DNA of 64,000 nt from Octopus vulgaris. Taxonomy: Eukaryota. The stretch spans positions 80,910,001-80,974,000 of the forward strand of contig OX597822.1 in the NCBI GenBank assembly GCA_951406725.2, written 5' to 3'. This document shows, one piece after another, positions 1-64,000 of this stretch. The notes beneath the pieces were generated by a model. It was not told the origin of the DNA. It saw only the letters and a list, made by a program, of their open reading frames with translations, and made no database searches. A program made the position numbers and the translations under genes. Position 1 is the first letter of the stretch, and the number at the start of each line of letters is the position of its first letter.

Positions 1-170
1 GTTTGACAACTGATGTTGGTGTATTTACATCTACGTAACTTAACGGGTCGGCAAAGAAAACCGATAGAATAAGTACTAGGCTCACAAAGAATAAGTCTTA
101 GGGTCGATTTGTACGACTAAAGGTGCTCCAGCATGGCCGCAGTCAAATGACTGAAACCAATAAAAAAGAA
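1..170 (+). mobile_element. 3' half of tRNA-derived SINE family A (CORE-like SINE)
   Basis: Matches the 3' part of the full copy at 52188-52608 (gacaaccgatgctggtg...gctccagcatggccgcagtcaaatgactgaaac). Confidence 0.85.
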
Positions 171-193
171 TGCGTATGTACACACATGCATAA

Positions 194-262
<69 letters not shown>

Positions 263-360
263 TGCATGCATGTATGTATGTATGTATGTATGTATACCAT
301 CCTTTGAGGCTTCTGCCACTCTCATACACAAATACACACACACACACACACAGACTAAGA

Positions 361-522
361 GGCACAGGCGTGGGTGTGGTAAGAACTTCTCTTCCCAACC
401 ACATAGTTCCGGATTCAGTCCCACTGCGTGACAACTTGTGCAGGTTTTGTACTATACCCTCGGGCTGACTAAAGCCTTGTGAGTGGATTCGATAAGCAAA
501 AACTGAAAGAAGCCCGTCATGT

Positions 523-615
<93 letters not shown>

Positions 616-820
616 CGTGTGTTTGTCTCTATGTTTGTCTCCCATCACCACTTAACCACCGGTATTGGGTGTTTAATTCACGTAACTTAACAGTTCGGCC
701 AGAGACACCATAGAATAAATAAAGAAGAAAAGTCTTGGGGTGGATTTGTTCGGCTAAAATCTCTCAAGACGGTGCCCCAACATGGCCGCTGCCTAGTGAC
801 TGAAATCAAAAGATAAAAGA
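361..820 (+). mobile_element. SINE family A, full length, internal (GT)n
   Basis: tRNA-like head ggcacaggcgtgggtgtggtaag...ggattcagtccc, CORE-like segment, internal microsatellite, tail ggtgccccaacatggccgc...gactgaaa. Confidence 0.85.
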
Positions 821-2149
821 TATATGCATAAATAGAGAATAGATGGGAATGTGAAAGAGGAAGAAACACTCCAAACTAAGTCGAGTATTGCTGTTTGATG
901 CAAGATTACAATAAGGAGAAAAAAAGAGCTACTCGACTTGCAAGGTATTTTAATTAATATTCTACTTCTGTGTTAAATATGGCGTTTTGAAAACGCACAG
1001 GATATTTATGCGTGCACAACTTCTGTCAATAACCAACGCGAAGAACTTGTCTTGCGCTATCTGCACACGTCAATAAGACATTCTAAAGAAACTTCCAAAC
1101 AGTGTCACAGAGTCGTTATTGTGGACGAGTGCACAAATATCTTGTTACGCTTCATATGGGAAAAACAGTGAACCGGAAACTGACCCGTACGAAATCTATA
1201 ACTAAGAAATTCTGTTGTTCACATAGGCATAAATTGAACTAATATACGCATATGTATATACATACATATATATGTGTGCATGGGTGTGTGTATATGCGTG
1301 CGCACGTCTGTGTATATATATATATACGCGAATATATGTAATACCATATATATGTATGAGTGTGTATATATATATACATATATATATGTGTGTCTGTGTG
1401 TGCGTGTAGATAGATAGTGAGTGAGAGAGATAGATTCTTATATATGTCGTCACCTACACACTCACACACACACAAGTCACATTTAAAGACTATTTCAGCG
1501 TATTTTATCAACCGGTTTCACGCAGGAGGTTTAGAGGAAAATGATAAAAAATACCTGTGTCATAAGAAAGACTGTTATGAAAGTTTATCTGCTTCTGGAT
1601 GTATAAAAGTGCCAAATCCGATTTGTGATTTTTCTGAAAAAAAAACCCCCACCAAAAACCTAACGATAAATCCCAGTTATTACCCTTACACAAAGGTTCA
1701 GTGTGTATTAACTGTTCAAAGGGTAACTACCTCCAGAGTCATATTCAAGCTTTGATGGGAACCGCACTGGCTCGATGTTCGTGCAGAGGATTGCAGGAAA
1801 AAGACGATGGGCCGAGTGTACAATCACAAAATTAAGTGTGCTCATCTAGGTGTATATGTATGCATGTATTTGCGCTTTAGTATACAGTAGATAAATGGGG
1901 CAAACCTTGTACTGAACAATCAGATTGGTGAGAAGTACTGATGGTGGAAGCCATAACATTTATTATAAAGATGCAGTCCACAAGTTTACAAACACGTATT
2001 TCCTTTCATACGCGCAGGATGAGAAAATCTCACTTTTACAGTGTAGGAATCTGTGATGGTGATATATGTGTGTGTAGGAGTGTGTTTGTGGTTGTATGTG
2101 TGTATGATTGTGTGTGTGTGTGTCTGTGTGTCTGTGTCTGTGTCTGTGT

Positions 2150-2191
<42 letters not shown>

Positions 2192-2319
2192 AATATAAAC
2201 ATACATATATGTGTGTTGTTATATTTCGGGATGGTCATTCTTTTGTTTTACACATATACATACACATACAGCAGATGTGATTGTACTATCGTCAGACCAG
2301 GAAAATAGAACATTTATGA

Positions 2320-2690
2320 TGAAGCGATGCGGAACGTACGGGTCGTGCACTCCGATCATAAATTCTCATTCGTACCTATTATCATAGGTGCATTCGGCTA
2401 TGTACCTCCAAATTTACACAAACTCCGAGGAATACCGGATTTTCGAAGAAAATGCCAAAGATACAAATGCAGATTCTCCAATTGTTTCAGAGTGAAAATA
2501 TATAACATATTAGAAGGATTCTTCATCTGAGATCCTTTACGTGAAAAGATGCACTCACGTGGGTTTATGCATCGACAGCAGCTCAACCAACACACCAACT
2601 CAACCACATATTTACAAACATTGGAAGCTCTCTTAAACAAAAATTACGAAAAACTCAAGAAAGAGCATTACAAATATAATGTATATTTTT
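2320..2690 (+). pseudogene. 3' fragment of R4/Dong-clade (RLE) non-LTR retrotransposon
   Basis: ORF 2327-2530 reads MRNVRVVHSDHKFSFVPIIIGAFGYVP, resembling the RLE C-terminal xIPIIIGALG motif. Confidence 0.6.
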
Positions 2691-3415
2691 GCACGTTATT
2701 CTAATCTAAACTTTTTTTCCTATAGATATGGAATTCGAAATCGCTGCAATTACCGACATGTAAATATAAGAACAACATAAACTTGATGAATCTGACAGCA
2801 ACAACAGCAACAAAATGATATCAGTTATAGCAATAATAAATAAGAACACGATAATGATGATTATAACAACAGAAATAACAACATCTATAGCAGCAGCGAC
2901 GGCAACAAAAATGGTGGAAATGAAAAATATAAGAAAATGGCGACATCTCAACGGTGGTTATATTTAGCTGCTGTTTGCTTTTTAGTCTTGCGAATAAACT
3001 GGAGAGAGTAGGCCAAGTGTATTATCCGTGGTACGGGAGGTGTTGGTAGTTGTGATGATGGTGGTGGTCGCCGTTGTAGAAGTGGTGGTGGTGGTGATAG
3101 TGGTGTTGGTAGTAGTGATGATGGTGGTAGTCACAGTTGTAGTGGCGGTGGTGGTGATGGTGGTGATGATACTGGCGATCACAATTGTAGTGGTGGTGGT
3201 GGTGGATGTGGTGATGATGTTGGTCGCCGTTGTAGTAGTGGTAGCAGTTGTTTAGGTTATCGTGGTGCTGCTGCTGTTGCTGATGCTAAAACTGGTGCTT
3301 TCTGACGGTGGTGGTGTGGGTGGAGATAATAACGAGACGGAGATGTGCGTTTGTATATGTACTTGTTTGCATTAATGATAAATGCTATGTTATTGGTAAT
3401 CGTGGTGGTGATGAC

Positions 3416-3468
<53 letters not shown>

Positions 3469-4223
3469 GGAGGAGGAGGAGGAGGAGGAGGAGGAGGAAG
3501 ATGGGGTGGGTTATGGTACAAGAGTGGAGTAAGGGCGATTGTTTTGTCGTTGTTGATAGTAAAGAAAGCAGTGAGGGCGCTCATTATATTTTGGAGCATC
3601 GCAATGTAGTGTTGTTGTTGTTGGTGGTGGTGGTGGTCCTCGTCGTCGTGGCGGTGGGATGTGTTATTGAAGAGGGGACACGGAGATTAAAAGCACTTAT
3701 CTATGATTGATTGCTTAAATTTTAACCATCAGGCTATGTTTCCAATTATATTGATTACTAGTAGCTCATAGTCATATTTAATAAAACGAATAACACATCT
3801 ACAAAATACATACACGCTTACACATATACATGAACACACACATACGCATACATATATCTATATATAGACATACATACCTATGTGTGTGCGTATGTACATG
3901 TATACATAGACGCACTTTGTTTATATGTGGGTATTTATTATACGCATGCTTAATAGGATTCCTGTTTACTTGAAATGCATCGGGACAAACAAATTAATGA
4001 TCATGTGTTTCTATGTATAGGCCTAATGATTAAATTCTTGGGCATATATGCATTATAGATGTGTATGTGTACAGACGTGTGTGTGTACGGACGTGTGTGT
4101 GTGTGTGTGTGTATGTGTGTGTGTGTGTGTGTGCAGACGTGTGTGTGTGCAGACGTGTGTGTGTGCAGACGTGTGTGTGTGCAGGCGTGTGTGTGTGTAC
4201 GTGTGAATATGTACATACAAACA

Positions 4224-4270
<47 letters not shown>

Positions 4271-4415
4271 AGTATATGTATGAATGTTTCTATCCTTCTC
4301 TGTATGAATATATTCGTACATACATAGATACAGACATACATACATACATGTTGCCATGTGTTGTATACATGCACACAAACACACAGATACACACAAACAC
4401 ATATATATGTATATG

Positions 4416-4487
<72 letters not shown>

Positions 4488-4490
4488 TGT

Positions 4491-4651
4491 AGGCGCAGGA
4501 GTGCTTGTGTGGTAAGTAGCTTATCAACCATATTGTTCCGGGTTCAATCCCACTGCGTGGAACCTTGGGCAAGTCTCTGCAACTATGGTCTCGGGCCAAC
4601 CAAAGATTTGTGAGTGGATTAGGTTAGACGGAAACTGAAAGAAGCTCGTCG

Positions 4652-4682
<31 letters not shown>

Positions 4683-4683
4683 C

Positions 4684-4714
<31 letters not shown>

Positions 4715-4925
4715 GTGTATGTGTGTGTGTGTGTGTGTGTTTATGTTTGTCTGCCTGTGCTTGTACCCCCACCATAGCTTGGCAACCGATGTTGTTATGT
4801 TTATGTCCCCATAATTTATTAGTTCGGCAAAAGCGACCGATTGGATAAGTCCTGGGGTCGATTTTTCCGACTGAAGGCGGTGCTCTAGCATGGCCGTGGT
4901 CAAATTACTGAAGCAAATAAAAGAA
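4491..4925 (+). mobile_element. SINE family A
   Basis: ggcgcaggagtgcttgtgtggtaagtagc...ggttcaatccc...ccttgggcaagt...ggcggtgctctagcatggcc. Confidence 0.88.
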
Positions 4926-4957
4926 AAATATACACACACACACACAGACACATATAA

Positions 4958-5000
<43 letters not shown>

Positions 5001-5022
5001 TATATATATACACACACACACG

Positions 5023-5124
<102 letters not shown>

Positions 5125-6099
5125 TATTAATAGCTACAGTTTTTTGACTTTCATGTTCGTAATTACAGCTTTTGCATGCGTCTGTGTGTGTGTATTTGAA
5201 TGTATATACATACAAAAATATATATATGTAAATATATGTGTGTCTCCTCTCTGTATATATATACACACACGCACGCACACATACTCGTGTAGCTATTATG
5301 TGTATGTGCGCGCACGCGTGACTATAAGTGCGCGTGTGTGTGTGTATGTGCGTTCGTTTATCTGTGTTATGTGTGTGTGTGTTTTAATTGCTGCAATTTT
5401 TCCTCTTTCATGTTCGTGATTACAACTTATTAGTATTTTATGGTTGTTTTGCTCTCCACTCTTTTCCTAATGCTATAGTTTAAATTACATTATTTATAAT
5501 TCTCTATTATCAACGTAGATGTATGTACCATACACATACGTACGCACATTTCCACATATGTAATTTAGAGAGTTGAATAGGACTTCAACTTTTGACTAAT
5601 ACCCACCACCCAGTGAAGAAATTTGCACTTTTGTATCTCCACAGGATAACAATGAGCCAGTGTCATCAAACGACGGAGCGTGCGTTTAGTTGATTTACGG
5701 GTTTGTAAGAAATTACAATGGAAAGAATTTCTATTCTATTTGTGCTAGAGAACATAATAAAATTGCTTAAAGTTCAAATTATTGATTAGGTATAAATTTC
5801 AACCGACGGATAGATATAAGTTGAGGTTAGATTAAGAATGAGAGAAAATGAAGAGTGAAACAGAGGCAGTATTCGGTCGAGGATGAAATAAGGATGCCTT
5901 GAAGTCATTCAGGTCGTTGCTTAAATTAACTGATAAACGCTGAACTGGAATTTATACTAATATATTTAAGTATTTCTTTACGAATTGAAAACTGCTCCAG
6001 TAATTTTTATATTTAGTCCTTAATTACCCACAGGGGGTTAAACATAGCGCGGGCTCAAACAGCTTGTAATTGTGTCTGTATTCGTAATTGTGTACCATG

Positions 6100-6390
6100 T
6101 TCTCCATTTTTTGTTTGTTTGTATTTTTTCTTTGTTGCCGTACACACTCGCTAGCTTTCTTACAAAGAGGTGTATTGCTCTTAGCTTAGACGTTTTTGGG
6201 GGCACCGAGATCGAACCATCTCAAGTGTAACTGCCCGAAATGGTCGTGAATTCTGGGACTTGACTGATGAAAGACAAGAATGAACCGTCTTTTTTTACCT
6301 GTACTAATTGCTGTTTCTCATGTCTGCTTTTATATCGTCTATCTGACCGAACGTTTTAATGCCCTCCAATGCGCTTTTGTTCCCTTTATA
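6100..6390 (+). mobile_element. Unclassified non-coding repeat ending in (TA)n; related to 23340-23590 (-)
   Basis: Shared order gtgtaactgcccgaaat...ctgggacttgactgatgaa...tatcgtctatctg...gcgcttttgttccc vs the reverse complement of 23340-23590. Confidence 0.5.
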
Positions 6391-6410
6391 TATATATGTG
6401 CGTGTGTGTA

Positions 6411-6464
<54 letters not shown>

Positions 6465-6487
6465 TGAAAAGGAACACACAAGTTAAT

Positions 6488-6795
6488 ATATATATGGAAA
6501 AAGTCAATGTAAAAAATGGCAAAATAATTTTATAAAAAACATTTCAGCACCGGTTTCAGTCATTGAAGGTTCGAGGTCGACAAGCGCAGACAAGGGAGAC
6601 AGAGACAGGTAGAAACAAGGGAAATGCCTCTTGTATTTGAATGCTATGCAAATATTCTTTTAAAAAGCTTTTCTTTTAATTTTTTCAAAATTTAATTGTT
6701 TTCCATACTTACAGTTGAAAAAGTCGCAGTGACTGAAACCCGTACTGAAATGTTTCTTATAAAATTATTTTGGCATTTTCTACCTTGACTTTTCC

Positions 6796-6800
<5 letters not shown>
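6488..6800. mobile_element. (TA)n-flanked element with ~75-bp imperfect inverted ends; PLE pseudo-LTR-like
   Basis: 6492-6562 (atggaaaaagtcaatg...ccggtttcagtca) is the imperfect reverse complement of 6730-6798; HHR in right arm. Confidence 0.7.
6712..6747 (+). ncRNA. Minimal type I hammerhead ribozyme, U3-A8 variant
   Basis: cag-TTGAAAA-agtc(gcagt)gact-GAAA-cccg-TA-ctg; the inverted partial copy has palindromic ccgg in stem III. Confidence 0.55.
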
Positions 6801-6851
<51 letters not shown>

Positions 6852-6959
6852 CTATTATACAGTCTGCTACTTTACACACTTAAGGAACGAAAACGTACAG
6901 AAATAATTTACTACTAAATTTATTCAGACATCATGGGATTAATACAAGATACTATTAGG

Positions 6960-7480
6960 AATTTTCACCTTTTCTTTTTTTGGCCTTTACTGGGGATCAA
7001 TGTCTTGTGTGGGGTGTCATTAAGGAATTTGATAGAACCATTTTTTAAAGGTAATGTTACTGGTCAGGCGTACTTACACATGCTACGCACGTCTATTTTA
7101 CCTTCCACACATGCAATTTAGATAAATGGTAAATGTTTCTTCCAACCAGACGGCGCACCGCCACACTACTACCGGGAAGGGACGAGCTTATCTGGTTGAC
7201 AATTTGAAAGAATACCGGAAAGGGCGAAAGAGTGCAAGCGAGTTCCTCGCACGCTCTCCCGATTTAATACCTGCAAAATTTCGCTTATTTAGCATCTCAA
7301 AGATGTCGTATAATGCAGAGAACCGACTCGGTTACAGGATTTTCAGGATCAAATTGAGTCGGCATTTGCAGCAACCCCACTGGACACTTTGACCAACGTT
7401 ATCCAAGCAGCATTTCGTTGTACAAACAAGCGTGTGGTTGTTATCAGCCAACATTTTGAGTACCTCTTGTAATTGTGTAT
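6960..7480 (+). pseudogene. Tc1/mariner-superfamily transposase C-terminal remnant
   Basis: Frames read NVLCGVS..IEPFFKGNVTGQAYLHML, FQPDGAPPH, ARSPDLIP, ending QHFEYLL*. Confidence 0.8.
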
Positions 7481-7894
7481 ATGTATCTATTGTACGTATG
7501 TATATTTAGGAAGGAATGAATATTAATGACTGTTTTATGCTTGGCATTGATGGTCGGTGAATTCCTGGATATGTCCCCTTCAATTGAGAATAATACTATG
7601 AACGTTTTGATGACTTTTTAATTACAATTCCTGCCACCATTAGGTCTATTGATTTCTAAGATTATTCGGTGTCACCATTAATCCATAAACAATTTAGATA
7701 AGCGAATTTAGATTGTATATTTATGTGACTTTTTGACTTTGTATTTGCATCTTTAAAGCCTTCTAATTATCCTAAATATTCAAATGTTCAAATTTAAAAG
7801 CATCACTGTTCCAGCTGAAGTTGTTTATGCCAAATCAATGTTTAAAATCTTACCTGCTTAAAATTTTACGTAATGATTGTGGATTGTATATTCC

Positions 7895-8328
7895 TTTCTA
7901 CTCTAAGCACAAATCCCGAAATTTGGGGGGAGTGGGGGAGTCAATTCGATCGACCCTCTACGCAACTTGTACTTAAGTTATCGACCCCGAAAGGATGAAA
8001 GGCAAAGTTGAGCTCGGCAATATTTGAACTCAGAACATAAAGACAGACGAAATACCGGTAAGTATTTCGCCCAGCGCGTTAACGTTTCTTATATATTTCT
8101 TTATTGCCCACAAGGGGCTAACATAGAGGGGACAAACAAGGTCAGACAAAGGGATTAAGTCGATTACATCGGCCCCAGTGCGTAACTGGTACTTCATTTA
8201 TCGACCCCAAAGGATGAAAGGCAAAGTCGACCTCGGCCGAATTTGAGCTCAGAACGTAACGGCAGACGAATTTCCGCTAAATAATCCCCCACCTCGCTCG
8301 CTAACGTTTCTGCTAACTCGCCACCTTC
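7895..8328 (-). mobile_element. SINE family B (Nin/Deu-domain-like), dimeric, with 10-bp TSD
   Basis: Reverse complement of aaggtggcgag...gcctttcatcctttggggtcgataaa; gtggattgta flanks both ends (7879, 8329). Confidence 0.85.
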
Positions 8329-8624
8329 GTGGATTGTAATCTGTTATGACTGCAATGAATAAAATTCTACAGAAACATCTACCGTATATTTTAAGCACTG
8401 CATATATTTACTTTTATATATACACACCACACTAACGTCCCAACCCTGAATCGCATGGCTATAAATTGGATTTCGTACTTACGGCATCCTACCAATACTG
8501 TATGTCTCGCTTTTATGTTGCTTATTTCACCGTGAGCTTTGTTATGGTACATAGCCAATTCCGGTGTGTTACGAGTTGATGTGCCTTGGTTCTTAGGAAT
8601 TCTCTTAACAAAATATCCTACATA

Positions 8625-9003
8625 TAGGAGGTTGTGTGGTAAGTAGCTTGTTTATTAACCACATGGTTGCGTGTTCAGTCCCACTGCGTGGCACCTTGGG
8701 CATGTTTCTTCTGCTATAGTCTCGGTCCCAATAAAGCCTTGTGAGTGTATTTGGTAGCCGGAAACTGAAAGAAGCACGTCGTATATATATATGTGTGTGT
8801 GTCTATGTTAGTCTCCCCAAAATTGCGTGACAACTGATGCTGGTGTGTTTACATCCCCGTAACTTTAGCGGTTCGGTAAAAGGGTTCGGGAGAAAAAGTA
8901 CTAGGCTTGCAAAGAATACGTCCTGGGATCGATTTGTTCGACTAAATGCGATGCTCCAGCATGGCTACAGTCAAATAACTGAAACAAGTAAAAGAATAAA
9001 AGT
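8625..9003 (+). mobile_element. SINE family A
   Basis: Head/CORE/tail match to family A consensus. Confidence 0.85.
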
Positions 9004-9484
9004 ATATTGGGAAGGGACCAGTGCGGCTTCGAAGCGAAGGTGTAAAAATATGTATCAAATTTATCGCACGACATTCTCTGTATATAAAGTTAGATTTTGT
9101 TCTAAAATAAGCTTCACAAAATGTCACTTAATAGCACCAACTCCGTTGCAATAGACCTTCATCAAGACTCGTAAATGGAAATTGCCTCACAAACAGCATT
9201 ATTTGTAGAGCGAACACAAGAATGCAATCCTTGTTTACATATATATGGCCCACTGCAAACACATAGCCACGCCTGCGACTATATATATATATATATGTAT
9301 GTATATATATATATGTGTGTGTGTGTATGTGTGTGTGTGTGTGTGTGTGTTATATCTTTATGTGTACATGTATCTAGGATCATATATGAATATATATATA
9401 TATATAATTATATATATATATGCATCTATATACATACATATGATATATATATATATATATATATATGAAAATATAAATATTTAC

Positions 9485-9520
<36 letters not shown>

Positions 9521-9549
9521 TATATATATGAAAATATAAATATTTATGT

Positions 9550-9613
<64 letters not shown>

Positions 9614-9795
9614 TATATATATACGCACACAAACATATATCTGTATACATATGCATTTACCTCTGCATGTATGTATGTATTTATGTCATTGTTCAGTTTT
9701 ATTTCAACATTTCTTGCCAATAGGAAACGATTTGATTTCCAACGTAGATTCAAGGCTCCTTCATTGGAATTTCAATATCAACAACAGGATAATTT

Positions 9796-9827
<32 letters not shown>

Positions 9828-10739
9828 TGTATGTATGTATGTATGTATGTATGTATGTATGTATACATTTATCTTTTATCGTGCCGTTTGCCAATGTTCT
9901 GTGCATAGATAAATATTTTCGGTATATTTAGAATAATTGATTCCAATTCCTATCAAAATATGCCCTTTCGAAAATATTGTTTTCATCGTTAAATTCCGAA
10001 GATAAACGCGCAGGAAGTAAATATTTGATGCTATTTTACTTTCTTGAATCGATTTCCATATATCTTTGTCTAAGTTTGTACCATCACCTGCGATCATGAA
10101 ACGAGAAATCCTTTTATAAAATCTGTGTTTAAGTGTGTGCGTGTGCGCGTGTTTGTACGTTTATTCACAAATATACATATGCATACACATATATATATAT
10201 ATCTGCATATTTATGTATGTATATGCGCGTGTGTGTGTACGTATACTAAAAACAAAGATTTATGTCCAAGGAAAATGTATGGCATATGTATATATTGATT
10301 TTAACTTAGAGATATTTCTCATATATAAATATGAGCAAGAAAGAGAAATAGAGATGGAGATAGAGAGAGAGTCAGTGTGTGTGTGTGTTATCTCTGTGTA
10401 TATTTAGTGCACTTGTACCGCCGGTGAAATCTCTCGCGTTACAAGTTTTGTCAGGCCACGATGTTTAAGGTGGTACTTTGGTATAGACGCCCTTCTCTGC
10501 ACTAACGACATCTGGGAGCGATACTTTAGAGTTGTCGGAAACTATTGTTCCTCTTAAGATAAAGCAGATGGATTTACAGATTTACAAGGATATTATTCCG
10601 CATTCACTGCACCACACTATATGAAATGAAAGTCATTCGTGTGTAAATTTCGCGTAAATGTGTGAGAGACAATATGGCAGAATATATGAAAGAAGAGCAG
10701 TAACTTGGAGGATATTAATTGTTATATAGCTTCCATTCT

Positions 10740-11258
10740 AAGGCGGCGATCTGGTAGAAACGTTAGCACGCAGAGCGAAATGCTTAGCAGTGTGTCGTCT
10801 GTCTTTACGTTCTGAGTTCAAATTCGGGATCGATAAATTAAGTATCAGCTGCAATATAAAGGTGGCGAGCTGGCAGAAACATTAACACGCCGAGCAAAAT
10901 GCTCGGCGGTCTTTTGTCTGCCGATACGTTCTGAGTTCAAATTCCGCCGAGGTCGACTTTGCCTTTCATCCTTTCGGGGTCGATTAAATAAATACCAATT
11001 ACGCACTGGGGTCGATATAGTCGACTTAATCCGTTTGTCTGTCCTTGTTTGTCCTCTCTGTGTTTAGCCCCTTTTGGGTAGTAAAGAAATAGGTATTTCG
11101 TCTGTCGTTACGTTCTGAGTTCAAATTCCACCGAGATCGACTTCGCCTTTCATCCTTCGGGAGTCGATAAATTAAGTACCAGTTGCGTACCGGGGTCAAC
11201 TAATTGACTGTCCCCCTCCCCCCAAATCTCGGGCCTTGTACCTAGAATAGAAAAGAAT
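10740..11258 (+). mobile_element. SINE family B with duplicated head and internal repeat, 14-bp TSD
   Basis: aaggcggcgatctggtagaaacgttagc...gcctttcatcctttcggggtcga...ggccttgtacctagaatagaaaagaat; atatagcttccatt on both sides. Confidence 0.88.
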
Positions 11259-12469
11259 ATATAGCTTCCATTGTTTGTGTCTGCAACCCACACAAGATAT
11301 ATATTCCAAATCTTATCACGTTGATAATGTATTTCTTCAACTTTAAGCCGAAGTGTCAGAAATAGGATTTAAATGAGGATTTAAGTTATATTGCCTCGGT
11401 GTAGTTGTGATTAGTGTTGCTGTTGTTGCTGTAGTTGGCGATGATTATCACGTTAGTGGTTGTGATGGCGCTGATGTTTGCAATGGTGATGGTACGGTTG
11501 GTTGTGGTTGACGTTTTAGCGTTCTTGAAATAAATTGTTCTTGTTGATAAATAATGGTAGACATTAACTTTCATCCTTTCGTGATCGTTAAAATAATACC
11601 AGTTCAGAACGTAACGGCAGACGAAATACGGCTACGAATTTCGCCCAGCGTGCTAACGATTCTGCCAGCTCGCCGCCTTATAATCAAGGAATATATCGAG
11701 AATGTAGATATCGCACTAAGACAGTGTGATTTGTAAGAGCTTTAACTGATGTTCGTAGTGCATAGAGCGACCATATAGAGGTTCTCTAGTTATGTTTTTC
11801 TGTAACAGACAGTGTTAACACTGGTGGTGGCCAACATTGAAAGGTAAACGGTTGCAATAGTAGCAGTAATAGTGATAGTGCTTTGGCACTGAGAATAGTC
11901 GAATGTACTTTTATTGTAATTGTTATTATTTTTTTGCGTTGTTTTTGAGGTTGGTGCTTCTGTTATTGTCTTTACAATTGTTGTGATGTTTGTTGTAACT
12001 GCTTTATTTGTTTTCGTTGTTTTATTTTCAATTTTAGCGGTCACAATGATAATGTGTTTGATGGTAATTATGGCGATGGAGATGCTCTCAATTGATGAGA
12101 ATCTTTCCATTGAAATAGCAAGAATCAATATTATAATTGAATAATATCCAAGTAGGTGACCAATTTAGAGAGCTTTGTATACAAGTCATTCACTCTTTAT
12201 CAGGAGGAAATTCATTTATCATTACAAGTCGATAATAGAATAGATACGTAATTACAATATTAACCTTTTGACAGATACAGTCCTGGTTCACTTCATGGAA
12301 TGAACCGAAATCCACAGACTGTATTCCTTTTGCTATTAATTCCAGAGAACTGTAGGCAGACAAGTCTATCACTGACCAAATGAACACTGATTTCCCAAAT
12401 GGCGGAGATGGGTATCAATGGTTCATTTTCTGCCAATGTCCTGGGCTTGTTTTTAATGGGATAATCCGT

Positions 12470-12760
12470 GAAGCCGTATGACTTAGTGTTTAGAGTAGTT
12501 GACTCACGATTGTAAGGTCATGAGTTTGATATTCTGCAGCGCGTTGCGTTCTTGAGCAAGTCACTCCAGTCATCTCATCCGGCAAAAATGAGTTGTAATT
12601 CAAATGGCCAGCCTTGTCACTTTCTCTGTCACGCGTTCAATATTCCCGAGAAAAACTTTAAAGGTACATGTGTCTGTGGAGTGCTCGACCACTTGCGCGT
12701 TAACTTTACGAGCAAATTGGATCTGCTGGAACCACCATGGTCGTAACTGACGGATTGCCC
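12470..12760 (+). mobile_element. tRNA-derived SINE family C
   Basis: A/B-box-like head then ttgagcaag...gtgtctgtggagtgctcgaccacttgc...gtcgtaactgacggattgcc; related copies at 19790, 46722, 57113. Confidence 0.75.
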
Positions 12761-14534
12761 ATTATAATGGATTACTCCACCTAACATTACATAGCTACTG
12801 TCGGTGATGCAAGTTTTTCTGTGTGGTCGACAAATGTTTCTTGGCTTGCAGTGTACAATGTTATTCTTCTGGAAATGGATTAAAATATTAACTATCGTTG
12901 ATAATAAAGTTAATACAAACGTATTATGTGTGAAGATGCTTAATAAACAAAACAGAAATGATAGTGCAGTGTAGCAAAGCAATGTCAGTCAAGATTAATG
13001 TTATTTTTCGTCAATTCAGATAAATTTCTTCCTTGAATAGACATAATCCCTTAGGATTAATTTTTACAATACTTGCTGTCGTCTGTAGGCAGACGACCAC
13101 TAAATAAATGTACAGGATTGTTAAATGTGAGGCTAAATAAGGCATTATCTTTTTTAGTATTTGACAACTTCATTGTACACATGGATGGTTTCAAACAAAT
13201 ATTCAGTTGTTAAATGAAAATACAACCTAGCAGTGACGTTTCTTGGATTATCTTTGCCTGAAATGTTTACATATTTGGCGCCGTAAACAGAGGAAAAGAC
13301 AAAATTCCTCACGCTTCCGTACTCCGTGATTTCAGGTGCGATCTCACTGCATGTACATTACTTAATACGTCTCTCGGTTTAATAGCACTGTTGCCCTTTT
13401 TTACTGCTACTTAGCAGATTCTATTCTGCCGCAAGTGTTAGGGTCAGATCACTATTTAGAAGATAATTTTTTCGCTTCGACGCTCTGCTGACAGAATCAC
13501 AGAATTATTGGTAGCAACCCTTCTATTCTTTATAAAATATTTAGAAAATCTATGGTTATCTTTGATCTCTCGAGCTGCTAGAAATAACAGCGATATTTTC
13601 AAATCATTTCAGGCTTTAGCTGCAGGTCATCCTGCACTGCTCAGCAGCTTTCTCCGCCGGGTTCCGCCTGCTGCTTCACTAGTGCATTCATGTATTCATT
13701 CATTGTTTTGTCTGTCTTCAAGTTGTCGTGAAATGTCTGTTACAAATTGTTCTTCGGCTTGCCTCTTTCATACTAGCCCTCAGGTGGTACACAAGTCATG
13801 GATGTCTTCAAATCATACTTCCATTAAAAAGTGAACAGAGGCATACATTACATAATGTGTTCCTAAATACTAAGTATCTGAAAAAGAAATAGGAAGAATG
13901 ATCATAGTGGGAAATGCCTTCAATCATAAATGTGCTCATATAAAGTTAAAATTATGCTAACCATCACACAATACATCAACTGGCAAACGCAAGTCATAGA
14001 CTTCAGAAAAACAATATCTTATTGAATGCCAACGTCAGGTAATGATTACTTCTTCAATGACATATTTTCTGCAAATATTTTTACACATAATTCTTTTCTG
14101 AAGAAGTGAAACTTGAAGCTGCAGCTATAAATGGAAGTATGGAATTGGTGCTTTCAAATTTTGGCAAAAGGCCAGCATTCCAGACTTCAACAGAATTTGA
14201 ACTCCGAACGTAAGGATGGACGAAATGCAGCTAAGTATTTTACCAACCGCCTTATAGCATGTAAATATCTATAGTTGTATCTGCTTCAAGTTTCACCGTT
14301 ACAAAAAAGAATTATTTCACACTCTCTCGAAGTATCTGAATCCTTAAGTCGTCAACATCTTACGTATAATGATTGCCTTAGAACAGTAGAACTTGTTTAG
14401 CTTTAGATCAGCTCTGGTCGTGCGCACCTATGATCAAGAAAGCCAACCAGGACCATCGCGATACATTTTCACATGAACCTATGATATCCAACGTGTTCAT
14501 CCTATTTTCAAAGATATCATTTATGTGTTATCTT

Positions 14535-14922
14535 TTGTTTCAGCCAGTTGACTGTGGCCATACTGGGGTACCACCGCCTTGGAGAGTTTTAAGTCGAATG
14601 AATCGAACCCAGATTTTTACTTTTTAAATCCTGGTAGCTATTCTATTGGTGTTTTTTTGCCGAACTCCTAAGTTGCCGTAACATAAACGCACCAACACCG
14701 GTTGTCAAGAGGTGGTAAAGGACAAACACACATACACACACCTACATACACATATGCGACTGGGTTCTTTCCTGTTTCTCTCTACCAAATTCATCCACAA
14801 GTCTTTGGTTGATCTAAGTCTACAGCAGAAGACACTTGCTCAATATGCCATATCGTGGAACTGAATCCGTGATAATAAAGCAATGTAGTAGTGACGCAAA
14901 CTTCTTACCGCATAGCCACACC
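14535..14922 (-). mobile_element. SINE family A, diverged
   Basis: Reverse-strand match from tail (ttcagcc..gactgtggccatactgggg) to head (cttaccgcatagccacacc). Confidence 0.75.
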
Positions 14923-15334
14923 AATATGATTTGATAAGGAATCGGCTGCTGCTTCTGGAAGGTCAACAGACCAACATACCAGTGACCGATAAAATGTTTA
15001 ACTTGGTGGTTTGGCTGAGAGAAATGAAGAAAAATGTGAAACGTAATTGAAGCTGACGACTGCAGTGGATAGAAATGGAAGAAAATGGAAGAAAAAAATC
15101 AATAGTAATTTGAAGGTTGACAGGTTATCATTTCGAGTTTACGTGATTCTTTCTCTGTGTTTGTGTCTTTTTTTTTTCTCTTACTCCTATTTATTCATCT
15201 CATACTATAATGCACATATATAGAATCAGTTTTTTGACCTTTCGGTAATCTGATGTATCCATCAACTGGTTATCAGAATTATCAATATAGTTGAGAGGAA
15301 ACAATAGTTCATAGTTTATGATTAAGATTGGTCC

Positions 15335-15900
15335 TCGAGTTTATCGACCCCGGAAGGACGACAGGTAAAATCAAGTTTAGCAACATTTGAACTTGGAACA
15401 GAAAGGGCCATAACTATATAATGCAAAAGGTTTTGTTCGACGTTGTTACCATTCTGACAATCATCAGTCCTGTCTATCTTACGTATACTATCGCTTTCAA
15501 ATTTTGGCACAAGGCCAGCAATTTCGGAGGAGAGTTAAGATCGTTTACATAGACCCCAGTTTTTTCACTGATACCTAATTTATCGATCCCGAAGGGATGA
15601 AAGGCAAAGTTGACTACGCTGGAATTTGAACTCAGAACGTGACGAGGGACGAAATGCCGCTAAGCATTTTGACCGGCGTGCTAAAGATTCTGCCTGCTCA
15701 CCTTTTTTTTTTGTTACAAATTATTTTGGCTTCAAATTTTAGGGGAGGAGGAAAGTCCATTACATCGACCCCAGTCCTCATGTGGCTTATATTTTATCGA
15801 CACCGGAATGATGAAAGGCAAACCCAGCACCGGTGCCATTTGACCTCGGGCCGTATTGTCCGAAGAAATCCTACGAAACATTTTGTCCGGCTCTCAGCCT
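15335..15900 (-). mobile_element. Cluster of three diverged SINE family B fragments
   Basis: Repeated tttatcgacccc..aaggatgaaaggcaaagt..gaatttgaactcagaac motifs. Confidence 0.7.
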
Positions 15901-16194
15901 TTTTGTTACATATATTTCATAAAGAATACAGTCAGTAAAAACAGGTTCGAAAAGAAGACATAATGTTTATGATGATTTTTTGACATAATAAAACGGCCAT
16001 AAATATCCTGGGAGGAAAGAATGATCAAAATCGAACTCAGAACACGATAGCTTTTGCATTTAATTGGCATCCGAAGGAATGAAAATTAAAGTCACCTCAG
16101 ACTGTATTCAAACTCAACATAACTTACAACCTATTCCTTCATATAAATGGCGAAATCGTGGAATAAGGTTTCATGCTTCAAATTTGAATACACA

Positions 16195-16232
<38 letters not shown>

Positions 16233-17856
16233 GTTTCTCTCTCTTTCTCTCTCTTCCTCTGTTGTTTCACATTTGGCAAAAGTGAGTTGAGCTACCTTTT
16301 GTTCGATTACATAAAGCAATAGATTCGTTAATTTCCATCGCAGTTGGATTGCTGGAAAAACCTACAAACACCTAAAGGATCAAGGCACGTTCTACACGCG
16401 ACACCGAATGAGTAAACACAAACTCAGGTTCTACATACACGCACACGCTATAAACAACATCCACGCACACATACACACTCACTCACACACACGTATTTTT
16501 GTGTAGCAGCAGCGGTAGCAGCAGTAGCAACAGCAGCAGGAGGAGGAGGGGGGAGGAAGAGGAGATTGTTGTGTGCGTGTGAACGGCAATCAATGTGTTT
16601 TTTTGGAAAATACCTTCTGGTTTCCCCATTAAAGTAACAATTCAGAAGATAAAAGAGGCAGCAGCAGCAGTACTAGTAGTAGTAATAGCAGCAGCAACGG
16701 CAGTAGTAGTAGTAGTGGTGGTGGTGGCGGTGGTGGAGGTGGTGGTGGTAAAATGATTAGAAGAAGTAACGAAATCGTTGGAAATTTATTGGTATTTTTC
16801 AGTGTTTTTCTTCTTTTATTTTGGCTAAAATTGTAAAAGTCTTCTTGCTATAGTAGGAGAAAGTTGAAGCCGAGGAATAAGTGATAGGTATATCTCGGAT
16901 GAGGTATAATGGAAAAGAGGTACGAAGAAAGAAGAAACATGAATGAACGCTTAGAAATAAGATGTGAATAGAAACTAGAAAATATAATGGCGACGAATAA
17001 AAACAACAAGAAATCGAAAAAGGTGGTTAAGGAAGAAGAAATAATGTTAAGCAGAAACAGAAAATAACAAACTAAGAAAACAAACACAAATCAAAACCAA
17101 AAATTTTCACTGTAATGTGATGCATTCATTGCTGAGAAAAGAAAGCAGTTAAGAGTTTCAGCAAGTTCTAAGTGATATTTTTAAAACAGAAAATTGGGGG
17201 GAATGATAAATAAAAGAAAAAAGAAATGAAATTCGAAGTATAAAACAAAGCCTTCAAATCAACAACAACAATATAAATAATAATACAATGTCATCAACGA
17301 GATAATAAGACTATTGATAGAAGCAGACGATACGATGGCAGTGAATGGTTGTTGAGAATTTAGAATTGTAGTTACAGAGTTTTTCAGCCAATCAAACTAA
17401 CTGGCTTCTTTCGTTGCAACTTGACAGGAAGCTGAGGAGACATCTGATTTTTGGAGCAAATAGAATAGATTCAGGTGAATAATGGAAAGAAACGAAGGCG
17501 AACAATTAAAAAAAAATGTGACATGAAATAAATTGTTAAAAAATAAAACAAAACATACGTTTAATCAATCTTTAAATAAATGAATTAATGGCATTAAGAA
17601 ATGAACATGAGACTCACATACGTATAGGGTGAAATAGCATCTGTAGAATAAAAAACAAATAGGGAAAAACTCTACAACGTACAACGTCTGACATTGCCCA
17701 CGATGAATTTCTTAAAAGTGTTAACGCATTTTACATTGCAAAAATTTCTTAGGTATCTCGTGTCTCGTCTGCCCGCCATTATTTCGCTTCCATTCAGGTG
17801 TACTACTCACAAACACATAAACACTCGCGCGCGCATGTGTATGTATGTATGCATTT

Positions 17857-17926
<70 letters not shown>

Positions 17927-18172
17927 GTGGGCATGTATGTATATTAAGAGGCATTATAACAGGCACTTTTATATTCCCATATATAATTCACAGAAGCACA
18001 GAAGTGCGTATGTCTGCTCTTTTGTTCATGCATTGACTTACAACGGTTTGTCCATATGTTTCTATACATAAATATTTATATGTATACATACGTATATATG
18101 TGAGTGTTTATGTGCGTATATATACATACATATATATAAATATGTGTGTGTGTGTGTGTGTAAATATATATA

Positions 18173-18243
<71 letters not shown>

Positions 18244-18268
18244 TCATAGATAGATAGAAAGATAGATG

Positions 18269-18324
<56 letters not shown>

Positions 18325-18343
18325 CTTAGATAGATAGATAGAA

Positions 18344-18458
<115 letters not shown>

Positions 18459-19428
18459 GCTAGTCATTATTTGTATCATTTTCCCCATCGCACTGTTTAT
18501 GTTGGCCTAATACCTCACTTAACCTCTTTTGACATTTACAGTTTAGTCTATATCCCATTCGTCTCGTATTCTTAAACAATATTTCGATGGCTGAGACTAT
18601 AATCGTTTTGCAGTTTTATTCCGTCCGCATAACCTTTTGTAAACTAGCCAGAATTATATTTTATTTATTTGTGTTAATAATATTTACAAGATAATATCTG
18701 TAAAATTATTGTTCATGATCTTTTAAGTATTATCCCAGTTTTATGTATGTGTATACATATATATAAAATTACACACACAGACAGACACTAACAAAAGCAT
18801 ACAAATATACATGCACATAAACTTATTTATTTACCAAGTAGCAGAGATCTATAAGTTCCTGGCACAATACTATTCTTGTTAAAATGGTACTCCGGAAGAA
18901 TGCCAATGCTACTCCCTATCAAAATTCATGTCAACTGTGCAAATTTGTCTGTCGAAGTGATCTGGTTTTGTTGATTTATGATGTGGTATATCTATAAGCA
19001 AATAAATGTCCATTTCATTGAAACGTAAGTAACATAAACGAAAAATAAGTTTCCATTTACATTCATATTTTATGTCTGCGTAGATGGGTGTGTAGGTAGA
19101 TGGCTGTGTGTAGATGGGTATGTGTGAGGGTGTTTACACACATATGTATTCGTGTGTGTGGGCATGTGCCTGTATGCTTTATAAATTTATAAATTATACA
19201 TAAAGTATATAGAATCATTCCAATTCTAATTAGTTATACCCCTCTACTTACCTCTCCTTTCTTCTTTGGCTACTATTGTTTTCTATATTAATTCATTTAT
19301 GCTCAGTTTAAATTCTGACTCCGTTTATTTAGAGTTTTTACATAATTTATTGAATAAATCCATCACCCATAGTTTAACCTATTTTGACACTTATCCTGTA
19401 TTGATGTTGTTGTTGTTGTTGTTCTTCT

Positions 19429-19463
<35 letters not shown>

Positions 19464-19789
19464 TTCTCTGTCTCTCTTTCTTCTTCTTCCTTTATTTCTT
19501 AACCTTCTTCAAATTTTCCCTTTGCAAAAATAAATAGCGTATGACCCCATTTTTTCACTTTCGGTTCTAGTACCCTCTGTTCAGGCATTTTAACATGTAA
19601 CCCGATTCTCTTCCAGTGCGCAGATTTTCTCAAAGTTTTGGGCCCAAGATGAATAACAAAAAGGCGATCTTTAAGCGCCACAAGATTACTATAGATGTTA
19701 AACCATAACTCTAGTTATCAAAAGAAACTTATCTTAACTTCATGGAATACTTTACTATGACTGTGTATCTGTTTATATTTATCAACTGG

Positions 19790-20097
19790 CAAGCCACACG
19801 ATGACGAGGGTTCCATCTGATACGGTGAAAGGAAAAGCCTGCTCCTAAAATTAATGTGCAAGTGGCTAAGAGCTCCACTGACACGCACACCCTTGACGTA
19901 GTTCTCAGAGTGATTCAACGTGACACAGAGAGTGGGAAATCTGGCGCTTTTCAAATATAGAGGTTGCTCAGTTTTGTCAGTTGAGTGGATTGGAGCAACA
20001 TGAAATAAAGTGTTATGTTAAAAACAACACCGCGCCACCGGGAATCGAACTCACGAGCGCGAAGCCAATACTCTAACCACTAAGTCACGTGCCTTCA
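19790..20097 (-). mobile_element. SINE family C
   Basis: Reverse complement begins gaaggcacgtgacttagtggttagag...gagttcgattcccgg. Confidence 0.78.
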
Positions 20098-20410
20098 CGT
20101 TTATCAGCTATAGCACCCTCATACATACACATTGAAACACCTACACAAAAACCACCCTCCACATACGTGTGGGGCAACGTAACTGTGTCAATCTTTGTAT
20201 CTATTTGAAATTAAATTTATTTATTTTTTTGCAACTCCTTACCAGACGACTCGTATTGACAAATAAACAATCACACTACATGGCAATTGTAATTGTCTGT
20301 TCGTATAAGCAAGTGTGTAGGCACTACCGTTAAATCGAAGTAGCGTTGTTATACAAATTGTACATTGGAATGGGAGATTTTGTTGTTGTTTTTTTTAATC
20401 CAGTAAGCAC

Positions 20411-20522
20411 AATGTCTAACGTTACGGGTGTCTAGGATGACATCAGCTTCTCGACTTTTTACGTCCTTTGTTAATCTGATATAATTATGTACAGCCAATC
20501 AATAAGAGTAGTTTTGAGAATT

Positions 20523-20571
<49 letters not shown>

Positions 20572-20766
20572 CAGATAGATAGATAGACAGGCAGGCAGGC
20601 AGACAGACAGGCAGGCAGGTAGGTAGTTAGGTAGATAGGTAGGTAGGCAGTATTTCTAAATATATATATATATATATATATATTAGAAATACTGCCTACC
20701 TACCTATCTACCTAACTACCTACCTGCCTGCCTGTCTGTCTGCCTGCCTGCCTGTCTATCTATCTG

Positions 20767-20815
<49 letters not shown>

Positions 20816-20927
20816 AATTCTCAAAACTACTCTTATTGATTGGCTGTACATAATTATATCAGATTAACAAAGGACGTAAAAAGTCGAGAAGCTGATGTCA
20901 TCCTAGACACCCGTAACGTTAGACATT
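20411..20927. repeat. ~250-bp-arm near-perfect palindrome centred on (TA)n
   Basis: aatgtctaacgttacgggtg...gcagtatttctaa (TA)n ttagaaatactgc...cacccgtaacgttagacatt. Confidence 0.95.
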
Positions 20928-20969
20928 TTGTCCGGCATGGAAACAATTCTGCCTGCTGGCCACCGTACA

Positions 20970-21217
20970 TATTAGTATAAAAAATATTGCGGCTTTTTTT
21001 TCAACAATTTTTTCCCACAAAAACAATAACATCTAACAAAAAGGTTTTTAAATTATTATTCCGGGGCATATTCACCAGCTACTTCAATTACTGCTTTCCA
21101 TTTGCATGGCAGACGGTCAGACCGCCATTTAAAAATGTTTTTGTTAAATACTGTTATTGATTTTGTTGAATAAAATTTGTTGAAAAAAAGCCGCAATAAT
21201 TATGCACCAACCGAATA
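20970..21217. mobile_element. Mariner-derived MITE
   Basis: Inverted ends attgcggctttttttttcaacaa / ttgttgaaaaaaagccgcaataattatgcaccaaccgaata (mariner-type TIR). Confidence 0.6.
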
Positions 21218-21403
21218 TTTAAATATGTATCTGTACGAACATAAACTAAACGCATGTAATTATAGTTTAACGGAAAATCTGAAAATATTAAATATTCAGT
21301 AGTTTTAAATCGTATGTTCGTTTATGTGACGTTAACTGGGCAAATAGTAACGTCTTAAACTGGATCTAAATTCCATGATGTACAAATATATATTTCCCAA
21401 CGT

Positions 21404-21870
21404 AGGCGCATGCGTGGTGGTGTGAATAAGAAAGTCACTTGCACTCACGTGATATTAGGTTCAGTGCGGCACATCGGGCAGGCGTCTTCGACTATAGCCC
21501 TAGGTCGACCAATGACTTGCCAGTGAACTTTGCACTGGAATACAATGTGAATCCGCCATAAATATGTGTGTGTGTAAGAGAGAGAGACTGTGTGTGTGCG
21601 TGTGTCTGCGTGCGTATGTGTGCCTGCATGTGTGCGTCTGTTTCTGTTTATATGTGTGTATATACTTTTCGTTGTGTTCGTCCCCTCACCACTAATCCCA
21701 CTCGATATTAGTTTGTTCACGTCTCCGTGGCGTAGCGGTTCACAAAAAAAAACCGTTACATTAAACACCAGGCCTAACAAGAAGAATTGAGGGTGGATTT
21801 GTGCGATTAAAATCCTTCTACGCGGCCCCAAAACACGGTCGCAATCCAATGACTAGAACAAGTAAAAGAT
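21404..21870 (+). mobile_element. SINE family A, diverged
   Basis: ggcgcatgcgtggtggtgtg...gggcaggcgtcttcgactatagcc...caatccaatgactagaacaagtaaaaga. Confidence 0.7.
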
Positions 21871-22372
21871 TACATGTAGATATAGTCTATAGTACATTAT
21901 AGAGAATATCAGAATAAATTTTGATTTGGAGCAAAATTGCTAGGGGAAGATTAGATTTAAGATGGAGATAGACGTGAGTGTTTGAGGAAATAAGAATGAG
22001 AGTTAGATTATGAATTACTCTCTATTATAAGATAGCAGATTTCTATCAAATATATAAAATAAGCAGCGGTTATTGGAATATAATGTTTGTATATGTTGGA
22101 GTACATTGTTTAGAATGATATATATTATTAGAGAACGTGTAACTGATGGGTAAATGGAACGTTGAATCTTAAAACAATTGTTGGTATACAAATGGAAAAC
22201 AACTCTAAAAATATAATGAAAAATATAAGGTACAAACATATGCTCAAGTTATTACGAATACTAGCATATATAACTCACCCAATTTATTATTAACCAAGGT
22301 AATAAACACAAGGAAACAAAGTCTCTCAAAGATATATGTATGTGTGTAAATAGATAAATAAATAGGCAGAAT

Positions 22373-22448
<76 letters not shown>

Positions 22449-24149
22449 TTCGTAACAGTCTGGGTATTAACGGAAATGACAGTGATTGGCAAACTAAACT
22501 GACAGAATTAAAAATAATTTAACAGTTTGCCGTTTATATATAACTACACCGTTGATGAATTTGTCTGTTATTGGATATCAAAATGTCTAAAATATTTAAA
22601 TATTTTATGTAGACAAGATGATGCCTATTCCGATTATAGGTTAAGAAGGAGTGTTTTTGCTACAAGTTTTCAAGACTTTCAGCTTTACTAAGTTGACAGG
22701 TTTATTTAATAATAGATATTACAAACTAATAGAAATATGAAGATTAATATTTTCTATTTTGTTATAGCCCACATCATCGGCGTTCACAATAATAGAAAGA
22801 AGGCGATATTATTTATTCTATGTATATTATGATAAAACCGTCGTGGTTACTTAGTGTCGAAACATGGTACTCTTTAGTAATCACACCGCCATTGAAAAAT
22901 GGGTTATCTCCCCCGTTTCATGAAAAATATCAGTACTTTTGGTTATTTCCCCCAACTAAAAAAAAATTGTTTAACCCTCAATAAAAAAAATATAAAATGT
23001 AAAAATTGATAAACATGAAAACGGAAAAAAATAATAAAAACGAAACCTGAAAAGATTAAGCATCTTATTGAATTTAATAACATTTTTATAACAAATCATA
23101 CCATGCCTATTGAGGGGGACCAAACATCAACAATGTGTTGAAGTATTGAATCAAAAGGATCTAACTGCAATCTTTCGCTGTCACATAAACTCAACTTTTT
23201 AGTGAGGAGATAACCCAGTTCTTTAAAGCGCAAAAAGTACCCGAAAAACTTGCAAAGAAGCTCAGACGTTCAGGGTGTCCCTTAGAAATATCCTCATCCA
23301 TAGATAACCAAACATTGTATATATGTATACACACACATTCATATATATATATACACAAAATGAGATAAGAACGCAAAGCTTCCAGACTGTTAGGTGATAC
23401 AAGAAAGGGACGACAAAACATCCAGATAGGCGATACAAAGAAAAAAGGAGAGGTCATTCTGAGTTTTGTTTCCTCAGTCGAGTTCCAGATTATCTTTGCA
23501 ATTTCCGCTGGTTATACTCCGCATTGCTCCAAACTGGCCAGCACAAAGACATTCCAACTCTGATTTACACGTTTTATTTACATTGCAAACTGTATTCTGA
23601 CCAATCAGTGTGTGGTTTTCCTAAATTACTTAAGTTGATCAATGTTTGGTTTAGGCGTCACGGTTTGTTGAACATATCAAGAGAGCTGCATTTTGACCTT
23701 GGCCAAAGTCGTATTTGTTGGGCTATTTTTAGAAATGCTGTAAACAAAATTTCCCTGGGATTTTTACATTTCAATTATCATTATCGTCTCCTTTATTACT
23801 GTTGTCGTCCTCGTCGTCTTCGTTGTTGTTGTTGTTGCTGTTGTTGTTGGGGGGTGATGGTGGTGGTGATGGTGGTGGTGGTAGGAGTATCTGTGGTAAT
23901 AGAACTTTAAACAACAAGATAAGATATTTTTACTGACTTTTTCTCTTGATTTAGTTAGTATTTTCCTGCTATCACCATCATGACCAACTTTAGTACTGTT
24001 GTTGTTAGTGGTAGTGGTCACAGCAGTTGAAATAGTACCTCTAAGTATTAGTATTATTGTTTATTTAGCTTGTGTTGGAATTATTAATAAAGTACAATTC
24101 TCTGATTTTTCTCTTAATTTCTTTTGGACTGTAGTTTGTGGAACGGAAA

Positions 24150-26720
24150 TATTTTAAATATTTTTCGACCACATGTTGCTAGATGATTACTCAAAGGTAT
24201 CTGACGGACATCTTGGTCTCTAATTTGCTGTCAGTGCACAGCACACGTGAACCTTCTGATAGTGCATTTCCAGTCTAACCTACAAATCGTTCTTCACAAT
24301 TCCTGGCATTTGATGCAGTAAATTAAATTTCTGCTTTTGCAGTTCATATTTGCGTTCGTGAATAGTTCTCTGGTTTTGTGTTCATATATTGGCCAGTATA
24401 CATGAATTGGCTATCATTTCATTTAGATACAGTGTATGATTGTTTTTTGTTGCTAAGGTCAAATTTTACATTTTTTAATAGTTTTTTCAAGTTTTCAGAC
24501 TTGTGATTATATCTTTTAATTCGTTACTTTAAGCAATGATTGATAGGTTTGCTAGGCTGTGTTTCACTATAAATGGTATTACTTGCTCCTGTCTTCCTCT
24601 TCTTTAGGTTGTCCTCAGTTGTTGTATCGGTATTTTATAGCCCCCCCCCCCCCTGTATATAAGTAGAGACGAGTTTGTTTGAGCAAAAATTCTCTTAGTT
24701 CTGTTAGACGTCTGTTTCTGATATTTGCATCTTCTACAATGGTACAAATACTTCTTCTGGCTGGGTAGTATGGGATGTTGTGATTCGAATGTGGTGGATG
24801 GCACAACTTAAAATTCAAGTATTGATGTGCGTCTGTGTATTCGTAGTATATATCTATTGTAATGGTGGTGTCGTTTTTAATTACAATTATATCTAGGAAT
24901 GGTAATTTGTTACTACTCATCTCCTTTGTAAATTGGAGAGATGAGGATAGGTTGTTCAGGAGGATATTGAACACTTCCAGATTATTTACAGCTTCTGGCC
25001 ATATTACGAAGCGATCGTCAAAGTATCTCTTCTATGCTTTTTCAATATAATTTCTAAATTCAGTGCTATAGTTTTCCTCTACTTCTTTGTACAGTTGTTA
25101 TTCTAGATATTCCAATTCAGAGTTCGCATAGATGGGAACAAACCTCGTTCCCATCATCGTTCCTTTAATTTGGATGTAATTCTTTCCATTGATGAAAAAT
25201 GTTTTCCAGAATAAGTCTGACCCTGTCTAATATAAATGGTACTGTGAATCTGTTGGGGTCACTTCTCTATTGTTTTTCTACCCAGTATTTAATCGCTTTT
25301 TTATTCAAACATCATGTGGAATATTGGTGTAAAGGCTTACCATATCAAAACTATGTAGAAGTGAATTTGTTTCAGTTGTTTTGGGAAGATGGGACAGGAA
25401 GTCGATGTCATCCCGAATGTAAGTGGATATGTAGCTACATAGCGGTTTCAAAACAATGTCAATGAAATTGCTTAGACGGTGGGTAGAGCATGCTGGACCA
25501 ACTATAATCTATCTAAGTTTTAAGTCTTTTGGATACAGTAATTTCATGTACTCACCTTCTTGTTCTTTTACACCATGTTGAATATCTTTTGACTTATGTA
25601 TTTCGGTAGGCCGTCGAAGTTGCTGGATTTGGGTTCAAAATTGGTAATATAGTCTCTCTCATTATCGGTAAGTGAGTTGTGTTTTGAAACAAGGTTGTTG
25701 ATCTTCTTCATCATGTGGTGTTCTATATTTGTAGGAATTTCACAATAGAAGATTGTGTCCTTCGGTTGGTCCTCAACGAAATCCTTATAGTATTCTGCAT
25801 CCATAATAACAATTGCACCCCTTTTATCTGCTTCTTTAATTCTTATACTTTGATCGTTTTGTATACATTTAAGTGCATACGTCACCGATTTATTAAGGTT
25901 TGGCCTAACATTAGTATTGCGTCTAAGGGGAAATTTTTACAGGATATCAATGTATTGGTCAAGGTACTAATTTCTTCCTGTTGGTGGAGCGAAATTTGAT
26001 TTATACTTTCATTCTCATTGAATCTTATACATCAATCTCATTACTTTTATTATTGAAGAATTCTACAAGCCGTAATATTATGACAGAATTTATGGATATC
26101 CTCCTTTAGTTTGTGTTTGTTGGTGTTGGTGTTGGTGTAAATTTCCGTCCTTTTTGCAGAAGTTGGATTTCATCATTGTCAAGATCTCTTTTGGATAAAT
26201 TTATTATTTTAGGATCTATACGTTCAGTTGTTTTTGTGTATGTTTCCTCTTGCATTTTTTTCTTTCTCCAGTGTTTCATGTCCTGACGTTAAAAAATGGA
26301 TTTTTCTCTGTTTATGACTTATGTTCCTGTTGATGTTTGCCTGATGAACTTAGCGTTTTGCTTGTGCTATTTTACTTAGTTTCTTTATGTTGTCTCTTCT
26401 GTTGTTGGTATTATTTTATATATTTTTCATTTTCTTGTTAGTATTCTTTTTAACAACCACGGGGAATGATCTAGGTTTACTTCGAGACCCAAATCGGTCT
26501 CTTGCCCAGTTTCTTGTAGGTAATCTCTGTTGTGGCCTTGGCAACAACCTCCTGTTGTTTCTACTCCTCTGATCAAAGGAATATCTATCGAGGTTGTGCC
26601 TTTTGTTCATATTGTATGCATTAGGGTGTTTGTGTACGAAAAGGGAAGATTTCCTACCGTTGTTCATTTTCAACTCACTGTGAAACGAGTGTTCATAAAG
26701 GTAAAATTCAATAATCACTG
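24150..26720 (-). pseudogene. Decayed Penelope-like element ORF (reverse transcriptase + GIY-YIG endonuclease)
   Basis: Minus-strand frames give IKEADKRGAIVIMD, YIRDDIDFL..SFDMVSLYTNIPH, KGTMMGTRFVPIYAN, RYFDD, LQFTKE..LPFLDI, TDAHQYL..CHPPH and YTGQ; many stops and frameshifts. Confidence 0.9.
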
Positions 26721-26847
26721 AGTGTGACTAAGGGTGTCGAAGTACATATATGCCAGGAAATAAGAGTTGAAATACTCTTAAGGCTGTATGAAACGCGAAA
26801 ATATATGCTGAACAGGGAAGTAACCGCCCCATGACCGACTCAAGAAT

Positions 26848-26898
26848 TCTCAGACTAGAAGTCTAGTTTCACCTATTTTGGAGGCATCGTCAGTGAGG
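26848..26898 (-). ncRNA. Type I hammerhead ribozyme upstream of the PLE ORF
   Basis: Minus strand: ctca-CTGACGA-tgcct(ccaaaat)aggt-GAAA-ctag(actt)ctag-TC-tgag; canonical core and GUC site. Confidence 0.85.
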
Positions 26899-27289
26899 AC
26901 TGCTATAATTATATTTTTATTTTTATGTAGAAGTTGTAATTGTATTAATGCATGTATATTAAATAAATTGGTGTGGAGAGATAAGGTAAACATCAATTCC
27001 AATCTACAATATAATGTTCTACTTAACTATTAAATATCAAAATTTAAAAATATATTACTTATTAAAGATATATAATTCTGAATCCTAAAAATCAATTAAT
27101 ATATGGTCTGTTTTTTTTCAAAAGTTGAAATTCATTATAAATCATCATCTTTTACTAGGTTTACTTTGATTACATAATACTTACTACCCTAAAATTGGTG
27201 TTAAAACGGCTACTGCATTTATAGAAGAAGCTCGATATTAAAACTATTATTTAGTGTTGTATATATCTACACCTACATCCACTGGGTTC

Positions 27290-27650
27290 CTTCTAGCCAG
27301 GTTGTCAAGAAGCAGTCGTTTGTGGAGGTTTTGAGACGAATTCAAGAAGAGATTTCCTCGTAAAAGACCAGAGCTCTTCTATCCCGGTCGGAGGCCCCTG
27401 CTCCAGGACACAATTCCATCATGGTAACCAACTACTTGACTGAGATTGGCATCAAAAACTATCCTTCAGCCTACCTACATCCTCCTTGTGACTTTTGGCT
27501 ATTACCCAAACAAGGAAAGAGCCTGAGGGGCAGTTATTTTGAAGATGAAGGAAGCTGTGACCAGCGTCCCGAATACTTTGGAGAACTTCACCGGACAGTC
27601 TTGAAGTTGCTGGAGCACTTCAACAAATGTCACAGGATCCAACATTGAAA
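27290..27650 (+). pseudogene. Mariner transposase fragment
   Basis: FKKRFPRKRPEL, LLQD, MVTNYLTEIGIK, PCDFWLLPK, LRGSYFED across frameshifts. Confidence 0.75.
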
Positions 27651-28394
27651 GAGATTAGAGTTTAGTACTTCTCTGAAATGAAGAAAAGTCTCTGCTGAAG
27701 TAATCTCAACATTTCTGGAAGTAACTTTGTATTTTACAGATCGTGAGAAAAAGAGACTTTTTATTTTTACAAAGACATGATATGAATTGAATGAGATATG
27801 GTTACTATTTCTAGCCGAACATATAGCCACATAGATGGCGAGTTTATTGACCTTCTCAGGTAAGGTGAAAATTGGTGTCATTATGCTCGTGTCGTTGTCA
27901 AACTGTAAAGCAATTTAATACGACACAACTTGAAGTGCAGTGAAATAACTGCCCACCTCATGGTTATAATCGTCTCTATAGCATAGCATTCACGTCTGTC
28001 ACCAGTCACATAATTAGCTTTGTATCGAGTGAAGAATTTCAGTTGGAAAATCTTACATCTCTGTAATTCCCCAGTTTACGTGGAGGTTACGATAGTAATT
28101 TCGTTCCGTAACATCATCCCTGGTCTCTTACTAATTACATTATTAGACTGATTACTTTCAAGGCAATGCAAGGAAGACCATCAACACTTACATATCCTTT
28201 CCCAAACTATCTCAGTTTAAAAACTTGCTTCTTATTCAGTCAGACTTCGTCATCTTGCGAGCGAATCTCAGAAGCATAAATAAAAGTAAAACAGCTGAAC
28301 CGATCCCAGCTCTCACTTTATCTCTTGTTCTCTTTATTTATTTATTTATTTCTTCCTTCCTTTCCTTTCATTTTAGACATATAAACAGACGGAC

Positions 28395-28443
<49 letters not shown>

Positions 28444-28564
28444 TCTCTCTCTTTCTTTCTCTCTCTCTCGATCATTCACTCTTTTTTCTCTCAGCATATA
28501 TATATATATGATGTGTGATAATACATACAAACACAAATACATATGTATAAACATGCATATATAC

Positions 28565-28740
28565 AGGCGTAGAAGTGGCTGTGTGGTAAGCAGCTTGCTT
28601 ACAAACCACATGAATCCGGCTACAGTCCCACTGAGTGGCTCCTTAGCCAACTGTCTTCTACTATAGCCTCGGGCCGACCAAAGCCTTGTGAGTGGATTTG
28701 GTAGACGGAAACTGAAAGAAGCTCGTCTTATGTATGTATG

Positions 28741-28809
<69 letters not shown>

Positions 28810-29050
28810 ATGTGTGTGTGTATTAGTGTGTATGTATGTGTGTGTGTGTGTGTGTATATTTGTTCCCCCAACATCGCTTGACAACCGATACTGATGTGTT
28901 TACGTTCCCGTAAATTTAGCGGTTCCGCAAAAGAGACCGATGGAATAATTACTAGGCTTACAACGAATAAGTCCTGGGGACAGTTTGCTCGACCAAAGGC
29001 GGTGCTCCAGCATGGCCACAGTGAAATTACTGAAACATGTAAAAGAGTAA
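28565..29050 (+). mobile_element. SINE family A with internal (TCTA)n
   Basis: Full head/CORE/tail match. Confidence 0.88.
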
Positions 29051-29139
29051 AGCGTATGTGTGTGTGTGTATATATATATATGTATGTATATGCATAAATT
29101 TAACAACTGAAATTTATCTGATAGATATCAATCAAATTA

Positions 29140-29591
29140 ATATTGAATTTTTCACCCCTTATTATATTAAATTTAAATTTATTGGCTATGTTCTCTAACC
29201 GGCAATATTCACTGCAGAGAATTATTTTCTGCAGAATTATTTCTGGTGGTTTAGGAGCGCTAAATCGAAGACTTTTGAAAGATGACCAAACTTATAATTG
29301 GTAGAAGTGTCTAAATGTTCAATCTCATGCGGACGTCTCGTGTATAGTTCTGCAAATTATTTTTGCAAAGATGATCACACTGATAATTTGCGGACAATTA
29401 CGTAAATGATTACGTAAGCGATAACAAGGAAACCTGGTTTATGATTAATCTGTAGTTTGTATTTTTTCGTTTGTCTTCTTCGCTTACGTTCTGGCGTTTG
29501 CTAAATTTTCTTGAGAACATTCCTTTCTTAGTGGTAAGACCATAGCGGATCTTCTTCTAGCATAATGGATGTCCACTTACAGGTCATCCCT

Positions 29592-29597
<6 letters not shown>
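29140..29597 (+). mobile_element. ~450-nt HHR-bearing non-coding element (long-stem-II family), degraded ribozyme at 29373-29446
   Basis: atcaca-CTGATAA-tttg...ttacgta/tacgtaa...caag-GAAA-cctgg-TT-tatgat; colinear with 29700-30146 and 60360-60780; ends in (TA)n. Confidence 0.7.
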
Positions 29598-29637
<40 letters not shown>

Positions 29638-29644
29638 CACACAC

Positions 29645-29676
<32 letters not shown>

Positions 29677-29699
29677 ATATATATATATAAAATTTAATT

Positions 29700-30146
29700 G
29701 ATTAATATCAATTTCTACCCTTATTTAATTTTATATAAAAAAATGTTCTCTAGCCGGTAAATTAACTGGTGCAGTTTCTTAACCTCAGCGCGCCAAAGTG
29801 AAGGCATTTGAAGGATACACATAAATATAATTTGTAGGACTTTATGCATGCTGGATTTCGGTCGAGCGCCCTGTATCTACTTCTGGAAATTGTATTTCGT
29901 AAAACTCAGACTACGCCGATGATCTTGCAGATTTTTACGTATCCATATACGTAAATATTAACAAGTGAAACTAATTAGTACGTAGGTAATGTTTTTTTAT
30001 TTTCGTATATTTTGATTTGTCTTATTTTTAAACTTTGGTTTTTGCTGAATTTTGTGTTTGAGAACACATTCTTCGTGGTAAATGACGAGTTTGACGTCTA
30101 TATCTAGCATACAGGCTGTCCACTATTAGTGGTCATTCCTCTTAAT
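29700..30146 (+). mobile_element. ~450-nt HHR-bearing non-coding element; ribozyme at 29911-29985
   Basis: ctacg-CCGATGA-tcttg...tttacgta(tcca ta)tacgtaaa...caagt-GAAA-ctaattag-TA-cgtag; flanked by (TA)n. Confidence 0.8.
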
Positions 30147-30148
30147 TT

Positions 30149-30193
<45 letters not shown>

Positions 30194-30329
30194 ATACACT
30201 GAATTATCTTAGAACAACTAAATGACGAAAATTTGTACAAAAAATTAGGAACTAAAGCAGATTAACAGACAGTGAGTAAAATTAGTAAATTGATGTGCAT
30301 ATTAAAAATTGGATTAACCCAAACATCTA

Positions 30330-30655
30330 GAGATAGAATTAAGTAACATATATCGACTCCCAGATGTCGATAAGTATTAGTGAAAAAAATCGGCAAGGGC
30401 TTCAAGGATTTCCATCCATCATTTATGAAAATTCCTAAACCATCTGATTGAAAATGATGTCCTATTATTTGAAGGCCAACATCTAGCACTCAGCGATTAA
30501 GCGATGTGTTAGACATAATTTTAATCTCTTATGCAGATCGGTTCTTTCTTTCCTCAGGGATGACATGGAATTCCTAAACAATATTCCTGAAAGAGTAGAT
30601 AAAGAGACGATCGTGGTTAGTTCCGACGAGACCAAACTCTGCAGAAATATCGTCT
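30330..30655 (+). pseudogene. Penelope-like RT fragment
   Basis: IYRLP..KIPKPSD..PII..PTSSTQRLSDVLDIIL..LRDDMEFLNNIPERVDKETIVVSSD, homologous to the 25.3-25.6 kb RT segment. Confidence 0.75.
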
Positions 30656-30849
30656 ATTGGGGATATTAAAATTGTTTTATATATACCCATATATACACAC
30701 ACACATGCATATACAGTTATACATCGTCATATTGCCGTTCACCTATCGCGTTTCACCTATCACGGTTCACCTATCGAGGTTTATTATTTAAGTCTTCGCC
30801 GATTCTTCCGTGGTGTTGTTTTGCATTTATAATATATATATATATATCT

Positions 30850-31584
30850 ATATATAAATAAATAAATATAAGAGAGTGGTCACTATATGGCTCACTCTAG
30901 CACCAGTTAATCCAAAAGGTTTCAACCACAAAAATACATGTTTCCCATGAAAGTCAGTACGATTGTTAGCTCACACGGACAGGGCAAATAAAAAATAACA
31001 AAATACAGATTATTTTGGGACAATTGTTTCGCTATTAATGAATTAAATGTAATTTTACTTACAATAAAATCCACTTGTAGCTCTTCAGCCAAAACTATCT
31101 GGATGAAATCCACTCAATCACACGCCAGATTTTACCATAACGATAAATACGCGTGTGGTTCAATTGATTACATCCGACGTTATAATTCAAATGCCCCAAC
31201 TAACAGCGCGCCAAACTTTCACGGAAAACAAATACAGCATTTAGAAATAAATGCAGCATAATTATAATTAATTAATAAGGGTGAAACAATTGTCCCAAAA
31301 TAATCTGTATTTTGTTATCTTTTATTTGCCCTGTCCGTGTGAGCTAACAATCGTACTGACTTTCATGGGAAACATGTATTTTTGTGGTTGAAACCTTTTG
31401 GATTAACTGGTGCTAGAGTGAGCCATATAGTGACCACTCTCTTATATTTATTTTGTAAAAATATTATAATATATTATAAAATATTATAATAATCCAGGTT
31501 TCTCGGAGCACTAGGCCACTTGGTGTAGAATAGATATACTATTAAATTAGTATCTAATTCTCTCACCCTTATTAATTAATTATA
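30850..31584. mobile_element. HHR-bearing element as divergent inverted pair: minus copy 31283-30850, plus partial copy 31283-31584
   Basis: ~170-bp near-perfect inverted repeat 30860-31030 / 31283-31453; flanked by (TA)n. Confidence 0.85.
31013..31094 (-). ncRNA. Type I hammerhead ribozyme with long stem II
   Basis: Minus strand: ttttgg-CTGAAGA-gcta...tagc-GAAA-caattg-TC-ccaaaa. Confidence 0.88.
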
Positions 31585-31807
31585 TATATATATACAAATT
31601 ATACAAATAATAAGAAAAAATAAACAGTACAGTACAGTTTCTATTTCGCGGATTTTCACCTTTCGCGGGTTTTTTGGGAACGTAACACGCACGACAGTCT
31701 GTCTGTCTACCTACCTGCCTGCTTGCCTGTCTGACTATCTATCAATCTAGCCATCTATCTATCTGTCTATGTATGTATGTATGTATGTATGTATGTATGT
31801 ATGTATG

Positions 31808-31840
<33 letters not shown>

Positions 31841-31931
31841 GTCTGTCTGTCTGTTTGTTTGTCTGTCTGTCTGTTTCCCTGATCGGTCTCTCTATTCCTC
31901 GCTCTCTCCATTCTCCCCTCCATACATCTAC

Positions 31932-31989
<58 letters not shown>

Positions 31990-32424
31990 ACACAACTTTC
32001 AACACGCGTCTTTCAAACCCTCGCTAACAAATATCTAATTTAATAGCATCCCATGATTCACCGTATTTTGAAAATAACAAGTATTTCAAGTGCTGGAATA
32101 AAATAACTTATTTATTATTAAGATAGTTTTTATAATGTAATTTAACTAAATGGTTCTTACAGGAAATTATGATGCAAGGTATCCATTTAAATGTAAATTT
32201 AAATAACTTTTAACAAATCTTTGAACAAATAAAAGAAAATTTTACATATTTGCATTGCAATTAAGCACGTAAATGGTTTTCAGAACTCCAACGTATGTAC
32301 TGGATGTTATCGTGCACTTGCATATTTGGAGGTTTTACACTCATGGTTTGTATTTTTGTATATTCTATGTTCATACAAACGTGCGTGCGCGTGTGTGTGT
32401 GCGCGTGTAATATATAATATAATA

Positions 32425-32481
<57 letters not shown>

Positions 32482-32863
32482 TTTATATACATATATAGAT
32501 ACTTAAATATCAATCTGCCTGCCTACCTACCTACCTACATACATATATACATGCGTACATGCATACATAGGTGCATAGATACGTACATACGTATATACGT
32601 AATAAGAACATACATACGTACATAGGTACATATATACATACGTACATACATACACACATACATACATACATACATACATACATACATACATACATACATA
32701 CATACATACATACATACATACATACATACATAAGACTGTCACCATATATGTATGTTTATTATATTTTAAGACGCGAGTGAAAAGAAAAAACATTTTTCTG
32801 CACGTGTGTGTAGGTATGTGTACAGGTGAATACACACACATACATATACATACATATATACAC

Positions 32864-32895
<32 letters not shown>

Positions 32896-32921
32896 TTATA
32901 TACATATATATATATACATAC

Positions 32922-32959
<38 letters not shown>

Positions 32960-33166
32960 GTATGTGTATATGTGTGTGAGTGCGTGTATGTGCGTGTACA
33001 GACACACACGCACGTATGCATATGTGAATTTGCGTGTATGCATACATAGACGTGTGACAGTTCGCAGACATAAGCGCAGCATTTGTATGTGTGGTTTGTC
33101 TGCGTGTGTTCACAGACGAGCACGTATAATTCGTCATACGTAAACATAGGTACATACATATATACA

Positions 33167-33217
<51 letters not shown>

Positions 33218-33220
<3 letters not shown>

Positions 33221-33351
33221 GGAGTAAACACATAAATGTGAAACAAGGTGGAAAAAAAGAGTACTCAAATACCAGTGGTAGAGTAATATGCTTTATTTTA
33301 AGCAGCAGAAAATTCAACAATTTTGTTGAATTTTCTGCTGCTTAAAATAAA

Positions 33352-33352
<1 letters not shown>
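33218..33352. mobile_element. Short (TA)n-embedded PLE pseudo-LTR-like fragment ending in a 30-bp hairpin
   Basis: ctttattttaagcagcagaaaattcaacaa tt ttgttgaattttctgctgcttaaaataaag (33291-33352), between (TA)n tracts. Confidence 0.6.
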
Positions 33353-33391
<39 letters not shown>

Positions 33392-34162
33392 GCGCAGGTT
33401 TGTGCGTAATATGTATATATATATCCAAACAAACGTGCATACGCTCACACATATTACAAGAGAAATGTATTTCATCAAGAGAAGAACGCCTGATGGTATT
33501 CTTGACTATGAATCATAGAATATACATTCTATATACATCTACGTCTCCACATCGATGGTCAGTTATACATTACATATATCAACCGGTCAGACGACTCGGA
33601 GATGATTTTGGCAATATTCCTGGAGGTCAAGGCGTCGAGCTTTGTACAATGGTATAACTCCTCTCATATTCGAATCTTTCTATGGAAAAGTTTTTTTTCT
33701 TAATCCAGTATTCATATGTTATTATTCATAGCATTATTTACTTCGAGATACAGCATTTAAAAATAAATAAATAAAATTATTGAAAGCAGCATTTGAGCTA
33801 GGTCGGTAGCGTGCTGGTTGAAATGCTTTAAGGCGCTAATTTACCTCTGCTTGTGTTGAGAGTTCAAATCACATTGGCGCTGTTTTTTATCATTCGTCAT
33901 TCAACGGTTTTTCACAAAGGAAAAGTAAACGCGCTGAAAGGCGGTATTCCAGCATGGCCTCAGCCTCTAGTTGGAACAGTAAACGATATAAGGCATAGGT
34001 TGTGTGTGTATGTGGGTGTATATATGGGGGATTTCCCCTCCAGTAACTGAAAGCGATAAAAGATGAAAAATCCTTATGGAACAAAATATCTTTCATTGCT
34101 AAAGAATGACGCCTCATCCAGGATAGAATATTTCTAACTTGATATGGTGCATACTATAATAT

Positions 34163-34372
34163 ATTCTTTTCTACTCTAGGGACAAGGTCCGAGATTTTGG
34201 GGTATTTTATTAGATCGACACCAGTACGCAACAGCTACTTCAATTATCACCCCCCGAAAGGATGAAAGGCAAAGTCGACCTCGGCGGAATTTTAACTCAG
34301 AACGTAGCGACAGACGAAATACGGCTACGCAGTTCGCCCGGCGTGCTAACGTTTCTGCCAGCTCGCCGCCTT
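34163..34372 (-). mobile_element. SINE family B monomer
   Basis: Reverse complement of aaggcggcgagctggcagaaacgttagcacgccgggcg...ctagagtagaaaagaat. Confidence 0.88.
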
Positions 34373-35973
34373 AGACAACCCCTATACTAACGAGGTTAAT
34401 GAAGTTGTTACTCGAGATCTGTCTGTGCTATTACAAATAATAAATGTTATAATCTGTGACAGTCAAGACAAAATAAAGCAAGAACAAAATCATTTAACTG
34501 TTGTAAGTAATTATGTTTACATTTTAACCATCAGATGATTAATAGAAAATAATTGAGTAGAGATTGACTTAAATGATTTATAGACTAGTGTAGTCTATAT
34601 GTACAAAATCGCTGAGCTGGCAGACTCGTTAGCACGTCTGATAAAATGATTAGCGGCATTTTTCCAGTTATTTACGTTCTGAATTCTTACACTGGGGTCA
34701 ACTTTGCTTCTCATTTCTTTGAGGCTGTTAAAATACAGTACCAGTCATGTATTGGTGTCGATATAATCGACTTTTCCCCTCTCCTCATAACTGCTGGTCT
34801 TGAACTCTGTGATGAACTGGCATCCAATCCAGGCTGAAATTTGTGATGTCTCTTACACGCCATGGAAACTGGGTAACTGGGTCTTCGAGTTCATGAGAAA
34901 TATAAACAAATCTTTAAAGAGATCAGTTGTCAGATTCATTCGTCGGATGAAGGACGTTAATAGAAAAATACTTTGGATTCATTACTCTGCTGAACGAAGT
35001 TTGTCGGTTTTCGTCTTTAGGGGTAAACTAAGGCTCAGAAAAAAAATGGAAATCTATCCTACAATTAGAAGGGTTGACGGTAAAGGCAACTACATAGATC
35101 TGGTTTCGGCTTTTCCCAGTTACTAAGACGAATCTAGTAAACATATTACAACAGAATCTGCTCATCAGTTGACTTAAATGGACATCCAACCCCTTTTGAC
35201 CCCATAAAACCGCTCTTCTCTTCTGTTTGCCTTGAGTCCTGATTTTTCATTGCAGTTGTTTTTCTTACCGAGGTAATTTACAATTTGGAGAAAAATATGC
35301 TGGAAATAAATGGGGAAATTTAACTTCAACATAACGGTGATGGAAATCACATCATATATTACTGACTGAGGAGTGAGTGCACTGCTGAAATACACGGAGC
35401 CTAGACTGAAAGAATGTACCATATGGCGAGCGATTTGGATGTAGTCTCACCCAGGAATATCTAATAAGGTAAAAGAAAACTGTTTCTGTGGCAGATCTGA
35501 AGCGGCGAATGTCTACATCGACTCATCATCATCATCATCATCATTATCATCATCATCATCATCATCATCATAATCACCATCATCATCTGCAGCAGCAACA
35601 ACAACAATAGTCGTAGCAGCAGCAATGGCAGCAACTTGCTTGCTATGTATTTCTTGTCTTTGTTGCCATTTCGGTCGAGATATGTCTGATCAATACAAGT
35701 GGCTGTGATTGAACATCGATCCATTCAATGTTTTGACAAAATCACTAACAGTATTTGTCGAAGAATTTTCAAACAACACCTGAATCAATATGAATCAATG
35801 AAGGGGTTAGTACTCGGACAATCATTTTGCTACAAAAAGTAGCAACTTTTCCATTTAGTGAACAAAAACTCTTAATGCAGCCACAAGACTTTCTAGAAAT
35901 AGCTGTCATGTCTTTCCTCAATCCACAGACGTCTAAACAAGGACTGACACATCAGGTAATATATTTCCACATC

Positions 35974-36536
35974 AGGTGGCGAGCTGGCAGAAACGTTAGC
36001 ACACCGGGCGAAATGCTTAGCGGTATTTCGTCTGCCGAGGTCGACTTTGCCTTTCATTCTTTCGTGGTCGATTAAATAAGCACCAGTTTCGCACTGGGGT
36101 CGATATAATCGACTTAATCCGTTTGTCTGCCCTTGTTTGTTCTCTCTGTGTTTCGCCCCTTGAGGGTAGTAAAGAAATGGGTATTTCGTTTGTCTTTACG
36201 TTCTGAGTTCAAATTCCGCCGAGGTCGACTTTGCTTTTCATCCTTTCGGGGTCGATAAATTAAGTACCAGTTACGCACTGGGGTCGATATAATCGACTTA
36301 ATTCGTTTGCCTGTCCTTGTTTGTCCCCTCTATGTGTAGCCCCTTGTGGGCAGTAAAGAATTAGGTATTTCATCTGTCTTTACGTTCTGAGTTCAAATTC
36401 CGCCGAGATCATCTTTGCCTTTCATCCTTTACTTTAGGGGTTGATAATTTCAGGACCAGTTGCGTACCGGAGTCGATCTAATCGACTGGCCCCCTCCCCC
36501 AAAATTTCGGACCTTGTGCCTAGAGTAGGAAAGAAT
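35974..36536 (+). mobile_element. SINE family B with three internal units and ~16-bp TSD
   Basis: Three gccgaggtcgactttgcctttcatcc-like units; atatatttcca(c/t)atca flanks both ends. Confidence 0.88.
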
Positions 36537-37069
36537 ATATTTCCATATCATGCCCAAAGTCAGATATCAATTGCTGGAATTGTCTTCCTTATAGACTTCA
36601 GGTAGAGCAAAAATTACCTAACCAAAGCGGAAATAGCTACCATCAACCCCACCACTGCTGCCCTTCCTCCTCCACCGCCAACTACTACTATTTTCATTGA
36701 TTAAATTTACATTAGGCTTGGACGTATTTTTTATACGCAAACGAATTATTGATTTTTAACATTGACGTAAGAGGAGAGATTATGACCGGAAGATACAGTC
36801 GATAATTAGACCAAAGTACACTCCCGAGGAAGAGGAGAAGGAGTTGGATAACGATAACGAAAACAACAAAATTTTGGCAAATAGGAGGGATAACTACTTA
36901 GAAACAATTAAAGAAATATCCTGAAACAGAGTGGCCATGACAACCGCCTAAAAGTATCCCCACACGCTGTTTCTTGAGTAACAGGAACATGCTCGAAGTC
37001 CATTAATTCGTACCAAGTTGGCTACCGATAGCTTTCAACAGATTTACAGAAGTGAGGCTGTGCTCCTCT

Positions 37070-37662
37070 TTCTACACTGAGAACAATGAATATAAGATCC
37101 TAATGTGACTCCCCAATCGATGCTGGGAGATTAGACATTGCTGTAGCAGATAAAATAAAAAAGGGAGCCAAGTTCATAGATATTGCCATACCCGGGGATG
37201 CAAGGGTAGATGACAGAGAGCTGGAAAAGATGGAGAAATACACACTACTAAAATACGAATTTGCAAGAATGTGGATTATGAAGAGAGTGTTATCATCCCA
37301 GGTGCTGCAGAGGCACTCGGAGCACTAACAATCAAGGTCGAGAAATATGTTGGAGAAATTGGAATTGACATGAGGGCAGAGCAGGCCAAGAAAAAAACTG
37401 CTCTATTGGAGACAGCTAGGAGTTTGGGATTGGTGCTTGGGTGTTGAGTTTCTTCCGTGATAAGTTAACGTCCAAGTACCAAAGCTTATAATTTGCGGAA
37501 GAAGACTCTGTGAGACTTCTGACAAAAGGTTGCTGTCTGCTCTCATAGAATCAACCAGAGCAAGTAAGATCAAGATCTCTGAGATGTAAAATACTACTAC
37601 AACTACTACTACTACTACTAATAATAATAATAATAATAATAATAATGATAATAATAATAATA
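37070..37662 (+). pseudogene. 3' end of R4/Dong-clade LINE (RLE domain) ending in (TAA)n
   Basis: ENNEYKIL, RLDIAVADK, FIDIAIPGDARVDDRELEKMEKY, KTALLETAR; 3' UTR followed by (TAC)n(TAA)n. Confidence 0.8.
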
Positions 37663-37664
37663 AC

Positions 37665-37878
37665 CCTTTCTACTCTAGGAACAATGTCTGAAATTTGGTG
37701 GGAAGGGGACAAGTCGATTACATCGACTCCACTGTTCGACTGGTACCTATTTTCTCGACCCCAAAAGGATGAAAATTAAAGTCAACCCCGGCACAATTTG
37801 AACTCAGAGCATAAAGACGGACGAAATGCTGCTCAGAATTTTGTCCGGCTGCTAACGATTCTTCCAGCTCGCCGCCTA
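37665..37878 (-). mobile_element. SINE family B monomer, diverged
   Basis: Same motifs as 34163-34372. Confidence 0.75.
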
Positions 37879-38329
37879 CTAACTTGCATCATTACTGAAT
37901 ACATATTTACCTTCCTGATGGTGAACATCATGTTTCACAGCGAGCAAAAAGGTCGTAAACATGATTCGTGTGTTAGTAAGGACCAGCTTATAATGAAATG
38001 AAACTTGAGGCCTGCCACAAACGATGCAAATATATTTCTATTGCAAGTACTGATTACAAAAATATATTTGACAGCATTTGCCATAGCTAGGTTCAGGAAT
38101 GTTTAGAATTATATAAAATCTCTCCAGTTATTAGTAATTTTCTGTCGAACAATAGGAAGTGACGGAAACAACTTTTATACATAATTCAAAGAGAGGTACT
38201 GCCAGGAACAGTTACCGTCTCTGAACACTGGTTACATTGACGTAAGCAGCGGCATGTTCCAGGTTGATTCTCTATTACCAGTTCTCTTCTGCGTAGCTCT
38301 CTTTCCCCTAAGTATAGAATAGAATGACA

Positions 38330-38570
38330 CAAAACATAGGTACAGAGTATATAGAAGTCAGAATAATTTCCTTTACATGGATGATCTAAAAAGTTTTTCA
38401 CAAAAAATTAACAATTAGAACGAGTTTAGACTGTAGCAAAACAGTTCAGTGACGCTATTGGAATGAAGTTCGGCTTTCATGGATGTATTAAAGCTACATT
38501 CATAAAGAGAACGCTTTTAGAAACAAACAGCATGCAAATAGAGAGTTGTCTACTATCATCAAATAATTAG
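38330..38570 (+). pseudogene. R4/Dong-like RT fragment (YMDD)
   Basis: LYMDDLK...KQFSDAIGMKFGFHGCIKATFIK. Confidence 0.7.
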
Positions 38571-38589
38571 CGAAGTATCATTGAAAAAC

Positions 38590-39745
38590 CGAACACAACT
38601 GCTTAGAATCCTTTTGCGAGCGCTCCCTCCGATTCGACAAAGGCCGAACCGACGATTTGCTGCCGTATTGCGCCTCAACCGCCCGATCTCGTCACTCGAC
38701 TTTCGTTCCCTCACACCTCACAGCACGTGCCTTATTCTGACACTAATACCTTCTTGCTTCGTGTTAAAGACTCGATCAAAGGCCAATCTCGGCACCAGTA
38801 TGTCAGTTGCAATGCTTTTCCTAAGCGCTTTTCCTACTCTACCATTATCATTGTTTCCATATTAAGCATATCGAATGTAATTTAATAGCTCTTTCAGAGT
38901 TAAGCATCATTGATTGTTCAGCATTGCTCCAGCCAATTCCCTTTTAACTAATCCGATATCTGTAAACTTGGCATTCTGGGTAAGGCACGTTCAGTTTCAG
39001 GAACCGTGTCCCTATCAATGAAGCCTATCTACGTTGACCGTACAGATCACAAATTTGTGGTCTGTATAGCCGACAACATTGAACTGTTGACAAATTATGG
39101 TACCTCTATCTACTGACCTACAGATTATTCCATCTACTTACGATCTGAATGACCTGTTGTTCATCGCTCATGTGCACATTGGCGCATTTGGGAAATCCAG
39201 TCAATATCTGGTAGCCAATTGCAAACGACCTGAGCAGATTTGTAAGGCTTTTACACGCCCTTCTTCTCTCAGCTAAACCCACACAGTCCAGACGTGCAAT
39301 CAAAATTACCTTGCAATCGCCCACTAGCACTAAAGAGCAGGACTTCCTAAGGAAAGCCTTCAGACGCTTGAAGAAATCCAGTCGCCAGAACAGTCGGGTC
39401 ATACACAGCGGCTAGTCGAAACGTACCACATGAACTACCATTCACATCCAGAGCCAGGATCACCAATTTATTGTCCGAACCCAGAAAGATCGATTGTATC
39501 ACGGTGCCAGGTCTTTCCATAATAGCGCCACCACTCCGCCTCCCATTCCGAATTGAGGAAGTGTTGGGAAGATCTCAAAACTCACAACTTAGTTGGGTGC
39601 TTAGACGCGTGTGTCAGGAATCTTGGTTTTACTGACTTCTATCACATTCAAAGAGCTGAGGTCATTGAGCAGGTGACTCTTCTTCCGGGTGTTCCCAGGT
39701 TATGTAGCACATTAATGCTATCCACATTCAAGATCGCCATATTGG
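38590..39745 (-). pseudogene. L1/Tx1-clade LINE ORF2 N-terminus (APE endonuclease), decayed
   Basis: Minus frames: MAILNVDSINV, RLAAVY, FFKRLKAFL..LVLVGD..ARLD, GYTDHKFV, KLN. Confidence 0.75.
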
Positions 39746-39817
39746 CGGGAAAGATAGAAAGAATAGAGGTCACCTACCAGAGGGGCTTTCTGGTAGGCAG
39801 TTTTTAAAGGTCACGTT

Positions 39818-40175
39818 AAATAAACCCTCAATTCAATAGCAGTGTGTACAAACTCTATACTTAGAATGACGAATTTTAAATACTATTGAAATTTACTCAC
39901 AAGTTATTGGAATCTTATATGTATACAATTCTGCCTAAATAATATATCTACAAATGCATTATCCCTGCATATCTCACATCTATTCTCATTCATCCACTTC
40001 ACTCTCTATTTCGTATCTTATCTACATTAATTATATTGCTTAACTATTTTCTCACACCGTCTCCGATGAAGGGATATAAAAATATCCCGGAAATAGCTGT
40101 AAGACCTTCTATTTATAAATGTTCTAAAATCTTCACAGCCTTGGTTTTTGTATCTCATGCTGAAAATTTTTATAT
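39818..40175 (+). mobile_element. PLE 3' end with hammerhead at 40059-40105
   Basis: Degraded INPQFNSSVYKLY..ILLKFTHKLL then gtct-CCGATGA-agggatat(aaaa)atatcccg-GAAA-tagctg-TA-agac; ends in (TA)n. Confidence 0.7.
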
Positions 40176-40339
40176 ATATACACATACTGATATATGACCT
40201 ACTTAGTACTCCTTGTTCGCATAATCAGCGAACCTGGAGCTTAACTATGGTCTGTTCATAGCACTTACTCAGCATTACCTGACACTTTGGGGTCTTATTG
40301 ACACCATTACCTCTCATAACCCCCCTATCTCACTGTATG

Positions 40340-40372
<33 letters not shown>

Positions 40373-40403
40373 ATGTGTGTGTGTGTGTGCGTATATATAT
40401 ATA

Positions 40404-40595
40404 TAGGGAGAGTTCACGAAAAAACAAAAGACGAAGACAGGTGGTGTATAAAACAAACATATGTGTTAGTATAACGCTCAGGAATAGAAAAAGTCTTTTA
40501 CGTTTCGAGCCTACGCTCTTCTACAGAAAGGGACACAAGGTGAGATACAAGGAGAGAAAAAATGTGTGTAGTGGCTACCGATCTATCATGGCGAT
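40404..40595 (-). mobile_element. PLE pseudo-LTR-like element with minimal HHR at 40495-40530
   Basis: Minus strand: cttt-CTGTAGA-agagc(gtag)gctc-GAAA-cg-TA-aaag; homologous to 44500-44715. Confidence 0.7.
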
Positions 40596-40776
40596 ATTGC
40601 ATATATATAGTTATATAGTAATAGATATATGACGGGCTGCACACACTTTCCATCTATCGAATTCGCTCATATAACATTGGTCTGTCTGTCGCTCTTATAA
40701 AAGTCATCAGCCAGCAAAACATGTTTCTTAAACACAGCCATGGCAGCACTTTTACTTATATAGGTAGCTATGTGTA

Positions 40777-40846
<70 letters not shown>

Positions 40847-41386
40847 TGCGTGTGTTTGACAGGAATGTTTTAAAATCTCCCTTCCTGTGTTATACTGTCG
40901 TTTCTTTTTCTGCCTATATGTTGTTTTTTTTCAGTCTGTACTTTTCTCAAATATGTCTGACTTTTCTTTATTATTTCATATAATTTCACATGGATTGCTT
41001 GAGGTTGTTTCAGATTAGGTTTTGGAAACAGTCTTTTCATTTTTCCTTTCCAAAGTTTCATCTGTCACTTTCAAGAAGACAACTATTTTCATCAATTCAT
41101 TATCCTTCTCGCTCTTACTACTACTACTACTACAACTACTACTACTACTACTACTACTGCCGCTGCTGGTGCTACTGCTGCTACTAATCCTACTACTTCT
41201 ACTACTACTACTGATATAGCTGGTGTTACTGCAACCACCTCTACCACGACTACTACTCTCACTACCAACACCACACGACCACTACAGGCACTAGTATAAA
41301 CCTACTACCAACACGATCACCGCTACTATTATTCTAATGCTGCTGCTGCTGCTACTACTATAACTTCTATAGCTATTACTGCGCTA

Positions 41387-41450
<64 letters not shown>

Positions 41451-41526
41451 CATTATTACTATTACTATTATTATTATTATTATTATTATTATTATCATTA
41501 TTATTATTATCACCATCATCATCATG

Positions 41527-41574
<48 letters not shown>

Positions 41575-41880
41575 CAATATAATGTATTGGATGTGAAGTG
41601 TGTTTAAAAACTGAGAATAAAAAACAACAAGTCAGAAAACTACTCACTGCATTTCCGCCCCACATCCTAAAGGCAATATAGGTAGGATGTAACGAACGTG
41701 TGCATGAGGAGAATGGAAAGTTAAAAATAAAACAGAGATCTATTAGAGAAGCAAGATAGACTAAGGAGATTTGGTGGAGAAAAATATTTAGCAACAACTA
41801 AGCTACGTTGATTAGTTTAATGAGGCAAGACAGGGAAATATACTAAAAACGAAACAAAAAATAAAATTATACACAATGAA

Positions 41881-41952
<72 letters not shown>

Positions 41953-42063
41953 TTCTGATTGCAGGTAGAGGCAGATTGGTAGATAGGTAGATACATAGAT
42001 AGATACATACATACATACATACATACATACATACATACATAGCTAGATAGCTAGCTAGCTAGC

Positions 42064-42140
<77 letters not shown>

Positions 42141-42175
42141 TCATTCATACATACATACATACATACATACATACA

Positions 42176-42209
<34 letters not shown>

Positions 42210-42222
42210 CATACGTACATAC

Positions 42223-42264
<42 letters not shown>

Positions 42265-42904
42265 AAAGATAGATATTTAGATACATGATGATAGGTAAAT
42301 AATTAGAGAGAGATTATATGAAGATAGGTAGATATATGACTAGATACATAGATGGATAGATACAAATATAGATTAGACAGATAGCTTTTACACCGTCTAA
42401 ATAGATGAACATAAAAACAACAGAAAATCTGAATAAAAAATACATCTAAAAATTTGAACTGCAAATATAATATCAAAGAGAAAATGAAGAGATAAATCTC
42501 TTCCTCGACAGATTAAAAGCAAAAAGGAACGTTCTGATTTTAGCTTCACATGATCAAAGATGAACCAGAAAAAAAATAGAACTAAAGAAAATTATAAATA
42601 AAATAAAATTGACAAAGTAAAATGATAAAAATAAATGTCTGACGCCAAAAACGGACGATGTAATAAATAGAATAAATCAAGAAGCCATATCATTTTCGGA
42701 TGGCCAGTCTTCCCAAACAGAATATAAGCATAGACACGACCGAGTAGTTAGCTATATCCACTAAATAGTGAGAGAGAGAGAGAGAGAGAGAGAGAAAGGT
42801 AGAGAGAGAGAGACAGAGAGAGAGAAGGAAAGAGAGGAGAGAGAGTAAATTAGGGGTATTTGTACATAGAGAAAATAGGGGTATTTGTACATTAAAATTG
42901 ATGG

Positions 42905-43255
42905 TAAGGAGCTTGCTTGGTTACTATGTGGTGTCAGGTTCCGTTCCACTGCACGGCAACGCTAGCGAGTGTCTTCTGCTATAGTCCCTCTCCGACCAGT
43001 TCATTGTAAGAGAATATGGTAGGCAGAAACTGTGTGAAAGCCCGTCGTGTGCGTGTGCACGTTCCTATCCCCATCTTTACCGCTTGACAACTGATGAAGT
43101 TTTGTTTACATCCTTGCTATCTAGCAGTTCGGCAAAAGTAAAACGTCATAAAAGGAAAAAAATATCTACTGAAGTAGATTTGTTAGGCTAAACTTTCCAA
43201 AATGATGCTCCAGTACGGCCGCAATCCAGTGACTGAAATAATTAACGGATAAAAG
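42905..43255 (+). mobile_element. SINE family A, diverged
   Basis: tggtaaggagcttgctt...gagtgtcttctgctatag...gctccagtacggccgcaatccagtgactgaaa. Confidence 0.7.
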
Positions 43256-43859
43256 TTAAATGGAAATATAATACACGAAATGCAGTTATATGATGTTAAT
43301 GGCGGCCACTACGATTCTGCAAGCCACGTCAGCTCAGAAATGGTGTCTTACGATAAATAGTTAAATCTTTTACGATCAAAGCATAGCCAAGAAGGAACTT
43401 AAACAACTTGAAGACCTATCAAAATAAAAGAAACTTGAAGCAATAAATACAGAAAACGTGAGATATAAGAGTGGAGACGGTAACAATAAAATATGGCGCT
43501 CGGGAAATGAGTAAAGTCATAAATAAATGCAAGAGAATAATATGGGCGCTTACTGCATTACAGAAACCAAAATTAGTTTCCTATGTAAGTAGGCCAGATA
43601 TTATATGTAAGAGAACCTCAATTCAATAGCAAAACTCGCATAATGATTATTCCATGCAATCGCCGCTGTAAAATATCTAACAGCGAAGATGGCCGACACT
43701 AAAATAACACAGATCACAACACAGCAAATCCACATAACAATGAAACAGACCAATCAACTTCTTATTGCACCAAAGAGAAAACAGTGAACACAGCCCAGGA
43801 ATACTGAAGTATAATACTTGGTGTAGATGGATGTCTGGAGATCTTTTATCAGTCTTTAA

Positions 43860-43944
43860 CGTTTAACTTTTCTTGTTTCGGTCATTACACGGCGGCCATC
43901 CTGGAGCACCACCTTGAAGAAGAATAAGTCGAACGAATAGATGC

Positions 43945-44018
<74 letters not shown>

Positions 44019-44066
44019 ATATATATGCATATATACATACGTATATGTATATACTTACATCTATAC

Positions 44067-44115
<49 letters not shown>

Positions 44116-44315
44116 TATATGGGCACACGGCGTCATATATATATTTCAGGTTTGGAACTTATTCTATCCGAGACTTTCGACGGACCGGTAAGTTACTGGG
44201 ACGTAAATAAACTAACACCGAATGATGAATACAGACACAAAATAAAGCACACACGCACACATATTCGACAGGTTTCTTTCAGTTTCCATCTCAATTTCCA
44301 GATCCACCCACAAGA
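43860..44315 (-). mobile_element. SINE family A fragment interrupted by (TA)n
   Basis: Tail at 43870-43945, body at 44155-44315. Confidence 0.6.
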
Positions 44316-44329
44316 CGTTTGCTTCTAAA

Positions 44330-44718
44330 CGACACATATTTACATTTTTGCATTAAATATATTTAATATTCTATGTAAATAGACTTGCATAACTTGTTTC
44401 TCCTTATATTTATTCCTCTACCTGCGCAATTTCAAATCTCTTGAACACTCTGAAGTGTATTCTATAAAGAGAATTCCTGTCTCTGTTCCATATTTCAAAA
44501 ATGTAACCACATGTGGATCGTTGGCAATTTTTCCCTTTCGTCTTCCTTTTCTCTTGGACTTTCCTCTGTTTCCTGTTTCTGACGAAGAACTTTGCTCGAA
44601 ACGTAAAACAACCCTTCTTTCCTTCCCTCAGCATCTGCTAATACTTTGCATGTACCACGTCCTCGCATTGTTGTTTTTTCCCTGTGTTTTTTCTTTGTTT
44701 CTTTTGGATTAATTATAC
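44330..44718 (+). mobile_element. PLE pseudo-LTR-like element with minimal HHR at 44575-44609
   Basis: gttt-CTGACGA-agaac(ttt)gctc-GAAA-cg-TA-aaac, followed by a T-rich tail. Confidence 0.75.
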
Positions 44719-44792
44719 AAACACACAGACACACACGAGTATGTGTATATATATATATATATATATCAAACAATCAAGTTCCGACTTGGGCT

Positions 44793-44899
44793 ATTTCTTA
44801 CTGAGGAATCTGAGGGCCTGTGGAAGATTGGCTTGATTTAATTTAATCAGGTTAGTTTACCATTAATCGGCAGATGAAACGGTATATCGTATAAGAAAT
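44793..44899 (+). ncRNA. Type I hammerhead ribozyme (copy 1), predicted cleavage after 44891
   Basis: atttctta-CTGAGGA-atctg...(agattggcttgatt/aatcaggttagttt hairpin)...cagat-GAAA-cggtatatcg-TA-taagaaat. Confidence 0.9.
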
Positions 44900-45285
44900 T
44901 ACAGGGTAAATGTTTTTTAAATTTTCTCCTGGTTTACAGAATTAACTTTTATTTGCGGTTGAAGCTTTGGCTGTTATTTCTAGTGGGTGAATGGCCTATT
45001 ATGGCCGTTCCTTGATTGTTTGATGTTGAACTTAAAAATGGTCTATGACTATTTAATTTTTTCCTACTAGGCCGCTGGTGGCAAAAGAATTCTACAAAAT
45101 TTTTTTTGCCACCCTATATTGATTAATTATGAATTTTCTGGTTAATTCCGTAATGGAATCGACGGCTTATATTTATTTGCTGCCGATAAATTTGGCGCGA
45201 GTGCGACGATTTGAAAATTTTAGGTCAGATATAAACTTGGCAAGGTCGGAAATGCCTCGTGAAAATATCTGTTCCGACTTGGGCT

Positions 45286-45392
45286 ATTTCTTACTGAGGA
45301 ATCTGAGGGCCTGTGGAAGATTGGCTTGATTTAATTTAATCAGGTTAGTTTACCATTAATCGGCAGATGAAACGGTATATCGTATAAGAAAT
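45286..45392 (+). ncRNA. Type I hammerhead ribozyme (copy 2), predicted cleavage after 45384
   Basis: Identical to copy 1. Confidence 0.9.
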
Positions 45393-45616
45393 TACAGGGT
45401 AAATGTTTTTTAAATTTTCTCCTGGTTTACAGAATTAACTTTTATTTGCGGTTGAAGCTTTGGCTGTTATTTCTAGTGGGTGAATGGCCTATTATGGCCG
45501 TTCCTTGATTGTTTGATGTTGAACTTAAAAATGGTCTATGACTATTTAATTTTTTCCTACTAGGCCGCTGGTGGCAAAAGAATTCTACAAAATTTTTTTT
45601 GCCACCCTATATTGAT

Positions 45617-45685
<69 letters not shown>

Positions 45686-45884
45686 TATATTAAATTAGAG
45701 ATAAAACCACTATTAGGCTAATCATACAATGAAAAACTTAAGCCAATACATAAGATTAATTAATTTATATTATTTAAATATATATCAAAATTATTAAAAA
45801 AGATAATTAATATAACACTACGATCGTTTCATGGCTGTTCAATTCTTAAAATTTTCGAGTTACAGTCATTCTTTAGTTGGTTTA

Positions 45885-45965
45885 CATATCATTTTATTCA
45901 ACATATTCCCCTTTCAGATTCACACACTTATTGCTGCAGTCCTTCAATTTTTCCAAGCCCACAGG
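45885..45965 (-). pseudogene. Mariner transposase C-terminal remnant
   Basis: Minus strand GLEKLKDCSNKCVNLKGEYVE*. Confidence 0.65.
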
Positions 45966-46146
45966 GTTTGTTCTGGCTTCATAACGTCTAAAGTCTTATA
46001 TTGGAAAATTTACTTCCTATTAAGATATCAGTTAAGCCAGAGGCTTTAGCCTCCCTCTGGCATTGCAAAGCAATATTTTACTATAAAATTGGACTCAATC
46101 CTAAATCTGATTTTTCCCTGTAAGTTTGGATTTATTCCCTAATATT

Positions 46147-46212
<66 letters not shown>

Positions 46213-46721
46213 GTACATATATTTATGCATGTGTCTTTTTGTTTGCGTTTGATCCTCCCCTGGCACCACTTGGCACCCGGTTTCGATGTGTTTACAGCCA
46301 AGTAGCTTAGTAATTCAGCAAAGGAAACCGGTAGAATAAAGACCAGTGTTTAAAAAGAAAAACGTGTACTTGTTTCGATTAGTTCGACTAAAATTCGTCA
46401 AGGCCGTGCCCCAGCATGATTGCAGTCCAATGTCGGAACCAACTAAAAGGCAAAAGGTAAAACAAAAAAAAGATACAGGATTAGTACGAAACGAAGTGGA
46501 TCTTTCGCGAGCGAATGATCTTTTGTGAGGGAGTGCTGAAACGAGACCCCACCTTGATTTAAAGAACAAACAATGTCAGCCGCCATTAGTACACGCACAG
46601 ATTCAATTACTGAAGCATTAGTGTTCTCTTCCATAGGCATAATACTAGAAATTGAGAGGACACGATCGATTATATAAACCCACAGTACTTATGTAATACC
46701 TATTTTCATTGAACCTGGCAA

Positions 46722-47310
46722 GCGAAGGCGCGTGGCTAGAGTATTCGGCTAACGGTCGTTTGGTCGTGAGTTCGATTACCGGCAGCGCGTTCTTTCCTTG
46801 TGCTAGACATTTTATTTCAGGTTGGTCCAGTTCAATACACCAGGAACTCCACGAGCCATGATCCTCACCGCGAGGGTCGCGGTTGGTGTTCCTTCTGGCC
46901 GTACTTCTGCGTCTCAAACAGTGTCCGGGAAGCCTAGCTCCGCGATAAATTGTGCCGGTCGGGTGCTCGGTGACAGACACAGGAATCCGGACAGTTCCAG
47001 TCAGCCTTCCCTCGATTCGGTCGGCTGCAGATGCCGTCGGGACCTCACCGACCTTGTCGAGATGGCACCCTCCACAGTAAACCCCGGGACCGGCTGGGAG
47101 TAGTAACTCTTTTCCAAAAATTGAGTAATACTTCTTTTTCAAAGGGCGAATCTTATCACATCCTGTGTCACACACAATCTTCCTGAGAACTATATTACGC
47201 GTAGGCGTGTCTGTGAAAACCTCGGCCACTTGCACATTAACTATTCGAGAAAATTGTTCCATCGATCGGATCAACTAGAAACCTTGTCGTCGTAACCGAC
47301 AAAGTGCCAG
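46722..47310 (+). mobile_element. SINE family C interrupted by a ~260-bp GC-rich insert
   Basis: Head gaaggcgcgtggctagagtattcggct..gagttcgattaccgg; body resumes at ~47100 and ends gtcgtcgtaaccgacaaagtgcc. Confidence 0.75.
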
Positions 47311-48577
47311 GCCTAGGATGATGAAACGTAATCTTGCCTTTGGTATTATTCGAACTCATAACGTGTAAAGTGTTTGTCCGACAATATCAATTCCGCTAAT
47401 ACAACCCGTCTTACAAGAACATTAATATCAGAAAAATCAATAATCCAAAATTCAAAAACAGCAATAACGCCATCAACATCATTAACGGGGTAAAAACTGC
47501 AACGACAACAAACATTACTAATAGCATATAATCTCAACATTGACAACAACAACAATAGCAATAACAACTATAATGACAAATTGAAAAAGCCAACAAAAAC
47601 GTCAAATAGCAACAACAAAAACCACGATACAAGTTGCAACTATAATCACAATATTGAAAACAACTGCAGTAATAACAGGAACATGAATGATGACAAAAAC
47701 AAAAACAATAGTAATTTGAGCAGTCACAAAAGAATTGATATTTTTTCAAATAATAGTGACAGTCACAGCAGCAGCAGTAGCAACAACAACAACAACAGCA
47801 CCAGCAGCAGCAACAACAACTGTTTTGTTTTCTTTTTTTAATAACAATACGGACTTCGATTAGTGACATCAATGATGGTAAAAAGGCGAACACATAATAA
47901 GAACAACATTATTATTATCATTGATTAAATCCAAGAGCAATCCGGAGGACTGCGTCAGCGTACTCTAATGAATGATTCCCCCTTCAAAAGGATAAAGCTA
48001 AAAACAGTAAAATGACAAAAATATATATAATAATACGGAGTATTGTACTCTTATTTTGTTCTTTTTTCTCCATCTTTGCTTGCGTAGGTAGTGTGCGTCT
48101 GGATGGAGGAGGGGTGTTTCTGAAACCTTTCTTTTTGGATAATTTCCCATCATCAATTATCTGATGAAATGCATAATAGAGAAACCAACAAAAACAATAA
48201 AAAAAAACATGTATAAACCTTTTTTATACAATTTTGGTGTTCTGATTCTTCTATTTTTTATCTAATTTTTTATTATTACTTTTTTTACATTTAATTTATT
48301 TCTTTGCTTTTGAAATCGTAAATTCATAAAATAATTAGAAGAGAAACAACACTGCCATCATCACTATCCTTATCATTACAATCAGCGTCGTCATCATCAT
48401 CTTCGTCATCGTCACCACCGCCGCCACCAGAAGCAGCAGACAGTTGAAAGGACTCTGTTTTTTCAGTCGCTTTAAAAATTCTCCTCAAATCTCCACCTCC
48501 TGTCATCAGAATGTAGAGAAACTAGGACAACGTCATGAACAAAATAAAATAATAATAATAACAGCTGCGGTTCGCGG

Positions 48578-48720
48578 ATGGGGTGCCGAATGCACTTTTG
48601 CCGAAAGACAAGAAGCCGAAGCCAAGAAGTTGAATGGACACAATGCCGAACGGATAAGATGCCGCAAAGACATACGATAATTAAATTTAATCTCGTTAAA
48701 TCGACGACGGCCATGGTGAG
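48578..48720 (+). CDS. Candidate host-gene first coding exon (MGCRMHFCRKTRSRSQEVEWTQCRTDKMPQRHTIIKFNLVKSTTAM)
   Basis: Open frame from ATG at 48578 to two adjacent donor-like sites (ATG|GTGAGG after 48715, GAG|GTAACA after 48720) in non-repeat, CpG-richer sequence; no homology recognised. Confidence 0.3.
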
Positions 48721-48799
48721 GTAACACTATCAAAGGTTATGTTGAAGAAATCGACGGCACGACTTATACTTTGTTAAAATCTGCTACTTATTATAACAT

Positions 48800-48899
48800 T
48801 CCATCCTGCCGAACCGCTGCGTTATGAGGATATAAAGAATCTAACCAACGTTCTGAAACAGAGGTTGGGGTGAGTGACACACAAAGACACCAGACATAG

Positions 48900-48941
<42 letters not shown>

Positions 48942-49112
48942 ACGACTGGCTTCCACACAGTTTCCGTATATCAGCTTCACAGACAAGGCATTATCATTAT
49001 TCGGTCCGGGCTATAGTTGAAGGTATATGCTCAAGATGCCGTGCTGTGGGACAGAACACGAAACCGCGTGAGTGGAAAGTTACCTTCCTAAACACACAGT
49101 CATATCTGCGCC
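48800..49112 (-). mobile_element. SINE family A, diverged
   Basis: Reverse-strand head (acacagtcatatctgcgcct) and CORE (gggctatagttgaagg). Confidence 0.6.
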
Positions 49113-49639
49113 TCTGTATGTTTTTGCATATAAATATTGACCTCTTCGGTTTCATAAGTTCCTACCACTTTAGCTTAAGAGAGCAGTCCAAGTGTTCCAA
49201 TGTTTTCTTGTCATGACCATCCATTACTATTAATGACTCTAAAATGTGATTTAAGGAGAATTTGGATGCTATTTCTATGAGGTTACGCAAACAGTTTTCC
49301 GTATTGACTCGTTAGTATTAGATGGGTTATGCTGTTGATGTTATTAGAAGATGTTTCTAATCCATTGAGCTGGCTGGCAGAATTGGTAGAGCCACAAAAA
49401 CAACGTTAGCGTTATCTATTCCGGCTCTTTATGTTTTGTTATTGACGTCGAAGTTAACCTCCCCTTTCATTGTGAAACTAAGTTACTAAACAAGCAATAA
49501 GTTCGGTGGACATCGGTTACCACCTCCTGTCAAAATCATTGGCCGCCTGCCTAAATTAGAAACAATTATTCAGGCTTGCAGATTGGCAGAACTCTTAGAG
49601 TGTTGAAAAAACGTGTTTTGTGACACGTTTCTTGGCTCC

Positions 49640-49992
49640 TTAGGTATTTCGTCTACCGCTACGTTTTGAGTTCAAATTCCGCCGAGGTCGACTTTGCCTT
49701 TCATCATTTCGGGGTCGATTAAATAAGTACCAGTTACGCACTGAGATCGATATAATCGACTTAATCCGTTTGTCTGTCCTTGTTTGTTCTCTCTGTGTTT
49801 AGCCCCTTGTAGGTAGTAAAGAAATAGGTATTTCGTCTGACTTTACGTTCTAAGCTCAAATTTCTCCAAGGTCGACTTTGTCGTTTATGTTTTGGATCAA
49901 TAAATTAAGTACCAGTTGCGTACTGGGATCGATCTATCCGACTGACCACCTCCCACAAAATTTCGGGCCTTGTGCCTAGAGTAGAAGAGAAT
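49640..49992 (+). mobile_element. SINE family B, dimeric body
   Basis: gttcaaattccgccgaggtcgactttgcctttcatc...gggccttgtgcctagagtagaagagaat. Confidence 0.85.
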
Positions 49993-50814
49993 ATTGTTTG
50001 AAATTTTGACACACATCACTAATGTTGACCGGAGGGGGAAAAACTGATTACATCGAACCCGGTATTGGTTTCTTACTTTAGAATGTGGACCCCGAGTGGA
50101 TAAAAGGTTAAGTGGGAACCTAGAGTCACACGAAATACCACTGTTTTGTTCGACGTGCCAGTGACTCTGTCGGCCCACCGCATCTTGCTGGTCGATAAAA
50201 TAAAGTGCTAGTCATCCGCCCGAGTATCTACGTCTACCCACGACAACCTAGGCAGCTGAAACAATTACTTAAAACACAGTGCCTGGTATTAAGCAATACT
50301 ACTTCGCGAGAAACAGCTGGCTGTATTTTACTGCAGTATATATTTTTATTATTTAATTACATTTATTTGTCTATTCAAATCTGAGCTTCTTCGATTTCAC
50401 AGTTTTTTTTTTCTTCAGCCATACAACAACTGTGGCGTATATTATTGCGATATACTATTGCCGGTCTACGAACAAAACAAGACAACGTTACTCCTACGTG
50501 TTCAACCGTTCTAAATCAATCCATAAGAGACATAATTAAAATGATATTGCTGCAACGAGAAATATCAAATGTGTCTGTGAGTGGACTCAGCTGGAATATA
50601 TTTCCTGCTCTAGAGTGCTCACCACTGAACAAATCATTGACGGAAATAGAATCTGTAGCCTAGTTTCATAGTTCAGTCGTATAATTCATGGTGCGTTTTT
50701 GTCACAACAAATGTGTTTTCATTTTATTTTCAACTTATGTTCTTCGTAGTTGTTGGATATTTTTTTCAACTATTTTGTTTGCGGCTTTGTGTGTATGTGT
50801 ATGTGTGTAAATTC

Positions 50815-50862
<48 letters not shown>

Positions 50863-50970
50863 ATATGCATCTATGCACACACACAGACACACATATATAT
50901 ATATAAATATGAGTATTACACAGTATATGTACATACGTATCTATAGTATAATATATATATGTACATATAC

Positions 50971-51037
<67 letters not shown>

Positions 51038-51105
51038 TACACACACACATATATATATACATATATGTACCTATGCGTGTATATGTTGCATATATGCATC
51101 TGTAT

Positions 51106-51142
<37 letters not shown>

Positions 51143-51268
51143 CATACATATATGGGCGTATACATACACACGTATATCATTGTATATATATATACATACT
51201 ATTTGAAACGTAATAGTACCGATGCACATAGATATGCGTACGTACATGTGTGTGTTTGTGTGTGTGTT

Positions 51269-51301
<33 letters not shown>

Positions 51302-52081
51302 GTGTATGTGTCTGCATGTGTTTGTGTGTGTCTATATTTTGCGATATTTACATCGGGAATATAGCTTACAGCCTCTGGACTTGTAGCGTTTCAATAGATT
51401 TTATGTTACACAACAGCTTTTCCTCTGCTGTACTAATAACAAAAATAAAAATATAATATGAAAAGAAGATATATTCTGAGAGAAAGAAGAATCGAAGGAA
51501 ACTTAGAAAACAGTGCAACGGAATATGACTGATGCTAATGTAAAAGAAAATATTAAGAGTTAATGTGAGAGAGAATTGCAGAATAAAAGATTAATATATT
51601 CTCGAGGAGATGGGTGTAAATAGAAAATCGTAAGAGGGAATAGATTGTTTAAGTGGGAATCGAACTTGTTATCAGAATAGGACGTTTTGGGAAGGGACAA
51701 CGGCATACGTATATACATATATGAATATATATATATGTGTGTCTGTGTGTGTGTGTGCGTATTTGTGTGTGTATAGTTATTTATATAGATATGTGTATAT
51801 GTATTTACGTACATATATATATATATATATATGGAAACGTAGAGTAGATGAAACCATGTTGACTGAAGAAGGGGGTTTTTCTTTGTGTTAATTGTCCTGT
51901 ACTCTATTTTGTTTTTGTTGTTTAAAAAAATGTCCAGTTCCTTGGGTTTGTGTCTATGTTTTCGTTTCTCATTGTGTTCGACGTTTTTTTGGTGTCCTGT
52001 ACTCATATATGCGTGTATATATACATGTAGAGGTAGGTACGTACATATATGTTTATATATATGCATATGTTTTATTTATTA

Positions 52082-52175
<94 letters not shown>

Positions 52176-52187
52176 CATACATATATA

Positions 52188-52358
52188 GGCGCAGGAGCGG
52201 CTGAGTGGTAAGTAGCTTGCTTACCAACCACATGGTTCCGCGTTCAGTCCCACTGCGTGGAATCTTGGGCAAGTGTCTTCTACTATAACCTCAGGCCGAC
52301 CAAAGCCTTGTGAGTGGATTTGGTAGAGGGAAACTGAAAGAAGCCTGTCGTATATATG

Positions 52359-52390
<32 letters not shown>

Positions 52391-52607
52391 CGTGTGTGTT
52401 TGTGTGTCTGTGTTTGTCCCCCTAGCATTGCTTGACAACCGATGCTGGTGTGTTTATGTCCCCATCACTTAGCGGTTCGGCAAAAGAGACCGATAGAATA
52501 AGTACTGGGCTTACAAAGAATAAGTCCCGGGGTCGAGTTGCTCGACTAAAGGCGGTGCTCCAGCATGGCCGCAGTCAACTGACTGAAACAAGTAAAAGAG
52601 TAAAAGA

Positions 52608-52608
<1 letters not shown>
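52188..52608 (+). mobile_element. SINE family A, best-preserved copy
   Basis: ggcgcaggagcggctgagtggtaag..gttcagtccc..cttgggcaagtgtctt..ggcggtgctccagcatggccgcagtcaactgactgaaacaagtaaaagag. Confidence 0.92.
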
Positions 52609-52671
<63 letters not shown>

Positions 52672-52689
52672 ATACATATATATATATAA

Positions 52690-53118
<429 letters not shown>

Positions 53119-53175
53119 CACTTCCTATCTCCCTCTTACTCCTAATTTAATTTTTCTAATTTATATATATATAAA

Positions 53176-53468
53176 TTGAGAGAGCACATAAATATCAACA
53201 TCATCAGAAAGAAGTCCGGCGTGAGAGATGTCATCGCAGAGTATACTCGCAGCAAGTATAGGTGGGCTGGACACGTCGCCCGGCTCACCGATAATCGGTG
53301 GACGCACGCAGTTGGCGAGTGGTATCCGCGTGAGCGGAAAAGACCACCTGGAAGACCTCCACGACGGTGGAGTGACGATTTCAAGAGCACGATTGGATCA
53401 CGAGGATGAGAAAGGCGCGATCCAAATGGACGCCTGGCGGACTGGTCGGTCAAAGTGATCAAAGTGAT
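53176..53468 (+). pseudogene. 5'-truncated RTE-clade LINE (C-terminus + 3' UTR)
   Basis: IRKKSGVRDVI..KYRWAGHVARLTDNRWT..EWYPRERKRPPGRPPRRWSDD; tail caaagtgat x2 into (TA)n; frame intact. Confidence 0.88.
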
Positions 53469-53968
53469 ATATATATATATATATGATTGATTGATTCTAG
53501 TTTCAGTTACACTTCCTATCTCCCTCTTACTCCTCTCATGTGACCTATTCATAATATCTTGACCACCAACTAACACTCCTTTTTTCACTTTTTATCACGT
53601 TTTCACTTTTTCATTTTCTTTTTCGTTCATTTTCCCTTCTTACTTTCATTTTCTCTTCCTCTTTCTTTCCTTCTTCTTTTCTCATTCACAACACAAGACT
53701 CCTTTGAATGAACAGCACATGGAATCTACGCCTCTATACGTTCCATTTGTAATGACAAAATATGAACTTTTATTGAATTTACACATCATGGGCATGAAGT
53801 ATTTCTACCACATCTACTCACTACTTTCTTTGGTAAATGGGACTGCAACTATAACATCTTTATATACTTTTATTTTTACTTTCATTCTCCTCTTTCCTTC
53901 TATACTCCTCATTTTCATCCTTTTTCAAAATAACACCGTAAACTGATTTCTGATATTTCTGTCTTTTT

Positions 53969-54112
53969 AACCTCGTCAAGTACTGGAGGCATTTGTGTAT
54001 GCTAACCCTCGTCAAGTACTGGAAGCATTTGTGTCTACTAATCTTCGTGAAATATTGAAAGCATTTGTGTCTACTAACCCTCGTCAAGTACCGGAGTAAT
54101 TTGTGTCGACTA
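53969..54112 (+). repeat. Minisatellite, ~36-bp unit x4
   Basis: aaccctcgtcaagtactggaagcatttgtgtctact repeated with substitutions. Confidence 0.8.
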
Positions 54113-54204
54113 TGTGTCTGAATTTGTGTAATTCAGTCTGAATATCAAGCAGATATATCTGTATATTGCAGCAATCTGTACTCTGAAAATAGAACCGTAA
54201 AGAA

Positions 54205-54253
<49 letters not shown>

Positions 54254-54566
54254 AACAGAGAAAGAAATATATGTATAAATAGTGAGAGAGAGAGAAAGAA
54301 AAAGAGAGAGAGAAAATATGTGTGAGAGTGAGAGTTTGAGTTTCTGCTTCCTTCTCAGCTAAACCTACTTCCTGCCTGTCTACATCTAATCCACCTTTCA
54401 GCATTTGTGTAAAATGAAAACTGCTGGCCTTATAAACTATAATAAAATATTTAAGATGACAATTATTTTTTAATCGTTGGTGCTGCTGTCGTCCTTACTA
54501 CTGCTGTTGCCGTGTTTAGTTTTTGTTCTGAGTAAACCCAGTGTATACATATTAAGTATTTATCAA

Positions 54567-54775
54567 GGGGAGAACGGGCAGAGTCGTTAGCAGAATCTTT
54601 AGCGGCATTTCTCCCGCCTAAACGTTCAGAGTTCAAATGCTTCCAGGGTCGGCTTTACCTTTCATTCTTTCAGAGTCGATAACGTAAGTACCAGTTGCGT
54701 ATTGGGTGTTGGTGTAATCTACTTATCTCCTCCCTTGAAATAGCTGGCCTTGTGCCAAGATTTTAAACCAATTAT
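54567..54775 (+). mobile_element. SINE family B monomer, diverged
   Basis: gttcaaatgcttccagggtcggctttacctttcattc..taagtaccagttg..ggccttgtgcc. Confidence 0.7.
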
Positions 54776-55518
54776 TAAGTTAAAATATAAAGAATTGTAG
54801 CAGATATTTGCAGCTCCTGCTGCATGGTAACATTGGTACAACTATGTTACATCCGTGAATTTCCTTAGTTGAACTCACAGACATGTCAAATTTATCTTTC
54901 TGATCCACAAAACTATTAATCAGGTACTCAGATCGATTTAATTGATTGATACCGACGCAAAGTATATGGCGTTCTAACTTGATAGAAAATATGTGACAAG
55001 CAAAATTTATCGAGATATTTCTTCGTGCTCCGTAGGTTCTACGGTCAAATCACCCTCAGATCAATCTTATCATTCACGTTTCCGAGGAAAATAAAGTCAA
55101 GGGGCACTCAAGCTCAGAGGTGAATGGAACTACTAGCCACATTCCCGTGACAATTACTGGGTTTGTGTCTAAACTAAGAGCAATTATTAAAGGCGCAGAG
55201 CTGGCAGAATCTTCAGCGTGGGGATTTTACGGTCTGAGTTCAAATAGAAGCGAGGTTATGGCTGACTTTTATGTTTTCAGGTCTGAAGTACTGAATCCGA
55301 TGTAGTCAACACACCCACTTCCTCAAACGTTGATGGTCTTGTAACAAAATTAGAAAGCATCATTATTATCATCATCGGCATTGTTATTAACTATTATGTG
55401 AGATTGCTAGGTCTGTAAAAATAATGATAAATCATATTAAGAACAATGAACTTCATAAAAGAATTCAATGATGAAACTCTCGCATAACAGCATAGAAAAT
55501 TACACACACACACATATG

Positions 55519-55573
<55 letters not shown>

Positions 55574-55845
55574 GGAGGAGGAACAAACGATGATTATTAG
55601 CTGTCAGAAATTTGTTTATTTATATATCAGTCTCCAGTTTTTGTTCCTCATTGGATAAAATTCACTTTATGTGCATGTATGTATATGTGTATGAATGAAT
55701 GGATGCAGGTATATATATTTATGTATATATACATGTATGTTAAATCCGCCTCTCTCTCTCTCTCTCTCTCTGTCTATATATATATATATACATGTACGTC
55801 CGTACACACTAATTTATACCTATATAAATTTATATATGTATGCAA

Positions 55846-55892
<47 letters not shown>

Positions 55893-56064
55893 TGTATGTG
55901 TGTGTTGTGTGTATGCAACAATGTGTATGTGTACATACAAAGTAAACATATATGCATATATATATTATATGTATATGGATGTAGGTATACACATATATTT
56001 ACATACGTATCTACACACAGACATATATATGTGTGTGCATATGTGTATGCATAGATACACACAT

Positions 56065-56109
<45 letters not shown>

Positions 56110-56210
56110 CATACACGTTTTATACATATATATACATATATGAATATATATATATATATATATGTATATATGTGTGTGTATGTATGTGTGTGTATGTATA
56201 TGTATATGTG

Positions 56211-56279
<69 letters not shown>

Positions 56280-56709
56280 TGCCAGCAACCATTGATCTTG
56301 CTGCAGTTTTAAATATGTCCCCAGGGTATAACTCTATTAGATATCAGTTCTCACGTTATCCTATATCTCACTTGATTTTCCATTTAAATTATAATAAACG
56401 CCATTTTATTTCGGTCAGGCGAAAAATTGATTTCTTACAATATTTTACATATATATATATATATATTTATTTTTTACATTATTTATATATTTATTCATTA
56501 ATAATTTGTTTGTTTGTTTGGCGTGTTTTATTTTTATCTTATTGTCGTTATAGTTGTTGGTACTGGTTTTCGTTAACGCTGTCGTTATTATTTTAGTTAT
56601 TGTTTTTCGAATTTGCTGAAAGGTGGATTTGATGTACACGGGTAGGAAGTGGGTTTAGCTGAGAAGGAAATAGAAAATTAAACTTTCTCTCTCTTTCATA
56701 CGCACACTT

Positions 56710-56751
<42 letters not shown>

Positions 56752-56955
56752 CTATCTCTCACTATATATACATATATTTTTTTCTCTCTAGTTCTCTCTT
56801 ATTTTATTTCTTTCTCTCTCTCTCACTCTCTGTCTCTCTCTCTCTCTCACTCTCTCTCTCTCTCTCTCTCTCCCTATCTCTCACTATATATACATATATT
56901 TTTTTCTCTCTAGTTCTCTCTTATTTTATTTCTTTCTCTCTCTCACTCTCTCTCA

Positions 56956-56986
<31 letters not shown>

Positions 56987-57112
56987 TCTCCTCTTTTGCT
57001 TCTGGTACCTTCACGATCTCCTCCACAGCTACCGGTCAGTAACCAAGCTACAACATCTTATACTGCCGCTACCATCACCATTATTCCTTATCACCACATA
57101 AAAAAAAAACGA

Positions 57113-57300
57113 AAGCTGGTACTTCGCCGGTTGCGACGACGAGGGTCCCAGTTGATCCGATTCAACCAAAACATTCTTCTCGTGAAATTAACGTGCAAGT
57201 AGCTGAGCACACCACAGACAGGTTGGGTCTTTGAATTATAACCCATTTTTGCCAACCGACACTCGCTGCAACTTTCACATCAATCCACAGGACTCCTTTC
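57113..57300 (-). mobile_element. SINE family C fragment
   Basis: ccggttgcgacgacgagggtcccagttgatccgat..cgtgaaattaacgtgcaagtagctgagcac. Confidence 0.7.
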
Positions 57301-57397
57301 TCTAACTTGATTTGCAGAAGAAATCAGTAGTGCCGAGTCTGATAACAGCTGAGGTTTCGACGGCGACCGACAGAAACTGATAGTATTCCTATCCTCT

Positions 57398-57798
57398 AAG
57401 GCGGCGAGCTGGCAGAAACGTTAACACGCCGGGCGAAATGCGTAGACGTATTTCGTCTGCCGTTACGTTCTGAGTTCAAATTCCACCGAGATCGACCTTG
57501 CCTTCCATCCTTTCGGGGTCGATTAAATAACTACCAGTTACGCACTGGGGTCGATATAATCGACTTAATCTGTTTATCTATCCTTGTTTGTCTTCCCTGT
57601 GTTTAGCCCCTTGTGGGTAGTAAAGAAATAATTATTTCGTCTCTCTTTACGTTCTGAGTTCAAATTTCACCGAGGTCGACTTTGCCTTTCATCCTGTCGG
57701 GGTCGATAAATTATGTACCAGTTGCGTACAGGGGTCGTTCTAACCGACCGGTCCGCTCACCAAAAACTTCGGCCCTTGTGCCTAGAGTAAAAATGAAT
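57398..57798 (+). mobile_element. SINE family B dimer with ~14-bp TSD
   Basis: tattcct(a/g)tcctct flanks both ends. Confidence 0.88.
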
Positions 57799-59071
57799 AT
57801 TCCTGTCCTCTGCGATACTGGATATGCGGCTAATGCAGCAAAGTTGGCGCTGGTGTCAAAGCACGGCGCGTCCCAGATTAGGCATTTGCCTCCTTCGTAC
57901 AGAAGAGGGTTATTCCGTCAGGGCGCTTAACATCCCCGTGATTAAGACCTCATATGACCCTTCTAATTCATTGGCCGAATTCCTTGACAACTGCTCCACA
58001 TTTGCATATAATTATTATCTTTAGTGGCATATTTTGTGGAATCCTTATCCAATTACTTTCTGCCTGCAAAGTTTACTCATAATGTATTGGGTTCGCTCGG
58101 AGGTGCATCAGAAAATAATTGTATATGATGTCCGCGACTTTCTTAACCAAGCATCTAAACTACTAAATTCGTCCGTAATTATAAAAACACCTCCTCCAAA
58201 TCACAACTGTCTGCTTAAAAAGATGTATGGAGATATTAATTATTGTATTTGCGATTTATTTTTAAAATATCGTAGGTCTACTCGACCAGGGTTAATATGA
58301 AGCTCAACAAAAGGGAAATCAAGAATGAGACAACTGACATCACCAAAACCATATCAAACCACTTACTTTTATGCATATATTAGCTTCAAATTTTAGCACA
58401 AGGCTAGTAATCTGGGAGGAGGAGATTGGATGATTCCACTGACCCCATTCCTCAGCTGGTAGTTTTTGTATTAACCCCGAAGAGATTAAAAGCAGACTCG
58501 ACTTCAGCAACATTTGAACTCAAAACATAAATTCAGAAATGTTGCTATGCATTTTTCCCGAGGCTGTAACAATCCTGCCAACTCGCCGCCTTTTCTTCTA
58601 CAAATATTGTAGTTAGGATGTTGCACTCTAAATTGCCAGGCAGCAGTTTCAATTCCTGGAGCAAGCAATGCGTTGTGCCACTGAACTAACAGTTCATCTC
58701 ACGTTACTCTCTGACCACTTCGACAGTTGGTGTATGGTACACCGTGCACCTGTTCATGCAATGTTGATCTAATATTGAATGAATGAGTATAATGTACAGC
58801 ACATACGTTTGAACACAACGGCAATTTCAGCTCAGCTGCTCCTTATTTTTATCGACTCCGCAACTATAAATGGGAAAGTCATCATCGGTGGAATTTGACG
58901 CCAGAACGTAAAGACGGACGAAATATCACTTAGCATTTTACCCGGCGGGCTAAAGAATGTCAGCTCAACTTATACATATATACACGCTGCATACATAAAT
59001 GCATGTATACATACATACACACATACATACATGCATGCATACACACATACATACATACATACATACATACA

Positions 59072-59104
<33 letters not shown>

Positions 59105-59105
59105 G

Positions 59106-59861
<756 letters not shown>

Positions 59862-59873
59862 CATACATACATA

Positions 59874-59905
<32 letters not shown>

Positions 59906-59956
59906 CATACATACAAATATATATACATATATATATGTACCTATATTTATATATCT

Positions 59957-60021
<65 letters not shown>

Positions 60022-60359
60022 CAAATAAAAATTGGTGCAGATAATCAATAGACAAACATCAGTCTGTAAACATTCATTTAGATCTATTTATTAATTAATT
60101 ATAATCATATGTATAAGTAATAAAAAAAAATATAATCGATATTTTTAGATTGATTATCTTCTCCATTTTCTCCCTGCCTTATAAATTCTGGGTAAATTTT
60201 TGTTTACCCCCACTGATACCTATTATTCAATTGTGTTCTTGCCATGTAGCAGTAAGCATTTGGATATAAATACGTAGGTATACATCCACTAGTATATTGG
60301 GTATTTATTTTCCCTTAGATGGTTGTTTACCTTCTAACTCATATATATATATGTATATA

Positions 60360-60780
60360 ATATAATTATGTTCTTTAATAGGCAACGTTAACTGCTGTAC
60401 ATTATTTTCTGCAGAATTTGTTTCCGGAATTTAGCACGCCAGAACACAGACATTTGAAATTAACCCCAATGTAAACGGTAGAACTAAGCACGTGTCTGGT
60501 TTTATACAGAAAACTGGTAGTTAGTTTTACAAATTATATTGTTTTTGGAACGATCGTACTGATGAATCTACGGACGAAGGATTACGTAAGTAATTTATTC
60601 GGTAATAGACGAAACCAGTATACGATTAATTCTTGATTTTTATATAATTTTCATCTGTCTTGCCAGCCTATATTCTGGTGTTCGCTGAATTTTCTCTAGA
60701 GAACATTTTTTCTTTGTAGTTTGATCGTATGTGATCTATTTCTAGCATATGGCTGTCCACATTGTGGTTTTTAGCCCTAA
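60360..60780 (+). mobile_element. HHR-bearing non-coding element (long-stem-II family); ribozyme at 60552-60627
   Basis: atcgta-CTGATGA-atcta...tagac-GAAA-ccag-TA-tacgat; colinear with the 29.1 and 29.7 kb copies. Confidence 0.8.
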
Positions 60781-60794
60781 ATATACACACGTAT

Positions 60795-60836
<42 letters not shown>

Positions 60837-60843
<7 letters not shown>

Positions 60844-60995
60844 TTGTATCGAGTTATGAAACATTAACATGAACAAGTTGAGACACTTTGGTAGGTACCT
60901 ATGTATTATCTTTGAGAGTAGTGATGGTAGGACTTGATTTCTGCAAATCAGCTGTCATCGAATCTCACGACGTTCTGTAAAATCTTTAACATGTC

Positions 60996-61040
<45 letters not shown>

Positions 61041-61226
61041 GGACATGTTAAAGATTTTACAAGAACAGTCGTGAGATTCCGATGACAGCCTGAGGTTATT
61101 TAGGAGTCAGAAACATCCAAGTCACTACCAACTACTCTCCAAATGAACATAGGTACACTACCAAAAGTGTCTTCTAATTCTTCAGTTTCATGTTAAATTG
61201 TTTCATAACTCGATACAAAACAAATA
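60837..61226. repeat. Imperfect palindrome centred on (TA)n
   Basis: tgttttgtatcgagttatgaaaca...taaaatctttaacatgtc (TA)n gacatgttaaagattttac...tgtttcataactcgatacaaaaca. Confidence 0.9.
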
Positions 61227-61249
61227 TTTCTATATATGTTGCAAAAGGC

Positions 61250-61445
61250 AACGTGCTGGGAGAATCGTTAGCACGCTGAGTTAAATGCTTAGCGGTATGC
61301 CGTCCATCCATATGTTCTGAGTTCAAATATCGTCGAAGCTAACTGTGCCTTTCATCTTTCGTGATCGATATAATAAGCACCAGTTGGGTACTGGGGTCAG
61401 TGTAGTCAACGTCTCTGAAATTGGTGGTCTTGTGCCAAGATTTTA
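61250..61445 (+). mobile_element. SINE family B monomer, diverged
   Basis: gaatcgttagcacgc..gttctgagttcaaat..gcctttcatctttcgtgatcgata. Confidence 0.7.
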
Positions 61446-62461
61446 CGTCAGTATATGTATTATTTGTTATACAAGTCATAAACCAGCACCAATAATATGC
61501 CACCAGCTGTCGCAACCCTAACAGCATTTCCACACCACCAAACCATAATTTTTTCTCAATTATCACAGAAATTATCGACAGTAAAGCAGAAAATTTCTCT
61601 CACAACAAATCACAAATCCTACACAAAACGCTAACGTTTTACCCGACGTTACTATCACTCCACCATACCACTGCGGAGTAACTACCACCGCAATCACCAA
61701 CACCACTACAGTCGCTGCTACCGCCACGGTTCAAAAGGAAACTGTAACATTTTCCAGACAGTGTGATAATCATAATCAATTTGAGAAGTTTCCCAGCTTA
61801 GAATATTCACAGGAAAAAAATCATTTCCACAAAAAATATAGATACAAAGATAAAAGTAATATGAAAAATATATATTGAAGAACGTCAATATAGATTCTGT
61901 GGAATATTCCAGATAAATAATTAATATTTTATTTATTCTAATATATCACTGTTTTTTATTTAATATACATTTTTTTGCTTGCCGTATATACGTACACACA
62001 CACACATATATATGTATATATATATATATATATATATGCACACACATATATATGTATACATATATATATAGATATATACATATATATATATATACAAACA
62101 TATATATGTATGTGTGAGGGTGCGTGTGTGTGTGTAGAGATATATGTGCATATGTTTATAGATCTTCTTTATTCCTTTTGTGGTCCCAGACATTGGACTG
62201 GAGGCATCGTGCGTCACCATCTGTAGGATTTTAAATCATTCACACGCATCAACACCTATATATATATATATATATACATTTATATATATGTCAGTCTGAT
62301 GATTATTTTAACAAAATCTATTTATCGAACCTCCAGTTAAGGGGCAGTAAAGCGGTACACAAAGAAATTAAAAATTGGTATACAGTATAAATCCCGGCGC
62401 CCAAACACATACACCCTCACACAATCACTGCCAAATATATATATATATATATATATATTTT

Positions 62462-62658
62462 ATTTATTATATAGAAGGAGCTTCTACAGGACTAGTACTG
62501 TTTCATTCAAGAGAAATCTTCAGGAAGCTTCTGAAGATTTCTCTTGAATGAAACAGTACTAGTCCTGTAGAAGCTCCTTCTATATAATAAATTAATTTTA
62601 CTCTGCTATGTATTGAGTACCTTACTTACTGTGGTTAACCCCGAATCAACCCGGGACC

Positions 62659-62660
<2 letters not shown>
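62462..62660. mobile_element. (TA)n-embedded inverted pseudo-LTR: 62-bp hairpin with a hammerhead on each strand
   Basis: Arms 62462-62523 / 62531-62592; minus strand agcttc-CTGAAGA-tttc(tctt)gaat-GAAA-cag(tactagtc)ctg-TA-gaagct. Confidence 0.8.
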
Positions 62661-62730
<70 letters not shown>

Positions 62731-62746
62731 TGTGTATGCATGTATA

Positions 62747-62786
<40 letters not shown>

Positions 62787-62999
62787 TAAATGCATACATC
62801 ATACATACATGCATATATTTGTGTATTTGTGTGTGTGTGTGTGTGTGTGTGTGTTTGTGCTGTAGTGTGTTCGTGTGTAGGCTAAAGCTGACAGTTTGCA
62901 TACAAAGAAAAGAAAACAGAATCTCTCATCTCAAATTAGAAGTCTTTTCAAAAAAGTTTTTTAAAAAAGTATCAACTAGATCATGGCTGGGAAATAACA

Positions 63000-63085
63000 G
63001 TTTACTCAACGTGGCCGCTCTCAGCTTCCACCACGGCCTCAACACGGTTCGGGACCCTGGCGCATAAGTTTTCCACTGTGCAAAT
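63000..63085 (-). pseudogene. Tc1/mariner transposase C-terminal remnant
   Basis: NLCARVPNRVEAVVEAESGHVE*. Confidence 0.6.
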
Positions 63086-63725
63086 ATATATATATATATA
63101 TGATATTAGTGTGTCGGCCTTGTGTTGCAGGCGGAGCGGTTTGTATCTTTCTCGGCGTATTCCACACATGTTAATAAATGTTATTACAATCCAGGAATTA
63201 TGAGGCCAATTCTGACTCTTTATGGAGCTGAATCTTGCAGCCACACATTAGGCTTTCCACATGCAAACTTCAGCTGCTGGGGATCGACTGAACTGAGACT
63301 GAGACCCTGTTCAAACATGTGGGTTGGCATGACGTCACCTGCCTCTGCAGAAATACACAAAGTCCATCACAGTTTGGGAAACTCAGATTTCCTAATATCT
63401 ATGTCACGTCTTACGGTCTATGCAGTGTTCACAGATGTTTGAGCAGCAGGCATGGTGTGAGTAATGTCATACCCGACGTCACGGGTAACACTTCCAGAAG
63501 ATTCCATTCCTCCATGTCCGCTAACGTTTTCTCAACTACTGCTTTAATCGATGTGTTCGCCAACGCTATTGACAGCTCACCAATACATCAAGTTGTTCCT
63601 GAAAAAAAAGAAAATAAAAAATTACCCAAGTTGGTCCGAATACCCTATATGTGTATTCATATATATATACACGCACACATACTCACACACACTCACACAC
63701 ACACATATATATATATATATGTATT

Positions 63726-63791
<66 letters not shown>

Positions 63792-63794
<3 letters not shown>

Positions 63795-64000
63795 TAAATT
63801 GTTCAAAAGACCTCAATAAATCAAAATCTGGTGCTGTTACGTCTGGTGAGTGAGGAGGGCATGGCAAAGCTGCTATTCCAATGAATTTAACTTCCCTTGT
63901 CTTATCTTTTCAGAATGTAATTGAATTATCATAATCCAAGTTGTCTCCCTTTCAGTTGACTAGAGCTCTTTTTTTCCGTCTGCATTTTTCGTGGGGGTTA
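63792..64000 (-). pseudogene. Mariner transposase fragment
   Basis: [23 protein letters not shown], a degenerate HPPYSPDLAPSDFHLFRSL motif. Confidence 0.75.

What the first reader, a model, noticed from the sequence alone, without database searches (positions are those of the whole stretch)
30850..31584. Inverted, circularly permuted pair of the HHR element supports a circular/tandem template
Seen: the minus copy starts at 31283 with cacccttattaattaattat, runs through a complete HHR (31094-31013) and ends at ~30850. The plus copy starts at the ribozyme's GAAAcaattgTC (31283), repeats ~170 bp almost perfectly, and continues to end in the same cacccttattaattaattat (31564-31583) that begins the minus copy. 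Its distal part (actaggccacttggtg) matches actaggccgctggtgg in the 493-nt unit. Joining the two gives a ~534-nt closed unit. Inference: reverse transcription of a circular or multimeric RNA with a strand switch, like PLE inverted pseudo-LTRs. It is nested in a (TA)n within a pogo-like MITE.
Basis: partly seen in the sequence, partly recalled or inferred. Interest (0 to 1): 0.7.

Follow-up and report, generated by a model that had tools for sequence, protein, structure and literature searches.

The report
Retrozyme primed on both DNA strands
This is a head-to-head double copy of a 534-base non-coding repeat with a hammerhead-ribozyme motif, inserted in a TA run; it was likely pasted there by a Penelope-type reverse transcriptase priming on both DNA strands, a known kind of element whose arm ends offer a test of how such inverted insertions form.

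Summary
Observation confirmed. A minus arm (31284 to 30860) with a complete type I hammerhead motif meets a plus arm (31283-31584) head to head; 171 shared bases differ at 1. The 534-nt closed unit is real: an independent run holds it as one closed 565-nt contig. It is a high-copy non-LTR retrozyme. A second family in the window (493 nt, 52-57% identical) has the same plan: TA run, inverted arm, direct arm, TA run. Its direct arm ends at the homologous site, and its 14-nt inverted arm ends 67 nt from a shared anchor, as here. Only the 5' ends vary. This fits the published Penelope-like element (PLE) signature (inverted truncated copy, one-sided tail, TA target), with a 100-130-nt tail instead of 30-40. 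Likely mechanism: a PLE reverse transcriptase primes both target strands at two fixed internal sites on a more-than-unit template, a circle somewhat more likely than a linear multimer. No circle, cleavage or helper is shown; no listed contig bridges this locus's own junction. Interest 0.42.

The parts
30714..30827 (+). Left half of a high-copy MITE (host element; pogo/Tigger-like label recalled)
   Evidence: depth bins 30716-30793, 78 and 89 loose ends with one terminal consensus, joints 30792 to 31586-31590 that skip the insert
30828..30859 (.). TA-rich target tract, left side
30860..31284 (-). Inverted arm: unit positions 270-534 then 1-159 (position 1 = first base after the predicted ribozyme cut); outer end at the proximal site
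31012..31095 (-). Type I hammerhead motif, long helix II, palindromic helix III; predicted cut between 31019 and 31018
   Evidence: cleavage untested
31283..31284 (.). Head-to-head junction with 2 nt exact (7 of 9 imperfect) microhomology
   Evidence: read from the printed contexts
31283..31584 (+). Direct arm: unit positions 523-534 then 1-289; outer end at the distal site (31580-31584, blurred by TATA)
31415..31440 (+). Predicted hairpin 13 nt before the proximal end site (31453); weak alone (z -1.0)
31510..31567 (+). Motif shared with the 493-nt family plus predicted hairpin (z -3.9), 13-17 nt before the distal end site
31585..31694 (+). TA run and right half of the MITE, terminal repeat lost
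44765..44778 (-). Second family: 14-nt inverted arm, reverse complement of 45011-45024, next to a TA run
   Evidence: expected by chance 1e-5; longest match among 200 TA-run flanks
44778..45620 (+). Second family: direct arm of 1.7 units of 493 nt with two hammerhead motifs (cuts after 44891 and 45384), ending at the homologous distal site in a TA run
24050..27260 (-). Decayed PLE with RT and C-terminal GIY-YIG; candidate class of helper only, not shown to be the helper

Best explanation
The locus is one insertion of a high-copy, non-coding 534-nt hammerhead repeat (a non-LTR retrozyme), likely made by a Penelope-like reverse transcriptase that nicked both strands of a TA tract and primed each at a different fixed internal site of a more-than-unit RNA, most likely a re-ligated circle. 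Shown: anatomy, closed unit, high copy, homologous arm ends in two families, variable 5' junctions. Inferred steps: (1) tandem copies are transcribed, cut by the ribozyme in its dimeric fold and circularised; (2) a PLE protein binds in trans at two hairpins, 130 nt apart here and about 103 nt apart in the second family; (3) one nick primes at the distal site (unit 289) to give the direct arm, the other at the proximal site (unit 159) to give the inverted arm; (4) both cDNAs run across the ribozyme cut site, the inverted one stopping about 20 nt past the start of the other; (5) the two cDNA ends are joined by microhomology, leaving a head-to-head insert with a tail on one side only.
For: Closed unit: run X14 gives one 565-nt contig whose ends overlap by 30 nt, a 535-nt cycle, with 4 other letters over its three pieces; run X10 (RNA is only a guess) has a 236-nt contig across the closure. 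High copy: 3928 and 2646 contigs laid in X1 and X3. More-than-unit template: the arms need at least 554 nt of tandem sequence; the second family has 1.7 units, its repeated part identical over the first 347 nt, the one difference in 350 lying at the TA junction. Fixed ends: the inverted arms end 67 and 67 nt after a shared GGTTGAA anchor; the direct arms end 11-17 nt after the homologous hairpin; 4 of 4 ends lie 11-17 nt after a hairpin, where 13-23% of unit positions do at the strictest threshold and 32-42% at the loosest (window chosen after seeing the ends). Other copies: 6 listed joints go antisense to sense, the 5 with a listed depth beside flank-like depth (42-64), with different breakpoints; of 5 usable ones, 3 start the direct arm within 22 nt of the proximal site (units 148, 156, 181), as twin priming on one RNA predicts. 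Literature: inverted 5'-truncated copy, one-sided tail and (TA)n bias in PLEs (PMC8557442, passages); PLE protein cuts and extends both strands and starts internally at two sites that bound the tail (PMC11167929, parts 1-2 of 4); short palindromic helix III favours dimer cleavage and spares monomer circles (PMC4209133, passages); retrozyme circles detected in coral, mussel and axolotl (PMC7229834, passages and Discussion). A decayed PLE lies in the same window.
Against: No RNA circle, cleavage or helper protein is shown. A closed contig also arises from tandem DNA copies. No listed piece bridges the junction at 31283. The two-site rule rests on 2 complete loci; MAFFT places the proximal ends 12 columns apart by a gap just before the end, although the ungapped distance is equal. 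The other-copy joints have short sides (21-31 nt), mostly unknown letters between, and 17 joints were not shown. The units show no significant likeness to the window's PLE pseudo-LTR (z -2.0 to 1.3). On one circle the distal cDNA would have to displace 171 nt of the proximal one. In vitro the anole PLE prefers uncleaved linear RNA (PMC11167929). The tail is 100-130 nt, not 30-40.
Confidence: 0.55

Rival explanations
1. Same element, same two priming sites, but the template is linear: an uncleaved read-through transcript of a tandem array, or two RNA molecules held by a dimeric PLE protein.
For: Unprocessed RNA is the main substrate of the anole PLE in vitro and the protein is predicted to be a dimer (PMC11167929). 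A palindromic helix III cuts poorly as a monomer (PMC4209133). Two RNAs remove the need for 171 nt of displacement. The closed contig fits tandem DNA.
Against: Tandem ribozymes of this type should cut in the dimeric fold, yet the arms cross intact cut sites four times in two loci. The inverted arm stops about 20 nt past the other arm's start, as a collision on one circle would give (but a hairpin lies there too). Repeated segments are 170/171 and 347/347 identical while family contigs vary widely.
Confidence: 0.3
2. One priming event followed by self-priming or a template switch (fold-back of the nascent cDNA, or an antisense template) made the inversion, or it arose later at DNA level in a tandem array.
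For: Self-priming on an antisense template was proposed for head-to-head PLE repeats (PMC3846280, passages). The junction has 7 of 9 complementarity. The window holds other palindromes at TA runs.
Against: Fold-back on the cDNA would copy the target flank after the 20-mer, but the arm continues into unit sequence. It does not predict the same outer end of the inverted arm in two families.
Confidence: 0.08
3. Two independent insertions of the same family landed back to back in one TA tract.
For: The family is high-copy and targets TA runs.
Against: No TA bases lie between the arms; they join by microhomology and are 170/171 identical; they end at two different sites, and the second family repeats the plan.
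Confidence: 0.04
4. Assembly or library artefact (fold-back read or mis-join of repeat copies).
For: No listed contig bridges 31283; no run holds all sampled words (best 0.84).
Against: The flanks are the two halves of one MITE in correct order, not mirrored; the arms differ at one base; other runs show the same kind of junction at other breakpoints.
Confidence: 0.03

Closest known systems
Non-LTR retrozymes of animals (Cervera and de la Pena 2020, PMC7229834; Li, Clavereau and Pollet 2026, 10.64898/2026.07.22.740005)
   Same: Non-coding tandem unit, one type I hammerhead per unit, GC 32-36%, highly self-paired predicted fold, unit length inside the reported 51-972 bp, many copies.
   Different: Inverted head-to-head copies with two fixed ends are not described in the main-text parts I saw ('inverted' occurs 0 times in the first and once, in a reference, in the second; supplements not seen). 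Helix II is long (51 and 68 nt). No Rfam hit.
Endonuclease-bearing Penelope-like elements, inverted pseudo-LTR plus tail (Craig et al. 2021, PMC8557442; Arkhipova et al. 2013, PMC3846280; Frangieh et al. 2024, PMC11167929)
   Same: Inverted 5'-truncated copy next to a direct copy, head to head, tail on one side, (TA)n target, internal start sites near stem-loops downstream of the ribozyme.
   Different: No ORF (longest stop-free frame 89 codons); tail 100-130 nt rather than 30-40; no sequence likeness shown to a PLE pseudo-LTR.
LINE-1 twin priming
   Same: Head-to-head inversion, microhomology at the junction, second primer from the other target strand.
   Different: No poly(A); both primers start internally at apparently fixed sites; a 171-nt overlap and 22-nt terminal redundancy need a more-than-unit template.

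Membership tests
Non-LTR retrozyme | Type I hammerhead with conserved core in each unit | tested here: met
   core, helices I-III; 0 hits in 20 shuffles. Rfam models miss it.
Non-LTR retrozyme | Head-to-tail tandem unit of a few hundred bases | tested here: met
   closed 535-nt contig and loose ends running on at 31584; second family 1.7 units
Non-LTR retrozyme | Non-coding, low GC | tested here: met
   GC 0.32 and 0.36; longest stop-free frames 54-89 codons in trimers
Non-LTR retrozyme | Dispersed multicopy | tested here: met
   thousands of contigs laid, many at 90-99% identity; summed depth is not a copy number
Non-LTR retrozyme | Transcribed | tested here: inconclusive
   X10 holds the unit and its closure, but its RNA status is a guess
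Non-LTR retrozyme | Self-cleaves and accumulates as circular RNA | not testable with these tools
   only assembled contigs were served; needs bench work or raw reads
Autonomous Penelope-like element | ORF with RT and GIY-YIG endonuclease | tested here: not met
   no such ORF in the unit; not filed as an autonomous PLE
PLE-mobilised insertion | Inverted 5'-truncated copy adjacent to the direct copy, head to head | tested here: met
   other copies
PLE-mobilised insertion | One-sided tail of 30-40 nt | tested here: inconclusive
   one-sided extension present, but 130 and about 103 nt long
PLE-mobilised insertion | (TA)n target | tested here: met
   TA runs on both sides of both loci; MITE copies lacking the insert
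PLE-mobilised insertion | Sequence shared with the pseudo-LTR of an autonomous partner | tested here: inconclusive
   no significant likeness to the one decayed PLE in the window; no genome was held to look for others
pogo/Tigger MITE (host) | Paired terminal inverted repeats with TA duplication | tested here: inconclusive
   left end degenerate, right end lost; family left-end consensus from loose ends; label recalled

The most novel reading that the evidence does not exclude
These retrozymes carry two conserved hairpin landing sites for a dimeric Penelope-type reverse transcriptase, and both target strands are primed on one RNA circle, the two polymerases chasing each other round it. That would explain PLE inverted repeats, the one-sided tail and more-than-unit copies with one mechanism, and thousands of young genomic copies would record it.
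Probability: 0.3. Interest if true: 0.7.

Novelty: new member of a known kind. Interest (0 to 1): 0.42.

Why it matters
How PLEs make their tandem and inverted structures is stated as unresolved (PMC8557442), and PLE mobilisation of animal retrozymes rests on co-occurrence and phylogeny (PMC7229834; 10.64898/2026.07.22.740005). A protein-free retrozyme carrying the PLE integration signature, with the same two end sites in families only 52-57% alike, would be direct genomic evidence for trans-mobilisation and would name the RNA elements to mutate in an existing in vitro system. The element class and the inverted architecture are each already known, which limits the surprise.

Tried and rejected
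No whole genome is held, so copy ends could not be mapped genome-wide and the orthologous empty site was not tested; only paralogous MITE copies without the insert were seen. Rfam: 0 hits at gathering score over the window; at E up to 5 only chance-level hairpin families, no hammerhead. Exact patterns found 0 loci in metagenome contigs and 0 in viral contigs. No RNA holder is on record; this is no evidence on expression. 4 of 24 listed runs were laid, all as contigs, so RNA ends, strand and circles cannot be read. The first TA-flank control (0 of 204) missed its own positive through a phase error and was redone. One joint (31057 to 31581) was dropped before the 3-of-5 count because 34 unplaced letters lie between and only 3 nt of the unit are on its right side. 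The window's PLE pseudo-LTR is not alignable to the units; a CACCCT match about 115 nt after its ribozyme is a post-hoc weak lead only. A profile from the two units found no third family member in the window (best other E 0.06). Pfam gave 0 families for 7 ORFs and only a sub-threshold RT hit for 1 of 4 read-through frames. Earlier findings: nothing by sequence or in this genome. Literature searches listed no paper on cephalopod retrozymes, on twin priming in PLEs or on inverted retrozyme insertions; the library omits most subscription journals and I saw no supplements. Random permutation as proof of a circle was rejected because outer ends are fixed.

Full report
Setting. The window is an AT-rich, microsatellite-dense eukaryotic sequence. 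I take it for an animal, probably an octopus, from recalled repeat content; this was not tested. No whole genome is held.

Observation. The region 30860-31584 is two arms joined head to head. The minus arm runs from 31284 to 30860 and the plus arm from 31283 to 31584. They share 171 bases with 1 difference. The 20-mer that opens the minus arm closes the plus arm. The minus arm holds a type I hammerhead motif. A descriptor scan finds it and the two motifs at 44801 and 45294, and nothing in 20 shuffled windows. The catalytic fold is within 1.3 and 1.7 kcal/mol of the minimum for the two families. Rfam models miss all three. Helix III is short and self-complementary, the form described as working in dimers (PMC4209133, passages). 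The arms add up to 534 nt. The 493-nt unit is a distant relative: 57% or 52% identity by two aligners, global z 6.0, marginal under strict scoring.

Independent data. Twenty of 24 listed runs, from 10 studies, hold part of the stretch; none is on record as RNA. I laid four, all contigs. X14 has a single 565-nt contig whose ends overlap by 30 nt, which is a closed 535-nt cycle, with 4 other letters. X10, guessed to be RNA, has a 236-nt contig across the closure. In X1 and X3, 6 and 4 contigs run on past 31584 into the unit. So the closed unit is real, as tandem DNA at least. X1 and X3 laid 3928 and 2646 contigs, many at 90-99% identity, so the family is large. Nine of the 15 listed joints join the left and right MITE halves without the insert, four of them landing at 31586-31590, so the insert sits in a short AT tract of a common MITE. 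X1 holds the unique left flank without differences. No listed piece bridges the junction at 31283; 6720 pieces and 17 joints were not shown.

Ends are fixed, junctions vary. Counting from the predicted cut, the direct arm ends at unit 286-290 and the inverted arm at 159. The second family has the same plan. Its direct arm, 1.7 units long, ends at the homologous site after a shared motif and hairpin. Its left end carries a 14-nt inverted piece that the finding did not mention; this is expected 1e-5 times by chance and is the longest match among 200 TA-run flanks. That piece ends 67 nt after a shared GGTTGAA anchor, the same distance as in the 534-nt family, though MAFFT sets the two ends 12 columns apart. 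All four ends lie 11-17 nt after a predicted hairpin; 13-42% of unit positions do so depending on family and threshold, and I chose the window after seeing the ends. Three contigs of other copies also pass from the distal site into TA (X1 record 8; X3 joints 31003-31574 and 31598-31518). Six listed joints go from antisense to sense at other breakpoints. I dropped one; in the other five the direct arm starts at units 148, 156, 181, 247 and 280. Their sides are short (21-31 nt where listed), so they are suggestive only. They show that head-to-head inversion is a habit of the family and make an assembly artefact unlikely.

Template. The two arms need at least 554 nt of tandem sequence and both cross the cut site, one by 12 nt and one by 265 nt. 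The second family crosses it twice, with 347 identical bases between passes. A cleaved linear monomer cannot give this without a jump. A circle or an uncleaved multimer can. For the circle: tandem ribozymes of this type should cut as dimers, and the inverted arm stops about 20 nt after reaching the start of the direct arm. For the multimer: the anole PLE prefers unprocessed RNA in vitro (PMC11167929), and a single circle needs 171 nt of strand displacement. I put the circle somewhat ahead.

Mechanism. Shown: anatomy, closed unit, high copy, matching ends. From the literature: PLE insertions often carry an inverted 5'-truncated copy and a 30-40 nt tail on one side and favour (TA)n (PMC8557442, passages; PMC3846280, passages); a purified PLE protein cuts and extends both strands, starting inside the RNA at two sites that bound the tail (PMC11167929, parts 1-2 of 4); animal retrozymes give circles and PLEs are the proposed helpers (PMC7229834, passages and Discussion; 10.64898/2026.07.22.740005, parts 1-2 of 5 and passages). 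Inferred: a PLE protein acting in trans primed one target strand at the distal site and the other at the proximal site, and the cDNA ends were joined through 2 nt of exact (7 of 9) microhomology. The stretch between the sites, 130 or about 103 nt, is the tail. [quoted passage not shown] Its pseudo-LTR does not align to the units, so it shows only that such helpers have been active here.

Comparison and verdict. It meets the sequence-level tests of a non-LTR retrozyme; cleavage and circles are untested. It is not an autonomous PLE. It works like a PLE insertion. The inverted architecture is known for PLEs; I did not find it described for retrozymes in the texts I saw or in six searches, with supplements unseen. 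An earlier scan note on a tRNA-bearing repeat in TA runs in another genome describes a similar pattern; I did not check it and do not count it as support. New member of a known kind, with one useful and testable detail, the two conserved end sites. Interest 0.42.

Noticed in passing
window 44765-45620: Second retrozyme family (493 nt, 1.7 units, two hammerhead motifs) with its own 14-nt inverted arm at the left end, in a TA run.
   Followed up: yes
window about 24050-27260, minus strand: Decayed near-full-length PLE (RT, C-terminal GIY-YIG, many stops and frameshifts) with a degenerate hammerhead-like motif at 26873 upstream of its ORF.
   Followed up: partly
window 30209-30657, plus strand: Older PLE RT fragment just left of the MITE (tblastn E 2.9e-8 with P0001).
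   Followed up: no
window 20408-20930: A 523-nt near-perfect palindrome centred on a TA run, including mirrored microsatellites (258 of 264 columns match); real fold-back duplication or assembly artefact.
   Followed up: no
window 33286-33357 and 52760-52931: Short inverted arms directly beside TA runs; the second lies in a 250-nt stretch between two TA runs and may be another head-to-head insertion. No hammerhead motif found there.
   Followed up: no
window 7887-8340, 10859-11271, 35974-36546, 49643-49995, 57398-57801: Dispersed repeat built of about 184-nt partial tandems, 74-87% identical between copies; SINE-like by recall.
   Followed up: no
window 8630-9007, 28566-29051, 52182-52622 and others: A second dispersed repeat family interrupted by microsatellites, 77-87% identical between copies.
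   Followed up: no
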